From positions 124,001-188,000 of the IMG/VR virus record IMGVR_UViG_3300042934_000547: a DNA stretch of 64,000 nt, one strand, 5' to 3'. A program made the translations under genes and the position numbers. Positions 1-64,000 of this stretch are shown piece after piece (the stretch's first letter is position 1; each line of letters starts with the position of its first letter). Under the pieces are notes generated by a model that was not told the origin of the DNA, made no database searches, and was given only the letters and a program-made list of their open reading frames with translations.

Positions 1-32
1 ATAATATATACTTGAAATGAGTAAGTTTTACA
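1..32 (-). promoter_or_regulatory. Bipartite early-type promoter TGTAAA-N18-TATATTAT(A), cut by the window edge
   Basis: + strand ATAATATA at 1-8 and TTTACA at 27-32; same 18-nt spacer as five other copies. Confidence 0.75.
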
Positions 33-51
33 CTTTTTAGAAAGAGAAAGG

Positions 52-73
52 GAGTACGATTTAGATCGTACTC
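52..73 (-). terminator. Intrinsic terminator hairpin
   Basis: GAGTACGAT-ttag-ATCGTACTC right after the stop of 74..1255, followed by T-rich sequence on the minus strand. Confidence 0.7.
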
Positions 74-1255
74 TTAATAAACATTCTTAGCATTATTCTG
101 TATAAATAAAGTAAAATACTTTAATGTAGCCTTTATATATTCATTTCTTGTACCTTCTCTACTGGTTTGCCTAAACTTAGCCGAGTTCGTTTCTATTAAA
201 GATATGAGTATCTCTTTAATTCTTATAACAGCATCGTTCTTTGTATTAGACTTAGTAGCTAAAGTATATGATAAGAAATTCAATGATGTACAATCCGGTG
301 TTTTACTATTAGCATAGTAATCCACTACTATGAGAGTCACAAGTTCCTTAATCAATCCATTATTGGATCTATTACTGATAATCCCACTCATTATATTTTT
401 AAATTCATTAGTCTTAATTTTTTCTCCAGAACAGGTCAATATCAAGTTGTAATCCATCCCTATTGAATTTAAACTATTGATTGTTTTTTCAATTAATCTT
501 CCGGCAGCTTTAGTATTACTATCAGATATGTGATAAGAATCAACTTCAAAACTATCACCATCATACGTCATATAAAGCTCATTATCATAAGCATCATAGA
601 ATAATTTAGCTATATTAACAACAAATCCTCCGATACGGGTACGCATCTGTTGTAGGATATATACAATATCATCATCTTGAAAATCCTTGAGCATCTTCTC
701 ATAGGTAGTAAAACACACTAATCCTCTAGATTTAAGTACACCTATAACCGTACCTTCAGTTTTTAAATCATATTTTTCAGTGAGCATTTTATTAACTACA
801 TAATCCATAACGTGTCTATTCTTATTAGGTTCGATTTTGAATGAATTGTAATGGATAGATGGATACATTCTACAAGCTAAGAATATGATGGATAACTCAT
901 AAAGTTTATCATCTTTCTTTTTAAATTTAAAGAATCTAATGATACACATCATTATTAATGACGTTGAATCTGTTATACTCGCTGTTTCCCAATCTTTGTT
1001 CGCATAATAGGTTTCTTTTATTAAACCTGCAATGAATTCATCAGTCAATTCAACTATTGACAATAATTCATCTATTTCTCTACGGGTAAATGGTATTCTA
1101 TCACACGGAGCACTGTCGTATAATGATTCCCTTCGTTCTTGAATATATCTCGATATAAGTTTCTTATATTTATCTATCGTTGAACTAGAAGAAAACTTTT
1201 TCTCTATTAATGGATATAATTTGGTTATAAATACTTTGGATGTATCAACACTCAT
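74..1255 (-). CDS. Hypothetical protein (393 aa, helical), late-type expression
   Basis: Long ORF, AAGGAGG RBS, GACA-N6-TA motif at 1284-1295. Confidence 0.6.
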   Translation of the reverse strand: MSVDTSKVFITKLYPLIEKKFSSSSTIDKYKKLISRYIQERRESLYDSAPCDRIPFTRREIDELLSIVELTDEFIAGLIKETYYANKDWETASITDSTSLIMMCIIRFFKFKKKDDKLYELSIIFLACRMYPSIHYNSFKIEPNKNRHVMDYVVNKMLTEKYDLKTEGTVIGVLKSRGLVCFTTYEKMLKDFQDDDIVYILQQMRTRIGGFVVNIAKLFYDAYDNELYMTYDGDSFEVDSYHISDSNTKAAGRLIEKTINSLNSIGMDYNLILTCSGEKIKTNEFKNIMSGIISNRSNNGLIKELVTLIVVDYYANSKTPDCTSLNFLSYTLATKSNTKNDAVIRIKEILISLIETNSAKFRQTSREGTRNEYIKATLKYFTLFIQNNAKNVY

Positions 1256-1299
1256 TTTATAAATATACCTCCTTCAGTGTAATTATAATTATGTCAAAG

Positions 1300-1383
1300 T
1301 TATTCATCATATTTAGACTGGATATAGTGAATCAGCACTCCAAAAACTGAATAAACGATAGTTATCAAAATCATGTCCATCAC
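1300..1383 (-). CDS. Small membrane peptide (about 27 aa; not in ORF track)
   Basis: GTG/ATG start, MDMILITIVYSVFGVLIHYIQSKYDE, AAGGA RBS, AACC-N6-TA at 1410-1421. Confidence 0.5.
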   Translation of the reverse strand: MMDMILITIVYSVFGVLIHYIQSKYDE

Positions 1384-1449
1384 ATTCAACACTTCCTTAT
1401 TTTGTTATTTATCCAATGGTTGTATAAATTAAGAAAAAATAAAATAGAG

Positions 1450-1650
1450 CTATACAGCTCTATTCATTTTCCTTTCTTTTTCCACTTCCTCTATGTATAT
1501 CAATTCTTCTTCTTGGTTCATTCTATCACGTTCTGTTTCTATTTCAACGAATTCTTTATATTCATCAATACCATCTCTAACTAATTCAATCATTCCTTTT
1601 ACAAAGAAATATGCTGCTATAATGATTGAAATAACAAAAAGTATTTTCAT
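1450..1650 (-). CDS. Small protein with N-terminal TM helix and acidic tail
   Basis: MKILFVISIIIAAYFFVKG; GAGGAGG RBS; abuts the upstream gene. Confidence 0.7.
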   Translation of the reverse strand: MKILFVISIIIAAYFFVKGMIELVRDGIDEYKEFVEIETERDRMNQEEELIYIEEVEKERKMNRAV

Positions 1651-1965
1651 TTATATTCCCTCCTCTTCACAATTAAAAACAAAGTTCACTGAATGAGATT
1701 TAATCAATCCACGGTGTTTACACACTAAATGCACTACGGGTGCATTTATATCTTCTGATGTAATCTCTATCTCATAAAACACCATTGCATATAATCTAAA
1801 CATTGCATCCCCATTTGAACGTTCATGGTCTACAACTAACTTAAGTGCTTCATACAATTCATCGTGTTCATTTTTCATAGCTTTTGTTTGTCTGTACCTT
1901 GAATGAACTCTTAAAAACTTATCCATCTTTTTGCATATTTTGTCTTTTTCTGTAAATATTGTCAT
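1651..1965 (-). CDS. Hypothetical early protein
   Basis: GGAGG RBS; first gene behind the bipartite promoter and pseudoknot leader. Confidence 0.7.
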   Translation of the reverse strand: MTIFTEKDKICKKMDKFLRVHSRYRQTKAMKNEHDELYEALKLVVDHERSNGDAMFRLYAMVFYEIEITSEDINAPVVHLVCKHRGLIKSHSVNFVFNCEEEGI

Positions 1966-1980
1966 TTGTAAATCCTCCGT

Positions 1981-2036
1981 GCCATCTAATGAATGAGATT
2001 GTGATGGACTTTAGATTATTTTATTTTCTCATTCAT
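1981..2036 (-). promoter_or_regulatory. Predicted 5'-leader pseudoknot, copy A
   Basis: Sense strand: S1 ATGAATGAGA/TCTCATTCAT, S2 CCATC/GATGG, AAATAA after the S1 5' strand, GGAGG 3 nt after S2. Confidence 0.7.
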
Positions 2037-2039
2037 ATC

Positions 2040-2072
2040 TATAATATACATTTGAAAATCTTAACTTTTACA
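2040..2072 (-). promoter_or_regulatory. Bipartite early-type promoter TGTAAA-N18-TATATTATA
   Basis: + TATAATATA 2040-2048, TTTACA 2067-2072. Confidence 0.8.
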
Positions 2073-2111
2073 GTAAAAAATAATGAGTGAATTTTTCACT
2101 CATTATTACCT

Positions 2112-2723
2112 TCATTTTGAATTCATTGCCACCCTACTTTTAGCATCAGAGATCATTTCTTTATCAATTGGTATGTATTCGATTTGCTTAATATTCTTAT
2201 TTCTTTCAAAAATAATAATTGGTTGTTCTACCCAATCGGCATCATTGTCATCGATAGTCCCATCATAACCACGTTCTTTAAGTTCTGTAAAATATATACT
2301 TCTATTATAATCAGATGTAACTAAAGATGATATAAAAGATATATATGACTCATTACTTATCTTTTTAGTAGACCTATTCTCCCATTCTCTAAGAAATTTA
2401 TCTGAATCATTTCTATACTTTAATACCGAAATATCTTTAGCTACTTTATTAACATCTGCTTTTTCAACAGAACTGATAAATGCTTCGACACGCTCTTTAT
2501 GATTTGGTATTTTTATATCGTGTATAACCTTCAGTATAACTTTATATCCTCTGTTACCCCATTCGATTAAATATTTATCATTATCTAATGCAAGTTGTGA
2601 AACATACACGTGACGTTCGTTATTTACTTCGTTCTTATTTAAAGTAAGGCGTTGTAACAATGTTCCCTTTTTTAGTATTAGTGAATCGTTATTGAATTTA
2701 ATATTGTAGATCATATTCATCAC
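2112..2723 (-). CDS. Hypothetical protein, possible ADP-ribosyltransferase-like fold
   Basis: Pattern LQR...YVS...GYDG...EQPIIIF; fold guess is weak. Confidence 0.45.
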   Translation of the reverse strand: MMNMIYNIKFNNDSLILKKGTLLQRLTLNKNEVNNERHVYVSQLALDNDKYLIEWGNRGYKVILKVIHDIKIPNHKERVEAFISSVEKADVNKVAKDISVLKYRNDSDKFLREWENRSTKKISNESYISFISSLVTSDYNRSIYFTELKERGYDGTIDDNDADWVEQPIIIFERNKNIKQIEYIPIDKEMISDAKSRVAMNSK

Positions 2724-2777
2724 CTCATTTTTATATTAAACTACAGTTGAAAAAAATAAAGAGAGAATATTCTCTCT

Positions 2778-3176
2778 TTACCATGATGGGCATATACCTT
2801 TACATCCAATGGTTGTATTACCATCATATGTATATACTGCATCAGCTACACAGTACAATTTATCTGAATAACCAAATAAATGTGCATAAGCTTTAGCATA
2901 CATTGCTGATACAATATAGATATCGTATCCTTCAGGAAGTGGATCACAATTTACCACTTCTTTATCGAATACTGGGATACCACCTTGTTCAGTAACTCCA
3001 TTAAAAGTAGTGTTAATGGTAGCATTTAATTTTCCATCAGATGGTAGGCAGGCTACTACTTTGGGCTTTAAATCACGTACAATCATTTTCCTTCTAACGC
3101 CATCATATACTGCATTTTCTATAACAACTACTTTATGTGGCACTCCCACATAAATTTTACCTGTTATTTTGTTCAT
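2778..3176 (-). CDS. Hypothetical early protein
   Basis: GAGGTG RBS; own promoter and terminator (2758-2780). Confidence 0.7.
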   Translation of the reverse strand: MNKITGKIYVGVPHKVVVIENAVYDGVRRKMIVRDLKPKVVACLPSDGKLNATINTTFNGVTEQGGIPVFDKEVVNCDPLPEGYDIYIVSAMYAKAYAHLFGYSDKLYCVADAVYTYDGNTTIGCKGICPSW

Positions 3177-3190
3177 ATATAATCACCTCA

Positions 3191-3248
3191 CCTATTTGTA
3201 TTCTATACAAACGGATTTTAAATAGGATTTCGAATTATTTATCCGTTC
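3191..3248 (-). promoter_or_regulatory. Predicted 5'-leader pseudoknot, copy B
   Basis: S1 AACGGAT/ATCCGTT, S2 CCTAT(TT)/(AA)ATAGG, AAATAA loop, inserted hairpin TTGTA-tagaa-TACAA. Confidence 0.7.
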
Positions 3249-3253
3249 ATAGT

Positions 3254-3286
3254 TATAATATATATTTATAATTCCTAATTTTTACA
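3254..3286 (-). promoter_or_regulatory. Bipartite early-type promoter TGTAAA-N18-TATATTATA
   Basis: + TATAATATA 3254-3262, TTTACA 3281-3286. Confidence 0.8.
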
Positions 3287-3296
3287 AAGAAAAACT

Positions 3297-3318
3297 GGGT
3301 TAGGAATTAACCTAACCC
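3297..3318 (-). terminator. Intrinsic terminator after gyrA
   Basis: GGGTTAGG-aattaa-CCTAACCC followed by a T-run on the minus strand. Confidence 0.8.
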
Positions 3319-5672
3319 ATTATTGTGCAATCAAGTAATATAACACCCTTAGATGGAATCAATTTTGTTCCTTTAGAAATACTACTACCAATTTTTATAG
3401 TATCTATAGGTACGCCAATCTCACACTCAGTCGTTTTATAACCAAATGTCTGACACGGATTTTTATAGGCTAATACTTTGAATATTTCATCACCATCGCC
3501 TAACTTAATAAAATTAGCACCAACATTCGCTCTCTTACCATGTTTGATTGATTCAATGTCCAGTCTATTAACGTAACCTTTTCTAGTCACAATCAATACA
3601 CCTTGAGTATCTGCATCCTTAGATATACTTACTCCTTGCATACCAGTACTATTACCCATAGAACGAACACCTTTTGAATGACGTCTTTGTAATGGTATTT
3701 CAGTAGCATTCATAGCCAATCCTTTTTCCCTATCATATATAAATATGATGTCAGAATCTTTAATGAAATCTACATCAACCAGATAGTCATCATTCTCTAG
3801 ATTAATGGCATACATTCCAGCCTTGGAAACATTCATGAAGTCTTTTACATTAACCTTCTTAATATTACCATTATAGGTAAGAAGTAATATATAATTCTTA
3901 CGAACTTTCTTAGCCAGCTCATTTATTACTGAGTCTGTTGTAACATACATAACTTCCGATGTTAAATTCTTAGATATAAATCTTAAATCAACGCCAGTAG
4001 TATTTGGGTCCATCATAGGCATTGTACTAAGTGGAATACTGAATATACTTCCATTCTTACAGAATAATATAATACTATCTCTATTATCTATAAGGGTGGT
4101 GAACTTCGGTGCATCGTTATTAGCAAATGCTCCTAATCCTAGATTTTGATCTATTTTCTTTATAAAGTTATTTTTGGTAATAACCATTTGCATCATACCA
4201 CCACTAACTGCTACAGTTGCTGGATCAGGTATTACTTTACTTCTTCTAGGTCTACCATATTTAACTTTGAATCCATTGAGTTCATTTTTGATCTCGTCAA
4301 ACAGTAGTTTCTCATTATCTAACTTCATCTTTATATTTTCAATTTGAGATGATAGTTCGATTTGATCCACCTTATACCTATCTAATCTGGTCGGAGATAG
4401 ATATTTGAGAGGTGCATTAATTATAAATAATGCCTGATGTTCAGTTATCTTAATCTCTTTAATCAAGAACTCAACTAATTCTAAATCATCCTGCTTTGTT
4501 CCTTTACGAATCTTTTGGATTATATAATCAATATAACCAGATTCCATTACAGTAATAAACCCAGCTTTCTCATGTCGATTTGTTGATAACATTTGAAGTT
4601 TATTGGTATATAATCTATGCTTAGTCATTAATCTAAAGTCAATCCATTTCAATAAATATCCTTTATAAGAGTATCTATCTAATTTCAATCCATCAAGTAA
4701 CTGCATATTAACTGTGTATGTCATCTGTAAATCCGTATGTTTATATAGGATTTCTCTATTGTATTCTGGGTCAGCACCTTTTTTAAGTTCTAACCATAGA
4801 TCTACGTCACGCTCCCCAGATTGATCCTTATAATCTACAACTTGTAGCTTTTTAGCATCTATGAGACCAACAATTCTTTCTAAGATATTATTTAACGTTC
4901 TCATATCTGGAGTTGATTTAATGACCAAAAACGTTTTTTCTTTCTTGGTATCTCTCACAATTTCAATTTTTCCTCGAACACGAAAACTTCCGTGACCAGT
5001 ATTTGATATTGATTTGAAATTTGATTCTATTATATCAGAACCTAATAATTGGTCTGGAGTCAACACTATTGGTGCTGATGGATCATCTATTAATTTAAGT
5101 GTAGCATTTATAACCTCATTTAGATTATGGGCTGGTATATATACTTGTAATCCATATCCTATACCAAAGTGCCCATTAATCAATAATACCGGAGCTGCTG
5201 ACGCAAATGCTTCCGGTTCTTGATAATCCCTATTATACGTTTCAATATAATCTAAAACATTTTTATTGACATCGACATCTCGTACAAACATGTCGATAGC
5301 AAATTCAGATAACCGCATCTCTGTATATCTTGGAGCGGCTTCTTCATCTCCCTGTGAATTACCCCAGTTACCTTGACCAGTAAATAGTGGATAATTTATA
5401 TTGAAATCAGTCATGGAGTTAACTACCGCACTTTGTAATCCTTGATCACCATGTGGGTGGGATATCTCCATCGTTTTACCTATTACTGATTGAGTCTTAA
5501 TAAACTTCTCTCGTTTCATATGATAAATTAAACTACCAAGTAATCGTCGTACAGATACTTTTAATCCGTCTCTATAGTCTGGAGTAATCCTGTCAAAGTT
5601 AACAGATGTTGTATATATCTCTGCATCACGTTCATATGAATTTAAAAGATTTTGTTCAATTATTTTGTCCAT
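3312..5672 (-). CDS. gyrA: DNA gyrase / type IIA topoisomerase subunit A
   Basis: RDGLK, HPHGD, catalytic AAPRYTE, C-terminal pinwheel-type repeats (QRRHSKG). Confidence 0.95.
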   Translation of the reverse strand: MDKIIEQNLLNSYERDAEIYTTSVNFDRITPDYRDGLKVSVRRLLGSLIYHMKREKFIKTQSVIGKTMEISHPHGDQGLQSAVVNSMTDFNINYPLFTGQGNWGNSQGDEEAAPRYTEMRLSEFAIDMFVRDVDVNKNVLDYIETYNRDYQEPEAFASAAPVLLINGHFGIGYGLQVYIPAHNLNEVINATLKLIDDPSAPIVLTPDQLLGSDIIESNFKSISNTGHGSFRVRGKIEIVRDTKKEKTFLVIKSTPDMRTLNNILERIVGLIDAKKLQVVDYKDQSGERDVDLWLELKKGADPEYNREILYKHTDLQMTYTVNMQLLDGLKLDRYSYKGYLLKWIDFRLMTKHRLYTNKLQMLSTNRHEKAGFITVMESGYIDYIIQKIRKGTKQDDLELVEFLIKEIKITEHQALFIINAPLKYLSPTRLDRYKVDQIELSSQIENIKMKLDNEKLLFDEIKNELNGFKVKYGRPRRSKVIPDPATVAVSGGMMQMVITKNNFIKKIDQNLGLGAFANNDAPKFTTLIDNRDSIILFCKNGSIFSIPLSTMPMMDPNTTGVDLRFISKNLTSEVMYVTTDSVINELAKKVRKNYILLLTYNGNIKKVNVKDFMNVSKAGMYAINLENDDYLVDVDFIKDSDIIFIYDREKGLAMNATEIPLQRRHSKGVRSMGNSTGMQGVSISKDADTQGVLIVTRKGYVNRLDIESIKHGKRANVGANFIKLGDGDEIFKVLAYKNPCQTFGYKTTECEIGVPIDTIKIGSSISKGTKLIPSKGVILLDCTIMG

Positions 5673-5684
5673 TTGTTGTTCCTC

Positions 5685-8030
5685 CTATAAATCAAATCGG
5701 CTAACTGAAACAATTCTTTTAGCTAATATAGATTTCTCACTATTCAGTTTATGAATACCATCAATATCCCTCTTAAAGTCATCTGATGTGTATTTAATGA
5801 TAGTTCTAGTATTGATATCAACAGCTGATTCAAATAATCTCTGACCATCCATCTCACCTAAGCCTTTATAACGCTGAAGTGCTGGTATGGATTTATCAAA
5901 GATTGTCATCAATTTAAATAATGTAACTGGTTGATCATTAATGATATAATTGATTTGTTTATCATTAACTTCGTTGATTAAATGGTCCATGTTTTCACAG
6001 AACTTTAAGAATCTTTCATTCATTACTATGAATTGCTGGGTTAAATCAACTTCACCTGTGATCATCACATTACCTGAATCAAGTTTTGAAACTGTGATGA
6101 ATCTATATTCATTTTCTATAGCCTTTTTAAATTTATTGTATGGAAATTTGTAATTTAATATTATACTTTCTAATAATCGTGGATTAACTGCGAAATTCTT
6201 ATTCATCTTAGTCACTTCTGAGACGTAATCTATATTACGTGATAATAAGTCGAGTAATCCAGCATTAGAAAGCTTTTTACCATGAATATCAGTAACAACA
6301 TTCTTCTTTATAAAAGAGTTGTTTACAAAATCCTGATATTCTGTTTTGTTGATAAAATATTCATATTTTCCTTTTTTCTGTTCTATTCCATATAATGGTG
6401 GCATACCAATATATATAAGTCCTGCTTCTAATAGTGGTCTCAAATATACTGCTATAAACATGATGATCAATGTTCGTATATGTGCACCATCACTATCAGC
6501 ATCGGTCATAATTATGATCTTCTTAAACCTACATTTTGCTGGATTACAATCTTTGAGAACTGTATTAGGATTATATCCAAACAATCTAATCATTCCAGAT
6601 ATTTCTGCATTGTCTAAGAATTTATGTTTTGGGGTACTTAGAGCATTAGGTATTTTACCCCTAAGTGGGAATACACCTTGATGAACTTTATCTCTAAAGC
6701 TTTTGATACCACCTTTAGCTGAATTTCCTTCAACTATAAATAACTCTAAGTCCTTATTACCAGTTGGTCTAACATACTTAGATGGTAATCCTCCAGATAA
6801 ACTATTTGTTTCATATTTATCTGCAATCCTCAATGTTTCTGTAGCTAATTTAGCTCTCATATCAGATATATCTTTTAAATATCTACAAATTTTGTTTATT
6901 TCTTTTGGATTTTTTGTTACCCATTCTCCAAAACTACTTTGTACTAAATCAGAAACAAATTTCTTCATGTCAGAGTTAGATAATTCATCTTTTGCCTGAC
7001 CAACAAAGTTTGGTTCTAAGTGAGCTACAGATACAACAGCCCTCAATGTATATAATATATCTTCTCTCTCTATCTTACGTTTAGCGTTAGCTGGTAAGAA
7101 TACTGTATTCATATATTTTTTCAGAAACTTCACTATACCATCTTTAAATCCTTCTATATGCGTACCCTTTGATGTAGGTGTCATATTACTATATGACCGT
7201 TCAATAAAATCTGGAGTTCCTCCAGCATCATAACTAAATACAACGTAAGCTTGCATGAATCCTGTATCAGCAAAGAATTCTATTGGTACAGTAAGTGAAT
7301 TAGCTGTTATTTCTTCAAATTTAGCAGCAACACCTTTCCTATTATCATACACTTCTGATGTCGTACTACCATCTTTGTTATAACAAGTTATATATATCTT
7401 ATTTACATCACTCCTTGGAGTAAGTATAAATAAACTTCCTGTAAGATATCTAATATCCTGACTAGTCAATGTTAGTTGTCCAAGTATTGAGAGTAATGGT
7501 TTAAATTTAACAATTGAACCTTGCATCTTTTGAGGATTCTTGATATCTTCAATTTTTTGAAGTCTTCCATCGATTAATGTCATCCTCTTTGCTTCACCGA
7601 GTCTATAAGATTCAACTATAAAATATTCTGATAAGGCATTAACTACTTTTGCTCCTACTCCATTTAATCCAGATGAATATTCAAATGGTTTCTTTTCATA
7701 GTTTGAGCCTGTATGTTGTGCAGTAAGCATTGACTCCATTTTATCGAATGGAAATCCTCTTCCGTTATCCTCTATAATAACCTCAAATGTTGCTTCATTA
7801 TAGATAACCCTTATTGTATCACACGGTGATGCTTGTTTAACCATTTCGTCTATGGCGTTTTGAAGTATCTCCCTGAACATCTGAAGCATACCTCTATCTT
7901 CTAATGGTCCTAAATACATGCCCGGACGTTTTCTAACCGCTTCAACAAAGTCCTTTAAAGTCTTAATTTCATTACTATAATTCTTAATGTTTTCTATCAT
8001 CTCTTTCGAGAGTTGATGCTTTTCTGCCAT
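5685..8030 (-). CDS. gyrB: DNA gyrase / type IIA topoisomerase subunit B
   Basis: VRKRPGMY, GHKL motifs (NAIDE, DNGRG, GLNGVG), EGNSA, PLRGK, DADSDG, RYKGLGEM; start moved to the ATG after AAGGAG. Confidence 0.95.
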   Translation of the reverse strand: MAEKHQLSKEMIENIKNYSNEIKTLKDFVEAVRKRPGMYLGPLEDRGMLQMFREILQNAIDEMVKQASPCDTIRVIYNEATFEVIIEDNGRGFPFDKMESMLTAQHTGSNYEKKPFEYSSGLNGVGAKVVNALSEYFIVESYRLGEAKRMTLIDGRLQKIEDIKNPQKMQGSIVKFKPLLSILGQLTLTSQDIRYLTGSLFILTPRSDVNKIYITCYNKDGSTTSEVYDNRKGVAAKFEEITANSLTVPIEFFADTGFMQAYVVFSYDAGGTPDFIERSYSNMTPTSKGTHIEGFKDGIVKFLKKYMNTVFLPANAKRKIEREDILYTLRAVVSVAHLEPNFVGQAKDELSNSDMKKFVSDLVQSSFGEWVTKNPKEINKICRYLKDISDMRAKLATETLRIADKYETNSLSGGLPSKYVRPTGNKDLELFIVEGNSAKGGIKSFRDKVHQGVFPLRGKIPNALSTPKHKFLDNAEISGMIRLFGYNPNTVLKDCNPAKCRFKKIIIMTDADSDGAHIRTLIIMFIAVYLRPLLEAGLIYIGMPPLYGIEQKKGKYEYFINKTEYQDFVNNSFIKKNVVTDIHGKKLSNAGLLDLLSRNIDYVSEVTKMNKNFAVNPRLLESIILNYKFPYNKFKKAIENEYRFITVSKLDSGNVMITGEVDLTQQFIVMNERFLKFCENMDHLINEVNDKQINYIINDQPVTLFKLMTIFDKSIPALQRYKGLGEMDGQRLFESAVDINTRTIIKYTSDDFKRDIDGIHKLNSEKSILAKRIVSVSRFDL

Positions 8031-8056
8031 TTGTGATGCTCCTTCCAATAAAAAAT

Positions 8057-8068
8057 CAATTAAGTGTT
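8057..8068 (-). promoter_or_regulatory. Late-type promoter AACA-N6-TG upstream of gyrBA
   Basis: Sense AACACTTAATTG. Confidence 0.55.
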
Positions 8069-8120
8069 CACAATAAAAACTAGATGTAAGTCGTTAAACT
8101 TACACCCAGTTTAATTTGTA

Positions 8121-8990
8121 TTAGTCTTCAAATGCTTTTTTATTTGCTGCAACGCCATTATTAGCAGGTGCTGCCTGTTGGTTTCTCATATTGAATCCGT
8201 TATTCGCTGTTTGAAAATTGTTTTGCATTGGATCAGCAGCGAATGGTGTATCATAACCGCCCATACCCATATTCATCATATTTGGATTTTGGTTAGCTCC
8301 GAATTGAACTCCACCTTGTGGCATTCCTTGTGGCATTCCGAATTGAACTCCACCTTGTGGCATTCCCCAATTCTGGTTCATAGCTGGGTTTTGATTAGCA
8401 CCGTAATTCATATTCATTGCCGGATTAGCTCCCATGCCGAAATTGTAGTTTCCGCCTAGTATGCCCTGTAACATAGCAAAGTTGTTGTTATTTGAATGTA
8501 TATTTGTATTCATTGAACTAAATTTACTGAAGCTGTTTATTGCAACTTCATATACTTTAGGTAACTTCTTGATGTATGGTATCATCTGAGCATACACACT
8601 CAAGAAGTCTCCTGCTAAATCAACTCCGAAGAATTTGATATTTTGAAGCAGGAACACAGCTTTATTCACGATATTTTGTACATCTTCTAAGCTGAGATTT
8701 TCCCAAATTGGAAACTGTTCTTTACACCAATTACAGAAGTAAACTGGGAATCCATTCTCATCTACTTTGCCTGTAGCTTCAACAATAAAATTTTGTGCAT
8801 TTTTGTGTGTACATAAAGCAGCAGCCGCTTCCACGTCAGTTACTTCGAATACACCTCTTGATGTTCCTTTTAATAATTCTGCATTCTTTCCTTCCATGGC
8901 AGGATTTTCCATAGTTGGTTTTTGAAACACTGGTGGTGTTGTAACTCCACTATTAAACATAAATCCTGCATTATTGCCAAAATAACTCAT
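8121..8990 (-). CDS. Early protein with Cys/His Zn-binding motif and N/Q/G/M-rich low-complexity tail
   Basis: CTH...CNWC; GMPQGGVQFG repeats; strong RBS; TATATTATA promoter. Confidence 0.75.
   Translation of the reverse strand: MSYFGNNAGFMFNSGVTTPPVFQKPTMENPAMEGKNAELLKGTSRGVFEVTDVEAAAALCTHKNAQNFIVEATGKVDENGFPVYFCNWCKEQFPIWENLSLEDVQNIVNKAVFLLQNIKFFGVDLAGDFLSVYAQMIPYIKKLPKVYEVAINSFSKFSSMNTNIHSNNNNFAMLQGILGGNYNFGMGANPAMNMNYGANQNPAMNQNWGMPQGGVQFGMPQGMPQGGVQFGANQNPNMMNMGMGGYDTPFAADPMQNNFQTANNGFNMRNQQAAPANNGVAANKKAFED
8298..8366. repeat. 30-bp intragenic direct repeat x2 (period 39)
   Basis: TCCGAATTGAACTCCACCTTGTGGCATTCC at 8298-8327 and 8337-8366. Confidence 0.9.
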
Positions 8991-9035
8991 TTTGTTATTT
9001 CCTCCTAAAATTTTATTTGGTTTTTATTTCACATT

Positions 9036-9044
9036 TATAATATA
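9036..9044 (-). promoter_or_regulatory. Early-type promoter TATATTATA
   Basis: Motif about 45 nt upstream of start 8990. Confidence 0.7.
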
Positions 9045-9059
9045 TATTTATAAAGTGTT

Positions 9060-9392
9060 TTAATACAATGCCAATATAGCTGTTTTATCATCTTGTTCGT
9101 TCACTGGTATTTTATTAATAAAGCTATTCAAATGGTCTTTATTAGAAAAATACTTTTGAACGTATTGAACCACTTCGAAATGAAAAATTTCACATACGAC
9201 TGGAAATATCGTTATATCTGAGCCTTTATTACTCAATTTATAATGATATATCAATTCATTAGTCCAATCAATGATTAGCTTTGAACCTTCAAAGTTACCA
9301 TATGCAACTCTTTCGTTATCCATATATAGTGCAAATGGGGCTGTTTCTCCCTCAATCTGAGTGTATATATTCTGGAATGTAACTTTATCCAT
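9060..9392 (-). CDS. Hypothetical protein
   Basis: ORF with GGAGG RBS. Confidence 0.65.
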   Translation of the reverse strand: MDKVTFQNIYTQIEGETAPFALYMDNERVAYGNFEGSKLIIDWTNELIYHYKLSNKGSDITIFPVVCEIFHFEVVQYVQKYFSNKDHLNSFINKIPVNEQDDKTAILALY

Positions 9393-9446
9393 TAAACAAG
9401 TCCTCCTAATTCGAATTAAATTATTTAATGGTTACATAATATATAA

Positions 9447-9881
9447 TTATAAAACAGCTTTGAATTCTTTGATTTGATTTGTCAATATTAATAACGGTTC
9501 AACAGTACGTGTATCTTTAACTTTATTGAATGCCTGAATAATAAAAGTGTAAGCTTGTAACTTCTGCTCTAACTCTGCTATATAGCTATTCATTTGTGTT
9601 AATGATATTTGATCAGTTGGCGGTTGTGTTATCATAAGAAGTCTCAATCCCTCATAATACAACCTGTTTCTTTGATATCTTTCATTAGCGGCTGCAATAC
9701 ATGGAACTAATAACAAATCACTTGTAAGATAGTTCACATATTCATTTGGAGCCACTGACCCATAGGCTATGTCTTTAAATAACCTATCACTTTCTCTCAT
9801 TATTGTATCCTGACTTTTCTGTACTAGAAAATTAGGACCGAATTTTTTGATTGCATCTGAAATATAATTTTTTGCATTCAT
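9447..9881 (-). CDS. Hypothetical protein
   Basis: ORF with GGGAG RBS. Confidence 0.65.
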   Translation of the reverse strand: MNAKNYISDAIKKFGPNFLVQKSQDTIMRESDRLFKDIAYGSVAPNEYVNYLTSDLLLVPCIAAANERYQRNRLYYEGLRLLMITQPPTDQISLTQMNSYIAELEQKLQAYTFIIQAFNKVKDTRTVEPLLILTNQIKEFKAVL

Positions 9882-9901
9882 CTTGTTTCTCCCTTTCTTA
9901 T

Positions 9902-10453
9902 TTATTCTTCTTCTTCAGTGTCGTCATCGTCTTCATCATTATAAAAGTCAATATCAAACTCTTTCTTAAAATCAGACGAAGCTTCTTCACAAAATTCACG
10001 GAGAGTCATCTTTTCATCGAAACCTCTATCGCCTCTCCATACGATTGATTCTTCTAATGTTTCTTCAACCATATATTCTTTATATTCCTCAATATATTCT
10101 TTAAGGAAATTAAAGGCATTTTCATAACCTGTTACTAATTCCCATTCTGGCATTTTATCGCCTTCATAATCATACAATGCGAAGCAGAATAAGAACTCAA
10201 CATTTTCTGGATTAGTTGCTAATCCATCAACTCTACTCACCAGCTTCATAGGATCTCTGCTAATTGGTGACTTCGATAAATCCCTACTGATTGGTGAATT
10301 GAGTTTAGTTTCTTGATACTGTGATTTATTTTGGTTCAAAAATTCCATTATAACTTTAGCCACCAACGAATCTACATTCATATTGTTCTTCTTTGCAATA
10401 ATCGTTAGATTATTATATATGGCTAATGGTAAAATTTGTTTAATATCTGCCAT
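9902..10453 (-). CDS. Protein with N-terminal ribbon-helix-helix-like segment and acidic C-terminus
   Basis: LPLAIYNNLTIIAKKNNMNVDSLVAKVIMEFL fits the RHH pattern; SPISRD duplicated. Confidence 0.55.
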   Translation of the reverse strand: MADIKQILPLAIYNNLTIIAKKNNMNVDSLVAKVIMEFLNQNKSQYQETKLNSPISRDLSKSPISRDPMKLVSRVDGLATNPENVEFLFCFALYDYEGDKMPEWELVTGYENAFNFLKEYIEEYKEYMVEETLEESIVWRGDRGFDEKMTLREFCEEASSDFKKEFDIDFYNDEDDDDTEEEE

Positions 10454-10477
10454 TTTTATTCTCCCATTTTTGTATTT

Positions 10478-10693
10478 TTAATATCCGTAAAAATTCTTAG
10501 TACCACGTAACAATTTTTCATTGTATTTATCTTTCAATTGCTGAAGTTCTTGTTTCTTTATTTCCTTAATTTCTAATCTTAATTTTTTACATTCCAAACC
10601 CAATTCGAATTTAGTCTGTTTGTCTTTACAGTGCTTTCTTTTATACTCCAGTTGATTTAACCGTAGTTCTTTTCTTTCAATTAAACTTTTCAT
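10478..10693 (-). CDS. Small basic coiled-coil protein
   Basis: K/R/E/L-rich heptads; overlaps the upstream gene. Confidence 0.65.
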   Translation of the reverse strand: MKSLIERKELRLNQLEYKRKHCKDKQTKFELGLECKKLRLEIKEIKKQELQQLKDKYNEKLLRGTKNFYGY

Positions 10694-10908
10694 TTGAAGA
10701 ACCCCCGTATATCTGGGAATGGGAAATATGCTTCATGTGAACGCATACGCCGATCCATGATATTATTCTTTATACTTCGAATTTCATTCTTTAATGCGGT
10801 GCATTTCTTAGATATTTCCGTAATATCTTTACCTTTAAATCTCATTCCGTCACGCTGGCGTTCAAGTCTTCTTAATTTAATTTCAAGTCTTTGTAAAGTT
10901 TTATTCAT
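10690..10908 (-). CDS. Small basic coiled-coil early protein
   Basis: AAGGAGG RBS before MNKTL; TATATTATA at 10930-10938. Confidence 0.65.
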   Translation of the reverse strand: MNKTLQRLEIKLRRLERQRDGMRFKGKDITEISKKCTALKNEIRSIKNNIMDRRMRSHEAYFPFPDIRGFFK

Positions 10909-10953
10909 GTATCCGTCCTCCTTCATCATTATAATATATATTTATTATAACTT

Positions 10954-12126
10954 TTAAAAGTATTTACGTTTCTTTTTAACAAGTATCAATCCATTCTTGA
11001 ATCTAGTGATACCAGTATACATAAACCTATTACGTAGGTCTCCACCCATATCTTCTTCAAAGAAGATTCCACTATTATACTCACTACCTTGAGCCATATG
11101 ACAAGTAATAGCGTAACCGAATTCTAATTTCTCCCCAGTTTGATATTTATCAAATTTTAAGAATTTTCTTTCATTATGAGGAGCCAGTAAATATTTATAA
11201 TCACATGGCAAATCATAAAATACCTGCTCAAATTTATCTGGTTGAAAATCCACCATAAAGTTACCATCTCTCATGTCAACTGGATTTGGACTATTAACGA
11301 TTGTGCCCCTTAATCCATTAGCTATATTGATTCCATCACATTCTATAGTCCAGTTATTCTTTCTGAATACAACTTTCTCGCCGTATACTGGAAGTTCATT
11401 ATTGATATGCAATAAGTCATGACGGATTTTATTCGTTAACTTATCCCTCATTCTATTAGTACCACATATGATAACTCCAGCCTTTTTGAGTATTTCATCA
11501 GTGATTTCATCCTCATCTACGACTATACAGTCTTTATAATTACCATATTGTAATGGTAACCCAGCTAAGGCTCTTTGACCTAAATACAGTATACCTGAAC
11601 CCTCTTTTTGACGAATGATGGTCCTTAGTCTTGTTATTTTTTCTGGATCAGTTAAATATGCTGGTTCATCCATCACTGGTGGTAGTTGGTCTATGTCTCC
11701 AGATACTATTATTTTCTTACCATGCTTCTCTATATCAGCTTTATTTCTAAGTGGAACTGATCCACCCTCATCAATAATCATAGCATCAATAGCAGATAAA
11801 TCCTTATCTACTGTAACAAATTTAACTTTAGGGCGATTATAATATTCATCAACCTCATCTAAAACTTCTTTGGTCTCATAGATACTAGAATGTATAGTCT
11901 TAGCATTGGGTAATCCCTTTAAACGCATATTTATTGCTGCTTGACCTATATATGCCATGGATAATACTTTTAATGGATTGAGATTTAGTCTCTCTAAAAT
12001 CCCCAGTAAAACTGTTGTTTTACCAGTACCCGGTCCACCACTAAATTCGTAAACTTGCCTATTTGGGTCTTTATAAAATTCATAAGCTTCATTGATTACT
12101 TTAAGCTGGTCTTCATTGTATATCAT
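10954..12126 (-). CDS. SF1B helicase (Dda/RecD-like)
   Basis: GGPGTGKT, IIDE, GDIDQLPPV, YAITCHMAQGSE, YTGITR. Confidence 0.9.
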   Translation of the reverse strand: MIYNEDQLKVINEAYEFYKDPNRQVYEFSGGPGTGKTTVLLGILERLNLNPLKVLSMAYIGQAAINMRLKGLPNAKTIHSSIYETKEVLDEVDEYYNRPKVKFVTVDKDLSAIDAMIIDEGGSVPLRNKADIEKHGKKIIVSGDIDQLPPVMDEPAYLTDPEKITRLRTIIRQKEGSGILYLGQRALAGLPLQYGNYKDCIVVDEDEITDEILKKAGVIICGTNRMRDKLTNKIRHDLLHINNELPVYGEKVVFRKNNWTIECDGINIANGLRGTIVNSPNPVDMRDGNFMVDFQPDKFEQVFYDLPCDYKYLLAPHNERKFLKFDKYQTGEKLEFGYAITCHMAQGSEYNSGIFFEEDMGGDLRNRFMYTGITRFKNGLILVKKKRKYF

Positions 12127-12181
12127 TTAATCAACTCCTAAAAAAGAAATAGATTTCTCTATTTCTTCTATTCATGAATAT

Positions 12182-12487
12182 CTATTTTGGAATGTCATAA
12201 TTATCCATCATTTTCTTTAGATGATCGTCTATTAAACAGATTTCTTCAGATTTGATTGTAATAGGCATATGTCTATCCGTATAAAAATCAATTTTTTTCT
12301 GTGTAATAAATTTTTGCATTTTTTCTAAAAATTCATTACGCATATCTATAAATGATTTGGCATTCATAAAATTTGGTAATTTCATTACGATAAGTGAATC
12401 GTCTTTTATATTATCCTGTTTCATCATTTTGCGTATTTTATGAACATACATTTTATATTTTTTCTTAGCCTTAATATATTTATTCAT
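12182..12487 (-). CDS. Hypothetical basic protein
   Basis: GAGG RBS before MNKY. Confidence 0.55.
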   Translation of the reverse strand: MNKYIKAKKKYKMYVHKIRKMMKQDNIKDDSLIVMKLPNFMNAKSFIDMRNEFLEKMQKFITQKKIDFYTDRHMPITIKSEEICLIDDHLKKMMDNYDIPK

Positions 12488-12614
12488 ATCCAACCTCTCA
12501 TACAATATTGTAGATATATATGAATACCCATTAAGAATAGAATAAATAACCATTCAATCATTTTTCTTGATAATGGTTTACTATAACTATTATATTCATT
12601 ATATTTCTTCATAT

Positions 12615-13106
12615 TCATCTACCCTGAATATCTTTCAATGTCATATCGACATTATTCATTCTAAAGCTTTCTCCATTAAGCATGAATATCAAATCTATAT
12701 AACCAATCAATTGATTGAAATATGGATATGATGTCAATCTACGTCCATCACTAAAACGTATTTCCCCTACAGTTCTATAATCACTTAGAGTTACTTGATA
12801 GAATGATGAAACCTCATCACCGGTATTTACTGAATATATACTGATAGCCATTGCTAGTAATATATTAACCAATTTTGAATTATGAGTAATATCGAATGGA
12901 GTTTCAACGTTATTGTTCACAATCTCATTATAATCACCATTCTCATCCTTTGTTACTCTTTTTACCAACTTCTTATTTACTAAAATCAATTCCCCGTACT
13001 CATCATATAGAATATCATTTACAAACTGAAGTCCTAATGTGAGAATTAATTCATATTCTAATTCACTTTCATTTATTATCATTCTTGGTCTTTTTATTGG
13101 ATACAT
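12615..13106 (-). CDS. Hypothetical early protein
   Basis: AAGGAGG RBS before MYPIKR; TATATTATA at 13134-13142. Confidence 0.65.
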   Translation of the reverse strand: MYPIKRPRMIINESELEYELILTLGLQFVNDILYDEYGELILVNKKLVKRVTKDENGDYNEIVNNNVETPFDITHNSKLVNILLAMAISIYSVNTGDEVSSFYQVTLSDYRTVGEIRFSDGRRLTSYPYFNQLIGYIDLIFMLNGESFRMNNVDMTLKDIQGR

Positions 13107-13184
13107 CCCAGTACCTCCTTTCTTATTCATATCTATAATATATATTTCAAACATTTTTACATTAATATAAAGAGGTGATTAAAT

Positions 13185-13547
13185 ATGGCAGAATATAATT
13201 ATAAAAATATACTATCACAAGTTTTAGAATGCACAACATTGGATTATTTCACATTTGGGGCAACTTGTACAGTGCCATTTCATATCCCATTATTATTGCC
13301 ATTAACTAACTCAAAAACGTGGAGTGGTGGTTCTATAGGTCATAGTCAAGTTATTAATGATATACCAGAAAAAATAACCGGTATTTCAAATACTGGTCAT
13401 ATAATGATAAAAATTCCATTTTATATGACTGAGGATTTAGTAAATCGTCCATATTCATCAAGTAAAGGAATGACATTCTATATGACATTCGTAAATGCAG
13501 ACATCAAAAAACCAATCATATTAAGAAGAGGAGATGACACATTCTAA
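13185..13547 (+). CDS. Probable baseplate/spike OB-fold-like protein
   Basis: VPFHIPLL...GMTFYMTFVNADIKKPII resembles gp5/Vgr OB strands; coupled to a wedge-like gene. Confidence 0.45.
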   Translation: MAEYNYKNILSQVLECTTLDYFTFGATCTVPFHIPLLLPLTNSKTWSGGSIGHSQVINDIPEKITGISNTGHIMIKIPFYMTEDLVNRPYSSSKGMTFYMTFVNADIKKPIILRRGDDTF

Positions 13548-13915
13548 TGAAACCACATTTAACGTATAGTGTCGGAGATTTTATTGCCAGTAGTGACCAA
13601 GCCCCTATATATCTTAAGGATTTTCTGGAATGGTCTCAAATAGGTGATGTTCAATACCCTACATATAATGCCTTGCATGAGTATAGGGATATATTATCAA
13701 AATATGCAGTAAGATTAGCCCTCACCGAAGAAGAGTACCAGAGATTTATATATAAACCAGAATTATTAGCCTTTGAATTATATGGTTATACTGATTTATA
13801 TTTTGTTTTGCTATTCATGAATAATATCTATAATAACAAGGATTTTAAGTTTAGAGAGCTTAATGTTCTTTTACGTGACCATATTCCACTATTAGCAAAA
13901 TTAAAATTAAGGTAG
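13547..13915 (+). CDS. Baseplate wedge protein (T4 gp53/LysM-like)
   Basis: YKPELLAFELYG.TDLYFVLLFMNNI. Confidence 0.7.
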   Translation: MKPHLTYSVGDFIASSDQAPIYLKDFLEWSQIGDVQYPTYNALHEYRDILSKYAVRLALTEEEYQRFIYKPELLAFELYGYTDLYFVLLFMNNIYNNKDFKFRELNVLLRDHIPLLAKLKLR

Positions 13916-13932
13916 TTTTATAAAACTACCTT
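13909..13932. terminator. Bidirectional terminator (24-bp palindrome) between convergent genes
   Basis: AAGGTAGTTTTATAAAACTACCTT. Confidence 0.75.
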
Positions 13933-15692
13933 TATCTTTTTACTCTATGTACTGGTATACATTTGGTCACAAACTCACCCTCAGTAATATCATACCTCGT
14001 AAGAATACTATTATCATATGCAGGAGATTTCTTAAAGGTCAATTCATAGATACTTTCTTTCGAAGGTGATGTTATAGGGGATTGTTCACTCATTATTTCA
14101 TCAATACTTCTTCTTGACTGGAAAATACTATCCATTGTCGGTGCTTCCATACGTTCCATTTGTTCCATTAATGTGGTTTTAAATAATGGATAATTCCAAG
14201 ATACATCTTGCTTACAGCCTATACCACACTCCTGAATAGGTTGATAGAACATCTCCAATGTGAGTTTTGCATACCTAAGTTTAATACATTTAAACCCTTG
14301 ATACCATTCGCCATTCAATGTCATATCTTTCTTGATAATACATCCAAAGTCAATATTTTGCATAATTGAATAAGACTCTGCTATATGAGTTTCATTTAAA
14401 TATTTGATTACATCTATTTTACCAACATTCGTAACGTTTTCTATTACAGCCTTAGCGTCCTTATTTAACTGAGACGCACATATTACTGGTATATCTCTTA
14501 ATATTGCAACAGTCTTTAATTCATTAACAACTGCACCTAATTCTAATCTTAAATCTTTGTATCTCTCAACACTTCTTATTCTAAATAAATAGTCATGTAT
14601 AAAAGCTATACATTCCATCCCTTTATCTTCTAATTCATCCAATAATTCGTATACATATGATGTATCTATAGAACCATTTGGCTTAAATTTGATTATGATA
14701 TTTATAGGGCTATCATCAGATAGACACATCTCACCTTGAGTTTGTAATATTCTTATAGCTTCTTCAACATCGTAATCGTTAATTTGTTTGTTACTATTTG
14801 TACTCATGCTGAATAATCTACATACAGACTCTCTAACAGAGTTCTCTTGAGTTAATAACACAACACATGGTCTCTTAGTTGGGTCTTTAGTTGTTACATA
14901 TGGATTATATTTCTTGATTTGCTCCATTATATCAAGTAATAGATTTGATTTACCTGTGCCCGGCAATCCGAAATAACAATATATTCTACCTGACTCATAT
15001 CCACCGGCAGTCATTTCGTTCATTCCACGCATTCCGGTTATTAATCTAGATGATGGGTTACTAAGGTATGTATGTACACCTCTGATATATTCGTCCATAT
15101 ATCCACTCTCTAATGAGAACATCGTGTCATCTACACCGTTACTAGATTTATTTACTCTAAATTCATTTTGTAATTGCTTTAGTAACTCTTCTGTTTGGAA
15201 TATGGTATGTTCCATATTATTGAACATATCAGTCTTTAATTTGGTTCCGATATCAATAAACTTGTCCGCCTGATTAAATAAAAAGTAGTAGTTTAATGTG
15301 CTAGCTACCCTCGAAACGATATGTTCAACTTCACCATTACCAAGCTCACTGATGTTGCTGAAATCGAAATCTAATGAACCTAAACTACTTTGTATAAAAT
15401 CTATGAGTATAACAGGGTTAACGATATCATTCGTTAATCTTCCCTCTAAACCCTTGGAAATAATCCTGAGATATTTCATCTTTTCAGGTTCATTCATATA
15501 TGTATCTAAATTAATAATACCCATTAATGATTTGAGCATTATTAAATTTCCACGCTTTATTTTTGTATTCTTTGAAAATATCAAACTACAAAACATATTG
15601 AGTGTATTTATATCAAAATTTATACCCTCTGCCTTAGGCTCTAAATTATTTACTTTACCATATTTTTTGGTTCTAACCTGTTGTATACTCAT
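13932..15692 (-). CDS. Replicative DNA helicase, DnaB/SF4-like
   Basis: TGMRGMN, GLPGTGKS, TQEN, HDYL, ASQLN, IAES. Confidence 0.88.
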   Translation of the reverse strand: MSIQQVRTKKYGKVNNLEPKAEGINFDINTLNMFCSLIFSKNTKIKRGNLIMLKSLMGIINLDTYMNEPEKMKYLRIISKGLEGRLTNDIVNPVILIDFIQSSLGSLDFDFSNISELGNGEVEHIVSRVASTLNYYFLFNQADKFIDIGTKLKTDMFNNMEHTIFQTEELLKQLQNEFRVNKSSNGVDDTMFSLESGYMDEYIRGVHTYLSNPSSRLITGMRGMNEMTAGGYESGRIYCYFGLPGTGKSNLLLDIMEQIKKYNPYVTTKDPTKRPCVVLLTQENSVRESVCRLFSMSTNSNKQINDYDVEEAIRILQTQGEMCLSDDSPINIIIKFKPNGSIDTSYVYELLDELEDKGMECIAFIHDYLFRIRSVERYKDLRLELGAVVNELKTVAILRDIPVICASQLNKDAKAVIENVTNVGKIDVIKYLNETHIAESYSIMQNIDFGCIIKKDMTLNGEWYQGFKCIKLRYAKLTLEMFYQPIQECGIGCKQDVSWNYPLFKTTLMEQMERMEAPTMDSIFQSRRSIDEIMSEQSPITSPSKESIYELTFKKSPAYDNSILTRYDITEGEFVTKCIPVHRVKR

Positions 15693-15697
15693 AACAA

Positions 15698-16867
15698 TTA
15701 TAACTCCCCGCTCAAGTATTTATTAAGTTCATCAACTGTTGTGTATTCGCTTCCCATTTTCTGATTAACAAATTTAACAAATTTCTCTTTATAATCTAAT
15801 GAAGAGTCTAGTAAGAATGCGTATTCATCCCCTAATAATTCTTCATCTACAACCAATTTAGATTCATTTTTAAAATTGCTTCTGTCAATTTTTATAAGTG
15901 TGTTGCCCCTAAAGTGATTAATTAAAAATTGCATATTAGTCCTAGTTAGGTCATTTACGTGAGCCTTTATGGTAAGCCGTAAATAATCTATATTATTATC
16001 ACTTTTGTATGTATTGATATATGAAATTATTTCTTCTATTGGGGTCTCCATTATTGTATCAAGCTCTATTGTTTTATAAACCTTGGAAATAATAGGTTCC
16101 ATATGTGCATAATGCGTATTATTATCAAGGTCAGAGAAAACAATTAAAAATCCCTTTGTGTGGTCATCAGCATACGTCCAAGCATATGGCGAACCCACAT
16201 AATACATATATTTCTCTAGACACATTGGAGTATGTATGTGACCACCGATAATCACATTTCTACAATTGCAAAAATCTGTTATACGAAATACTGGTCTTGA
16301 TGAATGTAATCCTTGTGACTCTAAATCAGCTATATACATTGCACCTGATATCACACCATGTAATAGACAAATATCATAACCACCACTATAAAAAAGAGAC
16401 TGTTCATATACTTCTTTAGGTACATCATATAATTCTGGTATACACAGAATTCTAGCCCCTCTAAAATCAATAAATTTTATAGTTTCAACAATTGCTATAT
16501 TTAAGCTTTGTTTATTTAGGTAATGATAGAATAATTTCAATTGATTAGAATCGTGAGAACTTGTCCCTTTAAGTATAACAACTAAAGCATTTTTTGATAA
16601 AGCATCCTGAATAGCTTCATCAACAAACATAAGCCCGTACATAACTGGATCAGATTCAGACATAAATTTATGGTCAAAAATATCTCCACATATATTTAAT
16701 ACGTCATACTCAAACGGTTGTATTTTTTCTAGAAATTGTTTTTTTAAATATAAATATTGTTCCTTAGGAGCAAAAGCTCCAAAATGTAAATCTGCTAAAT
16801 TAACGGTTTTTAATATTCCTCGGTTTTTAAATTTATTATACCTAATAATAGGTGGTCTAACGTCCAT
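15698..16867 (-). CDS. SbcD/Mre11-like metallophosphoesterase nuclease
   Basis: ADLHFG, GDIFD, GTSSHD, HG, GHIH, YVGS; start moved to the ATG after GGAGG, downstream of a terminator. Confidence 0.88.
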   Translation of the reverse strand: MDVRPPIIRYNKFKNRGILKTVNLADLHFGAFAPKEQYLYLKKQFLEKIQPFEYDVLNICGDIFDHKFMSESDPVMYGLMFVDEAIQDALSKNALVVILKGTSSHDSNQLKLFYHYLNKQSLNIAIVETIKFIDFRGARILCIPELYDVPKEVYEQSLFYSGGYDICLLHGVISGAMYIADLESQGLHSSRPVFRITDFCNCRNVIIGGHIHTPMCLEKYMYYVGSPYAWTYADDHTKGFLIVFSDLDNNTHYAHMEPIISKVYKTIELDTIMETPIEEIISYINTYKSDNNIDYLRLTIKAHVNDLTRTNMQFLINHFRGNTLIKIDRSNFKNESKLVVDEELLGDEYAFLLDSSLDYKEKFVKFVNQKMGSEYTTVDELNKYLSGEL

Positions 16868-16961
16868 TTTCCCATGCCTCCATATTTCCGTATGCCTAGT
16901 AATATGTCCCATACGAAATAGAAAATAAAAATCCCATATCAAAAAATGATATGGGAGAAAT

Positions 16962-17411
16962 TTACACGTTTTTAATGCATTCAGTGTAGTAAACTTTAAT
17001 AGCATCCATAATAAGATTATTAACAGAATCATGGAATTCACTTCCATATATAGAAGCGTTTTGAAAGTATTCCTTTGTTTGAAAACTATTCGAGTCAGTG
17101 AATATCACTTTAATATGATTTCTATCAATGGTCATAGTTATTGTTATATAACCCCTATATTCTATCTTTACTGTTTTGAATATATTTGTTATAATTCTAA
17201 TCTCGCCATTGTAAATTTCATCATTTTTAGTGATTTCAGCATGACGTTTCAAATCTTTCACATATGAAATAATTTCTGATGATTCTGATATAGATTTTGA
17301 TATGGATTGCTGATATTTTCTATAATTAAAGAATACCAGTAGAGAGTAAAATTTCTTATATTTTATTTTCAATTTTTTTAAATGGAAATACCAATCATAT
17401 AAATCTCTCAT
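16962..17411 (-). CDS. Hypothetical protein
   Basis: ORF overlapping the upstream nuclease gene. Confidence 0.6.
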   Translation of the reverse strand: MRDLYDWYFHLKKLKIKYKKFYSLLVFFNYRKYQQSISKSISESSEIISYVKDLKRHAEITKNDEIYNGEIRIITNIFKTVKIEYRGYITITMTIDRNHIKVIFTDSNSFQTKEYFQNASIYGSEFHDSVNNLIMDAIKVYYTECIKNV

Positions 17412-18063
17412 AATATTTCACCTTCTTGTATTCACTTTTAATTAATTGTTTTAATGAAAATCCTTCTAGTAAAATATTAAAAGTTTCAGTAGCTTTTTTG
17501 AATAAATATTGATGATCAATATTAGTAAATGAGTATACATTCATATTATATTTTTGAGAATGCTTATCGAGTTGTAATATAAAACAACCATCTGGTTGTA
17601 TACCTTTAGTCTCTTTTAACCCTTGGATATAACCAGCTACCTGTAGTATGTATCTATATGACAGAGAATTAGATGTTTTGAAGTCGCCAATATAAATTTT
17701 ACCATCTATTTCCAAAATAATATCACAAGTACCTTGATATTTATCAGTTTCAAAATGTTCTTCAGATGATATAATTCGAACGGTGTGAAATTTATTTAGG
17801 TTATTCCACCATAATATAAAACTCTGATATCCATACACAACTTCTTGATACTGATCATCTGGTATATCGTATTCGCCTTGATTAGAGTTCAATTTATCCT
17901 CTATCATACCATGCACCAATGAACCAATGCAAGCTGCCCTATCTCTAACTACATCATATCGCTGTCTTTTAAATCCTAAACTATTAGCCCATTTCATCAA
18001 GTATTCTTCATATATCATATCTGATAAAACCTCAGTCACTCTCGGTAATAAATTCGTATTCAT
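17395..18063 (-). CDS. PD-(D/E)xK exonuclease (RecB/Cas4-like superfamily)
   Basis: GSLVH, E, GTCD, GDFKTS, LQVAGY. Confidence 0.85.
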   Translation of the reverse strand: MNTNLLPRVTEVLSDMIYEEYLMKWANSLGFKRQRYDVVRDRAACIGSLVHGMIEDKLNSNQGEYDIPDDQYQEVVYGYQSFILWWNNLNKFHTVRIISSEEHFETDKYQGTCDIILEIDGKIYIGDFKTSNSLSYRYILQVAGYIQGLKETKGIQPDGCFILQLDKHSQKYNMNVYSFTNIDHQYLFKKATETFNILLEGFSLKQLIKSEYKKVKYYERFI

Positions 18064-18095
18064 CTAATGTTTATCCCCCTTAAAATGTGGTATTA

Positions 18096-18119
18096 TACTA
18101 CTATGTAAACATATTAATA
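18096..18119. promoter_or_regulatory. Abutting divergent late-type promoters
   Basis: Minus TACA-N6-TA 18096-18107; plus AACA-N6-TA 18108-18119. Confidence 0.6.
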
Positions 18120-18153
18120 AAATTTTCAGATGAGCTTGAAAGGAGCTATAACT

Positions 18154-19122
18154 ATGAGTAAAAATACAATTAAAATGATAAATGAAACCTTTCTATACAA
18201 GTTAAATCAATCAAGAAATGATGCCGCAATTAAGACATACTTAACTAACGCACCACGTATTGATAGAAACACAGAAGGGTTTAAGGAATTTGAAACAATC
18301 GTGAATAGTTATATAAATTCGAAAACTATTATCGATTCAACATTAAATGCTGACCAAGTAGTTTTCACAATGGGCGAAACTCCTATGTCATTTACTGTCC
18401 TTACAGCTAAGGATATTCTAAAAGACAATAAGCATAAAATATTTGTTTCATTATTACCATATGTGAGATATGAGACTAAAGATAGTAACGTCGAAGGTGG
18501 TTTAAGCGTCTCAAACAGAGATATTGATAAATTGATATCTAGATTATATTCAGTTATCAATCATCAGGTATATTATTCTCAATATAAAAAATTGAGTCTT
18601 GATAGCACTATACTTGAGACTGGTGCTGAAATATTTGCATCATTATATGGATACATCTTTAATTATCTATATAAGATCAACCAAAATGATATCATGTTTG
18701 CTAAGGTTAAATACTTGGCTGCTAGATATTATTTAGAGGGAATTCTTAATATAGAAAGAGAGAATATCCATAAATATGCGTTATCAATTTCTAAACTTAC
18801 TGAACGTCAGGCTAACGTAATTGATATTTCCAAGACAAAAGATAATACGTTTAGTGATCTACAAATGTTCACTAAAGCTGTAGCTGACGTAACTGGTATC
18901 GATGTTAAATTGGATGCATTCATAGAAAAATGGTCTTATGTATTTTCAAGTACGACATTCTATGCTTTAGAATCATTCACTCATTTTGCTGATTTAGTAT
19001 CAAACGTTTATGTTGGTGCATATGCTAATAACCAGAAAACAATTGAAAAAATCTGCGGCATAGAAATGATTAAAGAATTTACCTTGGCTATACATAAACT
19101 AAATAGAGAAAGATTATCATAA
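18154..19122 (+). CDS. Hypothetical, probable virion/tail protein
   Basis: First gene of a late + strand operon; AAGGAG RBS before MSKN. Confidence 0.6.
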   Translation: MSKNTIKMINETFLYKLNQSRNDAAIKTYLTNAPRIDRNTEGFKEFETIVNSYINSKTIIDSTLNADQVVFTMGETPMSFTVLTAKDILKDNKHKIFVSLLPYVRYETKDSNVEGGLSVSNRDIDKLISRLYSVINHQVYYSQYKKLSLDSTILETGAEIFASLYGYIFNYLYKINQNDIMFAKVKYLAARYYLEGILNIERENIHKYALSISKLTERQANVIDISKTKDNTFSDLQMFTKAVADVTGIDVKLDAFIEKWSYVFSSTTFYALESFTHFADLVSNVYVGAYANNQKTIEKICGIEMIKEFTLAIHKLNRERLS

Positions 19123-19155
19123 TCCTTCCTCTATTAAATAAAGGAGGGAATAAAA

Positions 19156-21915
19156 ATGTATGAACCAGTTTTATGGTATGATTTTAGTGAATTGATACAA
19201 GGTACCATTAGTATTACCGATAAATCGAATAATGGACATAATGGAAGTATTTCTGGAAATTATGCAGTAGGTGATGGGTTTATTATACCTAATCAAGATA
19301 TGGTAATTTCCCATGATAATTTTCTATTCAATACTATAAATCAACCATGGTCGATAAGTCTTCATTGTCTGATTAATACTCTTCCTAATGATAAACCGAT
19401 ACTCGATATATTTGACGGGATTTATTTATCATTACTTGACCGTGGAGTAATTAATATAAATAAATTTTTCTTTGCCGAATTTGCATACATTAATTCCAAA
19501 ATCATCACACTTTGTTATGATGGGGTTGCAAGTTTCAAAATATTCGTTGATGGGTTCAAATTACCTATTAATATAAATGACTCTGAAATTAATCTAAATG
19601 GATTAATTATAAATCCATCGGTTAAATTGATGAATTTGGGTTCTGGAAATTTGTTTTCATATAAATTATATGATTCATATCTTCCAGATTACATAATCGT
19701 CGGAGAGCATAAAGGAATAATCGTTCAGAATAACTTTGTTGAACCAACTGAACTTGGTACTGAAAAGTTATTTCTAAGTGATGAATTAAAAGGGATGATT
19801 GATAATATCAAATCATCCTTTAATGATACCTATATATCAAGACACAATGCTCAGTATCTACCTAAACTTGCAACTACGTTTATTAGATTGGGAGATGAGT
19901 TTAAATATGAAGGTAAAAAATATAAAACAACTAAACCTTACCTATATACAGTAGAAAATACAGCTCTATTCAAAAAAGAGGATAAGATATCTAAATTTAG
20001 GAAAACACACCAAGAATTATTAAATCTTGGTGTTAAATTAGCTGATATACTCGTTATCAGTGATGGTGAAATATTTCCTATGAGTAATGCTAATCTTATA
20101 TTTACATACGATGGTAAATATCTCTATGTAGAATCAGATATCAAAATGGATCAATGGTTATTGTTTTATAATAAAAACTTTTCTTTAAGCAATATCATTG
20201 AGCCTAATAGCATAAAGGTAGGTAGTAAATATCTTGTACTCAATGACATCACAGTTAGAGAAATACATAGTGATGTGTATATGATGGAAAAATATGATAA
20301 TATAGAGGAAAATAGTTTCTATTATCTTAATCCAACAACTGGTATATTTGAATATGCTAAACCTGAAAAGTTTCAAAGTGGTATAAATGTATTTTTCAAG
20401 TTCTTTAAAGTTGGCGATACAATATTATTATTAACACCAAAATATCCTGAAGTATCTAACGTCAACAAGAAATTTGATTTACTTAACATTCCACAAATCA
20501 GATTACCTAATATGAATTACATCAATTCTGATGGAACTAAAATCAATATACCATTATCAGAATTAGACAAATCCAAACGAGAATTATGGTTTATACATCA
20601 TATTCTTAAATCCAATTTAAGATTATTGGAAGATTATCAATTAGAAGATGTCAATGTGAAGTATTCTCGTGTATCTGGAAATAGAATAAAGACCTTAGCT
20701 AAAAACAATAAATATACATTTATTCCACCTATTGTTAAAGATAAGAAAAGCTACGTCTTAGTATTTAGAAATGGATTGTATGATACGTCGATTATTAAAG
20801 ATAAGAATAAATTTATCATAGATACAACAACAGTTAACTTATCTGACAATTTCGATATAATGACATTTGAATATCTTGATACAAGACGGACATCGATTAT
20901 TTATGATCATTCAATTGGTATTAATAAGACGTTATTAGACGGTAAGATAAGAATATTTGCTAGAAGTGATAGAACTGGTGTCTATAATAGAACCTTAGAT
21001 TATCATCTATTCGAGATATTCTATGATGATAGTAATGTTGATAAAATATTCTTATCACCATTGTATGATGGCGATGAAATAATAATTACGACTGATAGAT
21101 ACTTTAATCATCATCAATTCACTATTGATAGTAATGACAGTTGTGTACTAACATGGAACTCCGACGAACATCTTGGACATAAATTGAAAACGTTGTTATT
21201 TATAAATGGAGTATGGATACCTCACTCACAATATGAAATAACCAATCCAACCGATTACAATTTAACAACCAGATCATACTTAACAATTTATGGATTTCCT
21301 AAGAGCACTACTGGAATTTTCAAAATAGATTTATTTTGTACTCCCGTATCATTTATTCCATTAGTAGAAAATGAAACACTAGATGTGAATAATTTACTAT
21401 ATACAAGGAGTTCATTATTCACTCTACCATTTAATATTCAAAAAAATATCATATTTGCTGATGGTAAAATTATATCTGAAGAGTTAGTAACTCATATATC
21501 GTCTGATATAATTCATATAGATAATAATGATACTAATAATCTCTTTATGATTGGTATAGATTATGATAGAGATGAATTCATAACTAATCTGTCTGAAATC
21601 ATCGATAATATATGGGATACAACTGTAAGAACTTATTCCGAAAATGATATAATGACAATATTCAATCTTAAATATAAACCTGATATTAATAAGGAAGGTA
21701 TATTATACAAACTGAATAAACGCTTAGTTGATTTAGCTAACGTTTTTAAATTCGGATTAAGAAATATGACTGGAACAATAAATGTTGGGGAAATTCAGCA
21801 GTTACCGGGATTCAATTATGCTAAGACTGCTAAGGGGGAACTCTATCTAGATAGCAATTTAGACTTATATGAGGACCCACAAATACCAAATTATGCAACA
21901 GAAAGTGAGGTGTGA
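19156..21915 (+). CDS. Large virion/baseplate protein with N-terminal LamG/ConA-like domain
   Basis: VLWYDFS...ITDKSNNGHNG...LCYDG..FKIFVDG; repeated L(F)INGxW/Y beta motifs. Confidence 0.65.
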   Translation: MYEPVLWYDFSELIQGTISITDKSNNGHNGSISGNYAVGDGFIIPNQDMVISHDNFLFNTINQPWSISLHCLINTLPNDKPILDIFDGIYLSLLDRGVININKFFFAEFAYINSKIITLCYDGVASFKIFVDGFKLPININDSEINLNGLIINPSVKLMNLGSGNLFSYKLYDSYLPDYIIVGEHKGIIVQNNFVEPTELGTEKLFLSDELKGMIDNIKSSFNDTYISRHNAQYLPKLATTFIRLGDEFKYEGKKYKTTKPYLYTVENTALFKKEDKISKFRKTHQELLNLGVKLADILVISDGEIFPMSNANLIFTYDGKYLYVESDIKMDQWLLFYNKNFSLSNIIEPNSIKVGSKYLVLNDITVREIHSDVYMMEKYDNIEENSFYYLNPTTGIFEYAKPEKFQSGINVFFKFFKVGDTILLLTPKYPEVSNVNKKFDLLNIPQIRLPNMNYINSDGTKINIPLSELDKSKRELWFIHHILKSNLRLLEDYQLEDVNVKYSRVSGNRIKTLAKNNKYTFIPPIVKDKKSYVLVFRNGLYDTSIIKDKNKFIIDTTTVNLSDNFDIMTFEYLDTRRTSIIYDHSIGINKTLLDGKIRIFARSDRTGVYNRTLDYHLFEIFYDDSNVDKIFLSPLYDGDEIIITTDRYFNHHQFTIDSNDSCVLTWNSDEHLGHKLKTLLFINGVWIPHSQYEITNPTDYNLTTRSYLTIYGFPKSTTGIFKIDLFCTPVSFIPLVENETLDVNNLLYTRSSLFTLPFNIQKNIIFADGKIISEELVTHISSDIIHIDNNDTNNLFMIGIDYDRDEFITNLSEIIDNIWDTTVRTYSENDIMTIFNLKYKPDINKEGILYKLNKRLVDLANVFKFGLRNMTGTINVGEIQQLPGFNYAKTAKGELYLDSNLDLYEDPQIPNYATESEV

Positions 21916-21918
21916 TAA

Positions 21919-23142
21919 ATGTTTAATAAATTATTACAGATGATAATACCCAATCCTTCAACAAGATTAGTTTTTAATGATTTAGCATATAGTGTTGAAA
22001 ATATAAACAAAGCAAAACCGGGTGAACGTTTAATTGACTATGAAAATGGTCATATCTATATAAAGAAACTTGACGGTATTGGAATAGTTTGTAAGACACT
22101 TGAAATGGAAACTAGAGTGGGAATGATCGATGTTGATGCTGAAGGTAATCTCACATATAAAGACCATATTGTATGGCACGCAGGAATCTTCAACCCAGAT
22201 GATTATTTAAAACGTTCTGGTAATGTGATGACTGGTGCTATTGAATTTGTACCAGAAAGTGATGTCGATTTTACATTTATGAAATTAACATCTGCTATCG
22301 GAGACAGTTGGAAATTTGATTATCTGGATACTGCTAAAGGTAATTCAATAAAAATAACATCAATAGATACAAATAAATCTCTCGAATTGAGTCACAATGG
22401 TATATTGAGTGCTGATGAACTAAAAACTAATCTATCTAAGGTTTGGTTTGGTTCTAATAGATTTGAATACAATTATACTGATAATTTGATGGAATTGTTT
22501 ATTGGTGATAGTAATACTGGTAAGGTTCGATACGCTAAAGAAAGTGAAATTTTACATGCTGATACTGTAATATTATCCCCATCTGGAGATAATAAATTGA
22601 ATGTTGGTGTGAAGAATACTCTTAATAAAATTTTTATTGGTCATACACCAATTTCTGGATACAATAATCCATCTATATATAGTTTTGGCGATGGAACGGT
22701 ATTCAGAGATATAGAAGCTGGAAATGTAAAGTCATACGGTAATATCAATATCGTTGGTCTAGGTAATCACATGTTTTTACCTAATAATTCCTTTATCAAA
22801 GGTTCATTAAATGATGGTAGTATGTCGATATCATTGATTGGAATGAATATAGATAATAAGGTGACAATTAGTGATTCAGAGGCTGAAATATTTTTTAATA
22901 GCAACATGTTGTCATTACCAGTAGCAGGGGTTACTTCTCTATCGAAGAATACGACAAATATCGAAATTAGTGATAATGATACTCTTGTAGATATTAAAAA
23001 CAATGACGTCAGTATGGCTAAATTTAATAAAACAGGTATTATGGATGTTTTATCTGGTATTAATTTTAACGGTATTCTTATTAAGAAAAATACCAGTGAA
23101 AATACTTTGGATATTATATTCCAACCAATACCTATAAATTGA
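21919..23142 (+). CDS. Tail fibre / receptor-binding-like protein
   Basis: VWHAGIFNP..YLKRSGNVMTG tail-fibre motif; beta/Gly-rich. Confidence 0.65.
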   Translation: MFNKLLQMIIPNPSTRLVFNDLAYSVENINKAKPGERLIDYENGHIYIKKLDGIGIVCKTLEMETRVGMIDVDAEGNLTYKDHIVWHAGIFNPDDYLKRSGNVMTGAIEFVPESDVDFTFMKLTSAIGDSWKFDYLDTAKGNSIKITSIDTNKSLELSHNGILSADELKTNLSKVWFGSNRFEYNYTDNLMELFIGDSNTGKVRYAKESEILHADTVILSPSGDNKLNVGVKNTLNKIFIGHTPISGYNNPSIYSFGDGTVFRDIEAGNVKSYGNINIVGLGNHMFLPNNSFIKGSLNDGSMSISLIGMNIDNKVTISDSEAEIFFNSNMLSLPVAGVTSLSKNTTNIEISDNDTLVDIKNNDVSMAKFNKTGIMDVLSGINFNGILIKKNTSENTLDIIFQPIPIN

Positions 23143-23164
23143 TAAGGAGAGATTTCTCCTTATC
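23141..23164 (+). terminator. Intrinsic terminator
   Basis: GATAAGGAGA-gatt-TCTCCTTATC followed by a T-run. Confidence 0.75.
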
Positions 23165-23186
23165 ATTTTTTTAGGAGGAAATAAAT

Positions 23187-23921
23187 ATGAATACGCAACT
23201 AAGAAATGGGTTAGTATGTTGGTATGATTTTGTTCGAGATCGTACTGGACGTAGTGATATATATGATTTCAGCGGTAATGGACATGATTTAATCATTGAA
23301 AATCCACAGAATGTTGTATGGCTTGGTAATGATAATATAGTAATCACTGATGATGGTGCGTTATCTTCTGAATTTAATATACCGCTAACTGCTATGTCTA
23401 CGTTCACAATAAGTTATAGGGTTTATTCAGATGCGAACCCTTATGATGTTTTTGGTATACAGATAAAGGGGATAGATGATGAAGTCGTATCTACATTCAA
23501 TTATATGAAAATTAGCGAAATGCATTATGTTGCATTTTCATTTGACCTATCCACCGAAACAGGTAAAGCTTATTTAAATGGCTCTTTGAAGAGGACGTAC
23601 GCAGTACCTCAGAGTGTGTATGTTGGTAAAACACTATCGAAATTACTAATTGCAGGGGGACCATCACCCACTCAAATCACATATGGTGATATAAGAATAT
23701 ATGACAGACAATTATCAGATGAAGAAATATATAATTTAGTTTATAGAAAAAGTTTTATTGATGAGAGTGGTCGGGTTTATTCTAAATCATTTAATACTGA
23801 CCAAGTTATTACACCAAAAATAAAAGAAACTGGTTTGGATTATCCTATTTTCGATGGAACCAAATTAGGTGTAAATCTCTCTGAAACAACACTGGGGTGT
23901 AATGATATCGAGGGCATATAA
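23187..23921 (+). CDS. LamG/ConA-like domain protein
   Basis: GLVCWYDF, DFSGNGHD, HYVAFSFD, AYLNG, DIRIYDRQLSDEEI. Confidence 0.8.
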   Translation: MNTQLRNGLVCWYDFVRDRTGRSDIYDFSGNGHDLIIENPQNVVWLGNDNIVITDDGALSSEFNIPLTAMSTFTISYRVYSDANPYDVFGIQIKGIDDEVVSTFNYMKISEMHYVAFSFDLSTETGKAYLNGSLKRTYAVPQSVYVGKTLSKLLIAGGPSPTQITYGDIRIYDRQLSDEEIYNLVYRKSFIDESGRVYSKSFNTDQVITPKIKETGLDYPIFDGTKLGVNLSETTLGCNDIEGI

Positions 23922-23928
23922 AGTATTA

Positions 23929-23940
23929 AACACAATTATA
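23929..23940 (+). promoter_or_regulatory. Late-type promoter AACA-N6-TA
   Basis: AACACAATTATA upstream of the RBS of 23965. Confidence 0.6.
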
Positions 23941-23964
23941 ATCTAAGGAAAGGAGAATGATTGA

Positions 23965-24300
23965 ATGACTAATGAAATCATTTCGGCACTATTCCAAGCT
24001 ATAATGACAGGACTTGTTGGACTAGTAATAGCTTGGGTAATAAAAAGACCGATGGATAAATATCTAGCTAAAAGGGATCAAAAAGATATAGCGTTCTCTA
24101 AATATATAGCTACCTATTATTCATCCATTCTCAATAAAGTAGATACCTTGGGTGAGATTGTTATAATACAAGCATGTGCCACCAGTTGTGATAATGCAGA
24201 GATTATGAAATTGGTATCTGAATACAAACAACTGGACAAAGAATTTAGAGAAGATACTGCTAAAAAGATGGCAAGTTTTTCTCAGTTTGACTATAATTAA
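23965..24300 (+). CDS. Membrane protein, holin-like candidate
   Basis: Single N-terminal TM helix; own late-type promoter and terminator. Confidence 0.5.
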   Translation: MTNEIISALFQAIMTGLVGLVIAWVIKRPMDKYLAKRDQKDIAFSKYIATYYSSILNKVDTLGEIVIIQACATSCDNAEIMKLVSEYKQLDKEFREDTAKKMASFSQFDYN

Positions 24301-24317
24301 AACAAAAATAAAATATT

Positions 24318-24341
24318 TGGGTAACTCAATCGAGTTACCCA
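24318..24341. terminator. Bidirectional terminator
   Basis: TGGGTAACTC-aatc-GAGTTACCCA between convergent genes. Confidence 0.8.
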
Positions 24342-24352
24342 GTTATTTTTTG

Positions 24353-25624
24353 TTATTTTATTTCTTCAACTTCTACATCTTTAGATATAATCTCAGCAGC
24401 ATCAGTACCTTCCATCGCTGGATCTTGATAACCAGCCATCGATGCATCAAGTTGTAATTTAATTTCTTCTTCAACTATATCTACATTTTTGTAAGTCTGC
24501 TCAAACATTGGCTTGCTTATAAGTGGTTTATTTTTACATAAATCAACAAATAGGAACTCATCATCGGCAAGTTTAGTGTCAATATGATGTGCTATTGAAT
24601 TATATAAACCTCTGTATTCAGCGATTTTATCTAAAGCTGTATTTAATGCTTCAATAGAACTATTTTCGCCGGATTTCATATTATTATAACTGAATTCGAT
24701 TTCATTAACCAAAGTGTACAACTTAGATATATTACTTTCGTCAGTCATTTTTTCATTTATCAATGGCATATAGCTATATATAGTTTTATCCAATTTCTTG
24801 CCATCTTTATATACATCGCCACATCTATCAATTAAAACTGTCTTTGTACTAATAACATTAGCGATAGCCGCATTCATTATGTAATTCAAGCTCACAACCA
24901 TTTCACTTCCATTACTGATTCGATTAAGAACCATTTTGCCTTCATTATATGAAGCTATTGAATAGAGAATATCATTCACATATATGTATTTATTCTCATC
25001 TGGGTTGATTAAATATGGAAGTATTGCACCAACAGCATCATCATATTTAGATAAATCGCTTATCAATATTGAATCATCAACAATACCTTCATACAGTGTA
25101 TTCAAGATATTTAATCTAGGACTCAATGGAGATAATCTCACATATAGTGAAGCGGACTTAAACCTTCTACCACTTCTTATTATAGTTTTTATCTCTTTTT
25201 CAAATAGTGGATAATGTTTGATACATTCATAATCACCTTCGAGTATTGCCGGAATAGCATCAACAATATCAAAAAGAATGATATCTGAACCATCAGGACG
25301 TTTTCTTACATTTATAAGAACAAACTGGCGTGTTATTTCTTTAATAAAAACAGCCTCCTGATTTCTAAATACTGTAATCATATTCAGTGTGTCATGGTGT
25401 TTCGTGAATGTGATTACATCATCCTGTTTTAAGTTCAGCATTGTATCAGACCCAATACTAACCATTAGATTTTTAAATTCATCAGGATTAATTTGAATTA
25501 CTAAAACATCTTTCCCATTGATGTTTTTCTTTTCTAAACCAACCAAACTATTTAGACTTACTATTCCTTCAGTCCTTAATTGATCAAGAATTCTTGTATC
25601 AGCGTTTTGAACTTTGTTATCCAT
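24353..25624 (-). CDS. Hypothetical protein (423 aa)
   Basis: Long ORF, AAGGAG RBS. Confidence 0.65.
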   Translation of the reverse strand: MDNKVQNADTRILDQLRTEGIVSLNSLVGLEKKNINGKDVLVIQINPDEFKNLMVSIGSDTMLNLKQDDVITFTKHHDTLNMITVFRNQEAVFIKEITRQFVLINVRKRPDGSDIILFDIVDAIPAILEGDYECIKHYPLFEKEIKTIIRSGRRFKSASLYVRLSPLSPRLNILNTLYEGIVDDSILISDLSKYDDAVGAILPYLINPDENKYIYVNDILYSIASYNEGKMVLNRISNGSEMVVSLNYIMNAAIANVISTKTVLIDRCGDVYKDGKKLDKTIYSYMPLINEKMTDESNISKLYTLVNEIEFSYNNMKSGENSSIEALNTALDKIAEYRGLYNSIAHHIDTKLADDEFLFVDLCKNKPLISKPMFEQTYKNVDIVEEEIKLQLDASMAGYQDPAMEGTDAAEIISKDVEVEEIK

Positions 25625-25639
25625 TTATAATTCTCCTTT

Positions 25640-25909
25640 TTATACAAATCTCAATTCTTTCATTTTCTTTAATGCTAATTTAGTTTCATATTGATTTAAT
25701 CCAACAGCATTGTTTAATCCACTTTTGTTAACCCCTTTTTCATATGAGTTAATAATATGATTTCCACTATGCTTATGCATTATATCAATAACGTGAACGT
25801 ATCCGTATTCAGATATAATTTTTTCATAACATGCACCAAATTCATTTTCCTTGACTTTGATAAATCCAATTTCCTCAAATTTTTCATCAGTGGTTTTAAA
25901 TATCTTCAT
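25640..25909 (-). CDS. Hypothetical protein
   Basis: AAGGAG RBS; AACA-N6-TA at 25929-25940. Confidence 0.65.
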   Translation of the reverse strand: MKIFKTTDEKFEEIGFIKVKENEFGACYEKIISEYGYVHVIDIMHKHSGNHIINSYEKGVNKSGLNNAVGLNQYETKLALKKMKELRFV

Positions 25910-25984
25910 TTTGACCGCTCCTTTACTTTATTGTATTGTTGTATGGGTGATATTTTTTAACTATAAGATAAGGAGGTGTTATTT

Positions 25985-26314
25985 ATGTCAAAATTCATGA
26001 AGACATTTTTAACAGACGATGATGGAGTGACTGCTATCGATTTCCTTACAGCGGTGATATTTTTTCTATATGTAATAGCAAAAGTATTTCATATCATAGT
26101 TATATTCAATTATAGACAAGATTTGGTATTTATTGATTTAATTGACGATGTACTATTAGATATCACTGTATTTATGGAAATGATAATTAAATTCTATTTC
26201 GCAATAAAGGGTACCTCTATAGTAGCCAGCTATTTCCTAACAAAGAAAACTGGCAAACCGCAAATCATAACCTATGATAATGCTACAAACAAAAATGAAG
26301 GAGGAAATATTTAA
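25985..26314 (+). CDS. Two-TM membrane protein, holin-like candidate
   Basis: Two hydrophobic segments; GGAGG RBS; AACT-N6-TA at 25959-25970. Confidence 0.55.
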   Translation: MSKFMKTFLTDDDGVTAIDFLTAVIFFLYVIAKVFHIIVIFNYRQDLVFIDLIDDVLLDITVFMEMIIKFYFAIKGTSIVASYFLTKKTGKPQIITYDNATNKNEGGNI

Positions 26315-26748
26315 TGAATAATGAGCAAGTAATTATGATGATTCTTTTTGGAATCATATTGGTAGCTAGTATGGTGGTTACCGTGATGAAAACGAACAAA
26401 TCCAACCAAACGAAGGAAAGTAAAATTCAGTCTATTATAGTTGAATTCTCCGAAACTATTATTCGCTTAGCTAAATCTGTAATCGATTCTTTAGAAATCG
26501 ATCCAGAAGACTATGCTTCAGACCAATTATATAAGAGGGCTCTTGCAGAATTAGTGGCTCGGGATTTTAGAATATTCTTAGAAGATACTTTACCAAAAGA
26601 GGAATATGAATCTATACTCAATCTTCTAGATGAAACCACACTTATTAATATGATAACCCTAATTTTAAATTTACAGGTACCTACGCAGACGGAAGTCAAA
26701 CAGGAAATTCCTCCAGATTCAACAAAAGAAAATGAGGATAGCGAATAA
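26314..26748 (+). CDS. N-terminal TM protein, holin/antiholin-like candidate
   Basis: N-terminal TM followed by an acidic helical domain; coupled to the previous gene. Confidence 0.5.
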   Translation: MNNEQVIMMILFGIILVASMVVTVMKTNKSNQTKESKIQSIIVEFSETIIRLAKSVIDSLEIDPEDYASDQLYKRALAELVARDFRIFLEDTLPKEEYESILNLLDETTLINMITLILNLQVPTQTEVKQEIPPDSTKENEDSE

Positions 26749-26758
26749 TCGCTATCCT
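26735..26758. terminator. Bidirectional terminator
   Basis: AGGATAGCGA-ataa-TCGCTATCCT. Confidence 0.75.
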
Positions 26759-26764
26759 TACTTT

Positions 26765-28012
26765 TTAACTTTTAATTACATCAATGGCATCATGTATATA
26801 TTTACTATTAGCGTAAATGAATATTTCTGATGTATGTGTCGCCGCTATACCGTCAATACTCATTTCATTTGTCACCCAATCTATCATCACTGGTAGATAT
26901 GTACCATTATTATGGAATTTAATATCTATATACATTTCAGGTGGAAATGCTTCTCTATGTTTTAATAATTCAACTATATCTGGTAATTTACCTATTAAAT
27001 CTAGTACAGGTATTCCAGAAATATTTTTAGTTAAATCTTCCTCAAAATACTGATGGCTAGTAAGTATATTCCATCCATTTTCATTTATTTTTGGTACCTG
27101 CACATGATACAATGTGATTACATAATTCATGATTGACTTCAAATATAAATCAGATAATGCCTCGAACTGTGGTAATATTTGAGGGAATTCTGAATGATAC
27201 ATATATGAATGAGGAGCGTTCATATACACTTTAAACATGCAGTCTATATTGAAATTGTCGTTTAATGAGCCTTTTCTTTCTCCATCATCTGGATTTGTTT
27301 TATCAGTCATATCAATTCTAACTTGTACTCCCGGAAATATAAATCCATATGTAGAATAACCAACATGAGTGTTATATTTACAAACGAATTTAAGGAAGGA
27401 ATGTGAATTAAGATATGATAACATAGCTACATCATCTTTAACATGATCTACCCCATGAATATCTTGTTTTAACTCAAATGATAAATCTTTAGCAATTTGT
27501 ACAATGAAATCATTTGATATAGGGTATTCGATATCTTTATATAGAATTATATTGTGTCCCATTCTGAAAGCATTATTAATGTAATTATGATATTCCATTT
27601 GTTGTGAACGGGATTCAACTCTAAAACGCACACCAATATCTGCTTTAATTTCGACGAATCTAGATACACTTAAAAATATATTATTTTCATAATCCCTTAA
27701 TACTGGCTCACCCTCTCCATCAGGTAAATGCATCATATTAATACCAAATGGATTATCAGAAAAAGGATCTCCATCATAATCAAAATCATATTTTGGAGAA
27801 GCCAATAACATTGGTTTATTCTTCTTTAGTATATCTTTAAAGTTAAACTCTCTATACCCAAATAATGGATGTGATTCATTGATTGCTATTGTTGGAAAGA
27901 AATCTTTTGGGAATTTCTCTAATATCGTATCCATGACAACACCAAACATTTGGCTATACGAGTGAAATCTTGAAGCCATTTGTATTGATGAATATAATTG
28001 TTTACTTTCCAA
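26765..28012 (-). CDS. Probable virion structural (neck/tail completion-like) protein
   Basis: 415 aa, TTG start, late-type promoter at 28071-28082. Confidence 0.5.
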   Translation of the reverse strand: MESKQLYSSIQMASRFHSYSQMFGVVMDTILEKFPKDFFPTIAINESHPLFGYREFNFKDILKKNKPMLLASPKYDFDYDGDPFSDNPFGINMMHLPDGEGEPVLRDYENNIFLSVSRFVEIKADIGVRFRVESRSQQMEYHNYINNAFRMGHNIILYKDIEYPISNDFIVQIAKDLSFELKQDIHGVDHVKDDVAMLSYLNSHSFLKFVCKYNTHVGYSTYGFIFPGVQVRIDMTDKTNPDDGERKGSLNDNFNIDCMFKVYMNAPHSYMYHSEFPQILPQFEALSDLYLKSIMNYVITLYHVQVPKINENGWNILTSHQYFEEDLTKNISGIPVLDLIGKLPDIVELLKHREAFPPEMYIDIKFHNNGTYLPVMIDWVTNEMSIDGIAATHTSEIFIYANSKYIHDAIDVIKS

Positions 28013-28082
28013 TTTTCATAACCACCTTTCATAATAAAAAAAAAAGAAACAGACATCACATCTGTTTCATTATTAAATTGTT

Positions 28083-28424
28083 TTAATCTATAGGTATGTT
28101 TTTGTTTATACAGGTTTCATAAAGTGATTTAAAATGACTTGAACCGTATTCTTTATTTGCATAAAGAGTCCACAATTTAACATCATCTTTTTCATATTTA
28201 TCTGTACAATCACCTGTTATATCATAAATTCTGCCCGCATAATGATACACAAAATGATTTGATACTGGAATATAACAGACTTCACCAAGAGCAAATCTAT
28301 CATCTAACATCTGTGCAAAATGATAACAATATCCGTTTGAAAAACAATCTTCTATTTCTTTACCAGTACCAAACTTTTTAAAATCACTTATAAATTCTTC
28401 TATAGTAATCTCTCGAAATTTCAT
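28083..28424 (-). CDS. Small protein with Cys-His-Asp (papain/transglutaminase-like) pattern
   Basis: NGYCYHFA...NHF...IYDITG. Confidence 0.55.
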   Translation of the reverse strand: MKFREITIEEFISDFKKFGTGKEIEDCFSNGYCYHFAQMLDDRFALGEVCYIPVSNHFVYHYAGRIYDITGDCTDKYEKDDVKLWTLYANKEYGSSHFKSLYETCINKNIPID

Positions 28425-28428
28425 ATTC

Positions 28429-28596
28429 TTAATCCTCTCTCGGAAAATGTCTTATACTCTCTTGGATTAGGACCCCTATAAAAACACTAAACAACATTCT
28501 CATCCATCCAATATCATAAGCAATTCCTATATGACTTAAAATGATGGATATACATAATAATCCCATAATAATACAATGCGTTACATAACTACTCAT
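28429..28596 (-). CDS. Small two-TM protein (55 aa; not in ORF track)
   Basis: MSSYVTHCIIMGLLCISIILSHIGIAYDIGWMRMLFSVFIGVLIQESIRHFPRED; GAGGTG RBS; fills the operon gap. Confidence 0.7.
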   Translation of the reverse strand: MSSYVTHCIIMGLLCISIILSHIGIAYDIGWMRMLFSVFIGVLIQESIRHFPRED

Positions 28597-28607
28597 ATAC
28601 TTCACCT

Positions 28608-30107
28608 CTATGCATTTACTTTATTATAGAATTCAATTAATGAACGTTTGTATTCTGGATCATATTTATCTCTACCCAAATTGATAAAGTTGTTTAAGTT
28701 AACTAATGTATTCTTTGTTGGTAGGTAGTTAACGTATAACAATCCATCATTTCTGTTTATAATCATAGCTCTTCTTGGATTATAAACTAATAATGCTGTT
28801 TGATAGAACTTGTCGTTGATTATCAACTTAACGTTTAATACGTCACCGTCAAAGTCTGCTTGTAGTGATGGCAATATATCAAGTGGAACACCCATTGTGA
28901 AATTATAGCATATTCCAATAACATGCATTTGAATCATACTACCATATTCCAATGTAGGATTTCTGTTTATCATTACTGGAATTCCAAATGGGTATGAGTT
29001 GATAATACTATTAATGATACTTATCAATTCATAATTCTCTTTAAGTCTTCCAACACTCCATATCATGTAAGCATCATTAATACTGATACTTCTTCTATGT
29101 GCAATTATATTTATAATTTTCTGTTGCAACAAATCACACAATGTATAATATGATAGAGTTATTTGGTCAACCTTAAGTGAAGCATCTGGTTTGATAACAT
29201 TTCTTGCTGTAAAGTTATATTTACCACCATATGCTCTCCTTATCAATCCAGTTTTACCTGACAAAATTTCTTCAATATCTGCATATACGTTCATGAACTC
29301 ATCTTGAAGTTTTTGAAGATATTCAGGTATTGATGTTTTATATAGAGTTAATTTATTCCTGTTTATTCTAGCTGTATACATAGCCATATTATTAAAATTA
29401 CCATTGATATCATAATATTCTAATTGTATACCAGAGGTTTTTAATAATCTTAATAATGTAGTATAAACAGGTATACAGCTTGTAAATATTAAGTCTCTAT
29501 TCTTTATGATTTCTTCATATGCATCCTGTTTACTTTGGGTATTAGCCATTTTCTTATAAAATGTAATTATTTCATCGAATCGATTGATGAATTCATATAT
29601 CCCGATTCTAAAGAATGGTTCTTTATCTGGATCTGGAGTCTCTACCGGAATCTCAATTCCATCTGAGTTAAAGTTTTCATCTAGATTCATCATATTATTA
29701 AATGCTTTTTGACCAATAAAACTTTGTATAGTCTTATACATTATTGGATGAATTACTTTATATCCATGCTGTATTACCAACCATCCCGTATAAGCAAAAT
29801 TATCGTCAACAAATTTAACTTTAGTTTTACATTTCGGGCACAGTATTCCTTCATTACTACGTGAACGTAAATTACCACATTCACATTTGTGTCGATCGCC
29901 ATTTGGACTAATATCATCAACACCTCTACCATATCGACTAGAGAATATTCCATCTGGGTCTTTTAATGCTTTTTTGATACCTTGGGCACCAGTAATTATA
30001 AATCCGTTGTCTGTTTCTAAGTCTCGTTTACATTCTTCTTCAAAATTGATTTTTACCAATCTAGATTGGTATTCAATTTCGTTACTATGTCCGTAATCAT
30101 TATACAT
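28608..30107 (-). CDS. Phage multisubunit RNA polymerase beta-prime, N-terminal catalytic fragment (probably non-virion RNAP)
   Basis: GIFS, Zn finger CECG..CPKC, GKTGLIR, NRNPTL, ADFDGD catalytic loop; TATATTATA at 30188-30196. Confidence 0.92.
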   Translation of the reverse strand: MYNDYGHSNEIEYQSRLVKINFEEECKRDLETDNGFIITGAQGIKKALKDPDGIFSSRYGRGVDDISPNGDRHKCECGNLRSRSNEGILCPKCKTKVKFVDDNFAYTGWLVIQHGYKVIHPIMYKTIQSFIGQKAFNNMMNLDENFNSDGIEIPVETPDPDKEPFFRIGIYEFINRFDEIITFYKKMANTQSKQDAYEEIIKNRDLIFTSCIPVYTTLLRLLKTSGIQLEYYDINGNFNNMAMYTARINRNKLTLYKTSIPEYLQKLQDEFMNVYADIEEILSGKTGLIRRAYGGKYNFTARNVIKPDASLKVDQITLSYYTLCDLLQQKIINIIAHRRSISINDAYMIWSVGRLKENYELISIINSIINSYPFGIPVMINRNPTLEYGSMIQMHVIGICYNFTMGVPLDILPSLQADFDGDVLNVKLIINDKFYQTALLVYNPRRAMIINRNDGLLYVNYLPTKNTLVNLNNFINLGRDKYDPEYKRSLIEFYNKVNA

Positions 30108-30187
30108 CTTGTCTCTTCTCCCTATATTTATATTTTTAAGTCTCTTTACCTTAACATATAGTTTTTACTCTTTTAATTTTCTATTAT

Positions 30188-30217
30188 TATAATATATATT
30201 TGTAAAACAAATTATTA
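30188..30217. promoter_or_regulatory. Divergent early-type (minus) and late-type (plus) promoters
   Basis: TATAATATA 30188-30196; AACA-aattat-TA 30206-30217. Confidence 0.65.
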
Positions 30218-30239
30218 ATGGTAAAGGAGGGAGTTATTA

Positions 30240-30794
30240 ATGATATTCAAAAAATACAAAATAACATGTCCATTTGGACCACGTTCAATAAAGGTGAATG
30301 GTAAAGTTGATAATAGAAACCATAATGGTATTGATTTTGTAGCTATTGGAGATACAACCGTTTATTCCCCAATATCTGGTAAAGTGATAACCAGTCAATA
30401 CATTACAGATAAGAATAATAGTCTATGGCAATATGGAAATTATGTATGCATTCAAAGTGCCGATAATCATGTTCACTATTTCGCACATCTAGCATCGAGA
30501 TATGTTAGGGTTGGCGATTTTGTTCAGCAAGGTCAAAGTATAGGAGTTATGGGTAATACTGGATATAGTACTGGTGCCCATACACATTACGGTATAAAAA
30601 GTCCAGTTTCAAATAAATTTATCAATCCAATTGATTATTACAATACAGTTCGACAAGCTCAATCGATGGGTTCTGCATCACAAGGTAATTCAGGTGGATT
30701 AGATGTATTTGGATATAATAAACTAGAAAAAGGTATCCAAGATATAATGGCTATTTCAATAGAGCAAGCACTTAATCAAAGACTTAAAAAATAA
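30240..30794 (+). CDS. M23 family peptidoglycan endopeptidase
   Basis: HNGID, YGNYV, FAHL, GNTGYSTGAHTH. Confidence 0.92.
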   Translation: MIFKKYKITCPFGPRSIKVNGKVDNRNHNGIDFVAIGDTTVYSPISGKVITSQYITDKNNSLWQYGNYVCIQSADNHVHYFAHLASRYVRVGDFVQQGQSIGVMGNTGYSTGAHTHYGIKSPVSNKFINPIDYYNTVRQAQSMGSASQGNSGGLDVFGYNKLEKGIQDIMAISIEQALNQRLKK

Positions 30795-30795
30795 A

Positions 30796-30819
30796 GGAGT
30801 AGACTTATAAGTCTACTCC
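30796..30819. terminator. Bidirectional terminator (24-bp palindrome)
   Basis: GGAGTAGACTTATAAGTCTACTCC. Confidence 0.8.
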
Positions 30820-30828
30820 CATTTTTAT

Positions 30829-32025
30829 TTACCAAATTTTAGTCACATCAACGTCAAATATTCTTATTGTAGAGTCATGGAATTTTTTCATATTTTTCTG
30901 CATTATCGTATTAGGGTATCCAACTGTTGTCATACCTATTTTAGTAATTCCTATACGTTTAAATAATGTAGAAGAACATGTTTGACATATACCATCCTTA
31001 CATTCACACATAGAACTATAACGCATTTTGACTTTCTTCCCAATATATTTATTCATATTGTCGGTTGTTAATTCTACTAGTTTAGTTCCTTCGATTATAT
31101 ATCCATAAATCCAACCTCTAATATTTCCATCAGTCAGTGCTACATCAATATACCTGTCCGTGTGACAATCATTAGTTTCAGATTGCACAACATGTTGTAG
31201 AGCCCTTATGAATAACTTAACCCAGTATCCACCAATAGCAGTATTGTTTGATTTCGCATATACCCCTGCTACAAGTGAGTTACCAAATAAGACATATTCA
31301 TCTTTAGAGATTCCATCCATATATGAGCTAACCCCAACATCGAAACCTTTAACTGGATCTATATTTTTAATAGCACCCTTCATTATGTAAATATTCTTGA
31401 AATGGTTATCAATAGAACCTTTTGCACCAGATTTAAATTGTTCCAGTCCCTCATCATTTGGACCTAGGATATTTATAGCTTCATTAGTTAACTCTTTTTC
31501 AATCTTGTCTGATACCTTAAAGTCGCCTTTTTCTAAAGCTTCTTTATTCTCCTTGATAAGTTTCTTCTTCTTGGTTCTAATTTTATCAGAAACTCTAAAG
31601 AAGTTCTCAGAATAATGAGAAGATAGAACAAAAATAAATGATAAGAAAAATTGATATTTATCTTCATATCTAACGAGTTGTTCAGCTGTGATTTTATCCT
31701 CATTTAGTGCAAATGATAGTTTTTCATCAAGTTTCTCATATAATTTCTGAGTTAATGGTTCATTGATATATCCCAAAACATTACTCACATCTTCGATAAA
31801 GTATTTATTAAATACCCATATCCCGAGTGTGGTCTTACATGGTTTGGTATTCTTTTTAACTTTCCCATACTTTCCAGCAGGTATAATGATAGTGTCCTGT
31901 GGATCATATTTGCGAACTTCATTTAAGAATCCAAAGTTTTTAATAATGAATGTTCTAGTTACATCTTTTTCTTCAATATTTAAGAAGTAATTTAGAGTAG
32001 TTTTATCAGTTATCATTTTCGCCAT
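30829..32025 (-). CDS. Phage RNA polymerase beta-prime, C-terminal fragment (probably virion RNAP)
   Basis: TTLG..VFN, SGAKG, SYMDG, bridge-helix-like TAIGGY, DCHT, RYSSMC, GICQTC, MKKFH. Confidence 0.88.
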   Translation of the reverse strand: MAKMITDKTTLNYFLNIEEKDVTRTFIIKNFGFLNEVRKYDPQDTIIIPAGKYGKVKKNTKPCKTTLGIWVFNKYFIEDVSNVLGYINEPLTQKLYEKLDEKLSFALNEDKITAEQLVRYEDKYQFFLSFIFVLSSHYSENFFRVSDKIRTKKKKLIKENKEALEKGDFKVSDKIEKELTNEAINILGPNDEGLEQFKSGAKGSIDNHFKNIYIMKGAIKNIDPVKGFDVGVSSYMDGISKDEYVLFGNSLVAGVYAKSNNTAIGGYWVKLFIRALQHVVQSETNDCHTDRYIDVALTDGNIRGWIYGYIIEGTKLVELTTDNMNKYIGKKVKMRYSSMCECKDGICQTCSSTLFKRIGITKIGMTTVGYPNTIMQKNMKKFHDSTIRIFDVDVTKIW

Positions 32026-32041
32026 AACTATCACTCCTTAA

Positions 32042-32866
32042 TTAGAAGAATAACTGATAAATTATATCCAGTGCTTTACCATCTTCTATAAGGAATTCAG
32101 TCATGAAGTGAACTAATGTAACTGGTCTAATTCTAGTATATTTAGCACCAGTTGGAGTCGTCTCTTTTAATGCACTACATAAATGCATAGAACTAACCAT
32201 ACAATCCAAAGGTCTACCAATTAAATTGAAATGTTCCTTGAAATCGTCAACAGTAACTGACATTATCAATTCGCTATATGTATCAATCGGTTTAGTGGTT
32301 GGCTCGTATAACGTAGTAAGAACTGTATTGTCAGATATTCTTCTAAATTGTGGAATATCATCAAATTCTTTAAAATAATACTTATCCAATCCGTCAATAG
32401 TTTTCTTTCCTGTGTATTTAGAATCAATACTTGTTCCAGTAGGAACACATCTAAACGGTAACAAATCAGCTGGTGCGATTCTTGAATTATACTCAGTTTT
32501 CTTACGAGCATTCGCAGCATTATCGCATCCAGTATTTGCCATACAGAATAAATATACTTTTTCAGCTGCTGTTATTTCTGTACTAGGAATAGTACCCTTA
32601 TCATTTAAATTTAGGTCTAAATCGTAGTAAACTAAACTAGCTGCTGGTGGTACATAACCTAACCATTTTTCTGCATTGAACATACTTCCATTAATATTTA
32701 CAATATTGGTTGTTTCGTGTTCATCAACAATCTTACCATTCTTTTTACTTTTAAATAATACCTTGTTTTGACGATACCTAACTTCATCACCAGAACCAAC
32801 ACCGTTGATTTGATAATCGTCATTTAGTTTTAATATATCTCTTTGTAATAAAATCTTTTTAGACAT
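32042..32866 (-). CDS. Probable virion (baseplate/tail) structural protein
   Basis: In the late operon; YYFKEFD, DIIYQLFF-type ending. Confidence 0.5.
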   Translation of the reverse strand: MSKKILLQRDILKLNDDYQINGVGSGDEVRYRQNKVLFKSKKNGKIVDEHETTNIVNINGSMFNAEKWLGYVPPAASLVYYDLDLNLNDKGTIPSTEITAAEKVYLFCMANTGCDNAANARKKTEYNSRIAPADLLPFRCVPTGTSIDSKYTGKKTIDGLDKYYFKEFDDIPQFRRISDNTVLTTLYEPTTKPIDTYSELIMSVTVDDFKEHFNLIGRPLDCMVSSMHLCSALKETTPTGAKYTRIRPVTLVHFMTEFLIEDGKALDIIYQLFF

Positions 32867-35162
32867 TTATCCTCACCTCATCTATATAAAAATTATCTCT
32901 TGGTCTTACATTATCCTTAAATATTAACTTTGAAACAACGATTGGGTTTTCTTCATACATACTAGTTTTGTCGTGGTCTTTAAACGTAAGGCTTCCATGA
33001 ATACCAGCAATCTTATCATATATTTTAACTTGATTTTCCGTTTTATCTTTAAATATATACATATTAGAGATATTGGAAATATCAATCATATACGATTTGA
33101 AGAATGAAAGTATCTCGTATATATATCTAGAAATAGGATATATAGTTATAACTGGGATTGAATGCGATACGTATTTGAAATGACCTTCTTTTAGTAGCTC
33201 CTCGATAGCAAAAATGATATTTACGGATGCTTCATTTAGAATAGATTTAACCTCCTCAATATCTTTATCAATCACTTGATTAACAACTTCATACAATAGT
33301 GGGTCATTATATTGAATGAATTCACTATACGTATTTGCTATTCTACCTAGTTCATCAATATAAAAAACCTCTTTGTTTACTTTTGTATACATCAATGCAT
33401 CATGTATTTGTTTATATAGTTGATAGGTTCTGTGATCACTTGTGTTTTCCATGACACTAACCAAATGATTATAAACCTTTTCATTACTTAAATACACATC
33501 CATGACTTCGTTAAATGATAAAAATCTATCTTTAGGAATAATAAAATTATCTAGCATGAAATCAGCATTAGTAAACCCATTATCCCTTATTATTTGACTT
33601 AACTCGGTTAAATCTGCTTCAAAGTTAAATCCTTTGATTTGTAATATATCTGCCGTATCTGTAAAAATAGTATCAACAATTCCATATTTAGCGTATATTG
33701 TATAAAATAGGAATGATACTAAATCTATAATACGAAATTCGTGACCAGCACCTATTTCTGGAACTCTACAAGTTAAAGTTTCCACTAAATGCCCACTATT
33801 GACAATAGTATTGAATAAATAACAAAATTCAAATTCCAACACATTCATATCATATAATGTATTGATACTGATGTATTTAGATAGGTCAATGTTAAATTCC
33901 TGCTCTAATATTTTTTGTTTTATTACAGCTGGGTCTTCTCCACCTGTCCAATAGTAGTCTGAGCTGGTTACAGATTCATAACTTTCTAAAGACTTTTTAT
34001 CGAAGATATATTCATTGATATCTTTACCTACCTGAACTTTAAGAAATTCAAGTGAATAGTTTTTATCATAATCTTCTTTAGTTTCTCCGGTTTCTGGATC
34101 TTGAATATATTCTAAGACGAAATTACCACTTTCATCAAGTTTCCTATTACGAATTAGATAATATTGGAAAACCTTGATATTCTCAAATCCAAATAAGTTA
34201 CATACATCTATTACGTTTGTATTAGATGATTTATACTTGATAAATCTATTTAGATTCTGCATCATTAATCTACGATATTTACTTGGTATTGTATTAAAAG
34301 ACGGTAACCCGTTAGAGGCAAATATTTCATTCATTGTCTCTCTATCAAAGAAATCTTGTCTAATAAACATTTCCGGTAAATCGAGTATGACTTCATTCAT
34401 TGTCTGTATTTTGATAAACATTTCGATGAATTCATCATAATAAACAGAACTCAACTTTAATGCTTCAGAATAAACAGCCTTTAATGTATAGTGAATTTGC
34501 TGTTTTAATTTTTCTAAGTATAAGTTCCTAATATTCTCCATCTCAATGGTAGGAACAAATAGGATGTCAAGCTTTTTAGCCTTTCTAGCAGTATAATATG
34601 ATATTGATTTCGAACCTAAATAATTTAAATACTTTTCATCTGGATTCAATGCTATAAGATTTTTGATAACTCCTATTTTTTCTAATGTATCATATTGAGC
34701 TACATTTAATTGATGAAAAAATAAATTGTTATCAACTAAATCTCCACTGTAATAATCTCCGACTAATATTCCATCTTCACCAATGGGAGGAATACCATGG
34801 AGCATTCTATAATATGGATTTAAATCTTGGTAATTCTTTATCATATATAGACGCATTTCTTCAACTAAGATATTTCGTTTGAGTGGTGGAATTTTATTCT
34901 TATCAGCTATACATTCGTCAATTAATGGACCATCATCAAGTATTTTTAGTAATACCTCTCTAGGATACACATCCCATGTATTAAAATTTACTTTAAATTC
35001 ATTCCATGTGATAAATTTATCGCCCTCACGGATACTATCAACCGTTTCGTTGTTTATTGCCTTATCTTTATTTTTAAGAACAGTTCCAAATACCAGAATT
35101 TTTAGATTATGGACAATATTATCCATGACACTATTACTGGTATAAATCTTATTAATATCCAT
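32859..35162 (-). CDS. Large probable virion (baseplate) structural protein
   Basis: 767 aa; NPYYRMLHGIPP, LNRFIKYKSS; first gene after the late promoter. Confidence 0.55.
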   Translation of the reverse strand: MDINKIYTSNSVMDNIVHNLKILVFGTVLKNKDKAINNETVDSIREGDKFITWNEFKVNFNTWDVYPREVLLKILDDGPLIDECIADKNKIPPLKRNILVEEMRLYMIKNYQDLNPYYRMLHGIPPIGEDGILVGDYYSGDLVDNNLFFHQLNVAQYDTLEKIGVIKNLIALNPDEKYLNYLGSKSISYYTARKAKKLDILFVPTIEMENIRNLYLEKLKQQIHYTLKAVYSEALKLSSVYYDEFIEMFIKIQTMNEVILDLPEMFIRQDFFDRETMNEIFASNGLPSFNTIPSKYRRLMMQNLNRFIKYKSSNTNVIDVCNLFGFENIKVFQYYLIRNRKLDESGNFVLEYIQDPETGETKEDYDKNYSLEFLKVQVGKDINEYIFDKKSLESYESVTSSDYYWTGGEDPAVIKQKILEQEFNIDLSKYISINTLYDMNVLEFEFCYLFNTIVNSGHLVETLTCRVPEIGAGHEFRIIDLVSFLFYTIYAKYGIVDTIFTDTADILQIKGFNFEADLTELSQIIRDNGFTNADFMLDNFIIPKDRFLSFNEVMDVYLSNEKVYNHLVSVMENTSDHRTYQLYKQIHDALMYTKVNKEVFYIDELGRIANTYSEFIQYNDPLLYEVVNQVIDKDIEEVKSILNEASVNIIFAIEELLKEGHFKYVSHSIPVITIYPISRYIYEILSFFKSYMIDISNISNMYIFKDKTENQVKIYDKIAGIHGSLTFKDHDKTSMYEENPIVVSKLIFKDNVRPRDNFYIDEVRINV

Positions 35163-35190
35163 ATTCCTCTCCTTTCATTGTATTTTTGCT

Positions 35191-35220
35191 TATATATATG
35201 TTTTCTTAAACATTTCTATA
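35191..35220. promoter_or_regulatory. Divergent pair of late-type AACA-N6-TA promoters
   Basis: Minus 35191-35202, plus 35209-35220. Confidence 0.7.
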
Positions 35221-35236
35221 ATACCATAGGGAGGGT

Positions 35237-35899
35237 TTGAATATGGAAGAATTAAATCAAATAATGAAACAAGAACCTATTAATGATAATCCGTTTTTGT
35301 ATTCACCAGAAGATGATATATCGATATTTTTTGCACAAACAAGAGAGACACTATACAATAGTGAATTATACAATAACTTCGTAAATAATGCTGTAAAAGT
35401 ATTCAGAAGTTCAAAAACTTACAAGAATTATAAGAGTTATTTAATGGAAATGGGATTGAATAGATGTCAGCATTTTAGTAATATAATTGCTGATGAAATG
35501 GCTGAGGTAGAATTACATCACAATATGCTTACATTACACGATATAGCTCTTATCATTTGTGAGCATGTTCTTAATACTATAGGTCAAATAACAACTTTCC
35601 AGTTACGTCAATTAATTAAAGAGGAACATAAGCAAAATCATGTGCAGATAGTAATGCTATCAAAAACGCCACATCAGATGTATACTAATACTGACCAAAT
35701 GTTTTACCATCCAGATAATACATTCGGAGATTGGGAATCATTCGTATTCAGATATAGATATGGAATTACATTTGATATAGCTAATAAACTTATTGCTTAT
35801 ATTGGATTAATACAGTCAGAAAAGAATTCATATGATAATAATGCTTTAAAATTAAGAGATGAGATATTGTCATTTGCTTATCAAAACGCAGAAATATAA
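35237..35899 (+). CDS. HNH-like (His-Me finger) protein, paralog of 45381..46154
   Basis: RC...ELHH..TLHDI...MLSKTPHQ. Confidence 0.55.
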   Translation: MNMEELNQIMKQEPINDNPFLYSPEDDISIFFAQTRETLYNSELYNNFVNNAVKVFRSSKTYKNYKSYLMEMGLNRCQHFSNIIADEMAEVELHHNMLTLHDIALIICEHVLNTIGQITTFQLRQLIKEEHKQNHVQIVMLSKTPHQMYTNTDQMFYHPDNTFGDWESFVFRYRYGITFDIANKLIAYIGLIQSEKNSYDNNALKLRDEILSFAYQNAEI

Positions 35900-35912
35900 A
35901 AAAAAAAATAAA

Positions 35913-35934
35913 GTGGAACTCGTTTGAGTTCCAC
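35913..35934. terminator. Bidirectional terminator
   Basis: GTGGAACTC-gttt-GAGTTCCAC flanked by A and T runs. Confidence 0.8.
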
Positions 35935-35938
35935 CATT

Positions 35939-36397
35939 TTATTCTTGATTTGCATTTATTAAGGTAACCTTTGTTTGACTCACAAATTTATTGTGTTTAT
36001 TTATACAATCACCCAATTGAAGTCTAATCTTTGGGGTTAGAATCAAATGTATATTTTCCTCATTATATACAATACTTATTCTATGTAAGAGTACAGGTGA
36101 TATATTATTTACGATTTGGGTTTTAACCTCATCCAATATTTCAACTTCCTGTTCATCCTTAATAACTGCTCGGTTATAATATATGAAGAGAAATTCTTCA
36201 ATCGTTTCTCTTATAAAAGCATTGAATAAAAGTATATCATCACCAACGCCTTCATAATTAAACTGGGCTAATTCATGATCTCTTTGTAATGAAGCAATTC
36301 TAAATTTGTTAATCTGATTTACGTACAATATAGCCACTATCAATAAACCGACGAGTGTAACCCATATTATGCATAATAAAGTTAAAATTAAATTCAT
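35939..36397 (-). CDS. Membrane-anchored hypothetical protein
   Basis: N-terminal TM helix. Confidence 0.65.
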   Translation of the reverse strand: MNLILTLLCIIWVTLVGLLIVAILYVNQINKFRIASLQRDHELAQFNYEGVGDDILLFNAFIRETIEEFLFIYYNRAVIKDEQEVEILDEVKTQIVNNISPVLLHRISIVYNEENIHLILTPKIRLQLGDCINKHNKFVSQTKVTLINANQE

Positions 36398-36408
36398 ACT
36401 ATCACATC

Positions 36409-36858
36409 CTATTTACGTATTTTACACCATAATACAATTACATAAATGATTGAAACTAAAACTACACAAACCGTAAATATCACCGAAAACATACCATACA
36501 ATACCAATGGTTCTAAACCACTACCAACAATAAGTTCCGATGTTAATTGGTATTGTGCACTTGCCATTGCAACACATGTTGATACAAAGCCAAGTACCAC
36601 AGAAATCCACATCATTGCATTAATCTTAGATGCTGCATATCTGTATTTAATATTGTTAGATTCTTTATCTGAATAAGTATTAACTGTCTTACAATTTTCT
36701 TTTTGGGTCAACGATGGTAATTCTATATTACCTGTTGATTCTGATAGTAACTCATTTATTCCATTTAGCATACTATCATAAGCAGCTCTTAAACTGTTAT
36801 AGTCTTCCACTGATACATATTTTTGTACTTTAACGTTTTCTTGTTCAACTGAACTCAT
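36409..36858 (-). CDS. Early two-TM membrane protein
   Basis: Two C-terminal TM helices; GGAGG RBS; behind a pseudoknot leader. Confidence 0.7.
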   Translation of the reverse strand: MSSVEQENVKVQKYVSVEDYNSLRAAYDSMLNGINELLSESTGNIELPSLTQKENCKTVNTYSDKESNNIKYRYAASKINAMMWISVVLGFVSTCVAMASAQYQLTSELIVGSGLEPLVLYGMFSVIFTVCVVLVSIIYVIVLWCKIRK

Positions 36859-36878
36859 TTTAAACCTCCAAATTACAC

Positions 36879-36957
36879 CTCACTTCTTTATAGAAGAATA
36901 GTTACGTGAGTTATATATCCAACCAAGGATATATTTCGATTATATTATTTACTATTC
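36879..36957 (-). promoter_or_regulatory. Predicted 5'-leader pseudoknot, copy C
   Basis: S1 GAATAGT/ACTATTC, S2 CTCAC/GTGAG, AAATAA loop, two inserted hairpins. Confidence 0.75.
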
Positions 36958-36962
36958 AATTC

Positions 36963-36995
36963 TATAATATATATTTAAAAATACTAATTTTTACA
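36963..36995 (-). promoter_or_regulatory. Bipartite early-type promoter TGTAAA-N18-TATATTATA
   Basis: + TATAATATA 36963-36971, TTTACA 36990-36995. Confidence 0.8.
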
Positions 36996-37005
36996 TCTGT
37001 TATAA

Positions 37006-37251
37006 TTATGGGTATGGACTCAATCTTGGTGGACGCATGTTTGGCTTGCATAATGGTTCACCATATTGATTATTGATTATAGTTTTAAGTGCCTTAATTT
37101 GTCCTTCATAATATGCCTTCATAGCATTATATTCTTCAAGTGTTACAGTTTTAGTTTGTCTGTTTTTAGATTTAAATCCCTGTGTGTTTATCATAACTTT
37201 ATCTATTTCTTCTTGTAAACTAGGAATTGCTGGTTCATTAAACATATCCAT
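37006..37251 (-). CDS. Small hypothetical protein
   Basis: GAGGA RBS; coiled-coil motif shared with 36409..36858. Confidence 0.65.
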   Translation of the reverse strand: MDMFNEPAIPSLQEEIDKVMINTQGFKSKNRQTKTVTLEEYNAMKAYYEGQIKALKTIINNQYGEPLCKPNMRPPRLSPYP

Positions 37252-37260
37252 TCTTCCTCT

Positions 37261-38019
37261 CTAATAATATATTTTTGACAGAAACTTATTTAATTCTGTT
37301 AGTATCTTCTTATTATAACCAATTTTAATATTATTAACATCATCGCAAGTATTTACACCATACTTGTTATATATATTAAATTTGCTGGTATGATTAAGTT
37401 CTCTATAATAATTCACATTCAAACTTCTATTACTATATTGCTGATAAAAGAATCGTGAATTGACTATAGCTTGTGCTACATTACCCGTCATCACTAAGTA
37501 ATATATATGACATATAAAATCTAACATATAATCTTTATGTAATTCGAGAAATGTATCTTTTATACCCTTGATATCAAGTTTTTCTGTATCAGCCATAATA
37601 TCATATTGATAATACGTCTCTAATGCTCCAATCCTATTAAATAGATTATATCTGTTTTTCTCAATAAAATTAATGTTATCGAATTGTGTAACCATAGGTT
37701 TTCGATTTACCAGAAACACAGCATCATTCTTTACCGATAGTATGTCATCAGGTAGTATGTTATTTATTGAAATGAAGTTATCAACTACTTCTGTAAATCC
37801 ACTTGACAATGCTTCTGATAGCTCCTTATTATTTTGAATCAATAAACCAACCTTACGATTACGTTCTTCTTTGGGTAATATCTTTAATGCATCATACAAA
37901 TTATCTTCTATCAATCCATATCGTTTCATTACATTGATATTACCTTGTTGTATATCATATTCATAAATAAATTTATTAACAATGAATTCATAATTTGGAT
38001 TAATATAAAATTTGCCCAT
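37261..38019 (-). CDS. Minimal DNA-polymerase-palm-like protein
   Basis: Motif A-like YEYDIQQGN and motif C-like ILSVKNDAVF; 252 aa, no exonuclease domain. Confidence 0.55.
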   Translation of the reverse strand: MGKFYINPNYEFIVNKFIYEYDIQQGNINVMKRYGLIEDNLYDALKILPKEERNRKVGLLIQNNKELSEALSSGFTEVVDNFISINNILPDDILSVKNDAVFLVNRKPMVTQFDNINFIEKNRYNLFNRIGALETYYQYDIMADTEKLDIKGIKDTFLELHKDYMLDFICHIYYLVMTGNVAQAIVNSRFFYQQYSNRSLNVNYYRELNHTSKFNIYNKYGVNTCDDVNNIKIGYNKKILTELNKFLSKIYY

Positions 38020-38438
38020 TATACTCGCCTTTCATCAGCCACACTAATATCAATACCATGAGATCTACATATTTTACTAAGGCATATATAAGACATAAAA
38101 CTGTGTATATCGTTTTCAACGATAATAGCCCTTTGATCTTTGATTAAATCATCAATAGTGTATGATATACAATCCCAGATACTTTGGTTTCGTCTTTCAT
38201 AAACTATTAATTCTCCCGTGGTACTGGAAATTATTGCCCCTAGAACTATAGCCATTTTCATTTGATTCTGAAATTTAATATCATCATCAACCGACGGTTT
38301 TACAATTATATCAAATATTTCCCTAGAAAATAAATAATCGTCATCTGTTATGCAATTATCTAATATCCTAATAAATTTCTCAGTATCTAAGTCATAAATT
38401 TCCGAGTCGTTTGATAATATAATTCTTAGACTAGACAT
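38019..38438 (-). CDS. Hypothetical protein
   Basis: Coupled ORF in the operon. Confidence 0.6.
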   Translation of the reverse strand: MSSLRIILSNDSEIYDLDTEKFIRILDNCITDDDYLFSREIFDIIVKPSVDDDIKFQNQMKMAIVLGAIISSTTGELIVYERRNQSIWDCISYTIDDLIKDQRAIIVENDIHSFMSYICLSKICRSHGIDISVADERRV

Positions 38439-38830
38439 AATAAATCTCCTCTGAAATCACATAAGACATAATCAGTTATTCTAGATACTTTCAATGCACC
38501 AATAAATTGTGTTAGTATCATATACAGTGGTGATGATATATTAAAATTATAAGGGATAAATATATCAAACCCTCTATTATAAAAATGTAATATTTCCATC
38601 ATAGGTAAGTGAATTTCGAAATTATCTATAACATGATCGACAAGGTTTGATACCTTATTACCTGATTTATTATAGTCAAATACACTCATCAACTCATTAG
38701 ATAGACGTTGAGATGATTGAAATTCCTCACCAATTTTAATAAGTCCCCTCATCAAATGCTGTTTATTTTTTAATTTAAATATTTCAAAACTTTCTTTATC
38801 AACATTCGTTGTATAGTATATATAAATCAT
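38426..38830 (-). CDS. Hypothetical protein
   Basis: AAGGAG RBS. Confidence 0.6.
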   Translation of the reverse strand: MIYIYYTTNVDKESFEIFKLKNKQHLMRGLIKIGEEFQSSQRLSNELMSVFDYNKSGNKVSNLVDHVIDNFEIHLPMMEILHFYNRGFDIFIPYNFNISSPLYMILTQFIGALKVSRITDYVLCDFRGDLLCLV

Positions 38831-38880
38831 CTTATTGTCTCCTTTTTAAATAAAAATAAAAGGTATACTAAATAGTATAC

Positions 38881-39351
38881 CTATCTTCTTATATTCGACA
38901 TCATCATTTCTCTTATGTCTTTATCAAGAACTTCTAGATATGGAGCAGCTATCTCTAGTTCTTTTATACCATCATAATCATCCATGCAGTTTATTTCTGT
39001 ATAGTTTGTATTATATCTATCAGTAATAAATCCTATAATTTCATATAACAAAATACCTTTTACGGTATATTTATTGTTACATACAATATATACATCTATA
39101 CCATTATAAATATAATACGAAAAAGCACTGAATAGAAATAACAGTGTACATCTAGCATGTGGATTACTGAATGGTGCTGTTAAGCTTTCTAAATATTGTC
39201 TACTGTACGCTGATATATCATTTTGTTTGTTACGTGAGACACAAGGTTGTATCCCAAAGACCATTTCCGCCAGACTCTCACCATCAGGTACAATTGATTT
39301 TTCATTTGTACTAGGTTGTATTAAACTCTGGTCATTTACTATATATAACAT
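38881..39351 (-). CDS. Hypothetical protein
   Basis: GGAGG RBS. Confidence 0.6.
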   Translation of the reverse strand: MLYIVNDQSLIQPSTNEKSIVPDGESLAEMVFGIQPCVSRNKQNDISAYSRQYLESLTAPFSNPHARCTLLFLFSAFSYYIYNGIDVYIVCNNKYTVKGILLYEIIGFITDRYNTNYTEINCMDDYDGIKELEIAAPYLEVLDKDIREMMMSNIRR

Positions 39352-39356
39352 TTTGG

Positions 39357-39935
39357 TTATATCCTCCTTAATATTGGCACTTGTGAAGCTGTTTTGATGT
39401 CATTTACTTGATAGTTAACCTGCTTACACGCTAACTCAAATTGTGGGTTATCAATAACCTGATTGATGTAACCAAATCTACGTACTGCTTCAATATACAT
39501 TGATGGACTTATATCTCCTATTGCATAAGAAGATTCTAACATACGCAATCCAGCATATTTACCACCCTGATAATCTACATTCATTGAAGGTATACCAAGA
39601 ATAATATCGAAATTCTCTCGTATATAATTGTGTAGTATCTCCAAGTAACCCATGTCAAATTCATCCTGAGTTACATAAATAAATATTGGTTCACTAGAAC
39701 CTAATAATCTAACTAAAAATGGTTTAGCATCATCAAGTTGCTTTCTGAATAATCTATTAGCTTCAACAGCATTATCTTCTATTATAGCTGTTACGGCATC
39801 GACCATTGGTATTAGACAAGCTAAATCTGGTAATATAGTTACATTAGGGTGAGTCATTGTTATCGACTCATACCCTAATGCATATGCAACACTACCTACT
39901 GGTAGACTATTTAGATTCGTTATTATATTTATCAT
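39357..39935 (-). CDS. Hypothetical protein
   Basis: GAGGA RBS. Confidence 0.6.
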   Translation of the reverse strand: MINIITNLNSLPVGSVAYALGYESITMTHPNVTILPDLACLIPMVDAVTAIIEDNAVEANRLFRKQLDDAKPFLVRLLGSSEPIFIYVTQDEFDMGYLEILHNYIRENFDIILGIPSMNVDYQGGKYAGLRMLESSYAIGDISPSMYIEAVRRFGYINQVIDNPQFELACKQVNYQVNDIKTASQVPILRRI

Positions 39936-41619
39936 TTTGTTCCTCTTTCTTTAAATTCTTAACGAATATTGAGTTTGGATCATTAGCCATGTTTTGCAGA
40001 CGGTCCATTAATGATTCATCCTCATTGAGAGTTGGATTAATTGTATCCTGAATTTTTTGATAATCTTCATCTAATTCTACTGGAACAATATCATCGTCTT
40101 CATCGTCATCATTTTCTATAGATACGCAATTAAATGTATCTCCCTCGAAACTGTTAACAAATTCTTCTACCGACTCCTTTTTAAGTTTATTATCCATAAT
40201 TGTATAAATCGATTCATCAACATTTGAATCAGCCTTAATTTCTTCCGGTGTTTCCTTAATAATTTCACTACCTAAAATCTTACCAGTTGATGTATCAATT
40301 GTTGCACGTATTGTGATTCCATCACTTACAGCAGCTTTATCTTCTGCTTTTATTTTGATTTCATCCTTAGCAACAACCAGTTTGGAAAAATCTACTTTAT
40401 CACCCTTATCGATGACATTGTTATCTATAGGTTTCAAACTAATTTCATCTTTCATTCTTACCATTTCATTGTCTGCTACTAGTTTCAATTTAGTTCCAAC
40501 AACATCTTTCAACTTTGGAACTGAATCATACTCTTCCTGAGTAACAACTTTATCCTCTATTACAATCACTTTTTTTAGAGGAGTTATTTCTTCTTTTTTG
40601 GCAATAAATGATTGGTAATTTTTATTTACCTTTGGTTCCACTTCTAATAATCTAAATCCTTTTCCCTCATTTACTGTTTTTGTTTCTACATCATATTTAT
40701 GAGGAACTGGTCCATCAACTTTAGGTGCTACTAATTTGCTTATATCAATTTTGTCAACACCATCATCTAATTGGTTACTCTTTTCTCCGCCAACTTCCTT
40801 TATGATTTGGTCTCCACATCTCAAAATTATTCTTTCATTTGATTTCATTATTTTGTTTCCTCCTATTATTTTTATGGAATCTGTTTTAATACTTAAATCT
40901 CTTGCATTATATCTTCTTCCGCATTTATCACATATCAATTCATTAAATCCATCGTCATAACCAATATGTCCCATACACGGTGTTCTCGATGGATCTTCTC
41001 TTTTGACATGGGTACAAAATACTTTTCCACCATCCATTGGATAAACATATGGAAAATCTATTATACCCGGTCCTCTTTTGAATACAGCCCAATTCATAAA
41101 ATAATTGGTTCCAAAGTCTGCCATAACATATTTACCGATAAAGTAATTTGTTATTATATCATATACATCAGATGCTATGTTTAAGAACTCCTGAGTATGA
41201 GTTATAGGTCGACCACGTTCTGCTGACAGCATAGTACCTTCAGGTGCTACTTCAAATATTTTCGAACAGAATGGTTTTAACATCTGTTGATTAATAAATT
41301 CAGCTGGATTATCTGTCAACGCTGTATGATCGACTGGAACTTTTACTATTATATCATTAAATTCGATTGGTCTATATATAACTCTGTTTGTTCCAGATGC
41401 AAATTTAACAAATCCCCTCGCTGTCATTATCTTATCAATTGCATCTTTCTTTTTCTTGAGCTTACCTGAATATCTAATTGATGAAGCAATATCATGTAAA
41501 TTTACAAAGTCATTTGTACTAAATGCTTGAAATATACTAAATGATGGTTTTAATTCATCAAATTCTACTTCTGAAGGTAATTTAACCTTATTGTATATTC
41601 TATCTAGCAACACAATCAA
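39907..41619 (-). CDS. Protein-kinase-like domain plus Zn ribbon plus acidic low-complexity tail
   Basis: SGTNRVIY, IVKVP, NPAEF, ADFG...NW, IIDF; C...C...CDKC. Confidence 0.6.
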   Translation of the reverse strand: MIVLLDRIYNKVKLPSEVEFDELKPSFSIFQAFSTNDFVNLHDIASSIRYSGKLKKKKDAIDKIMTARGFVKFASGTNRVIYRPIEFNDIIVKVPVDHTALTDNPAEFINQQMLKPFCSKIFEVAPEGTMLSAERGRPITHTQEFLNIASDVYDIITNYFIGKYVMADFGTNYFMNWAVFKRGPGIIDFPYVYPMDGGKVFCTHVKREDPSRTPCMGHIGYDDGFNELICDKCGRRYNARDLSIKTDSIKIIGGNKIMKSNERIILRCGDQIIKEVGGEKSNQLDDGVDKIDISKLVAPKVDGPVPHKYDVETKTVNEGKGFRLLEVEPKVNKNYQSFIAKKEEITPLKKVIVIEDKVVTQEEYDSVPKLKDVVGTKLKLVADNEMVRMKDEISLKPIDNNVIDKGDKVDFSKLVVAKDEIKIKAEDKAAVSDGITIRATIDTSTGKILGSEIIKETPEEIKADSNVDESIYTIMDNKLKKESVEEFVNSFEGDTFNCVSIENDDDEDDDIVPVELDEDYQKIQDTINPTLNEDESLMDRLQNMANDPNSIFVKNLKKEEQNDKYNNESK

Positions 41620-43229
41620 CCCTCCCTTCTAGGTGGTATGGTATCTTCAATTCTTATTGTACCCTTACCATCATACTTTCTAGCAAGTTCTGCTTCAAAA
41701 TTAATATCATTCAAAATATTCATTGGAATATTATCAGCTTTAATCGAATTAATAAATCTGTTCTTCTGTTCGAATGTTGCCATAGATGGTGCTGGTATTC
41801 TTACTTCAATATCATCTAGGTTAATATCTTCACCTCGTTCGATTGCTTCTATGATATTACCATATTGATCTCTATGACCGTACATATAACCTAGTTTCTT
41901 ATAAAGTCCTCTATTATATTGACTATTTATGTCAAACCTAAGTTTATTACTTCTATCCATCATTAATTGCTCATCATACATATCACCAAGCACTCTTAAC
42001 ATTTCTGCTTTACATGAGCATTTCTTTAACACTTCATTTTGTTTATCTCTTGATGCTTGTAACATTTTTGTCATATAACTTGTGTCATATGCGTCATTAA
42101 CTCCAGCCCTCAATACATAATCAGTTTTATTCTGTCCAAGTTTTATTTTTGCTTCTTCTGGACTTGTAAATAATTTAGGTTTGTCGGCTTCCATAACTTT
42201 CTTTAAATTTTTGAGAGCCTCTTCCCTTAATTCAGCTGAAGTTTTTCTAATTCCTTTATTTGCGTATTCATGTCCTATTCTAACACTCTCCAACATAATA
42301 GCACTCTGGTTATGCATATCAATTGCTTGTTGTTGGTGAGGTGGCATCCACGGATTCTTCTCTAATAAATCCATGATTGTCTTAGGTCTTTGTGGTTGTT
42401 GATTCGGAAACATCATTGGACTATTCATCTGTGGATTTTGTATTCCATCAATTCTATCCATCTGTTCCTTAATTCTTAAGTGATGACGTCTCTCATCATC
42501 ACTCAATCGAATCTCATTAATCACTTCAATTTGAGGTTCACTTGGATTCTTCATCTGTTCCTTCTCAAGTTGAATCTCTTTATATCTATCTTCCATATCA
42601 CTAACCACATCTTTTAAACCTCTGTAAATAGGTCTTCCGAGATTTGGCTTAGTTTCAATACCACGTATTTCATTAAAGTCTTTACGGTTTAATAATATAT
42701 TATTTGTAGCACTATAATATGTCATTCCTACATTTGCATTAGGGAATCTATTTTCAAATGCAAACTTACTCGCCATTGGATTCCCAACAAAATCTGGCTG
42801 TCTACCAAAGTTTGTATTTATTGTAGGAAATCTCATACCGGTATTAGGATAATAATTATTTGCGTACATATAATTCTGTTGTTCTGGAGCATATCCTCCA
42901 ATGCTAATATTGTTATCATAATTATAAGTCTCTGGTATATATACATTGTCATGTGGCATCGTTTCATATATGGCTTCATCACCGTATACCTGACGATTAT
43001 ACATCGGGTTCATTCTATCTGTTATATATTGATCGAATGCACTATCATCATATATTTCATCAGTTTGAAATCGACTCAACTTCACGCACTCTTCATTGTT
43101 CTGCATAACTTCTTCAATCGATGGTCTCTGAACAAAACTAGTTGGTCCCATATCAGGTTGATAATCATTGGGTTCTAATTTATTTAAGTAAAATCTGTTC
43201 TCGTTTGGATCATAGTAATTTTGCAACAT
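41616..43229 (-). CDS. Early hypothetical protein with long N/Y/P/Q-rich disordered region
   Basis: 537 aa, compositional bias, GGGAG RBS. Confidence 0.65.
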   Translation of the reverse strand: MLQNYYDPNENRFYLNKLEPNDYQPDMGPTSFVQRPSIEEVMQNNEECVKLSRFQTDEIYDDSAFDQYITDRMNPMYNRQVYGDEAIYETMPHDNVYIPETYNYDNNISIGGYAPEQQNYMYANNYYPNTGMRFPTINTNFGRQPDFVGNPMASKFAFENRFPNANVGMTYYSATNNILLNRKDFNEIRGIETKPNLGRPIYRGLKDVVSDMEDRYKEIQLEKEQMKNPSEPQIEVINEIRLSDDERRHHLRIKEQMDRIDGIQNPQMNSPMMFPNQQPQRPKTIMDLLEKNPWMPPHQQQAIDMHNQSAIMLESVRIGHEYANKGIRKTSAELREEALKNLKKVMEADKPKLFTSPEEAKIKLGQNKTDYVLRAGVNDAYDTSYMTKMLQASRDKQNEVLKKCSCKAEMLRVLGDMYDEQLMMDRSNKLRFDINSQYNRGLYKKLGYMYGHRDQYGNIIEAIERGEDINLDDIEVRIPAPSMATFEQKNRFINSIKADNIPMNILNDINFEAELARKYDGKGTIRIEDTIPPRREG

Positions 43230-43248
43230 CTTGTTGTTCTCCCTCTTA

Positions 43249-43560
43249 TTATTTTATTTCCAACTCCGTTTTACAATATGGACATGTAAATATCTTTACG
43301 TTACCCATTTGTATCACTTTAGTTTCCCATCCATTTTTAAATATTATATGATTGCACATAGGGCATCGTTTAGATTTAGTTATAGATGTATACACAATAA
43401 GTCTCGCTTGTGATATATCTATTTTATTTAATTTCATTTGATTTAGTTCTTCTCCTAAACCTGTTACGTCTTCTTCTTCTTGTTCTATTTCTTTTTTCTT
43501 AAATATACCTGTAAAGAATTTCTTTACAAGATAGCTATAATATATTATATGGTCTAACAT
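43249..43560 (-). CDS. Early zinc-ribbon protein
   Basis: CPMC...CPYC; TATATTATA at 43587-43595. Confidence 0.7.
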   Translation of the reverse strand: MLDHIIYYSYLVKKFFTGIFKKKEIEQEEEDVTGLGEELNQMKLNKIDISQARLIVYTSITKSKRCPMCNHIIFKNGWETKVIQMGNVKIFTCPYCKTELEIK

Positions 43561-43658
43561 TTGTTGTCCTCCTTCAATATTATTACTATAATATATACTT
43601 ATTCACTATATTAAATAGTTTTTCAAATATTAATATTAAAATTTCTGGCATAGAAAAA

Positions 43659-43684
43659 TGGGATAACTAATTAAAGTTATCCCA
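43659..43684 (-). terminator. Intrinsic terminator
   Basis: TGGGATAACT-aattaa-AGTTATCCCA. Confidence 0.8.
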
Positions 43685-43694
43685 ATTGATTTTA

Positions 43695-44042
43695 TTATAT
43701 ACAAAAATAAGATAATGCTTCCTTAACTTCATCCGGTAAATTTGGCGGATAAGAGAAAAACATTCTATCTTTATTTACTACTATACCTAAATTTGGTTTA
43801 TATTCGGGCAACCCGAATAACCAGCTTCCTAATGTATTTACAGATACTTCATTACTGTCGTATTGTATCACAATTGGTTCATCAGTTTCAATTTTGGCGA
43901 AATAGATTTTGTTAAACTTTTTCTTAAAAACCTTTCTAATGTTCACCATTGTTTTTACATAGTTATCCTTAACAAACTCTGGTTTAATTTCTTTTCTGGA
44001 AGTTTGTTTAGATAAACCCCTCAAACAAATACTCTCTGTCAT
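43695..44042 (-). CDS. Hypothetical protein
   Basis: Overlaps the RNase H stop. Confidence 0.6.
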   Translation of the reverse strand: MTESICLRGLSKQTSRKEIKPEFVKDNYVKTMVNIRKVFKKKFNKIYFAKIETDEPIVIQYDSNEVSVNTLGSWLFGLPEYKPNLGIVVNKDRMFFSYPPNLPDEVKEALSYFCI

Positions 44043-44713
44043 ATATAACGCTCCTTACTAATCAATTTAATATAGTTTTCGACGATTTCCTTTTTCATGC
44101 TGTTATGAGAATCTGTTCTATCAGAACTATACTTATTATTCATATTGTCCTCGATAAGCAGATTTCTGGTAATTTTATCTATTTTATCGTTAAAATAAGA
44201 AATCTCTTTAATAAAATTAATATCTGTTATGTTTTGTTTATTTGATTTGTTGAATACATTTCTAGCATTCTCTAATGATGAATCACTCTGCTTCACATGA
44301 CCTTTTTGATGGTAAAATCTTAAATCTAAACCACTATCTAGTATTAATTTCATACAGTATATAAGTTTTTCTTGATTTTTAACAATCCCATTACCACCAT
44401 AGAAGTTTCCATCTTTAAATCTCCAATTATGTACCCATTCTCTCAAGCTATTTATACAAATTAATGAATCAGAAAAAATATTAAATTTGGTAGTACCATA
44501 CGTATTATGAAAGTTTTTTGCTATTTTGATACCCAAAATTATTCCTTCTAGTTCCCCTCTGTTATTTGTTGTGTCTGAAATCACTTTGCCAAAAGCATTA
44601 GTGTATTCTTTTGATTTTATAATAGCTCCTGCACATGAATATGTAGTACCCTTATATATTCTCACTGAGGCGTCGGTAAAAATATTTACCCTGTTTTCGT
44701 AATCTAATTTCAT
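44039..44713 (-). CDS. rnhA: Ribonuclease HI
   Basis: FTDAS, TNNRGEL, FSDS, KGH, NDKID; TATATTATA at 44744-44752. Confidence 0.9.
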   Translation of the reverse strand: MKLDYENRVNIFTDASVRIYKGTTYSCAGAIIKSKEYTNAFGKVISDTTNNRGELEGIILGIKIAKNFHNTYGTTKFNIFSDSLICINSLREWVHNWRFKDGNFYGGNGIVKNQEKLIYCMKLILDSGLDLRFYHQKGHVKQSDSSLENARNVFNKSNKQNITDINFIKEISYFNDKIDKITRNLLIEDNMNNKYSSDRTDSHNSMKKEIVENYIKLISKERYI

Positions 44714-44767
44714 TTTGTTGTCCTCCTAAAATATTATCGAATATATAATATATACTTCTAATATGTT

Positions 44768-45394
44768 TTATTCAGTACATAAATTGATATTTAAACTTTG
44801 TTTCAAAAATAAAGCTTGATTAAGAATCTGGTTGAAATTAGTCATTTCATTTAGATCGTTGCATTCTTCGATCACTGATTCTTTTGGAAGTAAAACGTAA
44901 ATGTTCTCAGGCTCAATATTATGATATTCTAAAAGTTGTGATACGCAATAGTCAATGTTCATATTTTGGTGCTCATTGATATAATTGTGTAATATTTCTC
45001 CCGGTATTATATATACATATCCCGGGTCATTCCCCAAATGAGTTTCTACTATTGGAATATTCTCTTCACTGTATATAAAAGTAGACACTTTAGATTCATC
45101 AGTGTTTAGACCATTACATATCTGAGAAGCTACTTCACTTAATGAAAGTCCAGTATTTCTAGATACCAACATCGCCGTTGTGTGATCTATATCCACGATG
45201 CTTGAAAAGTCTTCTTTTAATGAAGAAACAAAAGATATATCATTAAATACGTCTTTACCATTCCAAAACGGAATATTATAAGATTCATCAAGATATTGTT
45301 TCTTTATCGTTTCTATAACAGATGAATTTTCTCCAATAATTCCATTTATCAAATATTCAGTTTGTTTTAAATCATCCATATTATTTGTTGTCAT
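44768..45394 (-). CDS. Acidic hypothetical protein, possibly virion-associated
   Basis: Late-type operon. Confidence 0.55.
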   Translation of the reverse strand: MTTNNMDDLKQTEYLINGIIGENSSVIETIKKQYLDESYNIPFWNGKDVFNDISFVSSLKEDFSSIVDIDHTTAMLVSRNTGLSLSEVASQICNGLNTDESKVSTFIYSEENIPIVETHLGNDPGYVYIIPGEILHNYINEHQNMNIDYCVSQLLEYHNIEPENIYVLLPKESVIEECNDLNEMTNFNQILNQALFLKQSLNINLCTE

Positions 45395-46154
45395 CCTCCT
45401 TTTTTATTCTTATTATAGGACATGTGTTCATTAATTGCCCATACATTGAGTTTTGCGTAATTAATTTTCGTTCCTCTAATGTTTCTAGTAGATTATCGTA
45501 TGAAGAAACTTTATTCAACTCATGTTCCACATATAAATAATCCGTATCAAGGATATTATTATGCGGTGCTGAATGTGCCAAATACATAGCATCATAAGAT
45601 TTTTTCATGATGTATCTTTCCATAGCACTATCAGGAACATAAGCTCCATAAATTCTTAAAAATTCTTCATAGTTTCCCCTAACACTTGACATCGGGATCT
45701 GATAAAACTGATTATGAACTAATTCATGAGGAGTTTCTGATAATGGTATCAACCCTACCAATCCAATATAATGTAAATACGTAACTTCCATAGCAATCAT
45801 TTCAACTTCACAATTTTGACCTGAAGCTAAACGTTTATTATAGACTGTTTCAGATATATCATATAATGTAAATGGCTCATGATGAACGTGTATTTTAATT
45901 TTCCTGTTTTCCAGACAAGAAACATTTTGAAATATTGCACATCTATGGAACCCTTTATATTTCTTAAGAAATTCTATTATTTGTCTATATTCAAATGAAT
46001 TTCTACATACATATTCTATATCTTTAATAAATTTATCATATTGATTTGGTTCAGTTAAATCATAATCTATTTTGTCAAACTCCGGTATATTCTCGAGTTT
46101 TAAGGTACTAACTGCATGATTGGTATCAATACTTTTCTTTGCTACATATTTCAT
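45381..46154 (-). CDS. HNH-like (His-Me finger) protein
   Basis: RC...HVHHEPFTLYDI...LIPLSETPHELVHN. Confidence 0.6.
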   Translation of the reverse strand: MKYVAKKSIDTNHAVSTLKLENIPEFDKIDYDLTEPNQYDKFIKDIEYVCRNSFEYRQIIEFLKKYKGFHRCAIFQNVSCLENRKIKIHVHHEPFTLYDISETVYNKRLASGQNCEVEMIAMEVTYLHYIGLVGLIPLSETPHELVHNQFYQIPMSSVRGNYEEFLRIYGAYVPDSAMERYIMKKSYDAMYLAHSAPHNNILDTDYLYVEHELNKVSSYDNLLETLEERKLITQNSMYGQLMNTCPIIRIKKEDDNK

Positions 46155-46155
46155 A

Positions 46156-46245
46156 TTAAATCATACCTTTCGTTTTAGCACCAACATAGATTATACCTAT
46201 TGATAATAATCCTGACAATAAGCTATTAAGAATCTCTCCTAGCAT
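46156..46245 (-). CDS. Small TM peptide (29 aa; not in ORF track)
   Basis: MLGEILNSLLSGLLSIGIIYVGAKTKGMI; AAAGGAG RBS; AACA-N6-TA at 46308-46319. Confidence 0.65.
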   Translation of the reverse strand: MLGEILNSLLSGLLSIGIIYVGAKTKGMI

Positions 46246-46385
46246 ACTTAACTCCTTTCTTTATATCATAATTATTGTGCCCTGAGTTATATTTTATTTT
46301 ATTGCTTTATCTGTATGTTAAAACTTACCCATGTATGCATATCTAAAGAAAAAAAATAAAGAGGGAAGTTATTCCCCCTTTTTAT

Positions 46386-47207
46386 TTAATGATTATGGTT
46401 ACATCCACACGATTGTTCACCAGTATGAACATGACCGCAATTACAGTCACGAGGTTCTCTAGTCTGAATTTGTGGATTTCTTATAATCGGACTACCTCCA
46501 ATAATGTAATTAATATATGTGGTTGTAAATAACAAAGTTGGATGATCATTACCACCCACAGTCAAAGTCATTTTTGTCATAAGATCATTTTCATCAAATT
46601 CATATTGGATATGTTTAGCCCCTGTAACAGATTCTTCCAGCACTTGACCTAAATCATTATCACGATATATCATGTGCGAAAGTTCATTACCATCTTCACC
46701 GATAACTATTTCACTCTTTTTGTTTGGTGAATTTGGATAAAACTCGCCTGTTACCTTAAACCCATCAATTTCAAATGAATATTTATCACCATCGATTTTA
46801 ATATCATATAACGTTTCAATCAAAGCTTCTTTATTTTCTGAATCTTGAGAATCTACCGAATGTTTAATCATTCTTATTGGTCTTTCTAATTCATTGAATT
46901 CAGTATCCATATAATTTAAATAAAGACTACCACTTCTAGTTGTTTCAGTAAATTTGCTTTTTGTAAGTTTGTTATTTTCGTCATAAAAATTTTCTGTTAT
47001 AGAACTCGGTTCAATTTTTCTAATTATTTTATCAGTATCTTGTAAATAACTAATTGTTTTTTGATTACCTACATAAATAGACGTTTCATCATTAATACGA
47101 ACAATTCTTCCGAGTTCATCAGTAAACATCAATGCGTGAAAGCATTCTCCTTCGTTTACAACCTTTCTTGTCACTAATATCTTTTTATTTGCTAAATTTT
47201 CATTCAT
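46386..47207 (-). CDS. Stand-alone YD-repeat-like early protein with His/Cys-rich tail
   Basis: TDELGRIVR, FYDENNKL, YEFDENDL; tail CNCGHVH...CGCNHNH; start moved to MNEN. Confidence 0.7.
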   Translation of the reverse strand: MNENLANKKILVTRKVVNEGECFHALMFTDELGRIVRINDETSIYVGNQKTISYLQDTDKIIRKIEPSSITENFYDENNKLTKSKFTETTRSGSLYLNYMDTEFNELERPIRMIKHSVDSQDSENKEALIETLYDIKIDGDKYSFEIDGFKVTGEFYPNSPNKKSEIVIGEDGNELSHMIYRDNDLGQVLEESVTGAKHIQYEFDENDLMTKMTLTVGGNDHPTLLFTTTYINYIIGGSPIIRNPQIQTREPRDCNCGHVHTGEQSCGCNHNH

Positions 47208-47225
47208 TTTATTACCCTTTCTTTG

Positions 47226-47273
47226 CCTCATTTTAGGATAAGATATGAGGTCTTACACATTATTTTCTTATCC
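47226..47273 (-). promoter_or_regulatory. Predicted 5'-leader pseudoknot, copy D
   Basis: S1 GGATAAGA/TCTTATCC, S2 CCTCAT/ATGAGG, AAATAA loop. Confidence 0.75.
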
Positions 47274-47278
47274 ATATC

Positions 47279-47311
47279 TATAATATACATTTGAAATAAG
47301 TTATATTTACA
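47279..47311 (-). promoter_or_regulatory. Bipartite early-type promoter TGTAAA-N18-TATATTATA
   Basis: + TATAATATA 47279-47287, TTTACA 47306-47311. Confidence 0.8.
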
Positions 47312-47340
47312 TGGGGAGTGAATATTCACTCCCATTATTT

Positions 47341-48030
47341 TTAATTAAAAATTCGGTTATAAAATGTAGTGGTGGTTTCTTCTGTATTATTATCTTTATG
47401 AGACACTTTCTTAGTTAATAATCCATTTTCGTCATATGTATATTTAGTTAACTTTCCATATTGACATGTTGAGTACCATTGATTTAATGGATTATCAATG
47501 TAAAAATTATGTATAACAACAGTATCTGTTTTTATTACCGTTGCTTTATATTCTTTCTTACGTGAAGAATTTGGGAAATAAGTAAAGTCCAATTTTCTGC
47601 CATTTATGATAAAAGTGTATGTATCATTAACTATAGTAGCATCCATGATTGTTTTTTCCTTTTTGGGATCTATATCACCAAAAATAGAATCAGTACTACC
47701 CTTAGTGATCTGTATTATTCTCCCTAACTCATCATATGAAAATATCCATATAAAAAGGTTTACACCATCTACGTCTTTTGTATACTCCCTACCTACTTCC
47801 AATTTACCGTTTTCATCATAGACATATTCGCCACACATTGTAGAACTTATTTTAATGATTTTGTCAGTATCATTGAAGTATTCGATATTTTCTGACGATC
47901 TCGTATACTTCTTTTCCCTCCTTACAATTCTACCGAGTCTATCGGTAAACATCAGTGAATGAAATTGTTCCTCACCATTATTCTTTCTCTTTGTTACCAA
48001 AATTACTTTCTTTTCCAAATTTTTGTTCAT
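47341..48030 (-). CDS. Stand-alone YD-repeat early protein (paralog of 46386..47207)
   Basis: FHSLMFTDRLGRIVR, YVYDENGKL, YDELGRI, YTYDENGLL; TATATTATA at 48087-48095. Confidence 0.75.
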   Translation of the reverse strand: MNKNLEKKVILVTKRKNNGEEQFHSLMFTDRLGRIVRREKKYTRSSENIEYFNDTDKIIKISSTMCGEYVYDENGKLEVGREYTKDVDGVNLFIWIFSYDELGRIIQITKGSTDSIFGDIDPKKEKTIMDATIVNDTYTFIINGRKLDFTYFPNSSRKKEYKATVIKTDTVVIHNFYIDNPLNQWYSTCQYGKLTKYTYDENGLLTKKVSHKDNNTEETTTTFYNRIFN

Positions 48031-48125
48031 CTTGTTTATTCTCCTTTTTAGGTTTTTAAATAAAAATCTATGTTTTTATTCATATCTATAATATATACTT
48101 GAAAAAATAACTAGAGAAAAAAGAA

Positions 48126-48149
48126 GGAGGATGAAATTAATCATCCTCC
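48126..48149 (-). terminator. Intrinsic terminator after dut
   Basis: GGAGGATGA-aattaa-TCATCCTCC. Confidence 0.8.
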
Positions 48150-48157
48150 ATTATTAT

Positions 48158-48685
48158 TTACTTTCCAGTTGAGCCAAAGCCCTTCTCACCACGAGATGAT
48201 GGGGATAATTGTTTTTTAATTACCAGCTTATCAGGTTTAATTCCAGTAGATATAACTAGTTGAGCGATTCTATCACCGATAGAAACTATATATTCACTTT
48301 CACCTAAATTGAATAATACTACCTGAATTTCTCCTCGATAAGATTCATCTATTGTTCCCGGACTATTAAGAACAAATAAATCATGCTTACGAGCTAGTCC
48401 ACTTCTACTACGAACATCGGCGTATAATTCTTCCCAAGGGTTTAATCTGATATTAATAGACGATAAATCAATCCAAGTTCCAGTTGGTATGATTCGTTTT
48501 GATTTAGGTGGAATAGTAACATTTATAGTGCTTTGTAAATCCATTCCTATAGAACCTTCATCTTCGAATTTAGGTAAGAATTTTTCATCTGTAACCTTTA
48601 CATCCATTGTGATTTTTGGTATATTTGGTAGTGCTGACAGTGTACCAGTAAAACACATTTCTGAATTAACTATTAAATTATCCAT
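48158..48685 (-). CDS. dut: Trimeric dUTPase
   Basis: All five motifs: GMDL, RSRSGLA, GTIDESYRGEI, GDRIAQL, RGEKGFGSTG. Confidence 0.95.
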   Translation of the reverse strand: MDNLIVNSEMCFTGTLSALPNIPKITMDVKVTDEKFLPKFEDEGSIGMDLQSTINVTIPPKSKRIIPTGTWIDLSSINIRLNPWEELYADVRSRSGLARKHDLFVLNSPGTIDESYRGEIQVVLFNLGESEYIVSIGDRIAQLVISTGIKPDKLVIKKQLSPSSRGEKGFGSTGK

Positions 48686-48742
48686 TATAAACTCCTATTT
48701 ATTATATTTGATTTTATCTTATAGTTGATCATAAAGATTTTT

Positions 48743-49201
48743 TTAAATTTGTGGGAATAGTACGATATCTCTATATTGGGTCAAAATCAAAAATTCCCTT
48801 ATAGCCCTCACATGTCCTAGTTCCTCAATCCCATCTGTAATTAAAGTAAAATCCTTTTGTAATGTCTCTAACCTACTTATTATTAGATCATAATCATCTG
48901 CTGTTGAGCTACGAGTATTATAAATGAATGCATCTAATATACCGAACAATTCCGTTCGTTTATTATCACAATCTTCATTTATGAGAGGTAGACTTTGTTC
49001 TGGTGTGAGGTTTAATGAAACTTTAATTAATTCTACCTCTTGTTTAATTGCTAAGTCGCATGAAGCTAATTCAGTCTCTATTGATAGCTTAAGATCAGGT
49101 GATAAAGTTGTATCACTATAATTACTAAGTATTTCTTTTAATTCATCATTCTTTTTAATCAATGATCTTAAATTATTAAAACTAATTTTTTCATATATCA
49201 T
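48743..49201 (-). CDS. Hypothetical helical protein
   Basis: GGAGG RBS; GACA-N6-TA at 49229-49240. Confidence 0.6.
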   Translation of the reverse strand: MIYEKISFNNLRSLIKKNDELKEILSNYSDTTLSPDLKLSIETELASCDLAIKQEVELIKVSLNLTPEQSLPLINEDCDNKRTELFGILDAFIYNTRSSTADDYDLIISRLETLQKDFTLITDGIEELGHVRAIREFLILTQYRDIVLFPQI

Positions 49202-49274
49202 AATATATTACCTCCAATATTGGTTAATTAGAATAGTGTCATAAAAAAGAAAGAGAGGGAATCCCCTCCTTTCA

Positions 49275-50006
49275 TTAAAAATATTGATACGAATCAATAT
49301 AATCAGTGGTAGATAATGAAACTAATCTTTGAACCCCATCTTCAAATTTATCACTATATATTGGAGTGAAGAGTTTAATCTTACCAAAATTATCAATGTA
49401 AGATAATAGTGAACCGAATTTGTCATAGATATATGTATCTACAGCATCTTCTTTATTTGGTTCAGATACGATTAAATATTTCTTTGTTCTACCTGTTGAT
49501 AGAGTCTCATATCTGTATAATTGAGTAATATTAGTTTTTAAATCTCTTTCTTTCGTAATTCTTCTGTTCTCGTCATAATCATAATCTATTGAAACAAATC
49601 CTCTCTGATTTATTAATAGATCACCATCATCATATGTATATTTAGAGATCATTCTACCTAAGTCATCGCACTCCTCTATTAATAAACAAGGATCATTATT
49701 GTCATATTTATAGAAGATTTCGTGTATCTTATTTTTTATACTATTTGTTGAATGTATAAGCCTTTGTAGTTCATCATAATAACTTTCTTTAATAACGTTT
49801 AAATTATTTTTAAAGTTAACTGCTGTGACAGATTTTGTATTATTATCAGAAAAAACTGTCATTTGTTCCCACTCTGGTTTAGCTGTAGGGTTCTTAAAAC
49901 TCTGCATCCTAATTACCTCATTTTCTCCATTGTAGAATACCTTATCTACTGAATTATTTGAATACTTTCTTGTTACGATTTTTGTAACTTGGTTTTTGTT
50001 AATCAT
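49275..50006 (-). CDS. Stand-alone YD-repeat protein
   Basis: YYDELQRL, YTYDDGDL, YDYDENRRI, YIYDKFGSL. Confidence 0.75.
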   Translation of the reverse strand: MINKNQVTKIVTRKYSNNSVDKVFYNGENEVIRMQSFKNPTAKPEWEQMTVFSDNNTKSVTAVNFKNNLNVIKESYYDELQRLIHSTNSIKNKIHEIFYKYDNNDPCLLIEECDDLGRMISKYTYDDGDLLINQRGFVSIDYDYDENRRITKERDLKTNITQLYRYETLSTGRTKKYLIVSEPNKEDAVDTYIYDKFGSLLSYIDNFGKIKLFTPIYSDKFEDGVQRLVSLSTTDYIDSYQYF

Positions 50007-50062
50007 TTTGTTTGTCTCCCTTTATATTTTATTTTTAATAGAATATGATTCTATTATTACTT

Positions 50063-50896
50063 CTAAACGTATAATATCTGTTTTATGTAATTGCTGGATT
50101 TAATCTCAATTAATTGATTGTTTCTGGTATAATATAATTTATATGAGTCCTTAAATACCGTTTTATCGTCTTCGATTATTTCTGTAAATATTCTATCACC
50201 TTTATCATTAAATTCAGTAAAAGTAATATCAGTTATGCGTTTATTTTGTTCATTCTTATATTGCATAAATTCTTTATTTGTAGCTTCCTTACCATTTTCA
50301 TGATATGTGTATTCAGTAACATGAATTTTATCTGCATCATTATCATATGTATGAGTTATAGATTTAATCTGGTTCTCATCATTGTAATAATAATCAGTAA
50401 CAATACCATTTTTGTGATTTATGTATCGTGTCAAATCATTTCTGATATTATAATAGTATGATGATAATATTCTACCATTCTCATCACATATCTCACTTAT
50501 CATATCACTGTTTTCAAAATACTTCATTATCACAATATTATCATCTGAAACTAATTCTGATAATAATCCACTTCCATTATATTTATATAATGTGATTTTA
50601 GGTACACCAGTTTTGATATCAAAATCAAATGTACTAATTATCTTACCAGACAAATCATATTCTGACTTAGATAATACAACTCCATTAGTATTATACTTAG
50701 TTTCAATAATTCTAGTATTACTATGAGTAAAAACTGTTCTAAGTTCTTTAATAAGTTTACCCTTAGTATTAACCTCTTTCTCATATAGAGATTGACCTGA
50801 GTCATTAAACATCTCAAGTCCAATTTTAGAAATCTTACCTTCTCCATCATTAAATTTAGTTGTAACTATCTTAGTTACCTTATTTGAATTCATCAT
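50063..50896 (-). CDS. Stand-alone YD-repeat early protein
   Basis: EYDLSGKI, YKYNGSGLL, YYYNDENQI, YTYHENGK; TATATTATA at 50963-50971. Confidence 0.75.
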   Translation of the reverse strand: MMNSNKVTKIVTTKFNDGEGKISKIGLEMFNDSGQSLYEKEVNTKGKLIKELRTVFTHSNTRIIETKYNTNGVVLSKSEYDLSGKIISTFDFDIKTGVPKITLYKYNGSGLLSELVSDDNIVIMKYFENSDMISEICDENGRILSSYYYNIRNDLTRYINHKNGIVTDYYYNDENQIKSITHTYDNDADKIHVTEYTYHENGKEATNKEFMQYKNEQNKRITDITFTEFNDKGDRIFTEIIEDDKTVFKDSYKLYYTRNNQLIEIKSSNYIKQILYV

Positions 50897-51018
50897 TCGA
50901 ATTCCCCCTGTTATTAAGATTATTAATTCTATCCTATATTAGATTAGAATCAATTTCATAAATATAATATATACTTATAAGTGTTTTTATGGAATTGAAA
51001 TGATTAAGTGATTTAATT

Positions 51019-51417
51019 GGGTAGAAGAATTTTTTACCCTTCTCTTCTCCTTTCCCCCCTTAAACCCCCCTTTCCTCATCTCATCCCATTCACCCCTCTC
51101 CCTTATAATCTAGATTTAAATTATATTTATTTATTCTTTATTATTCTACCATCAATTCCATTATTCTTTATTTATCTTTAATTTTATTTATTTTTCTTCT
51201 TTCTCTTTATTTCTTTTCTTTATTCTTCCTGAGCTTCATCCATGAACCCCAATCTCGCTTCGCTCGTTCATTGGGTTCATGTCTCTACGAGACATTTTAG
51301 AGTCCAAAGCCCCCTATAGAAAACACCCGGTAGTAAAAAACTACCGAATGCGGGGGCTTGGACATAGTTACAACGCTCGACAATATTAGTATCAACTTTT
51401 GTGATTATCCTATTGTT
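51019..51417 (-). other. Non-coding structured locus: candidate replication origin / primer RNA
   Basis: Late-type motif 51406-51417, three GC-rich hairpins 51241-51363, about 190-nt purine tract, G-runs 51037-51102; no ORF. Confidence 0.55.
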
Positions 51418-51491
51418 ATTCGTAAATATTTTTTATAAATTTTATAGTCCTTCAACAATACTATAAATAATCCTTAGGAGGATATAAATAA

Positions 51492-52106
51492 ATGAATATA
51501 AAAAATAAGATTAGGTTATTCTTTCATAAATATAATTTAGATAATATATTTCTATTCTTTAATAATGATATAGATTTAGAAACTAAAACGACCATTCTGA
51601 GTGAGGAAGAAATATTAAGCAATCCTTTAGCTAGTTTATGTCAGCACCCATTTTATTCTATTATAGATATAAGCTTTGTTAATCAAAAAATAGTAATCAG
51701 TCTAGAGTCAATTATAACTCTAACCATATTACATGATTGTATTCAGAATATTTATAATAGAACGTCTGACTATATATTCACATTTGACATCACACGGTCT
51801 TATAAGATAGATAAGCTCGTAATCGATGTGGAAATACAATTCAGTACGACTCAGCAGGCTTATAAGTATTTACTCCTTTTACTGACTGACCTTAACCTAG
51901 AACTTATAGAAAGTGTAACTGTAGAACCTAAAAATATTTACGAGCATGATGATCTACTAAAATATTTCAATTCATATCAAGTAAATTATGAATCATATAT
52001 ACGATATTTGGATTCTAGTAAAACTAAACCTCAAATCAAATATATTATTGATGTACTTCATAATCATAATGATATGATTAAAAATATTCGTGATTTAATA
52101 CATTAG
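51492..52106 (+). CDS. Hypothetical protein
   Basis: GGAGG RBS; AACA-N6-TA at 51454-51465. Confidence 0.65.
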   Translation: MNIKNKIRLFFHKYNLDNIFLFFNNDIDLETKTTILSEEEILSNPLASLCQHPFYSIIDISFVNQKIVISLESIITLTILHDCIQNIYNRTSDYIFTFDITRSYKIDKLVIDVEIQFSTTQQAYKYLLLLLTDLNLELIESVTVEPKNIYEHDDLLKYFNSYQVNYESYIRYLDSSKTKPQIKYIIDVLHNHNDMIKNIRDLIH

Positions 52107-52118
52107 AAAAAAAAATAA

Positions 52119-52144
52119 ACCTCTAGGACTTTAATCCTAGAGGT
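52119..52144. terminator. Bidirectional terminator
   Basis: ACCTCTAGGA-ctttaa-TCCTAGAGGT. Confidence 0.8.
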
Positions 52145-52155
52145 ATCTTTATTTT

Positions 52156-53175
52156 CTATAAATCCGTATATATTTCTTCTAATAGATTTCCATCCATATC
52201 ATAAATTTTTCTATGCTTTTGATACTTATCAAATCTTACAGCTTCCTTATTCCATTTAGAATAAATAAACTCTTTAAAATGACATTCTATATCATTATAA
52301 ATGAAATCTCTTTCCATCATCAACTTAGAGAAGTTTCCATCATGGAAATATATACTTCCACCATCAGGCATGATGATATTTTTGTATTCATAGTCGTCGA
52401 TTTTTTCTGTTACCATTACTACATCATGTGGTAACGATTCTATAGTAACGGTGTGCCCCTGATTAGCAGCTACTATTGTGTAAGAACTAGGACGTCTTTG
52501 AAGTACCTCAAAATTATCAGTTGGTTTTAATAATATCTTATCCCTAATTTTACTATAATTGATCTTACCATAAACTGATGAAACTAAATCTCTGAATGAA
52601 GAGTAATTACCATCTGTTAAAATAGATGTACCGTTCTCAGTGATATTAGCTAATAAGCCACTCTTGCTATAGAAATATTTAAACTCTTTCTTAGCTGGTA
52701 TTATGACTATCATTCGTTCCACATCGTGACGATATGATGTGTATGAATATATCATATGAGATACAGTACGTTGGTCGTTTAAACCTAAAACGCTTTTAAC
52801 TAACAACAATTTGGTATCCATATTATTATAAATGCTTATTGTTGCCTTACCAGTAACTTCATCATATATTATAACAGTATTACCATATTGCACTCCCTTT
52901 ATTTCACGTTTAGTAACTTCGCCAGTAACAAGATTTGTCGTCCTATGTATTTGGTGTGGTAAATCTTCACGCAGACTCATGTATTCAACATTTAATTCAG
53001 TTGATGCTACAAAGTCAGTCTTTGTCTTTATTCCACCATAGTTATTATAAATCTCTTCCTTTAGAAGTTTACCCTGAGACTCTTCGGTCCCCTGTTCATA
53101 AAGATATGTATGTCGTAACTTTGATTGTCCATCTACTAATGCATATACTTTCCTTAATTCATTTTTTCCTTCCAT
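52156..53175 (-). CDS. Beta-rich, YD-repeat-like early protein
   Basis: IIYDEVTGK, YFYSKSGLL, IYDMDGNLL; AAGGAGG before MEGK; TATATTATA at 53214-53222. Confidence 0.6.
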   Translation of the reverse strand: MEGKNELRKVYALVDGQSKLRHTYLYEQGTEESQGKLLKEEIYNNYGGIKTKTDFVASTELNVEYMSLREDLPHQIHRTTNLVTGEVTKREIKGVQYGNTVIIYDEVTGKATISIYNNMDTKLLLVKSVLGLNDQRTVSHMIYSYTSYRHDVERMIVIIPAKKEFKYFYSKSGLLANITENGTSILTDGNYSSFRDLVSSVYGKINYSKIRDKILLKPTDNFEVLQRRPSSYTIVAANQGHTVTIESLPHDVVMVTEKIDDYEYKNIIMPDGGSIYFHDGNFSKLMMERDFIYNDIECHFKEFIYSKWNKEAVRFDKYQKHRKIYDMDGNLLEEIYTDL

Positions 53176-53243
53176 TTGTATCCTCCTTATATAACCTTTT
53201 AACTTATCGTTTATATAATATATACCCATATCAAATTTTGAAA

Positions 53244-53314
53244 ATAAAAGGGAGGAGTGAAATTAATCACTCCCAACAAGATGATTTTTATTACTTTACT
53301 TATAACCGAGACTT
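53244..53314 (-). ncRNA. Candidate small RNA (about 70 nt)
   Basis: AACT-N6-TA at 53314-53325, terminator 53254-53273, no minus-strand ORF. Confidence 0.3.
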
Positions 53315-53339
53315 ATGATATAGTTATATATATTTAGAA

Positions 53340-53510
53340 AAAAAAATATCGGGTAGGAAATCAATCCTACCCATTAGGCATGTGTAAAAGTAATTGATTT
53401 ATATGAATTAAAAAAGGAACGTTGTTGATGGAAAACAAATTTTAGGAGTTATACATAACAAATTGTCTTCACATGCCTATTTTATTTAACTGAAATTTTC
53501 TTATTCAATT
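53340..53510 (-). ncRNA. Candidate small RNA (about 170 nt)
   Basis: AACA-N6-TA at 53510-53521; 10-bp long-range stem TAGGCATGTG/CACATGCCTA; terminator 53351-53372 plus T-run. Confidence 0.45.
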
Positions 53511-53530
53511 ACCTTATTGTTATTACCCTA

Positions 53531-53644
53531 TTAATTATTATTACGTTGAATTGGTATAATATTATGAGTAAATTTGAATAGTAATTGTTCAGACTCTTCC
53601 ACCATCAATGCCTCTAGTATGAATTTCTTTTCATTAATTGTCAT
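53531..53644 (-). CDS. Small protein (37 aa; not in ORF track)
   Basis: MTINEKKFILEALMVEESEQLLFKFTHNIIPIQRNNN; starts just downstream of the preceding stop; AAGGA RBS. Confidence 0.5.
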   Translation of the reverse strand: MTINEKKFILEALMVEESEQLLFKFTHNIIPIQRNNN

Positions 53645-53647
53645 AGT

Positions 53648-54496
53648 TTATTTTTCCTTTATTATGTATTCTAAATTATTCAGTTTAAGTTTATTAGCAT
53701 AACTAAATAATTCAGTGGCAAATATATCATCACATTGTTTATGCCAATTTATTTTTTCTTCATCTGTCATTTCCAACAGCGTACAAAATTCATCATATCT
53801 ATCTATATATAGATATACCTTAGATTTATTATCCCATACATCCAATGTTTTATCTAATCTCACTTTACGAACAATAAATCGTGCCAGTGTTTTTAATACA
53901 TTGATATATAATTCTTTATTGAAACGTCCTGATTCTTCAAATAACTGAAATACATTTACAGTAAATTTATTGTATCTAATTCTATCAAGACTAATATATC
54001 CACTGTATATATATTTAAATAAATCGTATCGCTCATTTATCTGTATTGGATAACTAAAATTATTCATATTAATATTGTGAGTACATTTCGATACCCAATC
54101 ATTAAATTTCTTTGAATTAATATTAGTATGTAATATCTCAGTTACCGTATAACTAGGTTGTATATTGATGAAATTACTTAATGGTATTTCATCTACACAA
54201 TTCACAGGAACATAGGAATTTGCTCGGTTATTATTATAACAGACGTAATACTTAAGAGCCATAGGTTCATATTTAATGAGTAATCGTTCAATAGCCTCCT
54301 GTATCTCACAGCTTTGAACTATATCCCTAGAACCAAATTCTTTTTTGATTTTTCCAGAGATAGTATAAACTAATGAAACGTCCTCTAGATATTTTTTAGG
54401 ATTGCAAGCCACCAAAACTGAATTTAAAATAATATTGAGTTTTTCTTTATTAAATGGTTCTACCGCCCCGTTCCGTTTAATAATTAAAGTAATCAT
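53648..54496 (-). CDS. ATP-cone protein with degenerate RNR-like C-terminus
   Basis: IIKRNGAVEPFNKEKL...EIQEAIERLL; AACA-N6-TA at 54533-54544. Confidence 0.75.
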   Translation of the reverse strand: MITLIIKRNGAVEPFNKEKLNIILNSVLVACNPKKYLEDVSLVYTISGKIKKEFGSRDIVQSCEIQEAIERLLIKYEPMALKYYVCYNNNRANSYVPVNCVDEIPLSNFINIQPSYTVTEILHTNINSKKFNDWVSKCTHNINMNNFSYPIQINERYDLFKYIYSGYISLDRIRYNKFTVNVFQLFEESGRFNKELYINVLKTLARFIVRKVRLDKTLDVWDNKSKVYLYIDRYDEFCTLLEMTDEEKINWHKQCDDIFATELFSYANKLKLNNLEYIIKEK

Positions 54497-54654
54497 ATTG
54501 TAAGTCTCCCTTCTAATGCCTATTAATTAAATTATCTTTATGTTTGTTTTTTCGTTAAATATTCTACAGTTACATAAATCAATATCTCCGTGAAATTTAT
54601 TATTTTATACCATTGCAACATTATAATAGTTGTGGAAGACTAAAGGAGAATATG

Positions 54655-55464
54655 ATGATGGAAAATAAAATAGATGTACAAGGATATAAGTATTATTCAA
54701 TAGAAGATAATATTATTAGAATCTCTAAAGATAAAAATGTTATTAATGATAAGTGGACTAAACTGAAAATGGATGCATTAATGGCTTTTCATATAATATC
54801 GAATGATGATGGAGCCAAATATATTATGGTTGCTATGTACAATAATGGTGACTATAAAAATCCTGTTCTGATATTTGTTTCAAATTTTATAAATGAATGG
54901 GACGCAAATATTGGTAATAGAATACTAGGGAAAACATTCAACAGGTATACTGGAATTGATGAAAATTTATTTAAGGTTATAAAAATAGAATATTCCGAAT
55001 ATGTTGCTATATATAAGGAAGATTCATTTAAAAATATTTATGACCAACTTATTAATAAAGATAAGTTTAATGAAGTCCTTAAAGCATTTAATTCTGCTTT
55101 TATAGAAATGGGTAATCTTAATATATCTCTACCTGATAATCTTTATGATTATATGAAACACGGTGCATTTGATTATGACTACGATAATGAATTAGGCATT
55201 GAGCAACTTGAATTTGACCTTGAAATAGATAATGAGAGACTAATCAACCAATTAGACTTAGAAACATTTCTCGGTCATAAATTAATTCAACCTGTTATAG
55301 TCAAATATAATCGAATTATAGTTTTAGAAGATATCAAAAAAGACTATGGATTATTCCGTGACGCCACTGATACATTATATCTAGTTACGTTTATTCGTGG
55401 AGATATAATAGATGATGAAAACCTAGATTTAATCGAGTGGAATAAGAGCTTTGGAGTGAGGTAA
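54655..55464 (+). CDS. Hypothetical protein
   Basis: AAGGAG RBS; AACA-N6-TA at 54617-54628. Confidence 0.65.
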   Translation: MMENKIDVQGYKYYSIEDNIIRISKDKNVINDKWTKLKMDALMAFHIISNDDGAKYIMVAMYNNGDYKNPVLIFVSNFINEWDANIGNRILGKTFNRYTGIDENLFKVIKIEYSEYVAIYKEDSFKNIYDQLINKDKFNEVLKAFNSAFIEMGNLNISLPDNLYDYMKHGAFDYDYDNELGIEQLEFDLEIDNERLINQLDLETFLGHKLIQPVIVKYNRIIVLEDIKKDYGLFRDATDTLYLVTFIRGDIIDDENLDLIEWNKSFGVR

Positions 55465-55535
55465 TAAAATATATTATAAATATATATTATAACAATGAAT
55501 TAAACAAATTTAAAATTTTAGGAGGAACAACAAAG

Positions 55536-56255
55536 ATGGATATGGATAATACATTCATGAACCCAAACCAAGTGAATCAAAAGGAAATAAAGGATTACGA
55601 AGCAGAATTCGATACTCCAATTACATTAAGTGAGCCGATGAGATTTTATATCGAGACCACTACACGTTTAGGTATGGAGATATTAAAGAAGTATACTCCA
55701 ATTTTCGGCGACTTAATCGGTACGTTTATTACGGTTAATACCAAAGGCGATCTTGAAGTATCATTACAGTTTGAGAAAAAAGGTGCTGGCAATGTTGTAG
55801 ACTTATTCAACAACAGTGACTTCAACCAAAGAATTACAGCGTTCAATACGCTTAACACAACAAACAGAATCTTCGATTTAGATGATACTGTTAAAGGAAC
55901 TTTCCAAAGATTCTTAATCAAAGCTAATCCAATGCAGAAAATTGATTGGAATCAATATATCAGACAAATAACAATCAACAACAACACTATGAGTGGAAAG
56001 CACACAATTCTTGAATTGGCTCACATTTCACTTGATAGATTGCTGCCTGAATTAATATTTGTTGGAGAAGATGCTAAGAAAAAACGCACTACTCAGATTA
56101 AGACTATTATAACTGGTTCTGTAAATCCAGCTTCACCATTATCAAAAAATTGGTTCGTGAAGATAGATATGCTGGATCAAGCTACTGTTGATTTCGTATC
56201 TAAAGAAGCAGGAATTGTTACAAGCACTTACGGCTTGGATATGATAACACTCTAA
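55536..56255 (+). CDS. Early hypothetical protein
   Basis: TATATTATA at 55483-55491; strong RBS. Confidence 0.7.
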   Translation: MDMDNTFMNPNQVNQKEIKDYEAEFDTPITLSEPMRFYIETTTRLGMEILKKYTPIFGDLIGTFITVNTKGDLEVSLQFEKKGAGNVVDLFNNSDFNQRITAFNTLNTTNRIFDLDDTVKGTFQRFLIKANPMQKIDWNQYIRQITINNNTMSGKHTILELAHISLDRLLPELIFVGEDAKKKRTTQIKTIITGSVNPASPLSKNWFVKIDMLDQATVDFVSKEAGIVTSTYGLDMITL

Positions 56256-56313
56256 TATAGCAGAGGGTATACATTATGTATACCCTTTAATTTTTCTCTA
56301 TGGAGGTACACTA

Positions 56314-56643
56314 ATGGCTTTCGAAGACAAACTCGAATATGACATAGAACAAGAATTAGGTGTATTTGATGAAAAAGGAAATACATCACTTGAATTAAGA
56401 GTTGTAAGCTGGAATAAGAAGCCTGCTAAACTTGAATTAAGAAAATGGGTAACCAACAGCGATGGTCAAAATCCAAATAAAGGATTCTCATTCTTAACTG
56501 ATGAAGGTCCGCATCGTCTTGCTGAACTTTTAGTTGAAAATAATTTTGGAGATACAAAAACTCTAAAAGCTCTTTTAATTGATAGGGATGATTACGATGA
56601 ATCTGAATCAGATTATGACTATTTGGATGAAGAAGAAGAATAA
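56314..56643 (+). CDS. PC4/YdbC-family ssDNA-binding protein
   Basis: LELRVVSWN..PAKLELRKW...KGFSF; acidic tail. Confidence 0.8.
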   Translation: MAFEDKLEYDIEQELGVFDEKGNTSLELRVVSWNKKPAKLELRKWVTNSDGQNPNKGFSFLTDEGPHRLAELLVENNFGDTKTLKALLIDRDDYDESESDYDYLDEEEE

Positions 56644-56649
56644 CAATTA

Positions 56650-56679
56650 ATGGTGGAACCTGTAATCGGGTTCCATCAT
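56650..56679 (+). terminator. Intrinsic terminator
   Basis: ATGGTGGAACC...GGTTCCATCAT followed by a T-run. Confidence 0.8.
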
Positions 56680-56719
56680 TTTTTTTTGTATTATGACAAT
56701 ATTCGCATCAAGATAAGAA

Positions 56720-56752
56720 TGTAAAAATTAACTTTTTTGAATATATATTATA
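56720..56752 (+). promoter_or_regulatory. Bipartite early-type promoter TGTAAA-N18-TATATTATA
   Basis: TGTAAA 56720-56725, TATATTATA 56744-56752. Confidence 0.8.
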
Positions 56753-56757
56753 GATAT

Positions 56758-56839
56758 GAATAGTAAATAATAAATAGTAGTATATTCTTAGTTGAATATA
56801 TAAACTCACATAACTATTCTTCTTTCATAAGAAGTGAGT
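56758..56839 (+). promoter_or_regulatory. Predicted 5'-leader pseudoknot, copy E
   Basis: S1 GAATAGT 56758-64 / ACTATTC 56813-19; S2 ACTCAC 56804-09 / GTGAGT 56834-39; AAATAA loop. Confidence 0.75.
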
Positions 56840-56855
56840 AATAGAGGAGAATGAA

Positions 56856-56990
56856 ATGAAAGTAGCAATATTTATTTTAGGAGTAATGATTTTAACAGCA
56901 ATAATACCAGCACCATATAATGTAGTTGCAGCTGTTGCATTTGGATTTATATTATCTGGTATAGATTTAAAGAAGAAAAATGATAATTAA
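56856..56990 (+). CDS. Small two-TM early protein (44 aa; not in ORF track)
   Basis: MKVAIFILGVMILTAIIPAPYNVVAAVAFGFILSGIDLKKKNDN; GAGGAG RBS. Confidence 0.75.
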   Translation: MKVAIFILGVMILTAIIPAPYNVVAAVAFGFILSGIDLKKKNDN

Positions 56991-57068
56991 ATATGAATAA
57001 TAGAACGATAAAATAATATAGCGGGAAATAAGAATGCTATATTATTTTTTATCTAAAAGGAGATAAAG

Positions 57069-57254
57069 ATGAATACAAAGAAGAGTAATACAATATTTTT
57101 ATTAACAGTTGTATTGAGTTTGTGTTATAGTATGCTTATATTTGGGGCAATACAACTTGCTAAAATATACGGTAAATTACCATTATTTATAGTAGGAATG
57201 GTTATGTATTTAATTGGAAAATTTATATATTTTAAAAGGATGAAAAATGACTGA
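57069..57254 (+). CDS. Small two-TM protein
   Basis: Two hydrophobic helices; AAGGAG RBS. Confidence 0.7.
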   Translation: MNTKKSNTIFLLTVVLSLCYSMLIFGAIQLAKIYGKLPLFIVGMVMYLIGKFIYFKRMKND

Positions 57255-57393
57255 AATAATTTCATTGGCAATAATAATTATCTTTATCTTAAAATGCATA
57301 ACGACCGATCCACATGCTGTAATATACAGAGTTATTGGATTGGTATTCATTGTATGTTTTTTGTTATTAACTAGTATATTTGGAGGTTATTAA
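57247..57393 (+). CDS. Small two-TM protein (48 aa; not in ORF track)
   Basis: MTEIISLAIIIIFILKC...VIGLVFIVCFLLLTSIFGGY; coupled to genes on both sides. Confidence 0.7.
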   Translation: MTEIISLAIIIIFILKCITTDPHAVIYRVIGLVFIVCFLLLTSIFGGY

Positions 57394-58443
57394 ATGAATA
57401 ATTATCAAGTAGAAGTAAGCCAATTATTGGGAAAATTCTATGTTGCGTATAGCAAATTAGAAACTATTGTAAATGCTTTATTTGCTGCATCCACAGAAAA
57501 TATTTCCCATATTAATATCTATCTAGATATTAATTCTATGACTAAGGTGCTATATGGAAATATTGACTTTAGAATGGATGAAAGACTTCTTATATCTGCA
57601 AGTATCGTAAACTTATGTGCTCATTATAGGTCTTTCTTTAGACGCTACTATAATACAGAGACTACATTTTATATTATAGATTCTCATAATTTACCCTTAA
57701 TTAATCGACGTATAATAAAGGATTACAATATCTCTTATGCAAAGAATATTGATACTAAAAGAGATTTATTGAATAAAGTTAAGGTGAATATAGAATGTAC
57801 AAAGATGCTATGCGAATATTTACCAGAAATATATGTTATCCCTACGACGTTTGAAACTGGTGTTATAGTACGTGAATTGATGGGGAGAGAACAGAATAAA
57901 CCTACGGCACACATGGTTATTACTAAGGACCCATATAATTATCAATTGATAACTGATGTAAAGAATTCATTTATATTGAGACCAGTTGATAAGGAGAAAA
58001 CTTATTTTGTTGAATCTTCAAATTTGTTTAAAGTAATTGAAATTGAACGAGGATTAAAAAGGGGACTCGAACCTCTTATTTCCTCACAACTATACTCTAT
58101 ATTATTATCACTTATTGGTATCAAAGAACGCAACATTAAAAGTATCTTCAGTATACACACGGCAATGAAGATGATCCAAGAGGGTATAGAGAGTAATTGT
58201 TTGGTTAATGGATATAATCATAATCCAAATTTATTCTTTAGTAGAATAAATGGGGTAAATCCAGAGGAACTAAAAAATAGATTTGAAGTGATAGATTTAA
58301 TTTATCAACATAAAATATTTGTGACTCATCCAGAATTTCAATTATTAGACACCTTTATAATAGACAAACATAATCCACAGGAAGTGAGGGAAATATGTAG
58401 TAAATATTATCTTTTAGATCCTATAGATTTAGAGAGACTGTAA
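57394..58443 (+). CDS. Divergent 5'-3' exonuclease/flap endonuclease (PIN-fold)-like protein
   Basis: IYLDINS, FE, VITKD..YQL, LIGIKERNI (H3TH-like). Confidence 0.5.
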   Translation: MNNYQVEVSQLLGKFYVAYSKLETIVNALFAASTENISHINIYLDINSMTKVLYGNIDFRMDERLLISASIVNLCAHYRSFFRRYYNTETTFYIIDSHNLPLINRRIIKDYNISYAKNIDTKRDLLNKVKVNIECTKMLCEYLPEIYVIPTTFETGVIVRELMGREQNKPTAHMVITKDPYNYQLITDVKNSFILRPVDKEKTYFVESSNLFKVIEIERGLKRGLEPLISSQLYSILLSLIGIKERNIKSIFSIHTAMKMIQEGIESNCLVNGYNHNPNLFFSRINGVNPEELKNRFEVIDLIYQHKIFVTHPEFQLLDTFIIDKHNPQEVREICSKYYLLDPIDLERL

Positions 58444-58455
58444 AGGAGTTAGAAT

Positions 58456-59616
58456 ATGAGATATAGATATAAAGTAGGATTATCATGGACAGATCCAGTT
58501 GGAGTTGTAACAGAGTTTGATCCAGCTCTTGTGAAAAGTTTTATGATATATTCGGATTATGAGGGTAGTTTTTTACCAATGATTGTTCTTAATATGAAGA
58601 TTCGGGTTGATATATATGATAAAATAATACTTAATAAGGATAAAGGATTCTTTCTATTCACACTGAAGAAATACAAAGATTCTGATCCAAATTATGTAAT
58701 GGAGGAGTCATATGTCGGTGTACAGTGTTCCTATTATACACTGGATGATATTAATTATCGTGAAAAGATAGTCGAAAACGCATCTGATAAAGAGGATTAC
58801 CATAGGGTTGTAAATATCGGTTTAATCAGGGAGGATTTATTAACACAAAATAGATGCTCTGCTAATACTGTAATAAATACAAGTCTCATGGGAATAATAT
58901 CATCACAAACTAAAGTTAAACGATTATTAACTGAATATATTGGAAAGAGTTATTCCGGTATTATTCCTCCTATTAGTAAGGTTTCAGAATTATTAAATTT
59001 CTTGGAGGATCAAATAGGACCATTCTATCCAACACCATATAGGTTTTTTATTGATAATGATAGAACGTATTTAATATCATCTAGTGGGCAACCTATATAT
59101 GCTAAGGGAGACAAACAGTTCGCAGTCTCTATAGAAATATTAGATCCTACAGATGATAGAGTGCGTAATGATGGTGCAACCATGGACATATCAGGAAATA
59201 TTTGTAACGTTCTTGTTAGTGCCGAAAGAACTAGATTTCAAATTGATAGTATTGAAGGTTCAAAAACTAATAAATACACCCATATAGGTTATGATACGAG
59301 TGTTGGTAACGTCGATGTCAATTTAATGACAAGAAAAGAATTAATTGGGCTTAACAAGTTTAGTTATAGTCCAGCTAAATTCCTGAATCACGATAAATTT
59401 ACAGCTGAATTAAATAATAAGTCCCTAACAATCATGTTGGATGAATGTGACAATTCTATATTCACAATTAATCGTAAATTCATTATTAAAAATATTGAAA
59501 AATATAAACAGTATGACGGTGAATATTTATTGGTTAAGAAGATAGAAGGATTTATACAAGAAGGGGAAGTTTACAAAAGTATTGCGACAGTAGTTTTTAA
59601 AAAAATACCGAGGTAG
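58456..59616 (+). CDS. Probable baseplate hub / tail-associated protein
   Basis: SFMIYSDYE...LPMI, YRFFID, DGEYLL pattern of hub proteins. Confidence 0.5.
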   Translation: MRYRYKVGLSWTDPVGVVTEFDPALVKSFMIYSDYEGSFLPMIVLNMKIRVDIYDKIILNKDKGFFLFTLKKYKDSDPNYVMEESYVGVQCSYYTLDDINYREKIVENASDKEDYHRVVNIGLIREDLLTQNRCSANTVINTSLMGIISSQTKVKRLLTEYIGKSYSGIIPPISKVSELLNFLEDQIGPFYPTPYRFFIDNDRTYLISSSGQPIYAKGDKQFAVSIEILDPTDDRVRNDGATMDISGNICNVLVSAERTRFQIDSIEGSKTNKYTHIGYDTSVGNVDVNLMTRKELIGLNKFSYSPAKFLNHDKFTAELNNKSLTIMLDECDNSIFTINRKFIIKNIEKYKQYDGEYLLVKKIEGFIQEGEVYKSIATVVFKKIPR

Positions 59617-59633
59617 GAAGAAATTCCTACCTC
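59610..59633. terminator. Bidirectional terminator
   Basis: GAGGTAGGAA-gaaa-TTCCTACCTC. Confidence 0.8.
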
Positions 59634-59647
59634 TAGTTTATTTTTTT

Positions 59648-61873
59648 TTATCGTTTCATTAGTTTTTGGAGGAATGATTTATCCTTCTCTTGTGTAGGTT
59701 CTGGAACATTAATGTTTCCATTCTTAGCATAATATTTGGTAATAGCCTTTAGTTGATCATCTGAATACACATCTTTACTATTGATAGCTTTTCCGTTAGC
59801 GTAATGTGTGATTCGTGTTTTTACAATCTTCTTCCCATTTTCCTCAACAGTAACTTCTTGTTGAGTGATGCCATCTTTAGGCATATCAGGTTCTTGTCTC
59901 TTGCCGCCATTATTTCCAACCCCATCTTTATCAATTTTATCATTACCTATATAAGAACGAACGTGTTTTTCAAGTATAGCTAAATACGTCTTCACACCTT
60001 CATCTAATGCTGTCATCTTAGCAGTCAATACAGCTGAACAAATTTCTTGATAACGAGTTACTAATTTAACGTCTTCAGAACTATCAACGACTTCTATTAC
60101 CTTTTCTTTAGTATTGATAGATTTTATCTGGTCTACAGTATTTTTATTATCCTTAGTGTCAATTGGAACTTCTTTAGGTTGTTCATTACCCTTAGGTTCA
60201 TCATTTGGTTTGTCCTGAGGATCTGCTTCTAATAATACCCTAGCTATAGATAACTCTGAATAAGATTCTTTGAATGATTTTCTCTTAGGAGATAATTTAG
60301 TGATGATATTATCAATCATTTGTGATTCTCTCACATTTTTAGCTTTTGGTTTTAATTTATTTATAGCAGCTACAGAATTATTTATGAGTATAACGTTTAC
60401 AGCTATACCAACATCTGTTACAGCTAATAATAACCCAGCTAGCAATCCGAGTATAGTTATACCTCCAATAAATGATAAAGTAAGAGTAACTCCTAGTATA
60501 ACTGTAGGGGCTCCTACTAAAACAGCTTGAGCTACTTTTCCGATAAGTTCAGCTATTTCTCCAGCAGTCTTTTCATCTTTAACTCGTTTACTATACTGAT
60601 GCTCTATAGTTCTAAGAAGTTTAGCCTCTTCTTTTGATAATTTATCAAAGTTGTTGGTAACTTCTTTCTTAGATTCACTCAGAATGTTGTTCAGAATGTA
60701 ACTAGTATCAGTATCCCCGTATACCATCCTGTTATAGTCATCAGTAAGTCTATTGATTAAGTTTGAAACTATATCATTACCAATCATGTGTCTAAATACA
60801 TTTTTATGTGAAATGGATATCATGTTCTTGACATAATTATCGTTAGGATATTTACCCACTTGTTGGATTATGAAATTTAGTATACAATAAACTGTGTTGA
60901 ATGATACCATATAGAATGTTTCACGCTCGAATTCAAATGATGGAATATTATCTATAATACATGCAGCCACAATTCTTTCGTATAGATTACCAAGTTGATT
61001 AACGGCTGATTCATGATCCTGCATTAAATCAGTAACTACCATTTTAAATCTGTCAACAATATTCGCTTCAACCGTATCTAAATAATCATAACCAAATTTT
61101 TCGTTATTGATATAGATAGTATTTTCGAACAATACGGAACCAACTTCTGTTACAGATTCACCCTGAGCTTTCTTCTCTAATTTTTCCTTATCCTTTTCAT
61201 AACCAGCATTACTAGCGATTTCAGCAATCTTCTTAAGAGCTGTTTCTAATCTATCTTTCTCTTTCTTGATAGATTCTACCTGAGTGATAGCTTTCTTACA
61301 ATATTGATAATATTCCCACATCGATTTATCTTTAAAATCGATACGTTCTACATCCATATTTTTTCCACCTTTGAATAACAATGATGCCATTTGTGAATAA
61401 TGACGATTTTTATCCATTAAGGCACTCCACTTAGCGTGGGTTAAGAAACTACTATCATCTTTTAATGCACCATTATTTTTCATTTGCTCAAAATCAAATA
61501 CTGGTATATCAGGGAAAGTTTCCATTTCCTTAAATCCATCTGGATAATAAGGGTACATGTCATATACTAAATCTATTTTAACCGGTTTACGGATGGCATC
61601 TTCGTGTTTAGCTAACCAATCGATTTTCTTCATAAATACAGACTGCATTCTATCAAGGAATTTAGCCCATAACTCCTTAAGTTTATCAATTAGTTTTTTC
61701 CACTTATCTTTAACCCCGTCCGCAAAATTAGCTTCTTGGAGAATAGCTAACTCTTGTAAATTATATTTTCCAAGTAAAGCATTAGTCTCATTAACAGCCA
61801 TCTTTAATAGAGCTTCTTGTTCTTCGTGTTTTACTATAACTGAATATTCCATATATTCATTTAAATAATTCAT
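59648..61873 (-). CDS. Probable internal head (ejected) protein with internal hydrophobic hairpin
   Basis: LQE-A followed by amphipathic KWKKLIDKLKELWAKF; several xxE-S/A sites. Confidence 0.6.
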   Translation of the reverse strand: MNYLNEYMEYSVIVKHEEQEALLKMAVNETNALLGKYNLQELAILQEANFADGVKDKWKKLIDKLKELWAKFLDRMQSVFMKKIDWLAKHEDAIRKPVKIDLVYDMYPYYPDGFKEMETFPDIPVFDFEQMKNNGALKDDSSFLTHAKWSALMDKNRHYSQMASLLFKGGKNMDVERIDFKDKSMWEYYQYCKKAITQVESIKKEKDRLETALKKIAEIASNAGYEKDKEKLEKKAQGESVTEVGSVLFENTIYINNEKFGYDYLDTVEANIVDRFKMVVTDLMQDHESAVNQLGNLYERIVAACIIDNIPSFEFERETFYMVSFNTVYCILNFIIQQVGKYPNDNYVKNMISISHKNVFRHMIGNDIVSNLINRLTDDYNRMVYGDTDTSYILNNILSESKKEVTNNFDKLSKEEAKLLRTIEHQYSKRVKDEKTAGEIAELIGKVAQAVLVGAPTVILGVTLTLSFIGGITILGLLAGLLLAVTDVGIAVNVILINNSVAAINKLKPKAKNVRESQMIDNIITKLSPKRKSFKESYSELSIARVLLEADPQDKPNDEPKGNEQPKEVPIDTKDNKNTVDQIKSINTKEKVIEVVDSSEDVKLVTRYQEICSAVLTAKMTALDEGVKTYLAILEKHVRSYIGNDKIDKDGVGNNGGKRQEPDMPKDGITQQEVTVEENGKKIVKTRITHYANGKAINSKDVYSDDQLKAITKYYAKNGNINVPEPTQEKDKSFLQKLMKR

Positions 61874-61876
61874 TAA

Positions 61877-62908
61877 CTATTCACCTCCTTTATTGGTTTG
61901 AATCATTGTATAATATGCTTCATTACATATGGATACTAAATGAAGATGTTCTTCGATTAATGCTGATATACGATAAGCTAAAGCAGTAGTATATACCTGA
62001 GCAATAAACTCAAGTTCATTATATTTGACATCAAGTAATGTCTTTATAGCCTTTACATTATCTGTATATAGGGATTCCCTATTGTAAACAGATATATCTA
62101 ATCCTATTTCTGGAACTCGTATCCTACCAGTATTATTATCCATTTTATAACATTCTTCAATTGATTTTTGTATCAATGTAATTTGCTTTGTTATTTCATT
62201 TTTAAGATTAACTAATTCGGTCATTGTTTCATTGATATTGGATAATCTGTCAAGTGAATATTCTAATTCACTCTTATTAACCATTAATTCAACTTTATCC
62301 GAATTATTTCTAAATGATTTAAAAAGCATTGTTGTGTAATCTCTATTAGAAACACCAGAACCAATACCTAATATTTCGGCTCTTACTGCATTCTTATAAT
62401 TTTCAGTTTTAACTGTATTTATATACTCTTCCAGAATTTTTTCAGCAGATATATTTGTAGATGTCAGAGTAGCAAATTGTGTATTGAGTCTTTCATATAT
62501 CTGTACCCTAGGCACATCATTTTCGAGTGTGTAGGAATACCCATTTACCTTAAATGCTAATAAATCATCAAAGTCATGTAGTAAGTCAGCCTTACCATTT
62601 AGAATGCGTTTTACTTCTTCTTTTATGGCTGACAACTTATTTATACCAAGTTTAGTATATGCATCCATTTGAGCTTTATATTTATTAACAACATCTGCTG
62701 ATTTCTTATGAAGAGAATTTATGTCTGTTGATGGATTAAATCCATTAAATGCTAATACTCGAGTCATCATTGCTTTTGCTGAATATGAATCTTCATTCAT
62801 TGAATTGAGGAAGAGACAATGTTCCAATATAATATCAGTCTCTTTTTCTTTAACTGATTCGTATACAGGAGTAGTAGGATTTAAAGCTGAAGTCAATTTT
62901 AGCTTCAT
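61877..62908 (-). CDS. Probable internal head protein, same family
   Basis: FKVNGYSYTL matches FKFKGFKYTI in the neighbouring gene; same operon. Confidence 0.55.
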   Translation of the reverse strand: MKLKLTSALNPTTPVYESVKEKETDIILEHCLFLNSMNEDSYSAKAMMTRVLAFNGFNPSTDINSLHKKSADVVNKYKAQMDAYTKLGINKLSAIKEEVKRILNGKADLLHDFDDLLAFKVNGYSYTLENDVPRVQIYERLNTQFATLTSTNISAEKILEEYINTVKTENYKNAVRAEILGIGSGVSNRDYTTMLFKSFRNNSDKVELMVNKSELEYSLDRLSNINETMTELVNLKNEITKQITLIQKSIEECYKMDNNTGRIRVPEIGLDISVYNRESLYTDNVKAIKTLLDVKYNELEFIAQVYTTALAYRISALIEEHLHLVSICNEAYYTMIQTNKGGE

Positions 62909-62939
62909 AACAATTCTCCTTTCAAAAATTTAAAATTTA

Positions 62940-62965
62940 GAAGCTACCCTTCAATGGGTAGCTTC
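62940..62965 (-). terminator. Terminator / intergenic hairpin
   Basis: GAAGCTACCC-ttcaat-GGGTAGCTTC. Confidence 0.7.
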
Positions 62966-62982
62966 ATAAATATCTTTTATGA

Positions 62983-63999
62983 TTATATTAATTTAGGCAT
63001 TGATAAAGTAGCCGTTACCTGAGGTTCAGCTTCTTCTTTGAATGCTTCTTTACCCTGAGTTAATACTTTAACACAGATTGCTTTTGCTTGTCTGTTTTCT
63101 GCTTTAAGAGCTGATAACATAGTAGCGTTAGCTGTTTGAGAAAGAGTTAACAGTTTCTTACCATAAGAGCAAGCTATATGAGCAACTTTAACTTTTAATT
63201 GGTAAGTTTGACCGAAACGTTCTTCAGAACCAGCAGCAGAAGTATTTCTGTCTTTTTCAGCTGAAGCCAATGATGTTTGAAGTTTATCACACATTTTAGT
63301 GAATTCATCGCACATTTTCTTAATTGCCTTCATGTTGTTTTCAGCAGTTTTCTTCTGATCTTTGTAATTTGATATGATAGATAATTGAGCTGCAACAGAA
63401 ATATCGGAATCTTCAAGAGTCACTTTATTCTTTTCGCCGTCTCTTAATACTTCATACAAATTGTCTCTGAATTCTTTAGTAGTCATAGATGCTTCTGCTG
63501 AACCAGCAACGACTGTTTTGTATATTTTAGCTGTGAATTTCTCCATAGCTCCTTCACTGTCGTCACTATAACCAGCAACTGATTTCTTAGCTTTTTCAAG
63601 GTTAGCAGCGTCAACCTGAACTCCACTATCTGATAATGTAACACCAAGATCTGTTGATATTCCATCTTTAATAGCTGTCATAGCACTCAAATTCAAGTCA
63701 GCTTTGCTGATTGTGTATTTGAATCCTTTAAATTTAAAGCTGTCTTTAATAGTAGTCTTAGCTAATTCACCTGAATACTTCTTAACAAATTCTTTGTCAG
63801 AAAGCATGAATGAATCCATCATAGAGATGAATTTCTTGAATAAAGCTACAGCCTTTCTATAAAGAGCAACTATCCAGTCTTTTACCTGATTGAAGAAATC
63901 ACCAACGAATCCTTCAGTAAGTAAGTAATCCTGTCCATTAGCAGCTTCTTGGAGCTGTCTTTGTTCTATATATGTTTCAATAGCATTCCAATTAGCTTC
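62983..63999 (-). CDS. Probable abundant internal head protein (5' end outside the window)
   Basis: Frame stays open to the window end: ...LLTE-GFVGDFFNQVKDWIVALYRKAVALFKKF..., the propeptide/amphipathic pattern of phiKZ-like head proteins. Confidence 0.65.
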   Translation of the reverse strand, partial: EANWNAIETYIEQRQLQEAANGQDYLLTEGFVGDFFNQVKDWIVALYRKAVALFKKFISMMDSFMLSDKEFVKKYSGELAKTTIKDSFKFKGFKYTISKADLNLSAMTAIKDGISTDLGVTLSDSGVQVDAANLEKAKKSVAGYSDDSEGAMEKFTAKIYKTVVAGSAEASMTTKEFRDNLYEVLRDGEKNKVTLEDSDISVAAQLSIISNYKDQKKTAENNMKAIKKMCDEFTKMCDKLQTSLASAEKDRNTSAAGSEERFGQTYQLKVKVAHIACSYGKKLLTLSQTANATMLSALKAENRQAKAICVKVLTQGKEAFKEEAEPQVTATLSMPKLI

Positions 64000-64000
64000 A

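What the first reader, a model, noticed from the sequence alone, without database searches (positions are those of the whole stretch)
51019..51417. Candidate transcription-primed origin: promoter, hairpins, purine tract, then G-tracts
Seen: the largest non-coding gap, at a divergence point. On the minus strand an AACA-N6-TA motif (51406-51417) precedes a branched GC-rich stem (51302-51363) and hairpins 51279-51295 and 51241-51281 (loop containing CTCGCTTCGCTCG). These are followed by about 190 nt of almost C-free purine-rich sequence ending in GGGAGAGGGG...GGG...GGGGGGTTTAAGGGGGG. Established: G-rich transcripts form persistent R-loops/G4 that prime ColE1 and mtDNA replication, with RNase H processing. 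The phage encodes RNase HI 6 kb away. Inference: an R-loop origin or a roughly 390-nt ncRNA.
Basis: partly seen in the sequence, partly recalled or inferred. Interest (0 to 1): 0.75.

Follow-up and report, generated by a model that had tools for sequence, protein, structure and literature searches.

The report
Promoter-fed G-run and AT-tract site
The largest gene-free gap of an uncultured 232-kb phage related to Bacillus phage AR9 holds a phage-type promoter that reads through a folded RNA domain and a 200-base C-free stretch into a one-per-genome pair of G-runs, a layout that recurs in three distant cultured relatives and most likely marks a transcription-activated replication origin, which would be the first proposed for this phage group.

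Summary
The gap is the largest in the 231,975-bp genome. The hairpin domain is the most stable minus-strand fold. The C-free tract holds the two longest G-free runs on the + strand. The G-tract is the top G4Hunter site and the top site for RNA:DNA hybrid stability. The AACA-N6-TA motif at 51417-51406 is a good match to the AR9-type late promoter, which I validated in this genome.

The downstream gene has its own early promoter below the G-runs, so about 450 nt is a separate non-coding unit. It matches no Rfam family and has no sequence homologue. A relative with 93% identity keeps the G-block but not the hairpins.

The layout recurs elsewhere. Listeria phage LPJP1, Staphylococcus phage S6 and Bacillus phage BpSp each have exactly one paired G-run, in non-coding DNA. 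Each lies next to one of that genome's most AT-rich tracts and downstream of a late-promoter match.

My best reading is a transcription-activated, R-loop-type origin (about 0.4). The rivals are a free ncRNA or long leader, and a pac site, since the motif fits the herpesvirus pac1 definition. Transcription, R-loop formation and initiation are all untested.

The parts
51406..51417 (-). AR9-type late (non-virion RNAP) promoter match AACA-ATAGGA-TA. The predicted TSS is A at 51406.
   Evidence: Sequence. PWM score 10.6, top 1e-4 of all genome positions, and one of 3 intergenic orphan sites. Consensus taken from PMC5312081 and validated in this genome.
51231..51378 (-). Structured domain forming a four-way junction. 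It has a closing helix (51378-51364 / 51243-51231), a long hairpin (51363-51302), a 7-bp hairpin (51295-51279), and a hairpin (51278-51244) with GCGAAGC at its apex (51263-51257).
   Evidence: It is the most stable minus-strand 130-nt fold in the genome. Seven G-U pairs exist only in the minus-strand fold. No Rfam match at E up to 10. Single copy in the genome, and no hit in 5 related phages with covariance model R1.
51323..51351 (-). Inner 12-bp hairpin followed by UUUUCUAU. It looks like a terminator but is nested inside the long hairpin.
51114..51230 (-). A/U/G-only, very AT-rich tract. It is a 117-nt G-free run on the + strand, with GC about 14%.
   Evidence: Longest G-free run in the genome. 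Among the 0.02% most AT-rich 120-nt windows. Degenerate repeats of about 10 nt but no significant 10-bp phasing.
51040..51110 (-). G-rich, C-free block: GGGAGAGGGG..GGG..GGGGGGTTTAAGGGGGG..
   Evidence: 0 G on the + strand in 71 nt. Genome maximum for G4Hunter and for hybrid-minus-duplex stability, -25.7 kcal/mol per 100 nt, z -5.0. Kept up to about 51106 in the 93% relative.
51054..51070 (-). Paired G-runs G6-TTTAA-G6 (C6-TTAAA-C6 on the + strand). Unique in the genome.
   Evidence: Unique counterparts in LPJP1, S6 and BpSp.
51019..51039 (.). Weak hairpin GGGTA..TACCC that resembles a decayed copy of the genome's terminator family. The pyrimidine tail is on the + strand only.
   Evidence: The relative has a 1-nt deletion at 51028.
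50957..50973 (-). AR9-type early (virion RNAP) promoter TATATATTAT-N6-G. The predicted TSS is G at 50957, 61 nt upstream of ATG 50896.
   Evidence: About 45 copies in the genome. Consensus from PMC5312081. Identical in the relative's contig L030.
51454..51465 (+). Late promoter AACA-ATACTA-TA for ORF 51492-52106, back-to-back with the minus-strand late promoter.
   Evidence: PWM score 15.5; the TSS is 26 nt before the ATG.
51492..52106 (+). 204-aa ORFan. Its N-terminal two thirds lie in the same segment that is replaced in the relative as the hairpins and AT tract.
   Evidence: No Pfam or PHROG hit. No homologue among 1.8 billion representatives. Coverage in run X2 resumes at 51927.
52119..52144 (.). 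Strong bidirectional terminator that shields the locus from upstream minus-strand transcription.

Best explanation
The gap contains a separate non-coding transcription unit that ends in a cis-acting DNA site. The phage's own non-virion RNA polymerase starts at the late promoter (TSS about 51406, minus strand). It transcribes a 150-nt four-way-junction domain, then about 200 nt in which the RNA has no C.

That composition has two consequences. The RNA tail cannot fold on itself. Its hybrid with the pyrimidine template is more stable than the DNA duplex, most strongly at the unique G6-TTTAA-G6 site.

I think the most likely function is a transcription-activated replication origin. The purine-rich transcript would stay annealed as an R-loop, helped by G-run structure on the displaced strand. 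The adjacent 86%-AT tract would supply the easily melted DNA. The RNA 3' end, native or cut by RNase H, or a helicase/primase loaded on the displaced strand, would start DNA synthesis.

Shown: the anatomy, its uniqueness, the promoter match, the thermodynamic extremes, and recurrence of the late-promoter / paired-G-run / extreme-AT-tract layout in three distant relatives.

Inferred: that it is transcribed on the minus strand, that an R-loop forms, and that replication starts here.
For: Independence of the unit:
- The gene 50063-50896 has its own early promoter downstream of the G-runs.
- A bidirectional terminator lies upstream at 52119-52144.
- The only small ORF over the G-tract (51079-50987) is frameshifted in the relative by a 1-nt deletion at 51028.

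Promoter:
- The late consensus is validated here (48 vs 17.7 expected).
- The site is in the top 1e-4 and is one of 3 intergenic orphans.
- It sits 28 nt upstream of the genome's most structured minus-strand segment.

Composition:
- The two longest G-free runs in the genome.
- The most favourable hybrid-versus-duplex energy in the genome, z -5.0 per 100 nt, next best z -3.3.
- The top G4Hunter site.
- An AT tract in the top 0.02% of the genome.

Recurrence in distant relatives (RNAP beta' fragment under 30% identical to this phage):
- A paired G-run (G of 5 or more, 1-8 nt, G of 5 or more) occurs exactly once in this phage, LPJP1, S6 and BpSp. Block shuffles predict 0-0.15 per genome.
- All four are in non-coding DNA.
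- Each lies within 400 nt of a 120-nt window in the most AT-rich 0.007-0.02% of its genome.
- In this phage, LPJP1 and S6 the site lies in a large divergent gap (595, 1053 and 524 nt). It is 335, 274 and 209 nt downstream of a late-promoter match on the same strand, with PWM scores 10.6, 10.0 and 12.1, each in the top 1e-4.
- The late consensus is enriched upstream of genes in all five phages tested.

Other support:
- Transcripts made by the phage's own or a phage-redirected polymerase prime the T7 and T4 origins, and ColE1 and mtDNA use G-rich persistent hybrids (established knowledge).
- The phage encodes RNase H, a DnaB-like helicase and gyrase.
- Contigs from RNA libraries fall only on 50763-51461 within a 3.5-kb stretch.
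Against: - There is no direct evidence of transcription strand, R-loop or initiation.
- GC skew gives no signal.
- In the relative that is 93% identical elsewhere, 51107-51926 (AT tract, hairpins, promoter, and two thirds of the ORF) is not found at 88% or more. Only the G-block is kept.
- AR9 and Fusobacterium phage JD-Fnp6 lack any paired G-run. AR9 has no comparable strand-asymmetric non-coding tract.
- The order of parts differs. Here the AT tract precedes the G-runs in the transcript; in LPJP1, S6 and BpSp it follows them.
- Shuffle z-scores do not favour the minus strand.
- One RNA-library contig reaches 51461, upstream of the predicted TSS at 51406, so it is either DNA or another transcript.
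- The RNA-library evidence amounts to a few fragments. Three of the five runs were found by querying this very region.
- A one-per-genome site fits a packaging signal equally well.
Confidence: 0.4

Rival explanations
1. Free non-coding RNA, or a long structured late leader. The late promoter makes a 300-400-nt RNA consisting of a 5' four-way-junction domain and an unstructured C-free purine tail. This RNA would act in trans, for example as a sponge for an RNA-binding protein or for pyrimidine-rich RNA. Alternatively it is the 510-nt late-phase 5' leader of gene 50063-50896. In this reading no DNA-level function is involved.
For: - Late-promoter match.
- Most structured minus-strand segment in the genome, with G-U pairs only in that sense.
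- No C in the tail, so the tail stays single-stranded.
- No strong terminator before the early promoter, so read-through into the gene is plausible.
- AR9 genes that are expressed continuously carry both early and late promoters (PMC5312081).
- Contigs from RNA libraries lie on 51114-51461 and 50763-51068, with none on the flanking genes.
Against: - The structured domain has no homologue anywhere: Rfam and model R1 in 5 relatives. It is also not kept in the 93% relative.
- The parts that do recur across distant phages are the unique G-pair and the AT tract, not the fold. That points to a one-per-genome DNA site.
- Late promoters in this genome normally sit 20-30 nt from the ATG.
- Dual promoters elsewhere in the genome are compact.
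Confidence: 0.27
2. Packaging (pac) signal. The unique C6-TTAAA-C6 site would be where terminase recognises and first cuts the concatemer before headful packaging.
For: - The motif fits the published definition of herpesvirus pac1, a 3-7 bp A- or T-rich region flanked by poly(C) (PMC10763189). The S6 site (C5-TAAAT-C5) fits it too. Herpesvirus and tailed-phage terminases are homologous (established knowledge).
- It occurs once per genome in four phages.
- The related Staphylococcus jumbo phages were reported to have pac-like circular permutation (bioRxiv 10.1101/2020.12.14.422802).
- One contig from run X5 ends at 51114, 44 nt from the motif, with one unmatched end base.
Against: - The resemblance is to a short, low-information motif from GC-rich genomes.
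- This reading gives no role to the promoter, the hairpins, the 200-nt strand asymmetry or the AT tract.
- The probable large terminase gene is about 87 kb away, and no small terminase is known.
- No terminus data exist for this phage. The 127-bp terminal repeat of the record may be an assembly overlap (my inference).
Confidence: 0.18
3. No dedicated function. The gap would be a recombination-prone, fast-evolving spacer between two promoters, with its odd composition produced by slippage of low-complexity repeats.
For: - The segment is replaced or strongly diverged in a close relative.
- It contains degenerate repeats of about 10 nt.
- The neighbouring ORF is an ORFan.
Against: - The locus is the genome-wide extreme on five separate measures.
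- The relative's replacement sequence is still G-free over the 26 nt that are visible.
- The layout recurs in three distant phages.
Confidence: 0.08

Closest known systems
Transcription-primed origins of phages T7 (primary origin: phage-RNAP promoters plus an AT-rich region) and T4 (oriF/oriG: middle promoter plus a downstream unwinding element forming an R-loop)
   Same: A promoter used by the phage-specified transcription machinery reads into an unusually AT-rich, easily melted segment in a non-coding region. Helicase and RNase H genes are present in the genome.
   Different: Here and in the relatives the AT tract is paired with a unique G5-6/W2-5/G5-6 site. In this phage there is also a 200-nt C-free transcript and a 150-nt folded domain. 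The polymerase would be a multisubunit non-virion RNAP. Nothing has been tested experimentally.
ColE1 RNA II origin and the mitochondrial LSP-CSBII primer site
   Same: A 5' hairpin domain is followed by a G-rich RNA segment expected to form a persistent hybrid with a C-rich template. The two closely spaced G6 runs resemble CSBII. RNase H processing is plausible.
   Different: There is no sequence homology, and no antisense RNA I-like partner was seen. The G-runs lie about 335 nt from the TSS. No canonical four-run G4 motif with short loops exists. The resemblance is recalled from knowledge, not tested.
AR9 late (non-virion RNAP) promoter, AACA-N6-T[A/G] (PMC5312081)
   Same: The consensus is matched exactly. 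It is enriched upstream of genes in this phage and in LPJP1, S6, BpSp and AR9.
   Different: This copy is an orphan, about 510 nt from the next start codon rather than the usual 20-30 nt. This phage encodes a dUTPase, so it probably has thymine DNA, unlike uracil-containing AR9 (my inference).
Herpesvirus pac1 cleavage/packaging motif
   Same: It literally fits the description 'a 3-7 bp A/T-rich region flanked by poly(C)' (PMC10763189).
   Different: No pac2 partner, terminal repeat or mapped terminus is known. The context of promoter, hairpins and strand-asymmetric tract has no counterpart in herpesviruses.

Membership tests
AR9-type late promoter (non-virion RNAP) | Sequence AACA-N6-T[A/G], with the last base as the TSS | tested here: met
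   51417-51406 minus strand; PWM score 10.6, top 1e-4.
AR9-type late promoter (non-virion RNAP) | The consensus is actually used by this phage, shown by orientation-specific enrichment upstream of genes | tested here: met
   48 sense vs 19 antisense vs 17.7 expected, peaking 20-30 nt before the ATG. The same holds in 4 relatives.
AR9-type late promoter (non-virion RNAP) | A transcript 5' end mapped at the predicted TSS | not testable with these tools
   Only unstranded Logan contigs were available. One contig extends past the predicted TSS.
Transcription-primed (R-loop) replication origin (T4/T7/ColE1/mtDNA type) | A promoter directing transcription into the site | tested here: met
   Sequence level only. 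Recurs in LPJP1 and S6.
Transcription-primed (R-loop) replication origin (T4/T7/ColE1/mtDNA type) | A persistent RNA:DNA hybrid at the site | not testable with these tools
   Propensity only: the nearest-neighbour hybrid-minus-duplex energy is the genome extreme, z -5.0.
Transcription-primed (R-loop) replication origin (T4/T7/ColE1/mtDNA type) | An easily unwound AT-rich element next to the site | tested here: met
   Top 0.02% most AT-rich 120-nt windows here, and top 0.007-0.02% in LPJP1, S6 and BpSp.
Transcription-primed (R-loop) replication origin (T4/T7/ColE1/mtDNA type) | Replication actually starts there (copy-number peak, RNA-DNA junctions, skew switch) | tested here: inconclusive
   The orientation-corrected GC skew has no step at the locus, R2 0.001. 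Skew follows gene strand. No coverage or junction data are available.
Canonical G-quadruplex motif | Four runs of 3 or more G with loops of 12 nt or less | tested here: not met
   No match anywhere in the genome. A form with one 14-nt loop is possible. G4Hunter -2.12 is the genome maximum.
Any Rfam RNA family | Covariance-model match | tested here: not met
   No hit at gathering score in the window and nothing meaningful at E up to 10 in the gap.
Herpesvirus-type pac1 packaging motif | A 3-7 bp A/T-rich core flanked by poly(C)/poly(G) | tested here: met
   C6-TTAAA-C6 at 51054-51070. Definition taken from PMC10763189.
Herpesvirus-type pac1 packaging motif | A genome terminus or terminase cleavage at a fixed distance from the motif | not testable with these tools
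   No raw virion reads were available. There is only one contig end at 51114 in run X5.
Retron / DGR non-coding RNA | A reverse transcriptase encoded in the genome | tested here: not met
   No PF00078 match in the genome.

The most novel reading that the evidence does not exclude
AR9-like jumbo phages of Gram-positive hosts share a previously unrecognised one-per-genome module. It consists of an orphan late promoter, a G5-6/W2-5/G5-6 site, and the genome's most AT-rich tract. In this reading the module is their replication origin, fired when the phage's own non-virion multisubunit RNA polymerase lays down a persistent G-rich RNA:DNA hybrid. That would be a phage counterpart of the mitochondrial LSP/CSBII primer system.
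Probability: 0.3. Interest if true: 0.8.

Novelty: new variant of a known kind. Interest (0 to 1): 0.62.

Why it matters
A 2026 review of jumbo phages that I searched mentions no mapped replication origin (PMC13282480). The Staphylococcus jumbo-phage preprint reports pac-like permutation but names no pac site.

This locus gives a concrete sequence signature: a unique paired G-run, an extreme AT tract and an orphan late promoter. The same signature is present in cultured phages (S6, LPJP1, BpSp), so the idea can be tested at the bench rather than only in a metagenomic contig.

If it is an origin fired by the phage's own multisubunit RNA polymerase, it links the unusual transcription system of these phages to DNA replication. 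It would also supply a part for engineering them. If it is instead a packaging signal of pac1 type, it would be a notable parallel between phage and herpesvirus terminase recognition.

Tried and rejected
- DNA similarity: nothing in the phage collection for the gap or for 13 kb around it.
- Relatives found through flanking proteins: none in IMG/VR, JGI metagenomes, GTDB genomes, or the 5.8-billion and 1.8-billion protein sets. The only find was a 991-bp Logan contig, L030, 93% identical, which stops at 51004.
- DNA pattern scans of IMG/VR: the C6TTAAAC6 pattern gave 26 unrelated chance hits. The inner hairpin pattern gave none.
- Rfam, tRNA and tmRNA: nothing in the window or the genome. Nothing in the other large gaps or in the LPJP1 gap.
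- Retron or DGR: no reverse transcriptase.
- Covariance model R1 of the hairpin domain: no hit in AR9, BpSp, LPJP1, S6 or JD-Fnp6, and only itself in the own genome.
- BLAST of the locus against AR9: low-complexity matches only.
- Bent DNA: the roughly 10-nt repeats show no significant 10-bp phasing, 35th percentile. Dropped.
- GCGAAGC mini-hairpin at the apex of hairpin 51278-51244: six copies in the genome, so not significant on its own. Kept only as a lead.
- Small ORFs in the gap: none is convincing. The 30-codon ORF over the G-tract is frameshifted in the relative.
- Plus-strand transcript: there is no phage-type promoter on the + strand upstream of the tract. Only a lone TATAAT at 51104-51109, with no -35 element, lies just before the contig start at 51114. 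Not excluded.
- ORF 51492-52106: no family, no homologue, and a poor structure model.
- Synteny of the G-pair loci: the flanking proteins of LPJP1 and S6 are not homologous to those here.
- RNA-library enrichment: I first read it as strong. On reflection, runs X6-X8 were selected by querying this region, and X4 and X5 contribute only about 1 and 2-3 fragments. It is suggestive only.

Full report
**What the window is.** The window is bases 124001-188000 of a 231,975-bp IMG/VR virus record with about 31% GC. Its 127-bp terminal repeat may be an assembly overlap (my inference).

- It encodes gyrase A and B, a DnaB-like helicase and a fragment of a multisubunit RNA polymerase beta' subunit. It also encodes RNase H and a dUTPase.
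- By tblastn the RNAP fragment is under 30% identical to those of phiR1-37, Bacillus phages BpSp, AR9 and PBS1, Listeria phage LPJP1 and Staphylococcus jumbo phages.
- It is therefore a very divergent member of the AR9/phiKZ-like phages that carry two multisubunit RNA polymerases.
- No close relative exists in any collection I could search.

**The phage's promoters.** The published AR9 early promoter is AAATATATATTAT-N6-G(+1) and the late promoter is AACA-N6-T[A/G](+1) (PMC5312081).

- The early motif occurs about 45 times here, nearly always 30-110 nt upstream of a gene and in the gene's orientation.
- The late motif is enriched in sense orientation upstream of genes: 48 observed, 19 antisense, 17.7 expected. 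It peaks 20-30 nt before the start codon.
- A weight matrix built from 31 such sites gives 46 sites scoring 10.5 or more in the genome. Of these, 33 are upstream of genes and only 3 are intergenic orphans.

- The 595-nt gap 50897-51491 is the largest in the genome.
- The hairpins fold far better than shuffled controls, as RNA or DNA and on either strand.
- Together with a closing helix the hairpins form a four-way junction at 51378-51231.
- That segment is the single most stable minus-strand 130-nt fold of 5,392 windows after GC correction. It ranks 12th on the plus strand.
- Seven G-U pairs exist only in the minus-strand fold. The shuffle z-scores do not favour that strand, so folding alone does not settle the strand.
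- The C-free tract corresponds to the two longest G-free runs of the + strand, 117 and 85 nt, separated by one G at 51113.
- The two C6 runs are the only runs of six or more G/C in the genome.
- No canonical short-loop G4 motif exists, yet the site has the genome's highest G4Hunter score.
- With nearest-neighbour energies, an RNA carrying the minus-strand sequence would pair with its template 25.7 kcal/mol per 100 nt better than the DNA duplex does. That is z -5.0, and the next best site is -15.9.
- The AT-rich part (GC 14%) is in the top 0.02% of 120-nt windows.

**Transcription-unit logic.**

- The gene to the left (50063-50896) has its own early promoter at 50973-50964, with a predicted TSS at 50957. 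This lies below the G-runs.
- The ORF to the right (51492-52106) has a strong late promoter at 51454-51465.
- A strong bidirectional terminator at 52119-52144 shields the gap from upstream minus-strand transcription.
- About 450 nt (51010-51450) therefore serves neither neighbour.
It sits back-to-back with the + strand late promoter and 28 nt upstream of the structured domain.
- Ten sites of that score lie inside genes, about 2e-5 per base and strand. The chance of one within 60 nt of the domain on the right strand is therefore of order 1e-3.
- No small ORF in the gap is convincing. The 30-codon ORF over the G-tract is frameshifted in a relative.

**Evidence from sequencing runs.**

- *The relative in run X2.* One run, at depth about 2,500, holds a relative that is about 93% identical. 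It covers 49500-51106 and 51927-53000 but not 51107-51926 at 88% identity or more. The G-block and early promoter are therefore kept, which Logan contig L030 also shows. The AT tract, hairpins, promoters and two thirds of the ORFan are replaced or strongly diverged. The 26 nt that follow the breakpoint in the relative are again G-free.
- *The wastewater RNA libraries.* Five RNA-seq libraries from wastewater hold 31-mers of the gap. When laid on the sequence, run X5 gives contigs at 51114-51325 (100% identical) and 51312-51461. Run X4 gives contigs at 50763-50913 and 50919-51068. Nothing falls on the flanking genes.
- *Why this is only suggestive.* Three of the runs were selected by querying the gap itself. 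The rest amount to a few fragments. The contigs carry no strand information. The tool flags X4 as probably DNA. One contig runs 55 nt past the predicted TSS.

**Other tests.**

- GC skew follows gene orientation. After removing that effect there is no step at the locus, R2 0.001. This neither supports nor refutes an origin.
- There is no Rfam family, no reverse transcriptase and no tRNA or tmRNA.
- The probable large terminase gene is about 87 kb away.
- The neighbouring ORFan has no homologue among 1.8 billion representatives.

**Comparison with distant relatives.**

- A covariance model of the hairpin domain finds only itself. BLAST against AR9 finds only low-complexity matches. So there is no sequence conservation.
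- At the level of layout there is a clear recurrence.

| Phage | Paired G-run | Position |
|---|---|---|
| This phage | G6-TTTAA-G6 | window 51054-51070 |
| LPJP1 | G6-TT-G6 | 76116-76129 |
| S6 | G5-ATTTA-G5 | 266865-266879 |
| BpSp | G5-TA-G5 | 203698-203709 |

- A pair of G-runs (5 or more G, 1-8 nt, 5 or more G) occurs exactly once in each of these four genomes. It does not occur in AR9 or JD-Fnp6. Shuffles within 1-kb blocks predict 0-0.15 per genome.
- All four sites are non-coding.
- In this phage, LPJP1 and S6 the site is the top G4Hunter site of the genome.
- In the same three it lies in a large divergent gap (595, 1,053 and 524 nt). It follows a late-promoter match on the same strand by 335, 274 and 209 nt. 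The matrix scores are 10.6, 10.0 and 12.1, each in the top 1e-4 of its genome. In BpSp a consensus match lies 15 nt upstream.
- In all four genomes one of the most AT-rich 120-nt windows (top 0.007-0.02%) lies within 400 nt of the site.
- The late consensus is enriched upstream of genes in all five phages tested.
- The flanking proteins are not homologous. What recurs is the site, not a syntenic block.
- One difference: in LPJP1, S6 and BpSp the AT tract follows the G-pair in the transcript, whereas here it precedes it.

**Interpretation.** The conserved core is a one-per-genome G-pair next to an extreme AT tract, with a late promoter reading into it. That is the logic of a cis-acting DNA site rather than of a diffusible RNA.

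- A promoter plus an unwinding element is how the T4 and T7 origins work. A G-rich persistent hybrid is how ColE1 and mtDNA make primers (established knowledge).
- In this phage the idea is reinforced by the 200-nt C-free transcript, the most R-loop-prone sequence in the genome.
- I therefore rank a transcription-activated origin first, at about 0.4.
- A free ncRNA or long late leader comes second, at about 0.27. The fold is real and outstanding, but it is neither conserved nor kept in the close relative.
- A packaging signal comes third, at about 0.18. The motif literally fits the herpesvirus pac1 definition (PMC10763189), and related Staphylococcus jumbo phages package from a pac-like site. 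This reading explains none of the surrounding features.
- A functionless spacer is unlikely, at about 0.08.

**Novelty.** A 2026 review of jumbo phages that I searched mentions no mapped origin. The Staphylococcus jumbo-phage preprint names no pac site. The signature described here is not in Rfam or in the papers I read. Its presence in cultured phages makes it directly testable.

Noticed in passing
whole genome; in the window for example 50957-50973(-), 55476-55491, 56737-56752: About 45 copies of the AR9-type early (virion RNAP) promoter TATATATTAT-N6-G. Many are preceded by TGTAAAA about 15 nt upstream and by a terminator, so they form terminator-promoter cassettes.
   Followed up: partly
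window 53230-53647 (orphan late-promoter matches with TSS at 53510 and 53536, minus strand): A second large gap (418 nt) holds the only other intergenic orphan late-promoter matches (scores 13.5 and 10.9). Terminator-like hairpins follow at 53373-53350 and 53274-53253. This could be another small non-coding transcript or a long leader of gene 52156-53229.
   Followed up: no
window 51107-51926: In a relative that is 93% identical elsewhere, this segment is absent at 88% identity or more. It covers the AT tract, the hairpins, both late promoters and the N-terminal two thirds of ORFan 51492-52106. The ORF's C-terminal third is kept. A cis element and the specificity domain of its neighbouring protein may be swapped as one module, as with lambda ori and the O protein. 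This is a recalled analogy and was not tested.
   Followed up: partly
window 47341-48030, 49275-50006, 50063-50896 (all minus strand): Three neighbouring genes give weak RHS-repeat hits (only 47341-48030 exceeds Pfam's curated cut-off; the other two fall below it), and look like a small paralogous family of unknown function.
   Followed up: no
genome-wide; window for example 48126-48149, 52119-52144, 53350-53373: Terminators form a recognisable family, with a stem such as GGGTAGG or GGAGTG, an AT-rich 6-8-nt loop such as ATTAAT, and often both an A-run and a T-run, making them bidirectional. There are 22 terminator-like sites in 14 kb against 3.3 expected.
   Followed up: partly
genome 217927-218505, 72921-73473, 12203-12661 (outside the window): The next largest gaps lie between convergent genes and contain GC-rich segments. 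No Rfam family matches them at E up to 0.1.
   Followed up: partly
window 51100-51125: Two overlapping 8-bp palindromes (ATCTAGAT, ATTTAAAT) form an AT hairpin exactly at the junction of the C-rich and T-rich tracts. Homology with the relative breaks at 51106, and an RNA-library contig ends at 51114 with one unmatched base.
   Followed up: no
window 50983-51001 (minus strand): A weak resemblance to a CRISPR repeat model (RF01315, E 2.3). It overlaps the upstream part of the early promoter and is probably chance.
   Followed up: no
L098 (LPJP1 75618-76670) and S6 266709-267055 plus 1-177: These divergent gaps carry the counterpart G-pair sites. The LPJP1 gap also has a direct repeat GGGACTC x2 and several GC-rich hairpins. 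The S6 record was opened by its authors inside this gap.
   Followed up: partly
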